The notes under the pieces were generated by a model. The model did no database searches. It had not been told where the DNA came from and saw nothing but the letters and a program-made list of their open reading frames with translations. A DNA stretch of 64,000 nucleotides from Blastocystis sp. Blastoise (lineage: Eukaryota; Protista; Bigyra: Opalinata): contig JBBPEB010000031.1 in NCBI GenBank assembly GCA_039096225.1, forward strand, positions 1 through 64,000, given 5' to 3'. Shown piece by piece: positions 1-64,000 of the stretch (its first letter is position 1; every line of letters starts with the position of its first letter). A program made the translations under genes and the position numbers.

Positions 1-579
1 TTTTTCTATCTATTATCTATATATCATCTATTCCTTCTATTAATTATCGATATTTCAATATATCCATATACATCTATATACCATCTATATATTATCTATA
101 TATTACTTATTCATTTTATAGATAATATATTTCTTCATTATATTATCTATTCCGATATATTATGTATATATTACTATATATCATATATATACCATACATA
201 TGTTATCTATATACTATATATATTATCTATATACCGTCTATTCCTTCATTTATCTATTCATTCCATATATAATCTGTTCCATCTATATTAAATCCATATA
301 ATATCTATATATCATCTATTTCTTCCATAAGTAATCTATATATCATTTATATATTATCTATATTATCTATATATTTATAATCTTTTTCTTCTATTTATCA
401 TCTATATAATATATATCATCTATTTCATCTATATATACTATCTATTTCATCTATATATACTACTATTCCTTCTATATATTATCATCTATATAATATATAT
501 CATCTATTTCATCTATATATACTATCTATTTCATCTATATATACTACTATTCCTTCTATATATTATCATCTATATACCA

Positions 580-890
580 TCTATATTATCTATATTATCT
601 ATATTATCTAGAATATATACTATCTATATTATCTATATTATCTATATTATCTATATTATCTAGATTATCTATATTATCTATATTATCTATATTATCTATA
701 TTATCTAGATTATCTATATTATCTATATTATCTATATTATCTATATTATCTATATTATCTATATTATCTAGATTATCTATATTATCTATATTATCTATAT
801 TATCTATATTATCTATATTATCTATATTATCTATATTATCTATATTATCTATATAATCTATATTATCTATATAATCTATATTATCTATAT
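580..890. repeat. (TATTATCTA)n 9-bp tandem repeat in host low-complexity DNA; the same motif resumes at 20950-21200
   Basis: Directly visible. Confidence 0.95.
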
Positions 891-1650
891 ATACTATATA
901 TACTACATATTTCTTCTATATATACTATATATACTACATATACTACATATTCCTTCTATATATACTATATATACTACATATTCCTTCTATATATACTATA
1001 TATTATCTATATATTATCTATATATTCCTTCTATATATACAATATATACTATATATTCCTTCTATATATTATCTATATATTCCTTCTATATATACTATAT
1101 ATACTATATATTCCTTCTATATATACTATATATACTATATATTCCTTCTATATAATATCTATATATACTATAAATATACTATATATACTATATATTATCT
1201 ATAATTACTATCTATTCTTTCTATATATATTTTTATATCATCTATATAGTATTTATAGCATCGATATATTATATTATATTATCAATATAATCTTATATCA
1301 TTTATATAACTATATATTCATTATATATATTATCTATATATCATCTATATCATACATATATTGTCTATATCATCTTATATTATTTATATATACTATATAT
1401 TCCTTCTATATATTATCTTTTTACATATATCATACTAGGGTCACGCCGCAGGTCCGGGGCCTAACGGCACCGGACCGCGGCTGCAATGAATAATAACTGT
1501 TTGGTTTTTATTTACTTTCTTTCCTTTTTATCTATTATATATTATATATTATATATTATATAATATATATTATTTATTAAATATTATCTATAATATGTTA
1601 CTTATTATATATTATATATTATATATTATATATATTATTTTAATAACACT

Positions 1651-1718
1651 TCTTATACTCTATATGGAGAGTAGCAATCATTTATTGATTGTAATCAGGT
1701 TCAATTCCTGATATAAGA
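1651..1718 (+). ncRNA. tRNA-like cloverleaf, 3'-end type
   Basis: TCTTATA/TATAAGA; CTCT-ATATGG-AGAG; GCAATCA-TTTAT-TGATTGT; TCAGG-TTCAATT-CCTGA. Confidence 0.7.
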
Positions 1719-3099
1719 ACTAAATAGATTATTTGAATAGTATCTGAAAAACTAAAAACAATACTTGAAGAAAATAAGAAATCCTTTTTGAATCATTATA
1801 TTTGTTATTTATTATTTTAAAAATATATTTTGTATTTATAAATAGTTGAGTTACTGCTTTAATTATTATGGAGTTTCTAAAGCTAATAAATTTAGAAATG
1901 GGTCATAATGTTAAGTATTGAAAAATATTTTTATGTTGTAAAATCATTTTAAATAGATTATAATAAAATAGCATAAACTTATTTTAATCATTTCATAAAA
2001 CTAAAACAAATCTAACACAACAAAGTCAACATTCATTTTGACTTTAACAACTTAAACACAAAGTTTTTGAATTAATATTAATAAATTCAATCTAAATAGC
2101 ATTTCTAAACACAAAAGTGTCAACAATATTACTTTTAGAGAGACTTTACCATTTCGATATCAAGTGTATCAAAATAGTTTTAGACATAACTTTCACATAG
2201 TATAGATCTCATTATTTTATTTATTAATTCAAGTTTAATGTCTTGAATCTCTGACTTCAAGATCATTTTTAACACATTTTGAAAGGTTGACACACTTATA
2301 ATTAATTTTAAAAGCTAATATTATAACATTATACTCATCATAACTCTATCAACATAAGAGTCACCATTTTGACACTCTTTATAAACATTTTACATTTGGT
2401 CATACACTTTGTCAAGTGTATTTTTGTCCTTTCTTTTGATATAATTTAGAATATAATTCATAGTTTGATAAATAAAATATTTTATATTGAATCTCATCCT
2501 TTGGATAATTCATTTCTACATTTAAAAATATTAATCCCTTTAAACTTGTTTTTAAAAGTCAAAATTTTCATAGTCTAATGAAAACACAATTTTAAAAGAA
2601 TATACTAACTCTTTAAAATTTCTAGACAACTCAAACACATTGTTAATTCACTTTTCAAAAATGAAATTCTCTTATTTTTTAATATGTTGTAGAATTTAGC
2701 TTATTATATATTAAACTTCTATTAGAATTTCGAATCTCCTATTTTAAGATAATATTTTTTATTTTACAACCTTAAAGTTACTTTTATGAGTTAATACGTT
2801 CACAAAATTATGTAAATATAAATGCGAGTAAACAGAGAAACTCAAAACTTAAATATCTCAATTATTGACAGTTTTAAATCAGTAATACTATACAGTGTTA
2901 AAAGTGACAATAAATGTTTTAAAATTTAATTCAAATATTTAAAAACTTGACACTATTTAACATACTAAGTATTTCAAGAATTATCTTAATAGTCGACACA
3001 ATTTAAATAAAAAAAAAAGAAAAAGAACAAAACAAAAATAGCAAAAGAAAACATTTAAATATAGAATAGCTAAAACGATAACAACAGCATAAATAAATA

Positions 3100-4489
3100 A
3101 ATAATATAAAGAAAGCAGATAATAGAAAGCTATTAAATGTGAAAAATAATAATAATAATAAGCAAAAGAAAAAGAAAAAGAACTAAAAAAAAAAAAAAAT
3201 CTAAACATAACCATAACACTAAGAGAACCTATATAGATAAAAGATATATATATATAATAAGAGATAGTATAATAAATATATCTAACATATATATATTAAA
3301 AGAAATATTATAAATATTTGTTATATATATATATATATACCTTTAGATACATTTTTATTATTAAAATGAAAGCTAACATTAGGGTGATAAGATCCCCTAT
3401 TAGAAAAGACACCTATATATAATATAATAAATGATAAAATATATATAAACAATAAATATATATATATACCTTCTAAAGAAGGAACAGAGGAATCACCATG
3501 ATATCTTAACTGACTTGAAGAACCTATATATAATGAAAAGATAATTAATAAATCAAAAAAAAAGAAAGGAAGAAATAAGAATATACCTGTATCATTATTA
3601 CTATTAATCCAAGACTCCATAAGAAAAGAACGACCTATATAAGATAAAAATAATAATAAACTAAATTAAATTTAAAAAGTAGACAACCTTCATCATTAAT
3701 ACGTTCAGCAACTACAACCACAACAGTAGAATAACCTATAAAGAAACAGTAATAGACAAATAATAAATAAAAAAAAAATAATAATAAATGAATGACAATA
3801 TATATATACCTTTAATATCATATGAGCAGTCTACCTGATCACCAACAACATCAACAGCAACATTTACATCAATAAAACAAACCTATATATATAAAAGTAA
3901 AAAAAAAAATAAATGAATGACAACATACCTTCAACACCACACAGACATCTATTATCAACATCACTGTTAACATGTACAACAACTGAAGAACCTATATATA
4001 TATAGAAATAATAAAAAAATAATAATAAAATATAAAAAAAAAATAAATGATTGGTAACATACCATCTATAAAGCAAGAAGAACCTACATCAACACCGATA
4101 TCACTATTGGAATCACTTACAATAACAGAAGAACCTATAAATAAAGAAAAGTTAAAAAAATAAAAACAAATCATTGACAACATACCTTCACAGTTAGCAT
4201 AACAGGCAACACCACCACCACTGCATAATTCAAATAGCATAGAAGAACCTAAAATAATATAATAAATAATTAAAAAAAAAAGAAATGGAAAAATATATAC
4301 CTTAAAGACCATCATAGCAAGTACCACCAAGACCAAGAGCATACACAACTGGATTTTATTGAGTAGAAGAACCTAAATATGAATACTAATAACAAATAGA
4401 TACAATATACCTGATTTTCTTTGAAATATAAATTATTTTTTATTTCCAGACCTCCACCTTGAAGCAATTTTGTTGTTCTTAGACATCAT
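3100..4489 (-). pseudogene. Decayed microexon-array paralog in B1 (3' limit approximate)
   Basis: Reverse complement of 7935-9330; B2 inserted about 10 bp upstream of the ATG. Confidence 0.75.
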
Positions 4490-6376
4490 AATTAATAATC
4501 ATTACTATATATATGAGAATAGGCAAAAAAATTCCCATTGGTCAGTTTTTGGAAAAACCATTTGATTGGCTAATGTATACTATAGTTTGTCGCCGCAACT
4601 CCTCTAAACTTACGGGGAGTTAACTTTTCGTTGAAACACAGTTCAATAGGATATAACATGTAGTTGTGCACCGTATATTTGGTTAAGCGATATTATTTAT
4701 AATTAAAAAGTTATTAATAAAAGAACAGAAAACATGATTTTTGAGTCGTTTTTGATTGGCTCTTTGGGATCATCCCGATAAAAATTGTTGACCAGACAAT
4801 TGAAAAATAAACATGGGGTAAACTTGATTTTTTATCAATCCCACAATATACGTTATCCGTGTTTATTCTTTATATTTATCTATTTTTTAATACTTTTTCA
4901 TATTGAACACGTGAGGCCTTAACGGTCAAATTTAGATTCTTATTTTGACATGATATTCTGATTCAGGAGGTCAAAAAACCTAGGTGTAGCGATTTTGAGC
5001 TCCTGAGGACGATTTTTGAGTGATCGATATTTTCTTCGATCTTCTTATAATTGACTAATATTGTATCATAGTAATCAATAGGTCCTCAAACTACTATAGT
5101 TAAAACAAAGTCTTAAAATAATGAGTTTGAGTGTCACAATTTTGAAAAATGTGAATTAAGTGGTCTTAGAGTGAGAGATTCAATATAATGACTTTTATTT
5201 AGTAAACTAGACTTATAACTCTATACTATGTTAAAAGGAGAGTCAAAATTATGATGGTCAAAGTGTATGACCAAATGACAAAATGTGTCTTAAAAAGTAA
5301 AAGGGTTTCTATATATGTTTAGAATCATGTATTAAGTCTATTTTATGAATAAGAGCTTTAAATAAATAGTTTAAGGTTGTCAAATTTAAATAAATGTGTA
5401 AAACATAGTCTTAAACTTTGAATAAAAAATTTAGAGATATTAATTAGTGTGCAGCTATAGTAGCTCTACAACATATCAAAAGTACAAAGAAAATAATTTT
5501 TAAAGAGTTGATGTGTGAAGGGTTGTGACTATTATTTAAAATTTATTTTTACTTCAGTTTATACAAAATCGTGAATTTCGTGCACTGTAAAAAAACTGAG
5601 CCAAAAAGTCAACTCTAAGGGTCTTAATTTTTAGAAAATGTAAAAATGAGTGACTTAGAGGACGAGATTCAAAATAAGAGCTTTTAGTCATTAAACTAGA
5701 GTGTATGACCTATATTATATTAAAAGAAGGGACAAAAATATTTTGATCAAAGTGTATTAGCAAATGGTAAAGTGTCTTTAAAAGTGTTATGATGATGACA
5801 GTTGTGTTTAAGTAGTTAAATCAAGTTTACTCTTAAAATATCAGCTTTAAATAGCAAGTTAAAGGTTGTTAATTTGTCAAAATGTTTTAAACACTGTCTT
5901 AAACAAAGAGATTCAAGAAGTTGACTTTCATTTTATACATAATATGTGTATATAAACACTTTACTAAAAGAACTTTGGAAAATATTGTGGATGAGTGTTT
6001 TGTCAAATGGTAAAGTTGTGTCAAGAGTTAATTATTTTAATTCATTTTTGTTTAAATCAATGTTTTATGTCCACTCTATAAAAACTATCTTTTAATACTG
6101 AGTTTAACGTTTTAAAGTCGACATGTGTGTTTGGTTTGTTTACTTTTAATTATTAAAATTGAGTTTAAATTGATAAATTATGTCAGACACGTCTATATTG
6201 ATTGATTCAAACAGTTTAGAGATAATTTATTTGTTTGAGTATAAATAGATTTGTTCTCATTGTGACTGTTGTTGAGAAGAGGAAGTCTAAAAAAACTATA
6301 AAAAGTTAGATATATATATATAAGGTCAAAATTGAAAAGTATAAATTAAACTGGATTAAAATAAATTAAAAAAAGA

Positions 6377-6453
<77 letters not shown>

Positions 6454-6486
6454 GTGAATAAAATATTAAAAAATAAAAAAATAACA

Positions 6487-6552
6487 CTTTATGTCAGGAA
6501 TTGAACCTGAAAACAATCTATATGATTGTTTCTCTCCTTCTAGAGCATAAAA
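6487..6552 (-). ncRNA. tRNA-like cloverleaf, internal type
   Basis: Reverse complement of 12366-12431. Confidence 0.7.
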
Positions 6553-7123
6553 GGAGTTTATAAATAATAATAATAATCAAATATATATATATATATATAT
6601 ATAATAAGAAGGAAATGAAGTGGAAGGATGAGGAAGAAGGAAGTAGGAAGGATTAGGAAGAAGAAGTAAGAATAAGGAAGGATGAGGAAGAAGGATGAGA
6701 AAGAAGGAAGTAAGAAGAAGTAAGAATAAGGAAGGATGAGGAAGAAGGAAGAATCCAGAATGAAGAAGAAGTAAGTAAGAAGAATCAAAGATGAGGAAGA
6801 AGGAAGAAGGAAGTAGGAAGTAGGAAGCATGAATGAAGAATGAAATAGGAAGAAGGAAGCATGAATGGAGAAGGAAATAGGAAGAAGGAAGAAGGAATGA
6901 AGAAGGAAATAGGAAGTAGAAAGAATGAGAAAGAAGTAAGAAGGAAGAAGAAAGAAGAAAAAAAGAATAAGAAGATTTTAAACCTATATAAAATAGAAAA
7001 CATATAAAAAAGATAATATAAATAATTAATAAATACATAAATAAATATTAAAAATAAATAAATAAACATATAAAATAAATAAATAATAATAAATAAATAA
7101 ACATATAAATATAATAAATATAA

Positions 7124-7162
<39 letters not shown>

Positions 7163-7934
7163 AATAAATAAATAAATAAATAAATAAAATAAATTTAATA
7201 AATAAAATATAAATAAATAAAGAAACAATAAATAACAAAAATAATAAATAAAATATAAATATATACATATAAATCAACCTGAAACCACAGATTTAAAAGA
7301 AAGACATGAAAAAACGAAGAGTATAACACACACATCAGTTACATTTTCTTCCCTATAGAATAAAAATAACTAATAATCTATTGATTAATTATATATAAAG
7401 AAAATATAAACCAAAAAGATAATAAAAAAAGAAACAATTAAAGAAACAAATGAATTAAAAATGAAATATTATAAAAAATATATATATTTATATACCTGAC
7501 ACTAAATAAACCATTTCATTTAACCAGGACCACTTCAAGAACCACTAACCATGACAACCAAGGCAAATACAAGAGAATCCTATAAAGAAGTGTATTATTT
7601 TAAATAAATAAATTAGTATATAAATAGATAAATATAATACTAAGTTAAATAACTTTAAATAAATAAATAAAACACACTAAGTCAATCAATACAATAAAAT
7701 ATTTAAAAAAGAGTAAAGAACTATGTTTTTTGGGTACCCAAAATGATTTTAAACCAGAATGACCCAATTATTACTTTTGTAATAAAATCAATGAAAAATT
7801 AAGGCTATTTTTGATTTCTATTATGTTTTAAGAAGCATATTTTAAAAATAGACCCTATTATATTTATTAATTCAAATGAAATAGGATTGTTAAATACATA
7901 ATCTAATACTCATTTATATATTAAATTATTAATT

Positions 7935-9330
7935 ATGATGTCTAAGAACAACAAAATTGCTTCAAGGTGGAGGTCTGGAAATAAAAAATAATTTATATTT
8001 CAAAGAAAATCAGGTATATTGTATCTATTTGTTATTAGTATTCATATTTAGGTTCTTCTACTCAATAAAATCCAGTTGTGTATGCTCTTGGTCTTGGTGG
8101 TACTTGCTATGATGGTCTTTAAGGTATATATTTTTCCATTTCTTTTTTTTTTAATTATTTATTATATTATTTTAGGTTCTTCTATGCTATTTGAATTATG
8201 CAGTGGTGGTGGTGTTGCCTGTTATGCTAACTGTGAAGGTATGTTGTTAATGATTTGTTTTTATTTTTTTAACTTTTCTTTATTTATAGGTTTTTCTGTT
8301 ATTGTAAGTGATTTCAATAGTGATATCGGTGTTGATGTAGGTTCTTCTTGCTTTATAGATGGTATGTTACCAATCATTTATTTTTTTTTTATATTTTATT
8401 ATTATTTTTTTATTATTTCTATATATATATAGGTTCTTCAGTTGTTGTACATGTTAACAGTGATGTTGATAATAGATGTCTGTGTGGTGTTGAAGGTATG
8501 TTGTCATTCATTTATTTTTTTTTTTTACTTTTATATATATAGGTTTGTTTTATTGATGTAAATGTTGCTGTTGATGTTGTTGGTGATCAGGTAGACTGCT
8601 CATATGATATTAAAGGTATATATATATTGTCATTCATTTATTATTATTTTTTTTTTATTTATTATTTGTCTATTACTGTTTCTTTATAGGTTATTCTACT
8701 GTTGTGGTTGTAGTTGCTGAACGTATTAATGATGAAGGTTGTCTACTTTTTAAATTTAATTTAGTTTATTATTATTTTTATCTTATATAGGTCGTTCTTT
8801 TCTTATGGAGTCTTGGATTAATAGTAATAATGATACAGGTATATTCTTATTTCTTCCTTTCTTTTTTTTTTTGATTTATTAATTATCTTTTCATTATATA
8901 TAGGTTCTTCAAGTCAGTTAAGATATCATGGTGATTCCTCTGTTCCTTCTTTAGAAGGTATATATATATATTTATTGTTTATATATATTTTATCATTTAT
9001 TATATTATATATAGGTGTCTTTTCTAATAGGGGATCTTATCACCCTAATGTTAGCTTTCATTTTAATAATAAAAATGTATCTAAAGGTATATATATATAT
9101 ATATAACAAATATTTATAATATTTCTTTTAATATATATATGTTAGATATATTTATTATACTATCTCTTATTATATATATATATCTTTTATCTATATAGGT
9201 TCTCTTAGTGTTATGGTTATGTTTAGATTTTTTTTTTTTTTTAGTTCTTTTTCTTTTTCTTTTGCTTATTATTATTATTATTTTTCACATTTAATAGCTT
9301 TCTATTATCTGCTTTCTTTATATTATTTAT
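7935..9330 (+). pseudogene. Decayed paralog of the microexon-array gene (type B; 3' limit approximate)
   Basis: Same exon architecture, but in-frame TAA in exons 1 and 2, a 73-bp frameshifted exon and a lost last acceptor. Confidence 0.75.
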
Positions 9331-10708
9331 TTATTTATGCTGTTGTTATCGTTTTAGCTATTCTATATTTAAATGTTTTCTTTTGCTATTTTTGTTTTGT
9401 TCTTTTTCTTTTTTTTTTATTTAAATTGTGTCGACTATTAAGATAATTCTTGAAATACTTAGTATGTTAAATAGTGTCAAGTTTTTAAATATTTGAATTA
9501 AATTTTAAAACATTTATTGTCACTTTTAACACTGTATAGTATTACTGATTTAAAACTGTCAATAATTGAGATATTTAAGTTTTGAGTTTCTCTGTTTACT
9601 CGCATTTATATTTACATAATTTTGTGAACGTATTAACTCATAAAAGTAACTTTAAGGTTGTAAAATAAAAAATATTATCTTAAAATAGGAGATTCGAAAT
9701 TCTAATAGAAGTTTAATATATAATAAGCTAAATTCTACAACATATTAAAAAATAAGAGAATTTCATTTTTGAAAAGTGAATTAACAATGTGTTTGAGTTG
9801 TCTAGAAATTTTAAAGAGTTAGTATATTCTTTTAAAATTGTGTTTTCATTAGACTATGAAAATTTTGACTTTTAAAAACAAGTTTAAAGGGATTAATATT
9901 TTTAAATGTAGAAATGAATTATCCAAAGGATGAGATTCAATATAAAATATTTTATTTATCAAACTATGAATTATATTCTAAATTATATCAAAAGAAAGGA
10001 CAAAAATACACTTGACAAAGTGTATGACCAAATGTAAAATGTTTATAAAGAGTGTCAAAATGGTGACTCTTATGTTGATAGAGTTATGATGAGTATAATG
10101 TTATAATATTAGCTTTTAAAATTAATTATAAGTGTGTCAACCTTTCAAAATGTGTTAAAAATGATCTTGAAGTCAGAGATTCAAGACATTAAACTTGAAT
10201 TAATAAATAAAATAATGAGATCTATACTATGTGAAAGTTATGTCTAAAACTATTTTGATACACTTGATATCGAAATGGTAAAGTCTCTCTAAAAGTAATA
10301 TTGTTGACACTTTTGTGTTTAGAAATGCTATTTAGATTGAATTTATTAATATTAATTCAAAAACTTTGTGTTTAAGTTGTTAAAGTCAAAATGAATGTTG
10401 ACTTTGTTGTGTTAGATTTGTTTTAGTTTTATGAAATGATTAAAATAAGTTTATGCTATTTTATTATAATCTATTTAAAATGATTTTACAACATAAAAAT
10501 ATTTTTCAATACTTAACATTATGACCCATTTCTAAATTTATTAGCTTTAGAAACTCCATAATAATTAAAGCAGTAACTCAACTATTTATAAATACAAAAT
10601 ATATTTTTAAAATAATAAATAACAAATATAATGATTCAAAAAGGATTTCTTATTTTCTTCAAGTATTGTTTTTAGTTTTTCAGATACTATTCAAATAATC
10701 TATTTAGT

Positions 10709-10776
10709 TCTTATATCAGGAATTGAACCTGATTACAATCAATAAATGATTGCTACTCTCCATATAGAGTATAAGA
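10709..10776 (-). ncRNA. tRNA-like cloverleaf, 3'-end type
   Basis: Reverse complement of 1651-1718. Confidence 0.7.
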
Positions 10777-10942
10777 AGTGTTATTAAAATAATATATATA
10801 ATATATAATATATAATATATAATAAGTAACATATTATAGATAATATTTAATAAATAATATATATTATATAATATATAATATATAATATATAATAGATAAA
10901 AAGGAAAGAAAGTAAATAAAAACCAAACAGTTATTATTCATT

Positions 10943-10992
10943 GCAGCCGCGGTCCGGTGCCGTTAGGCCCCGGACCTGCGGCGTGACCCTAG
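10943..10992 (+). terminator. Helitron 3' hairpin + CTAG, non-autonomous variant (at every B, C and D 3' end)
   Basis: GCCGC-GGTCCGG-TGCC-GTTA-GGCC-CCGGACC-T-GCGGC-GTGACCCTAG. Confidence 0.9.
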
Positions 10993-11755
10993 TTTAATAT
11001 ATAAATGAGTATTAGATTATGTATTTAACAATCCTATTTCATTTGAATTAATAAATATAATAGGGTCTATTTTTAAAATATGCTTCTTAAAACATAATAG
11101 AAATCAAAAATAGCCTTAATTTTTCATTGATTTTATTACAAAAGTAATAATTGGGTCATTCTGGTTTAAAATCATTTTGGGTACCCAAAAAACATAGTTC
11201 TTTACTCTTTTTTAAATATTTTATTGTATTGATTGACTTAGTGTGTTTTATTTATTTATTTAAAGTTATTTAACTTAGTATTATATTTATCTATTTATAT
11301 ACTAATTTATTTATTTAAAATAATACACTTCTTTATAGGATTCTCTTGTATTTGCCTTGGTTGTCATGGTTAGTGGTTCTTGAAGTGGTCCTGGTTAAAT
11401 GAAATGGTTTATTTAGTGTCAGGTATATAAATATATATATTTTTTATAATATTTCATTTTTAATTCATTTGTTTCTTTAATTGTTTCTTTTTTTATTATC
11501 TTTTTGGTTTATATTTTCTTTATATATAATTAATCAATAGATTATTAGTTATTTTTATTCTATAGGGAAGAAAATGTAACTGATGTGTGTGTTATACTCT
11601 TCGTTTTTTCATGTCTTTCTTTTAAATCTGTGGTTTCAGGTTGATTTATATGTATATATTTATATTTTATTTATTATTTTTGTTATTTATTGTTTCTTTA
11701 TTTATTTATATTTTATTTATTAAATTTATTTTATTTATTTATTTATTTATTTATT

Positions 11756-11794
<39 letters not shown>

Positions 11795-12365
11795 TTATAT
11801 TTATTATATTTATATGTTTATTTATTTATTATTATTTATTTATTTTATATGTTTATTTATTTATTTTTAATATTTATTTATGTATTTATTAATTATTTAT
11901 ATTATCTTTTTTATATGTTTTCTATTTTATATAGGTTTAAAATCTTCTTATTCTTTTTTTCTTCTTTCTTCTTCCTTCTTACTTCTTTCTCATTCTTTCT
12001 ACTTCCTATTTCCTTCTTCATTCCTTCTTCCTTCTTCCTATTTCCTTCTCCATTCATGCTTCCTTCTTCCTATTTCATTCTTCATTCATGCTTCCTACTT
12101 CCTACTTCCTTCTTCCTTCTTCCTCATCTTTGATTCTTCTTACTTACTTCTTCTTCATTCTGGATTCTTCCTTCTTCCTCATCCTTCCTTATTCTTACTT
12201 CTTCTTACTTCCTTCTTTCTCATCCTTCTTCCTCATCCTTCCTTATTCTTACTTCTTCTTCCTAATCCTTCCTACTTCCTTCTTCCTCATCCTTCCACTT
12301 CATTTCCTTCTTATTATATATATATATATATATATATTTGATTATTATTATTATTTATAAACTCC

Positions 12366-12431
12366 TTTTATGCTCTAGAAGGAGAGAAACAATCATATAG
12401 ATTGTTTTCAGGTTCAATTCCTGACATAAAG
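12366..12431 (+). ncRNA. tRNA-like cloverleaf, internal type
   Basis: TTTTATG/CATAAAG; CTCT-AGAAGG-AGAG; AAACAATC-ATATA-GATTGTTT; TCAGG-TTCAATT-CCTGA; T7 run just downstream. Confidence 0.72.
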
Positions 12432-12708
12432 TGTTATTTTTTTATTTTTTAATATTTTATTCACATATTATATATATATATATATATATATACTAGGGTC
12501 ACGCCGCAGGTCCGGGGCCTAACGGCACCGGACCGCGGCTGCAATGAATAATAACTGTTTGGTTTTTATTTACTTTCTTTCCTTTTTATCTATTATATAT
12601 TATATATTATATATTATATAATATATATTATTTATTAAATATTATCTATAATATGTTACTTATTATATATTATATATTATATATTATATATATTATTTTA
12701 ATAACACT

Positions 12709-12776
12709 TCTTATACTCTATATGGAGAGTAGCAATCATTTATTGATTGTAATCAGGTTCAATTCCTGATATAAGA
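12709..12776 (+). ncRNA. tRNA-like cloverleaf, 3'-end type
   Basis: Same as 1651-1718. Confidence 0.7.
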
Positions 12777-14159
12777 ACTAAATAGATTATTTGAATAGTA
12801 TCTGAAAAACTAAAAACAATACTTGAAGAAAATAAGAAATCCTTTTTGAATCATTATATTTGTTATTTATTATTTTAAAAATATATTTTGTATTTATAAA
12901 TAGTTGAGTTACTGCTTTAATTATTATGGAGTTTCTAAAGCTAATAAATTTAGAAATGGGTCATAATGTTAAGTATTGAAAAATATTTTTATGTTGTAAA
13001 ATCATTTTAAATAGATTATAATAAAATAGCATAAACTTATTTTAATCATTTCATAAAACTAAAACAAATCTAACACAACAAAGTCAACATTCATTTTGAC
13101 TTTAACAACTTAAACACAAAGTTTTTGAATTAATATTAATAAATTCAATCTAAATAGCATTTCTAAACACAAAAGTGTCAACAATATTACTTTTAGAGAG
13201 ACTTTACCATTTCGATATCAAGTGTATCAAAATAGTTTTAGACATAACTTTCACATAGTATAGATCTCATTATTTTATTTATTAATTCAAGTTTAATGTC
13301 TTGAATCTCTGACTTCAAGATCATTTTTAACACATTTTGAAAGGTTGACACACTTATAATTAATTTTAAAAGCTAATATTATAACATTATACTCATCATA
13401 ACTCTATCAACATAAGAGTCACCATTTTGACACTCTTTATAAACATTTTACATTTGGTCATACACTTTGTCAAGTGTATTTTTGTCCTTTCTTTTGATAT
13501 AATTTAGAATATAATTCATAGTTTGATAAATAAAATATTTTATATTGAATCTCATCCTTTGGATAATTCATTTCTACATTTAAAAATATTAATCCCTTTA
13601 AACTTGTTTTTAAAAGTCAAAATTTTCATAGTCTAATGAAAACACAATTTTAAAAGAATATACTAACTCTTTAAAATTTCTAGACAACTCAAACACATTG
13701 TTAATTCACTTTTCAAAAATGAAATTCTCTTATTTTTTAATATGTTGTAGAATTTAGCTTATTATATATTAAACTTCTATTAGAATTTCGAATCTCCTAT
13801 TTTAAGATAATATTTTTTATTTTACAACCTTAAAGTTACTTTTATGAGTTAATACGTTCACAAAATTATGTAAATATAAATGCGAGTAAACAGAGAAACT
13901 CAAAACTTAAATATCTCAATTATTGACAGTTTTAAATCAGTAATACTATACAGTGTTAAAAGTGACAATAAATGTTTTAAAATTTAATTCAAATATTTAA
14001 AAACTTGACACTATTTAACATACTAAGTATTTCAAGAATTATCTTAATAGTCGACACAATTTAAATAAAAAAAAAAGAAAAAGAACAAAACAAAAATAGC
14101 AAAAGAAAACATTTAAATATAGAATAGCTAAAACGATAACAACAGCATAAATAAATAAA

Positions 14160-15546
14160 TAATATAAAGAAAGCAGATAATAGAAAGCTATTAAATGTGA
14201 AAAATAATAATAATAATAAGCAAAAGAAAAAGAAAAAGAACTAAAAAAAAAAAAATCTAAACATAACCATAACACTAAAAAAACCTATATAAATAAAAAA
14301 TATATATATATAATAAAAAATAGTATAATAAATATATATAAAATATATATATTAAAAAAAATATTATAAATATTTGTTATATATATATATATATACCTTT
14401 AGATACATTTTTATTATTAAAATGAAAGCTAACATTAGGGTGATAAGATCCCCTATTAGAAAAGACACCTATATATAATATAATAAATGATAAAATATAT
14501 ATAAACAATAAATATATATATATACCTTCTAAAGAAGGAACAGAGGAATCACCATGATATCTTAACTGACTTGAAGAACCTATATATAATGAAAAGATAA
14601 TTAATAAATCAAAAAAAAAGAAAGGAAGAAATAAGAATATACCTGTATCATTATTACTATTAATCCAAGACTCCATAAGAAAAGAACGACCTATATAAGA
14701 TAAAAATAATAATAAACTAAATTAAATTTAAAAAGTAGACAACCTTCATCATTAATACGTTCAGCAACTACAACCACAACAGTAGAATAACCTATAAAGA
14801 AACAGTAATAGACAAATAATAAATAAAAAAAAAATAATAATAAATGAATGACAATATATATATACCTTTAATATCATATGAGCAGTCTACCTGATCACCA
14901 ACAACATCAACAGCAACATTTACATCAATAAAACAAACCTATATATATAAAAGTAAAAAAAAAAATAAATGAATGACAACATACCTTCAACACCACACAG
15001 ACATCTATTATCAACATCACTGTTAACATGTACAACAACTGAAGAACCTATATATATATAGAAATAATAAAAAAATAATAATAAAATATAAAAAAAAAAT
15101 AAATGATTGGTAACATACCATCTATAAAGCAAGAAGAACCTACATCAACACCGATATCACTATTGGAATCACTTACAATAACAGAAGAACCTATAAATAA
15201 AGAAAAGTTAAAAAAATAAAAACAAATCATTGACAACATACCTTCACAGTTAGCATAACAGGCAACACCACCACCACTGCATAATTCAAATAGCATAGAA
15301 GAACCTAAAATAATATAATAAATAATTAAAAAAAAAAAGAAATGGAAAAATATATACCTTAAAGACCATCATAGCAAGTACCACCAAGACCAAGAGCATA
15401 CACAACTGGATTTTATTGAGTAGAAGAACCTAAATATGAATACTAATAACAAATAGATACAATATACCTGATTTTCTTTGAAATATAAATTATTTTTTAT
15501 TTCCAGACCTCCACCTTGAAGCAATTTTGTTGTTCTTAGACATCAT
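14160..15546 (-). pseudogene. Decayed microexon-array paralog in B3 (3' limit approximate)
   Basis: Near-identical to the B1 and B2 copies. Confidence 0.75.
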
Positions 15547-16319
15547 AATTAATAATTTAATATATAAATGAGTATTAGATTATGTATTTAACAATCCTAT
15601 TTCATTTGAATTAATAAATATAATAGGGTCTATTTTTAAAATATGCTTCTTAAAACATAATAGAAATCAAAAATAGCCTTAATTTTTCATTGATTTTATT
15701 ACAAAAGTAATAATTGGGTCATTCTGGTTTAAAATCATTTTGGGTACCCAAAAAACATAGTTCTTTACTCTTTTTTAAATATTTTATTGTATTGATTGAC
15801 TTAGTGTGTTTTATTTATTTATTTAAAGTTATTTAACTTAGTATTATATTTATCTATTTATATACTAATTTATTTATTTAAAATAATACACTTCTTTATA
15901 GGATTCTCTTGTATTTGCCTTGGTTGTCATGGTTAGTGGTTCTTGAAGTGGTCCTGGTTAAATGAAATGGTTTATTTAGTGTCAGGTATATAAATATATA
16001 TATTTTTTATAATATTTCATTTTTAATTCATTTGTTTCTTTAATTGTTTCTTTTTTTATTATCTTTTTGGTTTATATTTTCTTTATATATAATTAATCAA
16101 TAGATTATTAGTTATTTTTATTCTATAGGGAAGAAAAATGTAACTGATGTGTGTGTTATACTCTTCGTTTTTTCATGTCTTTCTTTTAAATCTGTGGTTT
16201 CAGGTTGATTTATATGTATATATTTATATTTTATTTATTATTTTTGTTATTTATTGTTTCTTTATTTATTTATATTTTATTTATTAAATTTATTTTATTT
16301 ATTTATTTATTTATTTATT

Positions 16320-16358
<39 letters not shown>

Positions 16359-16931
16359 TTATATTTATTATATTTATATGTTTATTTATTTATTATTATT
16401 TATTTATTTTATATGTTTATTTATTTATTTTTAATATTTATTTATGTATTTATTAATTATTTATATTATCTTTTTTATATGTTTTCTATTTTATATAGGT
16501 TTAAAATCTTCTTATTCTTTTTTTTTCTTCTTTCTTCTTCCTTCTTACTTCTTTCTCATTCTTTCTACTTCCTATTTCCTTCTTCATTCCTTCTTCCTTC
16601 TTCCTATTTCCTTCTCCATTCATGCTTCCTTCTTCCTATTTCATTCTTCATTCATGCTTCCTACTTCCTACTTCCTTCTTCCTTCTTCCTCATCTTTGAT
16701 TCTTCTTACTTACTTCTTCTTCATTCTGGATTCTTCCTTCTTCCTCATCCTTCCTTATTCTTACTTCTTCTTACTTCCTTCTTTCTCATCCTTCTTCCTC
16801 ATCCTTCCTTATTCTTACTTCTTCTTCCTAATCCTTCCTACTTCCTTCTTCCTCATCCTTCCACTTCATTTCCTTCTTATTATATATATATATATATATA
16901 TATTTGATTATTATTATTATTTATAAACTCC

Positions 16932-16997
16932 TTTTATGCTCTAGAAGGAGAGAAACAATCATATAGATTGTTTTCAGGTTCAATTCCTGACATAAAG
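16932..16997 (+). ncRNA. tRNA-like cloverleaf, internal type
   Basis: Same as 12366-12431. Confidence 0.7.
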
Positions 16998-17030
16998 TGT
17001 TATTTTTTTATTTTTTAATATTTTATTCAC

Positions 17031-17109
<79 letters not shown>

Positions 17110-18983
17110 TTTTTTAATTTATTTTAATCCAGTTTAATTTATACTTTTCAATTTTGACCTTATATATATATATCTAACTTTTTATAGTTTTTTTAGACTT
17201 CCTCTTCTCAACAACAGTCACAATGAGAACAAATCTATTTATACTCAAACAAATAAATTATCTCTAAACTGTTTGAATCAATCAATATAGACGTGTCTGA
17301 CATAATTTATCAATTTAAACTCAATTTTAATAATTAAAAGTAAACAAACCAAACACACATGTCGACTTTAAAACGTTAAACTCAGTATTAAAAGATAGTT
17401 TTTATAGAGTGGACATAAAACATTGATTTAAACAAAAATGAATTAAAATAATTAACTCTTGACACAACTTTACCATTTGACAAAACACTCATCCACAATA
17501 TTTTCCAAAGTTCTTTTAGTAAAGTGTTTATATACACATATTATGTATAAAATGAAAGTCAACTTCTTGAATCTCTTTGTTTAAGACAGTGTTTAAAACA
17601 TTTTGACAAATTAACAACCTTTAACTTGCTATTTAAAGCTGATATTTTAAGAGTAAACTTGATTTAACTACTTAAACACAACTGTCATCATCATAACACT
17701 TTTAAAGACACTTTACCATTTGCTAATACACTTTGATCAAAATATTTTTGTCCCTTCTTTTAATATAATATAGGTCATACACTCTAGTTTAATGACTAAA
17801 AGCTCTTATTTTGAATCTCGTCCTCTAAGTCACTCATTTTTACATTTTCTAAAAATTAAGACCCTTAGAGTTGACTTTTTGGCTCAGTTTTTTTACAGTG
17901 CACGAAATTCACGATTTTGTATAAACTGAAGTAAAAATAAATTTTAAATAATAGTCACAACCCTTCACACATCAACTCTTTAAAAATTATTTTCTTTGTA
18001 CTTTTGATATGTTGTAGAGCTACTATAGCTGCACACTAATTAATATCTCTAAATTTTTTATTCAAAGTTTAAGACTATGTTTTACACATTTATTTAAATT
18101 TGACAACCTTAAACTATTTATTTAAAGCTCTTATTCATAAAATAGACTTAATACATGATTCTAAACATATATAGAAACCCTTTTACTTTTTAAGACACAT
18201 TTTGTCATTTGGTCATACACTTTGACCATCATAATTTTGACTCTCCTTTTAACATAGTATAGAGTTATAAGTCTAGTTTACTAAATAAAAGTCATTATAT
18301 TGAATCTCTCACTCTAAGACCACTTAATTCACATTTTTTCAAAATTGTGACACTCAAACTCATTATTTTAAGACTTTGTTTTAACTATAGTAGTTTGAGG
18401 ACCTATTGATTACTATGATACAATATTAGTCAATTATAAGAAGATCGAAGAAAAATATCGATCACTCAAAAATCGTCCTCAGGAGCTCAAAATCGCTACA
18501 CCTAGGTTTTTTGACCTCCTGAATCAGAATATCATGTCAAAATAAGAATCTAAATTTGACCGTTAAGGCCTCACGTGTTCAATATGAAAAAGTATTAAAA
18601 AATAGATAAATATAAAGAATAAACACGGATAACGTATATTGTGGGATTGATAAAAAATCAAGTTTACCCCATGTTTATTTTTCAATTGTCTGGTCAACAA
18701 TTTTTATCGGGATGATCCCAAAGAGCCAATCAAAAACGACTCAAAAATCATGTTTTCTGTTCTTTTATTAATAACTTTTTAATTATAAATAATATCGCTT
18801 AACCAAATATACGGTGCACAACTACATGTTATATCCTATTGAACTGTGTTTCAACGAAAAGTTAACTCCCCGTAAGTTTAGAGGAGTTGCGGCGACAAAC
18901 TATAGTATACATTAGCCAATCAAATGGTTTTTCCAAAAACTGACCAATGGGAATTTTTTTGCCTATTCTCATATATATAGTAA

Positions 18984-19037
<54 letters not shown>

Positions 19038-21325
19038 TCTTTTTTTAATTTATTTTAATCCAGTTTAATTTATACTTTTCAATTTTGACCTTATATATAT
19101 ATATCTAACTTTTTATAGTTTTTTTAGACTTCCTCTTCTCAACAACAGTCACAATGAGAACAAATCTATTTATACTCAAACAAATAAATTATCTCTAAAC
19201 TGTTTGAATCAATCAATATAGACGTGTCTGACATAATTTATCAATTTAAACTCAATTTTAATAATTAAAAGTAAACAAACCAAACACACATGTCGACTTT
19301 AAAACGTTAAACTCAGTATTAAAAGATAGTTTTTATAGAGTGGACATAAAACATTGATTTAAACAAAAATGAATTAAAATAATTAACTCTTGACACAACT
19401 TTACCATTTGACAAAACACTCATCCACAATATTTTCCAAAGTTCTTTTAGTAAAGTGTTTATATACACATATTATGTATAAAATGAAAGTCAACTTCTTG
19501 AATCTCTTTGTTTAAGACAGTGTTTAAAACATTTTGACAAATTAACAACCTTTAACTTGCTATTTAAAGCTGATATTTTAAGAGTAAACTTGATTTAACT
19601 ACTTAAACACAACTGTCATCATCATAACACTTTTAAAGACACTTTACCATTTGCTAATACACTTTGATCAAAATATTTTTGTCCCTTCTTTTAATATAAT
19701 ATAGGTCATACACTCTAGTTTAATGACTAAAAGCTCTTATTTTGAATCTCGTCCTCTAAGTCACTCATTTTTACATTTTCTAAAAATTAAGACCCTTAGA
19801 GTTGACTTTTTGGCTCAGTTTTTTTACAGTGCACGAAATTCACGATTTTGTATAAACTGAAGTAAAAATAAATTTTAAATAATAGTCACAACCCTTCACA
19901 CATCAACTCTTTAAAAATTATTTTCTTTGTACTTTTGATATGTTGTAGAGCTACTATAGCTGCACACTAATTAATATCTCTAAATTTTTTATTCAAAGTT
20001 TAAGACTATGTTTTACACATTTATTTAAATTTGACAACCTTAAACTATTTATTTAAAGCTCTTATTCATAAAATAGACTTAATACATGATTCTAAACATA
20101 TATAGAAACCCTTTTACTTTTTAAGACACATTTTGTCATTTGGTCATACACTTTGACCATCATAATTTTGACTCTCCTTTTAACATAGTATAGAGTTATA
20201 AGTCTAGTTTACTAAATAAAAGTCATTATATTGAATCTCTCACTCTAAGACCACTTAATTCACATTTTTCAAAATTGTGACACTCAAACTCATTATTTTA
20301 AGACTTTGTTTTAACTATAGTAGTTTGAGGACCTATTGATTACTATGATACAATATTAGTCAATTATAAGAAGATCGAAGAAAATATCGATCACTCAAAA
20401 ATCGTCCTCAGGAGCTCAAAATCGCTACACCTAGGTTTTTTGACCTCCTGAATCAGAATATCATGTCAAAATAAGAATCTAAATTTGACCGTTAAGGCCT
20501 CACGTGTTCAATATGAAAAAGTATTAAAAAATAGATAAATATAAAGAATAAACACGGATAACGTATATTGTGGGATTGATAAAAAATCAAGTTTACCCCA
20601 TGTTTATTTTTCAATTGTCTGGTCAACAATTTTTATCGGGATGATCCCAAAGAGCCAATCAAAAACGACTCAAAAATCATGTTTTCTGTTCTTTTATTAA
20701 TAACTTTTTAATTATAAATAATATCGCTTAACCAAATATACGGTGCACAACTACATGTTATATCCTATTGAACTGTGTTTCAACGAAAAGTTAACTCCCC
20801 GTAAGTTTAGAGGAGTTGCGGCGACAAACTATAGTATACATTAGCCAATCAAATGGTTTTTCCAAAAACTGACCAATGGGAATTTTTTTGCCTATTCTCA
20901 TATATATAGTAATGATAATGATAACATATATCTATTCCTTCTATATATCATCTATATTATCTATATTATCTATATTATCTATATTATCTATATTATCTAT
21001 AATATCTATATTATCTATAATATCTATATTATCATATTATCTATATTATCTATATCATCTATATCATCTATATCATCTATATCATCTATATTATCTATAT
21101 TATCTATAATATCTATATTATCTATATCATCTATTCTTTCTATATAATCTATATTATCTATATTATCTATATCATCTATATTATCTATATTATCTATATA
21201 TAATTTATTCCTTCTATTTATCATCAATATACTATCTATATATCATCTATATCATTTATACCATATATGATATATATATAAATATAATAAACATATTATA
21301 TATACTATTAGCTAATACTATATAG

Positions 21326-21530
21326 TTTCATTGATAACGAGATATTGTCACAAACGCCATGTTGTAAGATTCTGAAGCCTCTTTATGCTCTGCAGTCAAA
21401 AGGTAAGCCTGTCACTATTAGACGAAAGAGAAAGGCAGAAGAGGCTATGAATAAGAAGTATAAAAAGGTTCCTCATGTGAAACGTGCCATACCACTTGAA
21501 GACCAGGTTAAAATGACTCGTTTTGATTAA
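21326..21530 (+). CDS. Probable terminal exon of a host gene (FIDNEILSQTPCCKILKPLYALQSKGKPVTIRRKRK...TRFD*), product unknown
   Basis: CTAAT branch-like motif and TATAG acceptor before 21326; higher GC; open frame to TAA; basic NLS-like stretch. Confidence 0.55.
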
Positions 21531-21870
21531 TCATTTATCAATATTATTTTCCATATTATTTCTAATACTATAAACAAATATGTATCTAATTTAACTAATT
21601 ATCATAGTATTATTCATATATATCTTATTTAAATCTATTTTTATGATACTCATTCATTATATATATATATATATAAACATTTTTTATTTATTCAATTATT
21701 ATACTCAAAATTATATTACATATTTTCCATATATATAACCTATTGTTTTTATTCTTGTTGAGTTCATCATTCTTAAATCTTTCTTCCTATATATCAATAA
21801 ACAATAACATTCAATACTCTATAACCATAAACGAACATAAATATATATATATATATATATATCATTACTA

Positions 21871-21920
21871 CTAGGGTAACGCCGCTGGCGCACCGCCTAA
21901 CGGCGACGCGCCGCGGCTGC
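21871..21920 (-). terminator. Helitron 3' hairpin + CTAG, autonomous variant (also 50629-50678)
   Basis: GCCGC-GGCGCG-TCGCC-GTTA-GGCGG-TGCGCC-A-GCGGC-GTTACCCTAG. Confidence 0.9.
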
Positions 21921-24900
21921 GTTGTGCAGTTGGGTTTTAAAATTATTTCTTTAACTTTATTGAACAAAACAACCTTGTTTATTATAAACATTTAAAAAAC
22001 AAATAAAAAGTGAAGAAGTAATAGATTAAAAAGAAAAAATAATTAACAAACATAAAACAAAAACAAACAAATATAACAAAAGAAGAAAAAAGAAAAAATA
22101 AAGCATTTAATTATTTAGAGTAGACCTGAAGACCACGTTCTTAGTAAATATTTCATTACTACTACTAATCATCTTACCTTGAGAGACACTATCAACTACC
22201 TTAATAAAAAGAGCGTTGAAAGATCGAGCACGACTGAAAGCAACATAGAGTTGACCATGAGAGAAGACAGGACGATCTAAGTAAACACCAACTCTTTCAA
22301 ATGTTTGTCCTTGAGATTTGTTGATAGTCATGGCAAAGGCTAAACGAATAGGAAATTGTCTTCTGGATATAATAATAGGAAGATCTTCAGGATTTGAATT
22401 ACAGATGATTCTTGGAATAATAACAGTTTGTTCATCAATAGTAAGAGAAGGAGGAGGATTTAAAATAGTAGCAGTAATATTATTTGATCCTAATCGAGTT
22501 ACTATAAGTCTAGTACCATTACATAATCCTTTAGAAGGATTAAGATTTCTTAAAAGCATAATGATACAACCTATTTTTAAATTTAATATATGAGGAGGCA
22601 TTCCAGAAGGTGTTTGAGAATTGATAAACTCGATAGGATAATTTGATTCTGGATCATCTGTTTCAGAATCAAGAATAGAATCAGAAGAGATATAAGGAGT
22701 AGTAGTTCCAGAAAGAAGATTATCAACAATGAAATCATTTAAAGTACCAACACAATCATTAGTAGAAGCTAATATAACAGAAGAAGCTAATCGTTTGATA
22801 TCAGAATCAAGAGAAGTATTGATTCGATGTCCAAATACAGTAACACATAAATCATCATTCACAATACATTGAGGAGGAATAGGAATATAATCTATATCTA
22901 AATGATGACTAATAGTATAATTATTAGAAAGAACACCATCTCCTACTTGTAATAACCATTGTCTAAAATCATCTGCTCCTTCTAAAGCTCTCATATTTCT
23001 TGATAAATGAATGACATTATTTTTGATAGAATTCCATAAGGAACAAAACTTTATAGAAGAACTAACAATCTGAGCTTGAGTTCCTTTTCTTATAACTGGT
23101 AAACATTGTCTGAAATCTCCTCCTAATACTACTGTTTTACCACCAAAAGGAATATCTAATTCTGTATTCATTATATCACATAATAATCTATGTACTACCA
23201 TAAAACAATCACCTTTCATCATAGGAGCTTCATCCCATATTATTAAATCAGCTATTCTTATTTCTTCTACTTTTCTTCTATCTCTAGCTAAATCTATATT
23301 TGAAGTAGAATCAGGATCAACATTCAAAGGAATACCAAATTGTTTATGAGCTGTTCTACCACCTGGTAATAAAGTAGAAGCAATTCCTGTTGAAGCTACA
23401 GGTAATACATTCTTATTATGTCCACGTAAATAACTTAATAAACTATTATATAAGAAAGTCTTTCCACTTCCACCTGGACCATCTATAAAGAAACATAACT
23501 TATCTTCTATTCTACTACTTTCTATTGAATGAATTACTCTATCAAATGCATTTCTTTGTTCTTCATTTAATAATTCTATTACTCTATTAGCTTCTTGTAA
23601 TTCTAATGTAGGATTATAATTATAATCATTATAATGATGTTGTTCTTCTACTTGAGGTAATCCTAAATCATTATAATTCACTCCTATACTTATCATCATC
23701 TCTTTTATATCTTGTAAAGTACGTATTTCATAATCTTGAAGAACACTATTAGTATCATCTTCTATAACACTTGATGAATCTAAATCTTGAGCTAAAGGAG
23801 TATTTATATAATCTATTTCATTATTATGCATTGAATGTTTATAATCCTCACTAAGAAATGATTTAAATCGAATCCAAAACTCTTTCACATTTGTTAATAA
23901 TGATTCTGAAATATAAGTAATAAATAATTGTCTCAATTGACATGGAGTAGCAAAAACAATAGCTTCTGAAAATGAATCAAATACTTCTCTCTCATTATTC
24001 AATAATCCTCTTGCTATAGCTGCTTCACTAAAGGTTCTATAAGGTTCATTACTATTCAATCCTTTTACTATCTTCAAAGAATCAAAGCTATCAGCTCCTT
24101 TCGTATTCAATAATAATAATCTCAAAGCATATCGTTCCTTATCTTTTGGATTCACATAATACATTCTTCCTAAAGCTTTTATATCTCTCTGACGTCTATT
24201 CCAAGTATTTGTATTCGATTTCCATACATAATATTTTGGTATTTCATGATAAGCATAAATAGGATATTTCTCATCTAATATTTTCAATAATTCTTCGGAT
24301 ATATTATCATCATCTACTTCATAACTATTTATTCTATTTATCTCTTCTAAACGAACTTGAATCAATTCTCTTTCTTCTTCTACATTATTCATATTACGAA
24401 TACCATGCTTCTTCTCTATATAATAATAAGTATATATCTTTCTTTGATTCTGAACTTCTTTCTCTAAATCAAAGTATTTTGTTAATTTAGTACCTTTCTC
24501 TAAACTATTCCTTAATGCTTCTACTTCATGTCCTTCTCGAAATAATATATATGGATCATCAGGTAAATGAATAGGTAATCTATTAATAGAAACAGAATTA
24601 TAAGTAATTTCAAAACAATTCAAACGATAAGAAGCTTCAGGAGGAGAAACATATCGACAATCTAAATAAGCTTGAGTTTCATCTACTATTCCATTATCAT
24701 TCACTCTTCTTAATTGAGCTATCACAGAATCATTTCCTTTTAATGCATACTTATATATATATTTTGTACTTTGAATATTACAACAGACTTCTACATTAAT
24801 ATGAGCTTGATATTTCAATAATAAATAAGGATTATAAGGAACTACCCAACGATTATCAATAGTATAAGTATTATGACTACGAATAAGAGTAATAGTTCTA

Positions 24901-26149
24901 TCAGGAATATTTCTTCTTTGATATAAAGGATAAGAATTTAAATGACAATTAGTTTGCTCTATATATTCTTTTGGAAATCTCTTACTACATTTACCTGTTG
25001 ATCTATCAATACAAACACAATTCGTATCATAATCAGGACCACATGGACCATGAATCATATGTTTCTTAACTAATTCATAAAGAAGAGGAGTTGATTCTTT
25101 ATCAGGAATCTCTGCACTTATTATACTATCTACTTCATCTTCTGTTCTATATTTAGAATTCGTATCTAAAATAATTAATATATGAGAATGTGGTAAACCT
25201 CTCTTTTGGAATTCCACTGAATATAATAAAGCTTCTACAGTACCAAATATATTCTTATCCTTTATATCAGAAAGTAATTGTTTCAACTTTAAATGAAACA
25301 CTCTTGAAACTAAATCTGGAAATTCATTAACAGTATAACCTTCTGGAATATTATTCTTTATTTCTAACCAATCTGGATTGCAAGTAAATGTTATAAATAA
25401 ATCAGGTTTACCATATTCTCGAACTACACTCATAGCATCCATATATTTCTGTTGCAAATTTCTTGGACTACCAACAAAAGAAGAAGGTAATATAATAGCT
25501 TTACCTATTCTATCTATATTTCTATCATTCTCATTTATTTGATCTCCTCTCTCTTCTAACATCATTACTATATATATGAGAATAGGCAAAAAAATTCCCA
25601 TTGGTCAGTTTTTGGAAAATGCATTTGATTGGCTACTATATACTATAGTTTGTCGCCGCAACTCCTCTAAACTTACGGGGAGTTAACTTTTGAGTGAAAC
25701 ACAGTTCAATAGGATATAACATGTAGTTGTGCACCATATATTTGGTTAAGCGATATAATTAATAATTAAAAAGATATTAATAAAAGAACAGAAAACATGA
25801 TTTTTGAGTCGTTTTTGATTGGCTCTTTGGGGTGACCCCGATAAAAATTGTTGACCAGACAATTGGAAAATAAACATGGGGTAAACTTGATTTTTTCTCA
25901 ATCCCACAATATACGTTATCCGTGTTTATTCTTTATATTTATCTATTTTTTAATACTTTTTCATATTGAACACGTGAGGCCTTAACGGTCAAATTTAGAT
26001 TCTTATTTTGACATGATATTCTGATTCAGGAGGTCGAAAAACCTAGGTGTACCAATTTTGAGTTCCTGAGGACGATTTTTGAGTGATCGATATTTTCTTC
26101 GATCTTCTTATAATGGACTAATATTGTATAATGGTAATCAATAGGTCCT

Positions 26150-27900
26150 CAAACTACTATAGTTAAAACAAGGTCTTAAAATAATGAGTTTGAGTGTCAC
26201 AATTTTGAAAAATGTGAATTAAGTGGTCTTAGAGGATAAGATTCAATATAATGACTTTTGTTTAGTAAACTAGAGATAATACTCTATTCTATGTTAAAAG
26301 GAGAGTCAAAATTATGATGGTCAAAGTGTATCACCAAATGACAAAATGTGTCTTAAAAAGTAAAAGTGTTTGCATATGTGTATAGAATCATGTATTAAGT
26401 ATATTCTATGAATAAGAACTTTAAATAAATAGTTTAAGGTTGCCAAATTTAAATAAATGTGTAAAACATAGTCTTAAACTATGAATAAAAAATTTATAGA
26501 TTTTAATTAGTGTACAGCTGTAGTAGCTCTACAACATATCAAAAGTGCAAAGAAAATAATTTTTAGAGAGTGGATGTGTGAGGTGTTGTGAGAGTTATTA
26601 AAAATTTATTTTTACTTCAGTTTATTTAAAATCGTGAATTTCGTGCACTGTAGAAAAATTGAGTCAAAAAATCAACTCTAAGGGTCTTAAATTTAAAAAA
26701 ATGTAAAAATGAGTGACTTAGAGGACGAGATTCAAAATAAGAGTGTTTATTCATTAAACTAGAGTGTATGAGCTATATTATGTTAAAAGAAGGGACGAAA
26801 ATGTTTTGATCAAAGTGTATGACCAAATGGTAAAGTGTCCTTAAAAAGTCTAAAGTGTTGACTAATGTGCTTATAGAGTCATATAAAGTCTACTATGTAA
26901 ATATTAGCTTTTAAAAATATGTTTAAGCCTTTCAATTAGTAAAAATATGTTCAAAGAGAGTCATAAAATGAGAGTTTTAAGAAACGAGATATTGTTCAGT
27001 ATACACTAAGAGACACTCTACAACATATCAAAAATATAGCAAAAACTATTTTTAGAGACTGGATGTGTGAAGGGTTGTGAGAGTTATTGAAAAAATATTT
27101 TTACTTCAGTTTATCCAAAATCGTGTTTTTGGAACACTGTAGAAAAATTAACTTCAAAAATCAACTCTAAGGGTCTTAATTTTAAAAAATGTGAAAATGA
27201 TTGACTTAGAGGACGAGATTCAAAATTCCCCATCGCTTTCATATAATTAGACAACACACTCTATATTATGTCAAAAGGAGGGATGAAAATATTTTGGTCG
27301 AAGTAAATGAGCAAATGCAAAAGGTTTACAAAATGTTTTAAAGTGATCACCAATGTGTAGCTATGGTCATATTAAGTAAAGTGTGTAAATATTAGCATTT
27401 AAAAATGAGTTTAAGTGTGTCAACTTTTCATAATGTGTCAAAAAGGGTCTTTAAGAAAGAGATTCAAAACATTTACTTTTATTTAATAAATAGTATGATA
27501 AACTCTATATTATATCAAAAGACTGACGGAAACTGTTTTGATACAGTGGATCTTGAATGGGTAAAGTCTATTTAAAAGTTACTATTTTGAGTTATTTATG
27601 TTAAAATCATTATTTGAGACGAATATAAAAATATTAACTTTTTAAATAATGTTTTAGTTGTCAAAGTTAGAATGAATGCTGACTTTGTTATGATTAAAGC
27701 TTTCTAATTCTTTTAAAAAGTATTAAAATGAGTTAAAATTATTATATTATGCTTATTTAAATGAATTTTATGAATTAAAAATACTTTACACTACTTCACA
27801 TTGGTACTCATTTCTAAAGTTATTGACTTTAAAAACTCAAAGAATGTTTTAAACAGTTGTTTAATTATTACTAAATACAAAATATATTTTAAAAATAAAT
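26150..27900. repeat. Degenerate satellite-like array, 244-bp monomer / 488-bp dimer (homologs near 5090-6300, 9480-10690, 31460-33200, 38000-39200, 40390-41600, 47600-48590 and in other copies)
   Basis: Anchor AATRTR motif at 26211, 26456, 26700, 26944, 27188, 27432; GACTTAGAGGACGAGATTCAAAAT recurs 488 bp apart. Confidence 0.85.
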
Positions 27901-27989
27901 TGTTGTGAAAAAATTGACTTAGAAAGTGATTTTAATTAAACAATAATTTTTTCTCTTTTTTAATTTCTTATTTAAAAAGTCTAAAATAA

Positions 27990-28057
27990 TCTTATATCAG
28001 GAATTGAACCTGATTACAATCATAAAATAATTGTAACTCTCCATATAGAGTATAAGA
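27990..28057 (-). ncRNA. tRNA-like cloverleaf, 3'-end type (D variant)
   Basis: Middle arm TTACAATTA-TTTTA-TGATTGTAA; other arms conserved. Confidence 0.7.
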
Positions 28058-31000
28058 AATTAATATTTAATAAATAATAAATAATATATATAATATATAA
28101 TATATAATATATAATAAATGACTCATATTAAAAACTATATATATATAATATATAAGATAAAAGATAATAAATATTTTTTATATACTCTTTATGCAGCCGC
28201 GGTCCGGGGCCGTTAGGCACTGGACCTGCGGCGTGACCCTAGTATTATTTATATTCTGATAAGTTGAAGCTCTTAACTTATTTTGATTATTTCGTATATA
28301 ATTAATTCTATTTTGTTCTACTCGAATATAATTATCAGTAATATATTGTAAAGTTAATTTCTTATATTTTAATAAATAATTATCATAAGGTGGATCTTTC
28401 ATTTGAAGCATATAATTATAATATTCTAACATAGTAATAGTAATTTGATTAGAACGATTCAATGATAATAAATCTGGATACCAACCTTGTCTTCCAGTTG
28501 GAAACATAACTGGATAAACCATACAATCTATATAAGAATTAGTATTCTTCATTACTATATATTGACCTGAAGTATAACGATTCTGTTCATTATTACTATT
28601 AGTAGCTACTATTTCCATACCACTTCTAGGAAAACAACAATAACTTCTTTCTGGCATTACTCCTCCTTCTCTATATTGATATATTACTGCTACTTCATCT
28701 ACTTGAGGAGTATTATATCTTCTTATATCAGGTACTTCTCTTCTTTGTTTCTTAAACTCTATTAATAAATTAATATTATTTCTATTCATTTGACTATTCT
28801 CTTCTAATACTTCATCTACTCTTTCTCGAAGTGAATTATATATTTGAGCTAATGGATGATATTCTCTTATTGTACTATCTAATATCTCTAAAATATTTGG
28901 TTTTAAATCACAAAAATATCGATTCATACTTCTCATATGAGTAGCTTCATCTCCATCTATCATATAATATTGATTGAATACAGGATGTCTTGTAGGATCA
29001 TTCACATCAAAATCTAAAGCACTCTTAAAAGTATGATATATATTACCTCCACATTTAAATAGTAAAGGTCCAGAAGAATTTCTTAAATCATCATCAGAAG
29101 TATTATTTCCAGCTAAAGAAGCTAAAGCAACAGAATTATTATATCGAATAATATTATTAATAAATTCTCTTGAATCTGGATTATCTCTTTGTAATAAAGA
29201 ACGAATAGTATTAGGAAGATCAGGAAGCTCAGGAAGAACTACTTTACCACTACCACAGCAAGTATAAAACTTATCATTCATTCCTTTCTCTAATTCAAAA
29301 TGTTTAGCATGACAATATTCACAATGAACATTAAAATCACCTAAATAATTAGCTTTATAAGTATTCAATGCTTCATTTAATACGAAATCACCATGAGAAT
29401 CTATATAAAATAATATAAAATAAATATTAAATATATATAAATACTTCTTTGAATAGAAGCAATACAATTATGTAATCCAGGATATAATAATCTTTGTTGA
29501 TTATCTATAAAAATAATTTGTTATTTAATTATTCATAAAGAATTATAAAAAATAAATAGCATACAAATATCTAAAGCTCTTCTTCTTCCTCTATTAATAA
29601 TAGGATGAATAATTATATCTTCTTCAACTATAAAAAAGTATTAAATAAATATATTTAAATAATAAAAAACATACTATTATCTGTTATAGGTCTTCTAATA
29701 GTTCTTACAACTGGTATTTCGTCATTATTTTGAGTATTACTATTAATATTAGGAAAAGGATCAATATAATCAGAATCAGAATCATTATCAGAAAAACTAC
29801 TACTACTACTACTACTACTATCACTTGAACTACTACTACTACTACTATTAGGTATTGTTGTTATAATTTCTGATTCATTATCATTATTTAAATTAATATG
29901 AGGAATATTTGTTAGAATACTTAAAGGAGGAAGAATAGGACTTAAATCAGGAATAGTTAAATAACTATTCATAATGGAATTAATAGATCTATTATTTCTA
30001 TGTATTATTGTTTCATTATTATTAGTATTAGTGTTATTTCTTGAATTATTTGTATTATCATTAATGATTGTAGAATTATTATTGTTAGATATATTTACAT
30101 CAGTTGGAATAGTAGTAACAACAGGTAAAGAGTGTGAAGAAGTATTAATAGAATCATTATTATTATTAGAAACAGAAGTATTTTTTTCTGTAGGTTGTAT
30201 AATAGTAGTTGATATAGGAATAGATTGATTATTATTATTAATTTGACTTTGAACAATAGATATGTTATTAATTGATTGATTAACTGGATTCATTTGATTG
30301 AATAGGTTTGAACCATTATTTAATATAGAATTATTATTATTTATTTGTGAATAACGATTATCGATATCAATATCAATATTGTTATTTGAATTATTGTTTT
30401 GAATGTTTTGTAAAGGAATATTATTTTGAAAATTAAAAGTCGAAAACAAAGCTAAAGGTTTTGAGTTAAAACCAAATGATTTAGATAAATCATTATTATT
30501 TATTTTATCCTTATTGGAACCTATATATATTAATTATTAGATATTAAATATATTATGTTTAAGTTTAGAATAAAGTTTAGTTGTGTAGTATATAAATTAA
30601 CTTTCATTGTTATAGTTGTTGAAGTATTTATTAATTAATATAAAGTATAACCTTTATTAATATAATATAATACATAGATATAGTATGATAATATATATAT
30701 TAATATAAAGTATAACATTTATTAATATAATAATACATACATAAGTATAGTATGATATATTAATTAATATAAAGTATAACCTTCATCAATATAATATGAT
30801 ACATAAGTATAGTATGATATATTAATTAATATAAAGTATAACCTTTATTAATATAATATAAGTCATAGATATCATTACTATATATATGAGAATAGGCAAA
30901 AAAATTCCCATTGGTCAGTTTTTGGAAAATGCATTTGATTGGCTACTATATACTATAGTTTGTCGCCGCAACTCCTCTAAACTTACGGGGAGTTAACTTT

Positions 31001-33298
31001 TGGTTGAAACACAGTTCAATAGGATATAACATGTAGTTGTGCACCGTATATTTGGTTAAGCGATATTGTTTATAATTAAAAAGTTATTAATAAAAGAACA
31101 GAAAACATGATTTTTGAGTCGTTTTTGATTGGCTCTTTGGGATGACCCCGATAAAAATTGTTGACCAGACAATTGAAAAATAAACATGGGGTAAACTTGA
31201 TTTTTTATCAATCCCACAATATACGTTATCCGTGTTTATTCTTTATATTTATCTATTTTTAAAGACTTTTTCATATTGAACACGTGAGGCCTTAACAGTC
31301 AAATTTAGATTCTCAATTTGACATCATATTCTGATTCAGGAGGTTCAAAAACCTAGGTGTACCAATTTTGAGCTCCTGAGGACGATTTTTGAGTGATCGA
31401 TATTTTCTTCGATCTTCTTATAATGGACTAATATTGTAGTATTGTAATCAATAGGTCATCAAACTACTATAGTTAAAACAAAGTTTTAAAATAACAAGTT
31501 TAAAAGTGACCATTTTGAAAAATGTGAATTAAGTGGTCTTAGAGTGAGAGATTCAATATAATGACTTTCGTTTAGTAAACTAGACTTATAACTCTATACT
31601 ATATTAAAAGGAGAGTCAAAATTATGAAGGTCAAAGTGTATGACCAAATGACAAAATGTGTCTTAAAAAGTAAAAGGGTTTCTATATGTGTTTAGAATCA
31701 TATATTAAGTTTATTTTATGAATAATAGCTTTAAATAAATAGTTTAAGGTTGTCAAATTCAAAAGAATGTGTAAAACATAGTCTTAGACTATGAATAAAA
31801 AATTTAGAGATATTAATTAGTGTACAGCTGTAGTAGCTCTACAACATATCAAAAGTACAGTTAAAATAATTTTTAGAGAGTGGATGTGTGAAGGGTTGTG
31901 ACTATTATTTAAAATTTATTTTTACTTCAGTTTATGTTAAATCGTGAATTTCGTGCACTATAAAAAAATTGAGCCAAAAAATTAACTCTAAGGGTCTTAA
32001 ATTTAAAAAAATGTAAAAACGAGTGACTTAGAGGACGAGATTCAATATTTGAGTGTTTATTCATTAAACTAGAGTGTATGACCTATATTATGTTAAAAGA
32101 AGGGACGAAAATATTTTGATCAAAGTGTATGACCAAATGGTAAAGTGTCTTTAAAAAGTCTAAAGTGTTGACTAATGTGCTTATAGAGTCATATATAGTC
32201 TACTATGTAAATATTAGCTTTTAAAAATATGTTTAAGCCTTTCAATTAGTAATAATATGTTCAAAGTGAGTCATAAAATGAGAGTTTTAAGAAACGAGAT
32301 ATTGTTCAGTATACACTAAGAGACACTCTACAACATATCAAAAATATAGCAAAATCTATTTTTAGAGAGTGGATGTGTAAAGGGTTGTGAGAGTTATTGA
32401 AAAAATATTTTTCACTCAGTTTGAGCAAAATCGTGTTTTTGGAACACTGTAGAAAAGTTGAGTCAAAATATCAAGTTTAGGGGTATAAATTTTGAAAAAT
32501 GTAAAAATGATTGACTTAGAGGACGAGATTCAAAATTCCCCCTCACTTTCATATAACTAGACCACACACTCTATATTATGTCAAAAGGAGGGACGAAAAT
32601 ATTTTGGTCGAAGTAAATGAGCAAATGCAAAAGGTTTATAAAATGTCTTAAAGTGATGACCAATGTGTAGCCAACGTTATACTGAGTATAGTGTGTAAAT
32701 ATTAGCTTATAAAAATGAGTTAAGGTGTCTTAACTTTTCATAATGTGTCAAAAATGGTCTTTAAGAAAGAGATTCAAAACATTTACTTTTTTTAAATAAA
32801 TAGTGTGATAAACTCTATATTATATCAAAAGACTAAAGGAAATTATTTTGATACAGTGGATCTTGAATGGGTAAAGTCTATTTAAAAGTTACGTTTTCAA
32901 GTAATTTGTGTTTAAGATCATTATTTGAGACGACTGTAGAAATATTAACTTTTTAAGAAATGTTTTAGTTGTCAAAGTTAGAATGAATGTTGACTTTGTT
33001 ATACATAAAACTTCAAAATTCTTTTAAAAAGTATTGAAATGAGTTAAAATTATTATATTATGCTTATTTAAATGAATTTTATGACTTAAAAATACTCAAG
33101 AGTACTTCACATTGTGACTCATTTCTAAAGTTGTTGACTTTAAAAACTCAAAAAAAGCTTAAAACAGTTGTTTCATTATTAATAAATACAAAATATATTT
33201 TAAAAATAATAAATAATATATAATAATACAAATTTCGTTTTTAGTATCTAAGAAATTCTTTTAGTTTTTTACATATTATAAAAAAAAATCTAAAAGAT

Positions 33299-33365
33299 AC
33301 TTATATCAGGAATTGAACCTGATTACAATCAATAAATGATTGTAACTCCCATATAGAGTATAAGA
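33299..33365 (-). ncRNA. tRNA-like cloverleaf, 3'-end type (1-nt shorter D arm)
   Basis: CTC-TATATGG-GAG D arm; T arm invariant. Confidence 0.62.
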
Positions 33366-33379
33366 AGTGTTATTAAAGT

Positions 33380-33895
33380 AATATATAATATATAATATAT
33401 AATATATAATATATAATATATAATATATAATATATAATATATAATATATAATATATAATATATAATATATAATATATAATATATAATATATAATATATAA
33501 TATATAATATATAATATATAATATATAATATATAATATATAATATATAATATATAATATATAATATATAATATATAATATATAATATATAATATATAATA
33601 TATAATATATAATATATAATATATAATATATAATATATAATATATAATATATAATATATAATATATAATATATAATATATAATATATAATATATAATATA
33701 TAATATATAATATATAATATATAATATATAATATATAATATATAATATATAATATATAATATATAATATATAATATATAATATATAATATATAATATATA
33801 ATATATAATATATAATATATAATATATAATATATAATATATAATATATAATATATAATATATAATAGATAATAATATATAATATATAATATATAA
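33380..33895. repeat. (ATATAAT)n 7-bp repeat expansion
   Basis: Directly visible; only a few units at the same position in sister elements. Confidence 0.97.
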
Positions 33896-34996
33896 TAGAT
33901 AATAAATAATAAATAATAAATACTAATATATAATAGATAATATATAATAATGAAAAAAAGAAAATAAAAGCCAAACTGTTATTATTTTATGCAGCCGCGG
34001 TCCGGTGCCGTTAGGCCCCGGACCTGCGGCGTGACCCTAGTAGTATGATATATTTATTAATATAAAGTATATAACTCTTATTAATATAATATAATACATA
34101 GATATACTATGATATATTTATTAATATAAAGTATAACCTTTATTAATATAATATAATACATAAGTATAGTATGATATTATATATATTAATATAAAGTATA
34201 TAACCTTTATTAATATAATAATACATAGAATATACTATGATATATTAATTAATATAAAGTATAACATTTATTAATATAATAATACATAGATATACTATGA
34301 TATATTTATTAATATAAAGTATATAACCTTTATTAATATAATAATACATAGATATACTATGATATATTTATTAATATAAAGTATATAACCTTTATTAATA
34401 TAATAATACATACATATAGTATGATATATTAAATAATATAAAGTAAAAACTTTATTAATTAATAATTATCTTCAATACTATAATGTAATGAAAGATAATA
34501 TTATAATTAATGAAAACTAATATTAAATAAGTATAGGTAATTAATATTGTATAATTTATTAAACAATCTATATGATTCAACCTCATAGAGGACATCTATA
34601 GCTATTGTGCTTTGTTACAACATTCTATAAACATATAGCTAACTACCAGTTAATATCATATACAATGTGAGTAAGTGAAGAATCTTAACACTTAGATATC
34701 TCATCATTGATAGTATTACATCGGTTAGACTATATAGAGTTAGAAGCGAACAATAGTCAGCAATAGTATGAGTCATATAGGTAATCAATAGTTGTATTAA
34801 TTAAATTAAATACAAATATTAAAATACTCAACACTATTTAATATTAAGTAATTCAAAAATTATCTTAATATCCGACACCTTCCCGTTAATCGATACGATT
34901 AAAGTAAAATTAAAATAAAAAAAAAAATAACAAAACAAAAATGAAAAAAGAAAGGATTCTATTAAATATTTAAATACTAAGTAGCTAAAGCTAAGC

Positions 34997-36354
34997 TTAG
35001 TAAATAAATATATAAATAGATAATAAAAAGAAAGCAGACAACAGAAAGCTATTATCTGTGAAAGAAAAAAAATAATAAAACAAAAGAAAAAGAAACTAAA
35101 ATAATAAATAATACTTACCCACAACTTTATTTGAACCTATATAAGTATAGAATATAATATAAGTATAAATATACATTGAATAATTGAAGAATTGTTGACA
35201 CCATCAACGACTGAAGAATTATTAACACCATCACCTATATATATATATACAATAGTATAAGTATAAATAAATAAATAATATTATATATATATATATATAC
35301 CTTTATATATATTAGTAGTAACTATATCAAGACCAACAACAGAGTCACACGATCCCAAATTAAAAGACACACCTATATAGAATCATAAAATAGAATAAAC
35401 ATAGATACATATATATATATATATATATATATACCTTCTGAAGAAGGAATAGAAGAATGACCATGTACTAACTGAGTTGAAGGACCTATATAAAAACAAA
35501 TAAGAAAGAATTAAAAGAATAATAAAAAATATATATATATGATATATCTATATACCTTTAGCATTAGAAGGATGATCACCATCAGATACAGTACCATGAA
35601 CAGAAGACACTATCAGAACAGAAGGACCTATATATATTTATAAAATAAAAGTAAATCAAAAAGAAGAAAAAGAAAATATATTATATATACCTTCTTTATG
35701 ATTAAGATCAGCACCAACATTCATAGCAACAGAAGAACCTATAATAACATATAAATAGGAAATAAAAGAAATAATTAAAAATAAATAAATAAATAAATGA
35801 TTACATACCTTGAAGACCATGAGAAGAGTTAGCATCACCATCAGTAGCATCAGCAACAACATCATCATGAGTATAAGAACCTATAGATAAATAAAAATAA
35901 AAAAAAAATAAAATAAATGATTGACAACATACCTTCAAGACCATTAGTGGAGTGTATATCATCATCAATAGCTCCAGCAACAGAGTCCACAACAACAGAA
36001 GAACCTATAGATAAATAAAAATATAAAAATAAAAACAAATGATTGACAACATACCTTCAAGACCACTTGAAAACATTATACCATCATCAGTAAAGGACAC
36101 CAAGGACAGAGAAGAGTCTAAGATAATATAAAATAATAAAACAAAAAGAAATGTATAAATATATACCTTCAAGACCATATTGATAAGCACCATCACCATC
36201 AATGACATCCATACTTGCATCCTGTTGAGTAGAAGAACCTATATATGAATAATAAAAAAAAATAAATACAATACATACTGGACCGTCTTTGAGAAACGTA
36301 TTTTTTTTGATTCAAGGACCTCCGCCTTGATGACATTCTGCCTTTTCTAGGCAT
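34997..36354 (-). CDS. Microexon-array gene, second intact copy (in A1)
   Basis: Same exons as 57906-59265; the differences I saw are in intronic homopolymer or AT runs. Confidence 0.85.
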
Positions 36355-36547
36355 CTTATTTAATAATTTAATAAAAATAAGTATTTTTATGTAGAAAACA
36401 AAAACATATTCATATTTGAACTTTTGTAAAATAGGGACAATATTTAAAATATGCATATTTAAAAATTAATAGGAATCATAAATAACCTCGAATTTTTATT
36501 ATTATCTTATGCTAAGCTGATAATAGGGACATTTTTTATTAAAAACA

Positions 36548-36563
36548 TTTTGGGTACCCAAAA
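36548..36563. promoter_or_regulatory. Palindrome TTTTGGGTACCCAAAA between the divergent units (also 7728, 11175, 15738, 45719 with one mismatch, 59459, 62850)
   Basis: 16-bp palindrome whose core is unchanged in otherwise diverged A, B and C elements, about 190 bp upstream of the microexon gene ATG. Confidence 0.55.
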
Positions 36564-36599
36564 ACTATAGTTTTTTACATTTTTTAAATATTTGTTTGT

Positions 36600-37079
36600 A
36601 TTGATTGTCTGGGTATGTTTTATTAATTAATTTGATGTTATTTAGTTATTATTTTTATATTTATTTGTATATATTAATTTATTTATTTATAATAATACAC
36701 TTTTTTATAGGATTCTCTTGTATTTGTCTTGGTTGTGGTGGTGAGTGGTTCTTAAAGTGGTCCTGGTTGTGTGAAATGGGTTACTTATTATCAGGTATAT
36801 AAATATATTATTTATTTCTTAACATCTGTTTATTTTTTACTAATTACTTTTTGTTATTATTTAATTTTATTATCTATATTATTTATTTTGTCTTTTTATA
36901 TCATCTATTAAATTGTTTTTAATTATTTTTATTCTATAGGAAAGAAAATGTTGTTGATGTGTTGTGGTCTTCGTTTTTTCATGTCGTTCTTCTTAGTCTG
37001 TGGTTTCAGATTATTCTATTAGGTATATATTTATATTTTATTTATTGTTTTCATTTTTATTATTTATTATTTATGTTTT

Positions 37080-37110
<31 letters not shown>

Positions 37111-37314
37111 TTATATTTATTTATTTATTTATTATATTTATTTATTTATTTATTATATTTATTATATTTATATATATTTATTTATTATATTTATTTATTT
37201 ATTTATTATATTTATTTATTTATTATATTTATTTATTTATTTATTTATTTATGTTTTTTATTTATTTATTATATTTATTATATTTATTATATTTATTATA
37301 TTTATTTATTTATT

Positions 37315-37345
<31 letters not shown>

Positions 37346-37729
37346 TTTTATGTTATCTTTTTATATTTTTTCTATTGTATATAGGTTTAATAGTCTTCTT
37401 GTTCCTTTTTCTTCTTTCTTCCTTCTTTCTACTTCATTTTACTTCTTCCTTATCCTTCCTACTACCTTCTTCCTCATTCTTCATTCTTCATTCTTCATTC
37501 TTCATTCTTCCTTCCTACTTCCTACTTCCTCATCCGTCATTCTTCCTTCTTCCTTCTTCTTCCTTCTTCTTCCTACTTCCTCATCCTTCTTTCTTCATCC
37601 TACTTCTTCCTTCTTCCTTCTTCTTCCTTCATCCTTCTTCCTACTTCTTCCTTCTTCCTTCATCCTTCATCCTTCCTTCTTCTTTCTTCCTACTTCCTAC
37701 TTCCACATTCTTCCTACTTCCTTCATTCC

Positions 37730-37767
<38 letters not shown>

Positions 37768-37793
37768 ATTATTATTATTACTCTTTAAACTCC
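36600..37793 (+). other. Divergent spliced transcript unit, antisense to the element and probably non-coding or decayed; homologs near 11230-12365 (+), 15790-16930 (+), 6553-7690 (-), 44580-45680 (-), 62910-64000 (+)
   Basis: Donor GTATGT at 36613; exon-like blocks 36711-36794 and 36940-37022 bounded by AG/GT; acceptor before 37385; acceptors kept in types A, B and C while no long frame is. Confidence 0.5.
37395..37730 (+). repeat. Pyrimidine-rich (CTTCTTC-like) low-complexity tract preceded by (TATT)n; copies near 6606-6975, 11943-12312, 16507-16878, 44590-45030, 63560-63985
   Basis: Directly visible strand-asymmetric tract. Confidence 0.9.
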
Positions 37794-37860
37794 CTTTATG
37801 CTCTGGAAGGAGAGAAGCAATCATTATAGATTGTTTTCAGGTTCAATTCCTGACATGAAG
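37794..37860 (+). ncRNA. tRNA-like cloverleaf, internal type, in the autonomous element
   Basis: CTTTATG/CATGAAG; CTCT-GGAAGG-AGAG; AAGCAATC-ATTATA-GATTGTTT; TCAGG-TTCAATT-CCTGA. Confidence 0.72.
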
Positions 37861-40800
37861 TCTTATTTTTCTTTTTTTAAATATTTTATTTATATATTAT
37901 TATATATATATATTCTCTTTTTTAAATTTATTTTAATCCAGTTTAATTTATACTTTTCAATTTTGACCTTATATATATATATATCTAACTTTTTATAGTT
38001 TTTTTAGACTTACTCTTCTCAACAACAGTCACAATGAGAACAAATCCATTTATACTTAAACAGCCAAGTCATCTTAAAACTGATTATATCAATCAAAATA
38101 CATGTGTTAAACTTGTTTTATTGATTTAAACTCAATTTTAATAATTAAAAGTAAACAAACCAAACACACATGTTGACTTTAAAACTTTAAACTCAGTGTT
38201 AAATGGTTAGTTTTAAAGAGTAGACACAAAACATTGATTTATACTAAAAGGAATGAAAACAATCAACTCTTGATACAACTTTACCATTTGATAAAACACT
38301 CATCCACAATATTTTCCAAAGTTCTTTTAGTAAAGTGTTTATATAGACATATAATGTATAAAATGAAAGTCAACTTCTTGAATCTCTTATTTTAGGACAG
38401 TCTTTAAAACATTTTGACAAATAGACAACCTTTAACTTGCTATTTAAAGCTAATATTTTAAGAGTAGACTTGATTTAAACCTATATACACAACTGTCATC
38501 ATCATAACACTTTTAAAGACACTTTACCATTTGCTCATACACTTTGATCAAAACATTTTCGTCCCTTCTTTTAATATAATATAGATCATACACTCTAGTT
38601 TAATGAATAAAAGCTCTTATTTTGAATCTCGTCCTCTAAGTCACTCATTTTTACATTTTTCAAAATTTAAGACCCTTAGAGTTGATATTTTGACTCAATT
38701 TTTCTACAATGCACGAAATTCACGATTTTATATAAACTGAAGTGAAAATAAATTTTAAATAATAGTCACAACACCTCACACATCCACTCTCTAAAAATTA
38801 TTTTCTTTGTACTTTTGATATGTTGTAGAGCTACTACAGCTGTATACTAATTAATATCTCTAAATTTTTTATTCACAGTTTAAGACTATGTTTTACACAT
38901 TCTTTTAAATTTGACAACCTTAAACTATTTATTTAAAGCTATTATTCATAGAATAGACTTGATATAAGATTCTATACACATATATAAACCATTTTACTTT
39001 TTAAGACACATTTTGTCATTTGGTCATACACTTTGACCTTCATAATTTTGACTTTCCTTTTAACATAGAATAGAGTATTATCTCTAGTTTACTAAATAAA
39101 AGTCATTATATTGAATCTCTCACTCTAAGACCACTTAATTCACACTTTTCAAAATTGTGACACTAAAACTCATTATTTTAAGACTTTGTTTTAGATATAG
39201 TAGTTTGATGACCTATTGATTACAATACTACAATATTAGTTGATTATAAGAAGATCAAAGAAAATATCGATCACTCAAAAATCGTCCTCAGGAGCTCAAA
39301 ATTGGTACACCTAGGTTTTTCGACCTCCTGAATCAGAATATCATGTCAAAATAAGAATCTAAATTTGACCGTTAAGGCCTCACGTGTTCAATATGAAAAA
39401 GTATTAAAAAGTAGATAAATATAAAGAATAAACACGGATAACGTATATTGTGGGATTGAGAAAAAATCAAGTTTACCCCATGTTTATTTTCCAATTGTCT
39501 GGTCAACAATTTTTATCGGGATGATCCCAAAGAGCCAATCAAAAACGACTCAAAAATCATGTTTTCTGTTTTTTTATTAATAACTTTTTAATTATTAATA
39601 ATATCGCTTAACCAAATATACGGTGCACAACTACACGTTATATCGTATTGAACTGTGTTTCAGCCAAAAGTTAACTCCCCGTAAGTTTAGAGGAGTTGCG
39701 GCGACAAACTATAGTATACATTAGCCAATCAAATGGTTTTTCCAAAAACTGACCAATGGGAATTTTTTTGCCTATTCTCATATATATAGTAATGATATAT
39801 ATGAGAATAGGCAAAAAAATTCCCATTGGTCAGTTTTTGGAAAATGCATTTGATTGGCTAAGGTATACTATAGTTTGTCGCCGCAACTCCTCTAAACTTA
39901 CGGGGAGTTAACTTTTGGTTGAAACACAGTTCAATACAATATAACATGTAGTTGTGCACCGTATATTTGGATAAGCGATATTGTTTATAATTAAAAAGTT
40001 ATTAATAAAAGAACAGAAAACATGATTTTTGAGTCGTTTTTGATTGGCTCTTTGGGATGACCCCGATAAAAATTGTTGACCAGACAATTGGAAAATAAAC
40101 ATGGGGTAAACTTGATTTTTTCTCAATCCCACAATATACGTTATCCGTGTTTATTCTTTATATTTATCTATTTTTTAATACTTTTTCATATTGAGCACGT
40201 GAGGCCTTAACGGTCAAATTTAGATTCTCAATTTGACATCATATTCTGATTCAGGAGGTCAAAAAACCTAGGTGTACCAATTTTCAGCTCCTGAGAACGA
40301 TTTTTGAGTGATCGATATTTTCTTCGATCTTCTTATAATCGACTAATATTATATCATAGTAATCAATAGGTCCTCAAACTACTATAGTTAAAACAAAGTC
40401 TTAAAATAACGAGTTTAAAAGTGACAATTTTGAAAAATGTGAATTAAGTGGTCTTAGAGTGAGAGATTCAATATAATGACTTTTATTTAGTAACTAGAGA
40501 TAATACTCTATACTATGTCAAAAGGAGAGTCAAAATTATGAAGGTCAAAGTGTATGACCAAATGACAAAATGTGTCTTAAAAAGTAAAAGGGTTTCTATA
40601 TATGTTTAGAATCATGTATTAAGTTTATTCTATGAATAAGAGCTTTAAATAAATAGTTTAAGGTTGTCAAATTTAAAAGAATGTGTAAAACATAGTCTTA
40701 AACTGTGAATAAAAAATTTAGAGATATTAATTAGTGTACAGCTATAGTAGCTCTACAACATATCAAAAGTACAAAGAAAATAATTTTTAAAGAGTGGATG

Positions 40801-41721
40801 TGTGAAGGGTTGTGACTATTATTTAAAATTTATTTTTACTTCAGTTTGAGCAAAATCGTGAATTTGGTGCACTGTAGAAAAATTGAGTCAAGAGGTCAAC
40901 TCTAAGGGTCTTAAATTTAAAAAAATGTAAAAATGAGTAACTTAGAGGACGAGATTCAAAATAAGAGCTTTTATTCATTAAACTAGAGTGTGCGATCTAT
41001 ATTATGTGAAAAGGAGGGACAAAAATATTTTGATCAAAGTGTATGAGCAAATGGTAAAGTGTCTTTAAAAGTGTTATGGTGATGACAGTTGTGTTTACAT
41101 GTCTGAATCAAGTTTATTCTTAAAATATTAACTTTAAATAGCAAGTTAAAGGTTGTCTATTTATCAAAATGTTTTAAAGACTATCTTAAACAAAGAGATT
41201 CAAGAAGTTGACTTTCATTTTATACATAATATGTCTATATAAACACTTTACTAAAAGAACTTTGGAAAATATTGTGGATGAGTGTTTTGTCAAATGGTAA
41301 AGTTGTATCAAGAGTGAATTATTTCCACTCCTTTTTGTTTAAATCAATGTTTTATGTCCACTCTATAAAAACTATCTTTTAATACTGAGTTTAACGTTTT
41401 AAAGTCAACATGTGTGTTTGGTTTGCTTACTTTTGAGAGTTGAAAATCAGTTTAAATTGATAAATTATGTCATAGACGTCTATATTAATTGATTCAAGCA
41501 GTTTTGAGATGACTTAGTTGTTTGAGTTAAAATGGATTTGTTCTCATTGTGACTGTTGTTGAGAAGAGGAAGTCTAAAAAAACTATAAACAGTTAGATAT
41601 ATGTATATAATGTCAAAATTTAAAAGGTATAATCTAAAAGAGATAAAAATAAGTTTAAAAAAGAGAAAATATATATATAATAATAATATGTAAAAAATAT
41701 TAAAGAAAAAGAAAAATAAGA

Positions 41722-41788
41722 CTTCATGTCAGGAATTGAACCTGAAAACAATCTATAATGATTGTTTCTCTCCTTCTAGAGCATAAAG
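41722..41788 (-). ncRNA. tRNA-like cloverleaf, internal type, element C
   Basis: CTTTATG/CATGAAG; CTCT-AGAAGG-AGAG; AAACAATC-ATTATA-GATTGTTT; invariant T arm. Confidence 0.7.
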
Positions 41789-41814
41789 GGAGTTTATAAA
41801 TAATAATAATAATA

Positions 41815-41851
<37 letters not shown>

Positions 41852-41853
41852 GA

Positions 41854-44534
41854 CTAGGGTCACGCCGCAGGTCCAGTGCCTAACGGCCCCGGACCGCGGC
41901 TGCATAAAGAGTATATAAAAAATATTTATTATCTTTTATCTTATATATTATATATATATAGTTTTTAATATGAGTCATTTATTATATATTATATATTATA
42001 TATTATATATATTATTTATTATTTATTAAATATTAATTTCTTATACTCTATATGGAGAGTTACAATTATTTTATGATTGTAATCAGGTTCAATTCCTGAT
42101 ATAAGATTATTTTAGACTTTTTAAATAAGAAATTAAAAAAGAGAAAAAATTATTGTTTAATTAAAATCACTTTCTAAGTCAATTTTTTCACAACAATTTA
42201 TTTTTAAAATATATTTTGTATTTAGTAATAATTAAACAACTGTTTAAAACATTCTTTGAGTTTTTAAAGTCAATAACTTTAGAAATGAGTACCAATGTGA
42301 AGTAGTGTAAAGTATTTTTAATTCATAAAATTCATTTAAATAAGCATAATATAATAATTTTAACTCATTTTAATACTTTTTAAAAGAATTAGAAAGCTTT
42401 AATCATAACAAAGTCAGCATTCATTCTAACTTTGACAACTAAAACATTATTTAAAAAGTTAATATTTTTATATTCGTCTCAAATAATGATTTTAACATAA
42501 ATAACTCAAAATAGTAACTTTTAAATAGACTTTACCCATTCAAGATCCACTGTATCAAAACAGTTTCCGTCAGTCTTTTGATATAATATAGAGTTTATCA
42601 TACTATTTATTAAATAAAAGTAAATGTTTTGAATCTCTTTCTTAAAGACCCTTTTTGACACATTATGAAAAGTTGACACACTTAAACTCATTTTTAAATG
42701 CTAATATTTACACACTTTACTTAATATGACCATAGCTACACATTGGTGATCACTTTAAAACATTTTGTAAACCTTTTGCATTTGCTCATTTACTTCGACC
42801 AAAATATTTTCATCCCTCCTTTTGACATAATATAGAGTGTGTTGTCTAATTATATGAAAGCGATGGGGAATTTTGAATCTCGTCCTCTAAGTCAATCATT
42901 TTCACATTTTTTAAAATTAAGACCCTTAGAGTTGATTTTTGAAGTTAATTTTTCTACAGTGTTCCAAAAACACGATTTTGGATAAACTGAAGTAAAAATA
43001 TTTTTTCAATAACTCTCACAACCCTTCACACATCCAGTCTCTAAAAATAGTTTTTGCTATATTTTTGATATGTTGTAGAGTGTCTCTTAGTGTATACTGA
43101 ACAATATCTCGTTTCTTAAAACTCTCATTTTATGACTCTCTTTGAACATATTTTTACTAATTGAAAGGCTTAAACATATTTTTAAAAGCTAATATTTACA
43201 TAGTAGACTTTATATGACTCTATAAGCACATTAGTCAACACTTTAGACTTTTTAAGGACACTTTACCATTTGGTCATACACTTTGATCAAAACATTTTCG
43301 TCCCTTCTTTTAACATAATATAGCTCATACACTCTAGTTTAATGAATAAACACTCTTATTTTGAATCTCGTCCTCTAAGTCACTCATTTTTACATTTTTT
43401 TAAATTTAAGACCCTTAGAGTTGATTTTTTGACTCAATTTTTCTACAGTGCACGAAATTCACGATTTTAAATAAACTGAAGTAAAAATAAATTTTTAATA
43501 ACTCTCACAACACCTCACACATCCACTCTCTAAAAATTATTTTCTTTGCACTTTTGATATGTTGTAGAGCTACTACAGCTGTACACTAATTAAAATCTAT
43601 AAATTTTTTATTCATAGTTTAAGACTATGTTTTACACATTTATTTAAATTTGGCAACCTTAAACTATTTATTTAAAGTTCTTATTCATAGAATATACTTA
43701 ATACATGATTCTATACACATATGCAAACACTTTTACTTTTTAAGACACATTTTGTCATTTGGTGATACACTTTGACCATCATAATTTTGACTCTCCTTTT
43801 AACATAGAATAGAGTATTATCTCTAGTTTACTAAACAAAAGTCATTATATTGAATCTTATCCTCTAAGACCACTTAATTCACATTTTTCAAAATTGTGAC
43901 ACTCAAACTCATTATTTTAAGACCTTGTTTTAACTATAGTAGTTTGAGGACCTATTGATTACCATTATACAATATTAGTCCATTATAAGAAGATCGAAGA
44001 AAATATCGATCACTCAAAAATCGTCCTCAGGAACTCAAAATTGGTACACCTAGGTTTTTCGACCTCCTGAATCAGAATATCATGTCAAAATAAGAATCTA
44101 AATTTGACCGTTAAGGCCTCACGTGTTCAATATGAAAAAGTATTAAAAAATAGATAAATATAAAGAATAAACACGGATAACGTATATTGTGGGATTGAGA
44201 AAAAATCAAGTTTACCCCATGTTTATTTTCCAATTGTCTGGTCAACAATTTTTATCGGGGTCACCCCAAAGAGCCAATCAAAAACGACTCAAAAATCATG
44301 TTTTCTGTTCTTTTATTAATATCTTTTTAATTATTAATTATATCGCTTAACCAAATATATGGTGCACAACTACATGTTATATCCTATTGAACTGTGTTTC
44401 ACTCAAAAGTTAACTCCCCGTAAGTTTAGAGGAGTTGCGGCGACAAACTATAGTATATAGTAGCCAATCAAATGCATTTTCCAAAAACTGACCAATGGGA
44501 ATTTTTTTGCCTATTCTCATATATATAGTAATGA
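41854..44534 (-). mobile_element. Short non-autonomous Helitron type D (2681 bp) nested in element C
   Basis: Reverse complement of 25562-28242, same length and same hairpin variant; A|T site taga|tata. Confidence 0.96.
42039..42106 (+). ncRNA. tRNA-like cloverleaf, 3'-end type (D variant)
   Basis: Reverse complement of 27990-28057. Confidence 0.7.
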
Positions 44535-45103
44535 TATAGATATAGATATATATAGATATAGATATAGATATATATATAGATATATAATAAGGAGGAAGTA
44601 GGAAGTAGGAAGTAGGAAGGAAGAAGGAAGAAGGAAGAAGGAAGGAGGAAGTTTAAGAAGGAAGGATGAAGAAGTAAGAAGGAAGGATGAAGAAGAAGGA
44701 AGAAAGAAGGATGAGGAAGAAGGAAGTAGGAAGAATCAAGGATGGGGAAGAAGAAAGAAGGAAGAAGGAAGGAGGAAGAAGAATGAAGAACCAAGGTGAA
44801 GAAGAAGGGAGAAGTAAGAAGTAAGTACGAAGAATGAAGGAAGAATGATGAAGAAGGAAGAAGGAAGAAGAAGTAAAGAATGAAAAGAAAGAAGGCAGAA
44901 AGAAGAAGGAAGAAGGAAGAAGGAAGAAGGAAGAAGAAGGAAGGAAGAAGAAGTAAGTAGGAAGGATGAGGAAGAAGAAAGAAGTAAGAAGGAAGAAGAA
45001 CGAAGATAGAAAGAAGAAAAAAAAACTAAGAAGAATATTAAACCTATATACAATAAATAAACATAATAAATAAATAAATAAATAAATAAATAATAAACAA
45101 TAA

Positions 45104-45136
<33 letters not shown>

Positions 45137-45927
45137 ATTAATAAATAAATAAACATATAAAAAAAAATGAATAAATAAATAATAAATAAATAAATAAATA
45201 ATAAAAAAAATGTAAACAATAAATAATAAAAATAATAAATAAAATATAAATATATACCTTTAAAATAACCTTGAACGACAGATTAAAGAAGGAAAATATT
45301 TAGCAACGAAGACCACAACACATCCATTGAAGTTTCTTTCCTATAGAATAAAAATTATTAATAATATATAGAATAAATTATATGTAAAGACTAAATAAAT
45401 AATATTGATAATAAAAATAATAAATAATAAAAACGAATTAACAAAAAGAAAAACAGATCTTAAGAAATAAATAATATATTTATATACCTGATCATAAATA
45501 AACCATTTTACACAGCCAAGACCACTTCAAGAACACTTCAACACCACAACCAAGGAAAATACAAAAGAATCCTATAGAAAAGTGTATTATTTTAAATAAA
45601 TAAATATATACATACAAATATATAAAAAATAATAACTAAACAATATCAAATAAATAAATAAAACATACTCAGTCAATCAATATAATAAAATATTTAAAAA
45701 ATGTAAAAAAACTATGTTTTTTGGGTACCCTAAATGTTTTTAATAGAAAATGACCCAATTATTACTTTTGTAAATAAATCAATGAAAATTCAAGGGTTTT
45801 TTAATTTCTATTAATTTTTAAGAAGCATATTTTTAAAATAGACCCTATTCTTTAAAAGTGGAAATATAAACACAATTTTTATATTAAGAGAAAACACTTA
45901 TTTTTTATAATTAAAATATTATCTAAG

Positions 45928-47340
45928 ATGCCTCAGAAGGCATGATGCTGTCAAGATCGAAGTGTGTAGATGGAAAAATATACATTTCTCAAAAACTTTC
46001 AGGTTCTTCTACTCAATAGGATCCAGTTGTGTATGTTCTTGGTCTTGGTATTACTTGCTCTGATGGTCTTAAAGGTATATATTTTCCATTTCTTTTTTTT
46101 TTTAAATTATTTATTATATTATTTTAGGTTCTTCTATGTTATTTGTATCATACGGAGGCTGTGGTGTTGCCTGCTATGCTAACTGTGAAGGTATGTTGTC
46201 AATGATTTGTTTTTATTTTTTTAATTTTATTTATTTATAGGTTCTTCTGTTGTTTTAAATGATGCTAATGGTTCTAATGATGTGATTGTAGGTTCTTCTT
46301 ATTGTATTGAAGGTATGTTGCCAATCATTTAATTTATTTTTATATTTTATTATTATTTTTTTATTATTTCTATATATATATATAGGTTCTTCAGTTGCTG
46401 TGCATGTTGACAGTGGTGTTGATGATAGATGTCTGTGTGGTGTTGAAGGTATGTTGTCATTCATTTATTTTTTCTTTTTTTACTTTTATATATATTTAGG
46501 TTCTTCTGATGCTTTCAATACTGCTGTTGATGTTGTTGGTGATCAGATAGACTGTTCCTATGGTATTAAAGGTATATATATATATTGTCATTCATTTATT
46601 ATTATTATTTTTTTATTTATTATTTGTCTATTACTGTTTCTTTATAGGTTCTTTTATTGTTGTGTGTGTGGTTGCTGAAGGTGTTAATAATTAAGGTATG
46701 TCTATTTTTTTAATTTAATTTAGTTTATTTTTATTTATTATTTATATATAGGTCCTTCTATTCTGATCGAGTCTTCTATTATAGGTAATGAAAGGTATAT
46801 ACTTATTTCTTCCTTTCTTTTTTTTTTAATTTATTAATTATCTTATCATTATATATAGGTTCTTCAAGTCAGTTATGATATGATACTTATTTTTCTGTTC
46901 CTTCTTTAGAAGGTATATATATTTTTATTGTTTATATATTTTTTATTATTTATTATATATAGGTGTCTTTTCTAATAGGGGATCTTATCACCCTAATGTT
47001 GGCTTTTATTTTAATAATAAAAATATATCTAAAGGTATATATATATATATATATATATAACAAATATTTATATTTCTTTTAATATATATATCTATATATT
47101 TTATCTATATAGTGATGGTGTAAATAGTTCTTTAATGCTGAAGGTATATATATATATATTTATCTTTTATTTCTATAGGTTCTTCTAATTTGGTTGGCAT
47201 ACTTAACATATTATTTTATTTTTGTTTTGTTTTGTTTTGCTTTGTTTATTATTATTATTTTTTTTTTCACAGATAATATCTTTCTATTATCTGCTTTCTT
47301 AGTATTATTTATTTATTTTTGTTTTGTTCGTTTTTTATAA
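45928..47340 (+). pseudogene. Decayed microexon-array paralog in element C, lacking intron 1
   Basis: ATGCCT start, early 1-bp frameshift, TAG in exon 2; last exon DNIFLLSAF matches DNSFLLSAF of the intact gene. Confidence 0.75.
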
Positions 47341-48600
47341 TTTTTATTGTGCTTACTATTAAGATAATTTTGAAATTAGTTAATGTTATTAGTATGTGGT
47401 CCTTAATATTGTTTTAATTTATAATAACATTCATTTATCACCTAATCTGATATAGACTAGCGATATAATTACATCAATGATTGAGTTATTATTAAGTTTT
47501 GTATTCTCCACTTTCATTTATATATTTAATTATGTGTAAAATTTTAAGCAATAAGAAATGTGAAAAAATAGGTTATTAAATTAAGAGATTTAAAATTATA
47601 GAAATTGTTTAATATAGAACAACATGTACTCTACAACATATTAAAAAATAAGAGAATTTCATTTTTGACAAGTGAATTAAGAATGCGTTTGAGTTGTTCA
47701 GAAATTTTAAAGAGTAAGTCTATTCTTTTAAAATTGTGTTTTTGTTATACTATGAAAATTTTGACTTTTAAAAACAAGTTTAAAGGGATTATTTTTTTAA
47801 AATGTAGAAATGAATTATCCAAAGGACGAGATTCAATATAAAACATTTTATTTATCAAACTATTATTTATAGTCTGAATTATATTAAAAGGAGGGACAAA
47901 AATACTCTTGACAAAGTGTATGACCAAATGAAAAATGTTTATAAAGAGTGTCAAAATGGTAGCTAATGTATTGACAGAGTTATGTCGAGCATAGCGTTAA
48001 AATATAAGCTTTTTAAATTAACTATAAGTGTGTTAACTTTTCAAAATGTATAAAAAAGGGTCTTTAGGTCAGAGATTCAAGACATTCAACTATAAGTAAT
48101 ATATGACATAATGAGATCTATATTGTGTGAAAGTTATGTCTAAAACTATTTTGATACACTGGATATCAAAATGGTGAAGTCTCTTTACAAGCGATATTGT
48201 TGACACTTTTATGTATAAAAATGCTTTTTAGAGTGACTTTATTAATATTAATTCTAAAACTATGTGTTTAAGTCGTTAAAGTGAAAATGAATGTTGACTT
48301 TGTTGTGTTAGATTCGTTTTAGTTTTATGAAATGGTTAAAGAAAGTGTAAACTACCTTAATATAATCTATTTAAAATGATTTTACATAATAATGACTTTC
48401 GATACTTAACATTGTGACCCATTTCTAAATTTATTAGCTTTAGAAACTCCATAATAATTAAAGCAGTAACTCAACTATTTATAAATACAAAATATATTTT
48501 TAAAATAATAAATAACAAATATAATGATTCAAAAAGGATTTCTCATTTTTTTAAGTATTGTTTTTAGTTTTTCAGATACTATTCAAAAGTAAATTTTAAT

Positions 48601-48668
48601 TCTTATATCAGGAATTGAACCTGATTACAATCAATATATGATTGTAACTCTCCATATAGAGTATAAGA
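48601..48668 (-). ncRNA. tRNA-like cloverleaf, 3'-end type, element C
   Basis: Perfect 9-bp middle arm TTACAATCA-TATAT-TGATTGTAA. Confidence 0.7.
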
Positions 48669-49750
48669 AGTGTTAATAAAATAATATATATAATATATAA
48701 TAAGTAACATATTATAGATAATAAGTAACATATTATAGATAATATTTTATAAATAATATATATTATTTAATATATAGTAGATAATAAGGAAAGAAAGTGA
48801 ATAAAAACAAAACACTTATTATTCATTGCAGCCGCGGTCCGGTGCCGTTAGGCCCCGGACCTGCGGCGTGACCCTAGTATATATACAAAAGAATAAGTCT
48901 TTATTTAATATATTTTGACAAAATAAGATTATATACATATATTAACGACACAGAAAACCATCAATATCCTATCTCAAATATTATTTACATAATTTAATAT
49001 AATACTATCCATAATTAGTCTTTTTTTACCATAAATGAAGAACTATATATAGTAAGTTTATTAAATATATACAATATTAAACAAATAATAATAATATATA
49101 TACTATAAATAAGACACCAGTGAATAATAAACGTTTCATCTCATACTATAGATAAAATACAATATATAATATTAAAAATAACAACTTAAAAAAACAAATT
49201 AAAAATAGATTATAGATAAAAAGTGAAAAGAAAGAATAATATATACTCTAAATCCAAGAAAATAGAAGATCTAATGCATTCAACAAATTAAATGTTGTAT
49301 TTGGAAATCTTTGAGTTTCACCAAATCAACCAATGTGTAAGTATTTCATAAATATGGGCTAGACCAGTTTGAGTAGTAATTTAACATTGATTGAGTACAG
49401 TGAAAAGTAGTTCTGAGTGAGTATTTATCAACATGTAAATGATTTGTTAAGAATGTTGATATTGAATATATTATTCAGTTTGTTTATCCTATAGTAGATG
49501 TACAGTAGACTATATAGCAATAATAAAGAGAATAAAAAATACCAGACAAGCCAAATTGTGTTTTAGAAAGCCAATATCCACAAATTAAGAAGGACAGTAT
49601 GACCTAGAAGGTATGATCTATACTAAATAGACATAATAAAATATATAATTAATTTTTATTACAATATTAATATAATAGTTTAATTACTATAGTATATTTT
49701 ACTTAATTCTTAAATTTCAAAAAAAATAAGCCAAAAATTAGAGACTTACA

Positions 49751-49809
49751 AAAAACCCGTGAAATTCTTTCACGGGTTTTAAACCCGTGAAAGAAATTCA
49801 CGGGTTTTT
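49751..49809. repeat. Double palindrome made of four alternating AAACCCGTGAA units
   Basis: AAAAACCCGTGAAATTCTTTCACGGGTTTT-AAACCCGTGAAAGAAATTCACGGGTTTTT. Confidence 0.9.
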
Positions 49810-50864
49810 ATTTTGTTATATATCTCTCTTTATATGAGTTGTAAACGATTAAGATGTTCTTTGTTATAAATTAATATATGGAAATTTCATATTAAAGGAA
49901 GAATCTTTTGATAAGAATAAGTTTTTTATCAATTCATTTGTTTTTCTTGGTGAACAAAGATTCTAGATTCTTTGATTTGCATATTTTGATTTTAGGATCA
50001 ATAGATAAATATGAAGGTGTGCTATTGATTCTGTTTTCATAATATAAGTTGGATCATATTCAGATGAAGTTGTTTATTATTCAATAGTATCAATATTTCC
50101 GTGCTATACATATAGACATCTAGTCAAATATGAAGAAATATAACTAATTAATATATCTTCAATTATTGTCTTTAGACAATTATTCTTTTATAAAACAATG
50201 AAAAGTGTTCCACTCAATATATAATAAGTGTCTTAGATATAAAAAACATAATATAATAACTTTTCATCTATTATTTTTAATAGGATAAAATGTTCTCACA
50301 AATAAGTTTATTATTATTAATTCTTCAATATATTATACATATAATAAACATTTAAAAACTATGAACCTGTATTTGGCTGGTAAAGCATCAATAATAATTT
50401 GTACAAATCTATTCTATACATAGATTTCAACTCTTTTTACTTTCTTATAAGTACAAAAATATTTAGTTAAATTTTTGTGGTGATAAAATGAAGAAGACAT
50501 TAGTATAAGGGCATGAAATGAGCCCATTTAGTAAAAAATTTGATATTTATATTATAGAAATTATATGCATGAGTATAACAACGATTCTAATATATGAACA
50601 TCAATTCAAATAAATCATATATATAATACTAGGGTAACGCCGCTGGCGCACCGCCTAACGGCGACGCGCCGCGGCTGCGTTGTGCAGTTGGGTTTTAAAA
50701 TTATTTCTTTAACTTTATTGAACAAAACAACCTTGTTTATTATAAACATTTAAAAAACAAATAAAAAGTGAAGAAGTAATAGATTAAAAAGAAAAAATAA
50801 TTAACAAACATAAAACAAAAACAAACAAATATAACAAAAGAAGAAAAAAGAAAAAATAAAGCAT

Positions 50865-53800
50865 TTAATTATTTAGAGTAGACCTGAAGACCACGTTCTT
50901 AGTAAATATTTCATTACTACTACTAATCATCTTACCTTGAGAGACACTATCAACTACCTTAATAAAAAGAGCGTTGAAAGATCGAGCACGACTGAAAGCA
51001 ACATAGAGTTGACCATGAGAGAAGACAGGACGATCTAAGTAAACACCAACTCTTTCAAATGTTTGTCCTTGAGATTTGTTGATAGTCATGGCAAAGGCTA
51101 AACGAATAGGAAATTGTCTTCTGGATATAATAATAGGAAGATCTTCAGGATTTGAATTACAGATGATTCTTGGAATAATAACAGTTTGTTCATCAATAGT
51201 AAGAGAAGGAGGAGGATTTAAAATAGTAGCAGTAATATTATTTGATCCTAATCGAGTTACTATAAGTCTAGTACCATTACATAATCCTTTAGAAGGATTA
51301 AGATTTCTTAAAAGCATAATGATACAACCTATTTTTAAATTTAATATATGAGGAGGCATTCCAGAAGGTGTTTGAGAATTGATAAACTCGATAGGATAAT
51401 TTGATTCTGGATCATCTGTTTCAGAATCAAGAATAGAATCAGAAGAGATATAAGGAGTAGTAGTTCCAGAAAGAAGATTATCAACAATGAAATCATTTAA
51501 AGTACCAACACAATCATTAGTAGAAGCTAATATAACAGAAGAAGCTAATCGTTTGATATCAGAATCAAGAGAAGTATTGATTCGATGTCCAAATACAGTA
51601 ACACATAAATCATCATTCACAATACATTGAGGAGGAATAGGAATATAATCTATATCTAAATGATGACTAATAGTATAATTATTAGAAAGAACACCATCTC
51701 CTACTTGTAATAACCATTGTCTAAAATCATCTGCTCCTTCTAAAGCTCTCATATTTCTTGATAAATGAATGACATTATTTTTGATAGAATTCCATAAGGA
51801 ACAAAACTTTATAGAAGAACTAACAATCTGAGCTTGAGTTCCTTTTCTTATAACTGGTAAACATTGTCTGAAATCTCCTCCTAATACTACTGTTTTACCA
51901 CCAAAAGGAATATCTAATTCTGTATTCATTATATCACATAATAATCTATGTACTACCATAAAACAATCACCTTTCATCATAGGAGCTTCATCCCATATTA
52001 TTAAATCAGCTATTCTTATTTCTTCTACTTTTCTTCTATCTCTAGCTAAATCTATATTTGAAGTAGAATCAGGATCAACATTCAAAGGAATACCAAATTG
52101 TTTATGAGCTGTTCTACCACCTGGTAATAAAGTAGAAGCAATTCCTGTTGAAGCTACAGGTAATACATTCTTATTATGTCCACGTAAATAACTTAATAAA
52201 CTATTATATAAGAAAGTCTTTCCACTTCCACCTGGACCATCTATAAAGAAACATAACTTATCTTCTATTCTACTACTTTCTATTGAATGAATTACTCTAT
52301 CAAATGCATTTCTTTGTTCTTCATTTAATAATTCTATTACTCTATTAGCTTCTTGTAATTCTAATGTAGGATTATAATTATAATCATTATAATGATGTTG
52401 TTCTTCTACTTGAGGTAATCCTAAATCATTATAATTCACTCCTATACTTATCATCATCTCTTTTATATCTTGTAAAGTACGTATTTCATAATCTTGAAGA
52501 ACACTATTAGTATCATCTTCTATAACACTTGATGAATCTAAATCTTGAGCTAAAGGAGTATTTATATAATCTATTTCATTATTATGCATTGAATGTTTAT
52601 AATCCTCACTAAGAAATGATTTAAATCGAATCCAAAACTCTTTCACATTTGTTAATAATGATTCTGAAATATAAGTAATAAATAATTGTCTCAATTGACA
52701 TGGAGTAGCAAAAACAATAGCTTCTGAAAATGAATCAAATACTTCTCTCTCATTATTCAATAATCCTCTTGCTATAGCTGCTTCACTAAAGGTTCTATAA
52801 GGTTCATTACTATTCAATCCTTTTACTATCTTCAAAGAATCAAAGCTATCAGCTCCTTTCGTATTCAATAATAATAATCTCAAAGCATATCGTTCCTTAT
52901 CTTTTGGATTCACATAATACATTCTTCCTAAAGCTTTTATATCTCTCTGACGTCTATTCCAAGTATTTGTATTCGATTTCCATACATAATATTTTGGTAT
53001 TTCATGATAAGCATAAATAGGATATTTCTCATCTAATATTTTCAATAATTCTTCGGATATATTATCATCATCTACTTCATAACTATTTATTCTATTTATC
53101 TCTTCTAAACGAACTTGAATCAATTCTCTTTCTTCTTCTACATTATTCATATTACGAATACCATGCTTCTTCTCTATATAATAATAAGTATATATCTTTC
53201 TTTGATTCTGAACTTCTTTCTCTAAATCAAAGTATTTTGTTAATTTAGTACCTTTCTCTAAACTATTCCTTAATGCTTCTACTTCATGTCCTTCTCGAAA
53301 TAATATATATGGATCATCAGGTAAATGAATAGGTAATCTATTAATAGAAACAGAATTATAAGTAATTTCAAAACAATTCAAACGATAAGAAGCTTCAGGA
53401 GGAGAAACATATCGACAATCTAAATAAGCTTGAGTTTCATCTACTATTCCATTATCATTCACTCTTCTTAATTGAGCTATCACAGAATCATTTCCTTTTA
53501 ATGCATACTTATATATATATTTTGTACTTTGAATATTACAACAGACTTCTACATTAATATGAGCTTGATATTTCAATAATAAATAAGGATTATAAGGAAC
53601 TACCCAACGATTATCAATAGTATAAGTATTATGACTACGAATAAGAGTAATAGTTCTATCAGGAATATTTCTTCTTTGATATAAAGGATAAGAATTTAAA
53701 TGACAATTAGTTTGCTCTATATATTCTTTTGGAAATCTCTTACTACATTTACCTGTTGATCTATCAATACAAACACAATTCGTATCATAATCAGGACCAC

Positions 53801-56597
53801 ATGGACCATGAATCATATGTTTCTTAACTAATTCATAAAGAAGAGGAGTTGATTCTTTATCAGGAATCTCTGCACTTATTATACTATCTACTTCATCTTC
53901 TGTTCTATATTTAGAATTCGTATCTAAAATAATTAATATATGAGAATGTGGTAAACCTCTCTTTTGGAATTCCACTGAATATAATAAAGCTTCTACAGTA
54001 CCAAATATATTCTTATCCTTTATATCAGAAAGTAATTGTTTCAACTTTAAATGAAACACTCTTGAAACTAAATCTGGAAATTCATTAACAGTATAACCTT
54101 CTGGAATATTATTCTTTATTTCTAACCAATCTGGATTGCAAGTAAATGTTATAAATAAATCAGGTTTACCATATTCTCGAACTACACTCATAGCATCCAT
54201 ATATTTCTGTTGCAAATTTCTTGGACTACCAACAAAAGAAGAAGGTAATATAATAGCTTTACCTATTCTATCTATATTTCTATCATTCTCATTTATTTGA
54301 TCTCCTCTCTCTTCTAACATATTATTTATATTCTGATAAGTTGAAGCTCTTAACTTATTTTGATTATTTCGTATATAATTAATTCTATTTTGTTCTACTC
54401 GAATATAATTATCAGTAATATATTGTAAAGTTAATTTCTTATATTTTAATAAATAATTATCATAAGGTGGATCTTTCATTTGAAGCATATAATTATAATA
54501 TTCTAACATAGTAATAGTAATTTGATTAGAACGATTCAATGATAATAAATCTGGATACCAACCTTGTCTTCCAGTTGGAAACATAACTGGATAAACCATA
54601 CAATCTATATAAGAATTAGTATTCTTCATTACTATATATTGACCTGAAGTATAACGATTCTGTTCATTATTACTATTAGTAGCTACTATTTCCATACCAC
54701 TTCTAGGAAAACAACAATAACTTCTTTCTGGCATTACTCCTCCTTCTCTATATTGATATATTACTGCTACTTCATCTACTTGAGGAGTATTATATCTTCT
54801 TATATCAGGTACTTCTCTTCTTTGTTTCTTAAACTCTATTAATAAATTAATATTATTTCTATTCATTTGACTATTCTCTTCTAATACTTCATCTACTCTT
54901 TCTCGAAGTGAATTATATATTTGAGCTAATGGATGATATTCTCTTATTGTACTATCTAATATCTCTAAAATATTTGGTTTTAAATCACAAAAATATCGAT
55001 TCATACTTCTCATATGAGTAGCTTCATCTCCATCTATCATATAATATTGATTGAATACAGGATGTCTTGTAGGATCATTCACATCAAAATCTAAAGCACT
55101 CTTAAAAGTATGATATATATTACCTCCACATTTAAATAGTAAAGGTCCAGAAGAATTTCTTAAATCATCATCAGAAGTATTATTTCCAGCTAAAGAAGCT
55201 AAAGCAACAGAATTATTATATCGAATAATATTATTAATAAATTCTCTTGAATCTGGATTATCTCTTTGTAATAAAGAACGAATAGTATTAGGAAGATCAG
55301 GAAGCTCAGGAAGAACTACTTTACCACTACCACAGCAAGTATAAAACTTATCATTCATTCCTTTCTCTAATTCAAAATGTTTAGCATGACAATATTCACA
55401 ATGAACATTAAAATCACCTAAATAATTAGCTTTATAAGTATTCAATGCTTCATTTAATACGAAATCACCATGAGAATCTATATAAAATAATATAAAATAA
55501 ATATTAAATATATATAAATACTTCTTTGAATAGAAGCAATACAATTATGTAATCCAGGATATAATAATCTTTGTTGATTATCTATAAAAATAATTTGTTA
55601 TTTAATTATTCATAAAGAATTATAAAAAATAAATAGCATACAAATATCTAAAGCTCTTCTTCTTCCTCTATTAATAATAGGATGAATAATTATATCTTCT
55701 TCAACTATAAAAAAGTATTAAATAAATATATTTAAATAATAAAAAACATACTATTATCTGTTATAGGTCTTCTAATAGTTCTTACAACTGGTATTTCGTC
55801 ATTATTTTGAGTATTACTATTAATATTAGGAAAAGGATCAATATAATCAGAATCAGAATCATTATCAGAAAAACTACTACTACTACTACTACTACTATCA
55901 CTTGAACTACTACTACTACTACTATTAGGTATTGTTGTTATAATTTCTGATTCATTATCATTATTTAAATTAATATGAGGAATATTTGTTAGAATACTTA
56001 AAGGAGGAAGAATAGGACTTAAATCAGGAATAGTTAAATAACTATTCATAATGGAATTAATAGATCTATTATTTCTATGTATTATTGTTTCATTATTATT
56101 AGTATTAGTGTTATTTCTTGAATTATTTGTATTATCATTAATGATTGTAGAATTATTATTGTTAGATATATTTACATCAGTTGGAATAGTAGTAACAACA
56201 GGTAAAGAGTGTGAAGAAGTATTAATAGAATCATTATTATTATTAGAAACAGAAGTATTTTTTTCTGTAGGTTGTATAATAGTAGTTGATATAGGAATAG
56301 ATTGATTATTATTATTAATTTGACTTTGAACAATAGATATGTTATTAATTGATTGATTAACTGGATTCATTTGATTGAATAGGTTTGAACCATTATTTAA
56401 TATAGAATTATTATTATTTATTTGTGAATAACGATTATCGATATCAATATCAATATTGTTATTTGAATTATTGTTTTGAATGTTTTGTAAAGGAATATTA
56501 TTTTGAAAATTAAAAGTCGAAAACAAAGCTAAAGGTTTTGAGTTAAAACCAAATGATTTAGATAAATCATTATTATTTATTTTATCCTTATTGGAAC
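50865..56597 (-). CDS. Helitron RepHel transposase (Asn/Ser-rich N-terminus, Cys/His cluster, HUH Y2 Rep, Pif1-family SF1B helicase); exons 56597-55752, 55704-55642, 55581-55522, 55477-50865; first exon not resolved; at least 1860 aa
   Basis: Rep motifs DLFITFTCNPDW, VEFQKRGLPHSHILI, KYIYKY; helicase motifs GPGGSGKT, IIWDEAPM, GGDFRQCLP, TINKSQGQT, HGQLYVAFSR; three GT-AG phase-1 introns join the 264-aa ORF to the main ORF in frame (exons of 846, 63 and 60 bp). Confidence 0.96.
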
Positions 56598-56704
56598 CTA
56601 TATATATTAATTATTAGATATTAAATATATTATGTTTAAGTTTAGAATAAAGTTTAGTTGTGTAGTATATAAATTAACTTTCATTGTTATAGTTGTTGAA
56701 GTAT

Positions 56705-57370
56705 TTATTAATTAATATAAAGTATAACCTTTATTAATATAATATAATACATAGATATAGTATGATAATATATATATTAATATAAAGTATAACATTTATT
56801 AATATAATAATACATACATAAGTATAGTATGATATATTAATTAATATAAAGTATAACCTTCATCAATATAATATGATACATAAGTATAGTATGATATATT
56901 AATTAATATAAAGTATAACCTTTATTAATATAATATAAGTCATAGATATAGTATGATATATTTATTAATATAAAGTATATAACTCTTATTAATATAATAT
57001 AATACATAGATATACTATGATATATTTATTAATATAAAGTATAACCTTTATTAATATAATATAATACATAAGTATAGTATGATATTATATATATTAATAT
57101 AAAGTATATAACCTTTATTAATATAATAATACATAGAATATACTATGATATATTAATTAATATAAAGTATAACATTTATTAATATAATAATACATAGATA
57201 TACTATGATATATTTATTAATATAAAGTATATAACCTTTATTAATATAATAATACATAGATATACTATGATATATTTATTAATATAAAGTATATAACCTT
57301 TATTAATATAATAATACATACATATAGTATGATATATTAAATAATATAAAGTAAAAACTTTATTAATTAA
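56705..57370. repeat. About 60-62-bp AT-rich minisatellite, roughly 11 units (in A1: 30628-30871 + 34041-34460)
   Basis: Unit ATTAATATAAAGTATATAACCTTTATTAATATAATAATACATAGATATACTATGATATATTT. Confidence 0.9.
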
Positions 57371-57905
57371 TAATTATCTTCAATACTATAATGTAATGAA
57401 AGATAATATTATAATTAATGAAAACTAATATTAAATAAGTATAGGTAATTAATATTGTATAATTTATTAAACAATCTATATGATTCAACCTCATAGAGGA
57501 CATCTATAGCTATTGTGCTTTGTTACAACATTCTATAAACATATAGCTAACTACCAGTTAATATCATATACAATGTGAGTAAGTGAAGAATCTTAACACT
57601 TAGATATCTCATCATTGATAGTATTACATCGGTTAGACTATATAGAGTTAGAAGCGAACAATAGTCAGCAATAGTATGAGTCATATAGGTAATCAATAGT
57701 TGTATTAATTAAATTAAATACAAATATTAAAATACTCAACACTATTTAATATTAAGTAATTCAAAAATTATCTTAATATCCGACACCTTCCCGTTAATCG
57801 ATACGATTAAAGTAAAATTAAAATAAAAAAAAAAAATAACAAAACAAAAATGAAAAAAGAAAGGATTCTATTAAATATTTAAATACTAAGTAGCTAAAGC
57901 TAAGC

Positions 57906-59265
57906 TTAGTAAATAAATATATAAATAGATAATAAAAAGAAAGCAGACAACAGAAAGCTATTATCTGTGAAAGAAAAAAAAATAATAAAACAAAAGAAAA
58001 AGAAACTAAAATAATAAATAATACTTACCCACAACTTTATTTGAACCTATATAAGTATAGAATATAATATAAGTATAAATATACATTGAATAATTGAAGA
58101 ATTGTTGACACCATCAACGACTGAAGAATTATTAACACCATCACCTATATATATATATACAATAGTATAAGTATAAATAAATAAATAATATTATATATAT
58201 ATATATATACCTTTATATATATTAGTAGTAACTATATCAAGACCAACAACAGAGTCACACGATCCCAAATTAAAAGACACACCTATATAGAATCATAAAA
58301 TAGAATAAACATAGATACATATATATATATATATATATATATACCTTCTGAAGAAGGAATAGAAGAATGACCATGTACTAACTGAGTTGAAGGACCTATA
58401 TAAAAACAAATAAGAAAGAATTAAAAGAATAATAAAAAATATATATATATGATATATCTATATACCTTTAGCATTAGAAGGATGATCACCATCAGATACA
58501 GTACCATGAACAGAAGACACTATCAGAACAGAAGGACCTATATATATTTATAAAATAAAAGTAAATCAAAAAGAAGAAAAAGAAAATATATTATATATAC
58601 CTTCTTTATGATTAAGATCAGCACCAACATTCATAGCAACAGAAGAACCTATAATAACATATAAATAGGAAATAAAAGAAATAATTAAAAATAAATAAAT
58701 AAATAAATGATTACATACCTTGAAGACCATGAGAAGAGTTAGCATCACCATCAGTAGCATCAGCAACAACATCATCATGAGTATAAGAACCTATAGATAA
58801 ATAAAAATAAAAAAAAAAATAAAATAAATGATTGACAACATACCTTCAAGACCATTAGTGGAGTGTATATCATCATCAATAGCTCCAGCAACAGAGTCCA
58901 CAACAACAGAAGAACCTATAGATAAATAAAAATATAAAAATAAAAACAAATGATTGACAACATACCTTCAAGACCACTTGAAAACATTATACCATCATCA
59001 GTAAAGGACACCAAGGACAGAGAAGAGTCTAAGATAATATAAAATAATAAAACAAAAAGAAATGTATAAATATATACCTTCAAGACCATATTGATAAGCA
59101 CCATCACCATCAATGACATCCATACTTGCATCCTGTTGAGTAGAAGAACCTATATATGAATAATAAAAAAAAATAAATACAATACATACTGGACCGTCTT
59201 TGAGAAACGTATTTTTTTTGATTCAAGGACCTCCGCCTTGATGACATTCTGCCTTTTCTAGGCAT
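57906..59265 (-). CDS. Microexon-array gene, 12 exons, 244 aa: basic N-terminus, Ser/Gly/Asp/Val-rich exon repeats, hydrophobic C-tail; function unknown
   Basis: Exons 59265-59190, 59149-59078, 59028-58966, 58915-58844, 58790-58719, 58648-58601, 58537-58466, 58395-58345, 58282-58211, 58144-58085, 58046-58029, 57964-57906; all introns GT-AG and phase 1; spliced frame open for 735 nt. Confidence 0.85.
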
Positions 59266-59819
59266 CTTATTTAATAATTTAATAAAAATAAGTATTTTTA
59301 TGTAGAAAACAAAAACATATTCATATTTGAACTTTTGTAAAATAGGGACAATATTTAAAATATGCATATTTAAAAATTAATAGGAATCATAAATAACCTC
59401 GAATTTTTATTATTATCTTATGCTAAGCTGATAATAGGGACATTTTTTATTAAAAACATTTTGGGTACCCAAAAACTATAGTTTTTTACATTTTTTAAAT
59501 ATTTGTTTGTATTGATTGTCTGGGTATGTTTTATTAATTAATTTGATGTTATTTAGTTATTATTTTTATATTTATTTGTATATATTAATTTATTTATTTA
59601 TAACTAGGGTCACGCCGCAGGTCCGGGGCCTAACGGCACCGGACCGCGGCTGCAATGAATAATAACTGTTTGGTTTTTATTTACTTTCTTTCCTTTTTAT
59701 CTATTATATATTATATATTATATATTATATAATATATATTATTTATTAAATATTATCTATAATATGTTACTTATTATATATTATATATTATATATTATAT
59801 ATATTATTTTAATAACACT

Positions 59820-59887
59820 TCTTATACTCTATATGGAGAGTAGCAATCATTTATTGATTGTAATCAGGTTCAATTCCTGATATAAGA
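59820..59887 (+). ncRNA. tRNA-like cloverleaf, 3'-end type
   Basis: Same as 1651-1718. Confidence 0.7.
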
Positions 59888-61259
59888 ACTAAATAGATTA
59901 TTTGAATAGTATCTGAAAAACTAAAAACAATACTTGAAGAAAATAAGAAATCCTTTTTGAATCATTATATTTGTTATTTATTATTTTAAAAATATATTTT
60001 GTATTTATAAATAGTTAAATTACTGTTTTAATTATTATGGAGTTTCTAAAGGTAATAAATTTAGAAATGGGTCATAATGTTAAGTATTGAAAAATATTTT
60101 TATGTTGTAAAATCATTTTAAATAGATTATAATAAAATAGCATAAACTTATTTTAATCATTTCATAAAAATAAAACAAATCTAACACAACAAAGTCAACA
60201 TTCATTTTGACTTTAACGACTTAAACACAAAGTTTTTGAATTAATATTAATAAATTCAATCTAAATAGCATTTCTAAACACAAAAGTGTCAACAATATTA
60301 CTTTTAGAGAGACTTTACCATTTCGATATCAAGTGTATCAAAATAGTTTTAGACATAACTTCCACATAGTATAGATCTCATTATTTTATTTATTAATTCA
60401 AGTTTAATGTCTTGAATCTCTGACTTCAAGATCATTTTTAACACATTTTGAAAGGTTGACACACTTATAATTAATTTTAAAAGCTAATATTATAACACTA
60501 TACTCATCATAACTCTATCAACATAAGAGTCACCATTTTGACACTCTTTATAAACATTTTACATTTGGTCATACACTTTGTCAAGTGTATTTTTGTCCTT
60601 TCTTTTGATATAATTTAGAATATAATTCATAGTTTGATAAATAAAATATTTTATATTGAATCTCATCCTTTGGATAATTCATTTCTACATTTAAAAATAT
60701 TAATCCCTTTAAACTTGTTTTTAAAAGTCAAAATTTTCATAGTCTAATGAAAACACAATTTTAAAAGAATATACTAACTCTTTAAAATTTCTAGACAACT
60801 CAAACACATTGTTAATTCACTTTTCAAAAATGAAATTCTCTTATTTTTTAATATGTTGTAGAATTTAGCTTATTATATATTAAACTTCTATTAGAATTTC
60901 GAATCTCCTATTTTAAGATAATATTTTTTATTTTACAACCTTAAAGTTACTTTTATGAGTTAATACGTTCACAAAATTATGTAAATATAAATGCTAGTAA
61001 ACAGAGAAACTCAAAACTTAAATATCTCAATTATTGACAGTTTTAAATCAGTAATACTATACAGTGTTAAAAGTGACAATAAATGTTTTAAAATTTAATT
61101 CAAATATTTAAAAACTTGACACTATTTAACATACTAAGTATTTCAAGAATTATCTTAATAGTCGACACAATTTAAATAAAAAAAAAAAGAAAAAGAACAA
61201 AACAAAAATAGCAAAAGAAAACATTTAAATATAGAATAGCTAAAACGATAACAACAGCA

Positions 61260-62655
61260 TAAATAAATAAATAATATAAAGAAAGCAGATAATAGAAAGC
61301 TATTAAATGTGAAAAATAATAATAATAATAAACAAAAGAAAAAGAAAAAGAACTAAAAAAAAAAAAATCTAAACATAACCATAACACTAAGAGAACCTAT
61401 ATAGATAAAAGATATATATATATAATAAGAGATAGTATAATAAATATATCTAACATATATATATTAAAAGAAATATTATAAATATTTGTTATATATATAT
61501 ATATATACCTTTAGATACATTTTTATTATTAAAATGAAAGCTAACATTAGGGTGATAAGATCCCCTATTAGAAAAGACACCTATATATAATATAATAAAT
61601 GATAAAATATATATAAACAATAAATATATATATATACCTTCTAAAGAAGGAACAGAGGAATCACCATGATATCTTAACTGACTTGAAGAACCTATATATA
61701 ATGAAAAGATAATTAATAAATCAAAAAAAAAGAAAGGAAGAAATAAGAATATACCTGTATCATTATTACTATTAATCCAAGACTCCATAAGAAAAGAACG
61801 ACCTATATAAGATAAAAATAATAATAAACTAAATTAAATTTAAAAAGTAGACATACCTTCATCATTAATACGTTCAGCAACTACAACCACAACAGTAGAA
61901 TAACCTATAAAGAAACAGTAATAGACAAATAATAAATAAAAAAAAAATAATAATAAATGAATGACAATATATATATACCTTTAATATCATATGAGCAGTC
62001 TACCTGATCACCAACAACATCCATAGCAACATTTACATCAATAAAACAAATCTATATATATAAAAGTAAAAAAAAAAATAAATGAATGACAACATACCTT
62101 CAACACCACACAGACATCTATTATCAACATCACTGTTAACATGTACAACAACTGAAGAACCTATATATATATAGAAATAATAAAAAAATAATAATAAAAT
62201 ATAAAAAAAAAATAAATGATTGGTAACATACCATCTATAAAGCAAGAAGAACCTACATCAACACCGATATCACTATTGGAATCACTTACAATAACAGAAG
62301 AACCTATAAATAAAGAAAAGTTAAAAAAATAAAAACAAATCATTGACAACATACCTTCACAGTTAGCATAACAGGCAACACCACCACCACTGCATAATTC
62401 AAATAGCATAGAAGAACCTAAAATAATATAATAAATAATTAAAAAAAAAAGAAATGGAAAAATATATACCTTAAAGACCATCATAGCAAGTACCACCAAG
62501 ACCAAGAGCATACACAACTGGATTTTATTGAGTAGAAGAACCTAAATATGAATAATAATAACAAATAGATATAATATACCTGATTTTCTTTGAAATATAA
62601 ATTATTTTTTATTTCCAGGCCTCCTCCTGGATGACATTTTGTTGTTTTCAGACAT
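61260..62655 (-). pseudogene. Decayed microexon-array paralog in B4 (3' limit approximate)
   Basis: B-like exons with the same stops; exon 1 is a variant haplotype. Confidence 0.72.
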
Positions 62656-63443
62656 CTTATTTAATAATATAATATACAATTAAGTATTTGAATATGTATT
62701 TAAGAATCCTATTTCATTTGTATTAATAAATATAATAGGGTCTATTTTCAAAATATGCTTCTTTAAACATAATAGAAATAAAAAAAAACCTTAATTTTTT
62801 ATTGATTTTGTTACTAAAGTAATAATTGGGTCATTCTTATTTAAAATCATTTTGGGTACCCAAAAAACATAGTTCTTTACTCTTTTTTTAAATATTTAAT
62901 TATATTGATTGACTGAGTATGTTTTATTTATTTATTTGATATTGTTTAGTTATTATTTTTATATATATTTGTATGTATATATTTATTTATTTAAAATAAT
63001 ACACTTTTCTATAGGATTCTTTTGTATTTTCCTTGGTTGTGGTGTTGAAGTGTTCTTGAAGTGGTCTTGGCTGTGTAAAATGGTTTATTTATGATCAGGT
63101 ATATAAATATATTATTTATTTCTTAAGATCTGTTTTTCTTTTTGTTAATTCGTTTTTATTATTTATTATTTTTATTATCAATATTATTTATTTAGTCTTT
63201 ACATATAATTTATTCTATATATTATTAATAATTTTTATTCTATAGGAAAGAAACTTTAATGGATGTGTTGTGGTCTTCGTTGCTAAATATTTTCCTTCTT
63301 TAATCTGTCGTTCAAGGTTATTTTAAAGGTATATATTTATATTTTATTTATTATTTTTATTATTTATTGTTTACTTTTTTTTTATTATTTATTTATTTAT
63401 TTATTATTTATTTATTCATTTTTTTTATATGTTTATTTATTTA

Positions 63444-63492
<49 letters not shown>

Positions 63493-64000
63493 TGTTTATT
63501 ATTTATTTATTTATTTATTTATTTATTATGTTTATTTATTGTATATAGGTTTAATATTCTTCTTAGTTTTTTTTTTTCTTCTTTCTATCTTCGTTCTTCT
63601 TCCTTCTTACTTCTTCCTTCTTCCTCATCTTTCCTACTTACTTCTTCTTCCTTCCTTCTTCTTCCTTCTTCCTTCTTCCTATTTCCTTCTTCATTCCTTC
63701 TTCCTTCTTCCTATTTCCTTCTCCATTCATGCTTCCTTCTTCCTATTTCATTCTTCATTCATGCTTCCTACTTCCTACTTCCTTCTTCCTTCTTCCTCAT
63801 CTTTGATTCTTCTTACTTACTTCTTCTTCATTCTGGATTCTTCCTTCTTCCTCATCCTTCCTTATTCTTACTTCTTCTTACTTCCTTCTTTCTCATCCTT
63901 CTTCCTCATCCTTCCTTATTCTTACTTCTTCTTCCTAATCCTTCCTACTTCCTTCTTCCTCATCCTTCCACTTCATTTCCTTCTTATTATATATATATAA

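Follow-up and report, generated by a model that had tools for sequence, protein, structure and literature searches.

A micro-exon array in a Blastocystis Helitron is very probably the 5' part of the element's own transposase gene

We analyzed a stretch of 64,000 nucleotides of Blastocystis sp. Blastoise (contig JBBPEB010000031.1, positions 1 to 64,000), called the window throughout. The genome is that of strain Rus-B ('Blastoise'), whose host is the Russian tortoise, and it was annotated by BRAKER3, StringTie, and Mikado with RNA-seq (PMC10690189, which names BioProject PRJNA1041441). The genome paper makes no mention of Helitrons. On the minus strand of the window, from 59265 to 58029, a 76-nt start exon is followed by ten phase 1-1 exons, separated by GT-AG introns of 38-70 nt. 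The features of this locus and its surroundings are as follows.

59190-59265, minus strand: exon 1, 76 nt, with the ATG at 59265 and a phase-1 donor; N-terminus of the public protein P0122
58029-59149, minus strand: exons 2-11, ten symmetric phase 1-1 micro-exons and nine short introns
59149-59078, 59028-58966, 58915-58844, 58790-58719, and 58648-58601, minus strand: exons 2-6
58537-58466, 58395-58345, 58282-58211, 58144-58085, and 58046-58029, minus strand: exons 7-11
56598-58028, minus strand: intron 11, 1431 nt, phase 1, from GTAAGT to TATAG; includes a minisatellite and the proposed terminal exon
57906-57964, minus strand: proposed terminal exon, 59 nt, with a CACAG acceptor, a hydrophobic tail, and TAA; intronic in the public models
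55752-56597, minus strand: exon 12 of the 15-exon gene, 846 nt, open in phase 1 from the acceptor; Asn/Ser-rich low-complexity product
55704-55642, minus strand: exon 13, 63 nt, phase 1-1
55581-55522, minus strand: exon 14, 60 nt, phase 1-1
50865-55477, minus strand: exon 15, 4613 nt including the stop, with Rep (Helitron_like_N) and PIF1 helicase domains
59604-59655, minus strand: 3' end of another Helitron copy, with a GC-rich hairpin at about 59614-59650 and CTAG at 59607-59604
34997-36354, minus strand: second array, with exon peptides identical to those of the first; its RepHel gene is disrupted by nested insertions
61259-62641, minus strand: decayed remnant of an array, 67-73% identity; the copy is non-autonomous ('type B/C'), and its exon-2 homologue is interrupted by in-frame stops

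A sequence-only reading of this DNA had proposed a hidden 12-exon cargo gene at 59265-57906, built from symmetric micro-exons. Rebuilt from the window DNA, that model has exons of 76, 72, 63, 72, 72, 48, 72, 51, 72, 60, 18, and 59 nt, the second to eleventh values being those of array exons 2-11, and encodes 244 aa. An exon finder blind to this model was run, in which segments between AG/ and /GTA with a length that is a multiple of 3 and an open phase-1 frame were scored by GC log-odds and chained by dynamic programming, exon 1 having been anchored by a sequence motif before chaining. Exons 2-11 were recovered de novo and the chain ended at exon 11, so that the claimed micro-exons, with their GT-AG sites and phase 1-1 boundaries, were confirmed where they had been placed. 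Their GC content is 32-42%, against about 12% in the introns and about 23% in the window.

Exons 2-5 are mutually paralogous (z 4.8-11.9), exon 6 is paralogous to exons 4-5 only (z 4.6-4.9), and introns 3 and 4 are homologous (z 10.7). Hence, the tandem duplication of exon and intron units suggested for the array holds for this part, with exon 6 partly included, and not for the rest. The recurrent G-S-S starts and E/Q/K ends of the exon peptides arise because the splice consensus sequences AAG/GTA and TAG/GTTC are read in phase 1.

Two open reading frames lie downstream on the same strand, one of 264 aa with no Pfam match (56526-55732) and one of 1559 aa (55544-50865) that contains Helitron_like_N, PIF1, and Pif1_2B domains (PF14214, 2.2e-56; PF05970, 2.1e-64; PF21530, 2.5e-19). 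The RepHel protein also has a Cys/His-rich motif ahead of Rep. The 264-aa frame extends upstream, in frame, to a TATAG/G acceptor at 56598/56597 in phase 1. Codons 1-75 of this 846-nt exon (1-64 in one subfamily) contain neither a Met nor a stop in 9 copies, which represent several subfamilies, and in this stretch of 19% GC the two remaining frames are interrupted by 4-5 and 17-20 stops. A start that lacks both Met and stops indicates that coding sets in at the acceptor and that a phase-1 exon must precede it. Exon 11 faces this exon (56597-55752) across the 1431-nt phase-1 intron. When the 15 window exons were joined in silico, the product was 2085 aa long and matched P0122 at each residue. 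The gene spans 59265 to 50865 and has 14 introns, all in phase 1 and all with TAG acceptors, of 40, 49, 50, 53, 70, 63, 70, 62, 66, 38, 1431, 47, 60, and 44 nt, in order; intron 11 is thus an outlier against the 38-70-nt introns of the same gene. The ten symmetric array exons account for 600 nt of the 6258-nt coding sequence.

We therefore assign the stretch, with considerable confidence though from sequence, to the Helitron itself, as the 5' portion of its RepHel (transposase) gene, which has 15 exons and encodes 2085 aa. The separate 12-exon, 244-aa cargo gene was not borne out, as exon 11 runs in phase into the Met-less 846-nt exon and on into RepHel, and the joined translation is that of P0122.

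The same structure was found in the public annotation. A word search with the RepHel frame returned 'hypothetical protein WA158_002607 [Blastocystis sp. Blastoise]', 2079 aa and 100% identical. The protein cluster comprises P0122 (2085 aa, KAK8799414.1/KAK8800782.1), P0123 (2086 aa), P0131 (2083 aa), and P0125 (624 aa, from a truncated element). All four begin with the micro-exon peptides, and the exon-11 peptide, ending in SNKVV, passes directly into GSNKDKINNN, which is the start of the 846-nt exon; the public proteins then run into RepHel. At other loci and subfamilies, the same junction of exon 11 to exon 12 is present in P0001, P0123, P0131, and P0125. The gene was therefore hidden in the open reading frame track and not in the annotation, where its exons already stood. 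The public model of the 15-exon gene may rest on prediction instead of junction reads, and the genome paper counts the merging of neighbouring genes among the known annotation errors (PMC10690189). A search of contig records for P0122 and P0013 gave no matches, the window's own genome having probably been left out.

Some public models of related copies have peculiar features. In P0130, P0132, P0133, and P0134, another element is nested in the long intron, and the annotated short first exons (for example, MQPRSG) reach the GC-rich hairpin of the nested copy; they are likely annotation artefacts. At contig 15:194306-210535, there are two head-to-head RepHel copies with one in-frame TGA each, and their public models (P0124 and P0127) have an extra intron that skips the Cys/His motif, apparently added by the annotation to get around a broken copy.

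The terminal exon and stop that the cargo gene was said to own fared poorly. The 59-nt exon was not recovered by the de novo exon finder, its acceptor at 57965 is used by none of the public models of this family, and this acceptor is a CAG, against TAG at all 14 acceptors in use. Use of 57906-57964 as an alternative last exon is possible, and the gene could then make both products, the exon 11 donor being joined usually to 56598, giving the transposase, and sometimes to 57965, giving a 244-aa protein of the leader with a short hydrophobic tail. The near acceptor has a polypyrimidine tract and has been kept in every subfamily, even the most diverged one, and the frame beyond it stops within 11-20 codons across subfamilies. 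In other transposon classes, shortened N-terminal forms of the transposase are known to act as regulators, and a short product might act likewise here. However, AT-rich introns all stop quickly, so the early stop carries no weight, and the tail is ordinary T-rich intron sequence, which a 1-nt deletion makes shorter in the C4 subfamily. Together with the CAG and the public models, these points make a dual product unlikely. The Blastocystis 'downstream gene element' was also considered as a polyadenylation cue after 57906 and was ruled out, as the motif is not enriched in tortoise isolates (PMC10690189).

Intron 11 varies in length among the subfamilies (851-1494 nt), being 851 nt in C4 and C24 and 1431-1494 nt in the others. 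A minisatellite of AT-rich units of about 60 nt lies inside it at about 56705-57370, and the length differences indicate that its repeat number varies.

The genome holds about 20 RepHel copies with 99-100% amino acid identity. The 846-nt exon lies just upstream in nearly all of them, and the array lies 0.85-1.5 kb further upstream in most, or farther where another element is nested in the long intron. We found at least six array versions, whose DNA identity to the window copy is 100, 95, 93, 85, 81, and 75%. Each is open in phase 1 and ends in the 18-nt exon, whose donor faces the acceptor of the same 846-nt exon. Frequent stops in other autonomous copies, which would speak against a coding array, were looked for; the arrays of the five diverged subfamilies have kept their frame open and in phase 1 and are spliced into the same exon.

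The 33-Mb genome gave 78 DNA matches to the array, and all are array copies; a host paralogue outside Helitron 5' regions, which the sequence-only reading had suggested searching for, was not found in the genome DNA at 65% identity or more, and every copy that was paired with a RepHel gene or inspected lies in a Helitron 5' region. The array had been described as intact only in the autonomous element, and this did not hold. The identical second array at 34997-36354 is intact beside a disrupted RepHel gene (exon 12 at 29658-30521, RepHel pieces at 22110-25565 and 28178-29467), and the truncated element on contig 14 (P0125) also has an intact array. The different exon set and the stops described for types B and C were seen, including in the window at 61259-62641. 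These copies (67-75% identity) share the 5' region of the element and have an in-frame stop in the exon-2 homologue, and their arrays are decaying remnants in non-autonomous derivatives. Additionally, one subfamily on contigs 15 and 31 has a near-identical RepHel and no array, its N-terminus consisting of a 65-aa exon, with a basic run first, and a 17-aa exon; the array may therefore be dispensable for the transposase. Retention next to RepHel had been taken as a sign of an element function. Intact arrays are indeed always linked to RepHel; such linkage would be expected of an array that forms the 5' portion of the frame encoding RepHel.

Comparison of the subfamily arrays showed exon length changes of 72 to 66, 48 to 30, 72 to 54, 72 to 30, 72 to 69, and 60 to 33 nt, all differing by multiples of 3, and two additional 33-nt exons, whereas the intron length differences are unrestricted (1, 2, 3, 7, 8 nt, and so on). 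Between subfamilies, identity is 77-94% in the micro-exons, 81-98% in the introns, 95-98.5% in the 846-nt exon, and 98-99.5% at the start of the RepHel exon. The C24 array, for example, matches the window copy with an identity of 92% or more over exons 2-6 and of 66-76% over exons 7-11. Such block-wise differences indicate that the arrays are mosaics from exchange between older lineages.

The dN/dS of the array between subfamilies ranges from 0.37 to 1.88 and is about 1 overall, so that residues drift, yet the frame is kept. The exons can appear more diverged than the introns (for example, 94.0 versus 97.8% identity), and diversifying selection was considered for this reason. It was ruled out, as the rates match once the sites are split: exon and intron divergence is 0.105-0.170 versus 0.108-0.187 at G/C-containing sites and 0.010-0.028 versus 0.010-0.017 at A/T-only sites. 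For the most diverged pair, a stop-free outcome by chance has a P of 0.009-0.055. All GT/AG sites are kept across the six versions, whose exons retain a GC content near 40%, with about 12% in their introns. As read from these alignments, the leader sequence drifts near-neutrally while frame, splice sites, and exon GC are retained. A constraint on the frame only fits a leader before an essential reading frame better than a stand-alone 244-aa gene.

This bears on the original proposal, namely a cargo gene of 12 exons, captured or accessory, that stands apart from RepHel and ends in a terminator of its own, RepHel then having its promoter inside 58028-56598. The 12-exon model is open with canonical GT-AG sites, and the Met at codon 76 of the 846-nt exon could start a shorter RepHel; nonetheless, the 75 Met-less codons before that Met are open in 9 copies. 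Moreover, a dN/dS of about 1 gives a stand-alone gene no reason to stay open, no host paralogue was found outside Helitron 5' regions at the identity searched, and the two parts are joined in the public models. We consider a cargo gene very improbable. That the array is noncoding, a chance or decaying 5' UTR repeat with translation from Met 76 of the large exon, is hardly credible: it drifts at the intron rate and is absent from one subfamily, but six versions show only 3n length changes, no stops, all GT/AG sites kept, and exon GC near 40%.

In the 15-exon RepHel gene, exons 1-11 encode a leader of 225 aa. Residues 1-25 form a basic head, MPRKGRMSSRRRSLNQKKYVSQRRS, with a net charge of +10, whereas the remaining 200 residues are acidic, with a net charge of -24; Ser, Val, Gly, and Asp make up more than half of the leader. 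No signal peptide was recognized, as the N-terminus has a net charge of +10 over 25 aa without a hydrophobic core. The basic head resembles a nuclear localization signal and most likely would serve nuclear import. A Pfam search of the first 624 aa (P0125) matched no family even at E values up to 1. The Atlas model of the N-terminal part has a pTM of 0.18 and a mean pLDDT of 0.39, and the predicted 200-aa acidic stretch is probably disordered. A structure search had been suggested for the product. For the public protein, ESM Atlas look-alikes of residues 1-220 gave no usable feature match, and the structural matches rest on the low-confidence model with a pLDDT of 0.39 and are meaningless.

The region upstream of the array was also inspected. 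The 3' end of another Helitron, a 13-bp GC hairpin followed by CTAG, adjoins TTATAAAT at 338 nt upstream of the ATG. The element is continuous across this point in ten other copies (..GTGTATTA/TTATAAAT..), which indicates that a Helitron copy was inserted in the 5' region of this element at an A/T (TA/TT) site. Because of this nested copy, the window gene may not be expressed normally. Position 59603 was considered as the 5' end of the element and was ruled out, as it is the insertion point of the nested copy. Copies that lack this interruption have, in the 1.5 kb before the ATG (L003, 1-1160), a (GGAAGAAG)n-like purine satellite, a (AAATAAAT)n satellite, and a tRNA-like GGAATTGAACC.. piece; an ARAGORN search of window positions 56000-64000 called no tRNA.

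At least three RepHel families are present in the genome, each with many near-identical open copies. The second is 43% identical to the array-linked family, and the third (P0013, 2508 aa) shares about 50% identity with the second. In the 2508-aa family, about 885 N-terminal residues were missed by a six-frame search. Two further loci, L037 (contig 31:552741-553701) and L047, have nine symmetric phase-1 exons of 39-81 nt that encode Lys/Ser/Asn-rich peptides; this chain is distinct from the window array, and a variant RepHel N-terminal exon follows 4.4 kb downstream of it. Leaders built from micro-exons may be a shared feature of the Helitrons in the Blastocystis sp. Blastoise genome.

Under the RepHel reading, exon 11 would be spliced over the 1431-nt intron to the Asn/Ser-rich 846-nt exon, then to two exons of 60-63 nt and to the 4.6-kb Rep-helicase exon. 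Because every array exon is symmetric (phase 1-1), leader units can change without breaking the frame; we infer that units can be duplicated, lost, resized by 3n, or exchanged while the downstream transposase frame stays intact. The main targets of selection would then be an unbroken frame, the splice sites, and possibly the overall composition, not the residues, and the acidic stretch could be a spacer, a regulator, or dispensable. The symmetry also makes in-frame exon skipping structurally possible. It is rather doubtful that the leader is used and not just tolerated, with skipped-exon or near-acceptor isoforms, or a leader-only protein, tuning or inhibiting Helitron transposition; if it were so, the block-wise exchange of modules between subfamilies would be a way to diversify transposition control.

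If the gene is as we describe it, a false lead is removed, since no hidden cargo gene would exist here, and the locus is reduced to a modest curiosity, namely a Helitron family of recent activity whose transposase gene has phase-1 introns only. It would also be a clean natural example of how symmetric exons let a coding region expand, shrink, and recombine before an essential enzyme. For annotation, it serves as a warning that ORF-based searches for Helitrons in AT-rich, intron-rich protists lose the true N-terminus.

The gene resembles the RepHel genes of known Helitrons (Rep HUH nuclease and PIF1-type helicase; for example, Helraiser and plant and animal Helitrons) in its Helitron_like_N, PIF1, and Pif1_2B domains, the Cys/His-rich motif before Rep, the many near-identical and nested copies, and a neighbouring copy with a GC hairpin and CTAG 3' end and insertion at an A/T site. 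It differs from them in a 225-aa leader on eleven small exons, ten of them symmetric, in 14 introns that are all in phase 1, and in a leader that differs by 6-23% between subfamilies, whereas the start of the catalytic exon is 98-99.5% identical. A literature search found no published account of such a micro-exon leader layout, which is no proof of its absence.

The sequence-only reading had compared the array with the micro-exon genes (MEGs) of Schistosoma, and the likeness lies in short symmetric exons of 3n nt, partly tandem duplicates, whose skipping is frame-neutral. However, the array exons are mostly 48-72 nt, against 6-36 nt in MEGs, the N-terminus is strongly basic with no signal peptide, and the array encodes no small secreted protein but just the leader of a transposase of 2085 aa. 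Symmetric micro-exons make up 600 of 6258 nt of the coding sequence here, not most of it. Like the gene fragments captured by Helitrons in maize and bats, the array lies inside a Helitron and is copied along with the element. Unlike them, it has no host donor gene that we found, it is in frame with and spliced to the transposase, and it is open in all RepHel-linked copies.
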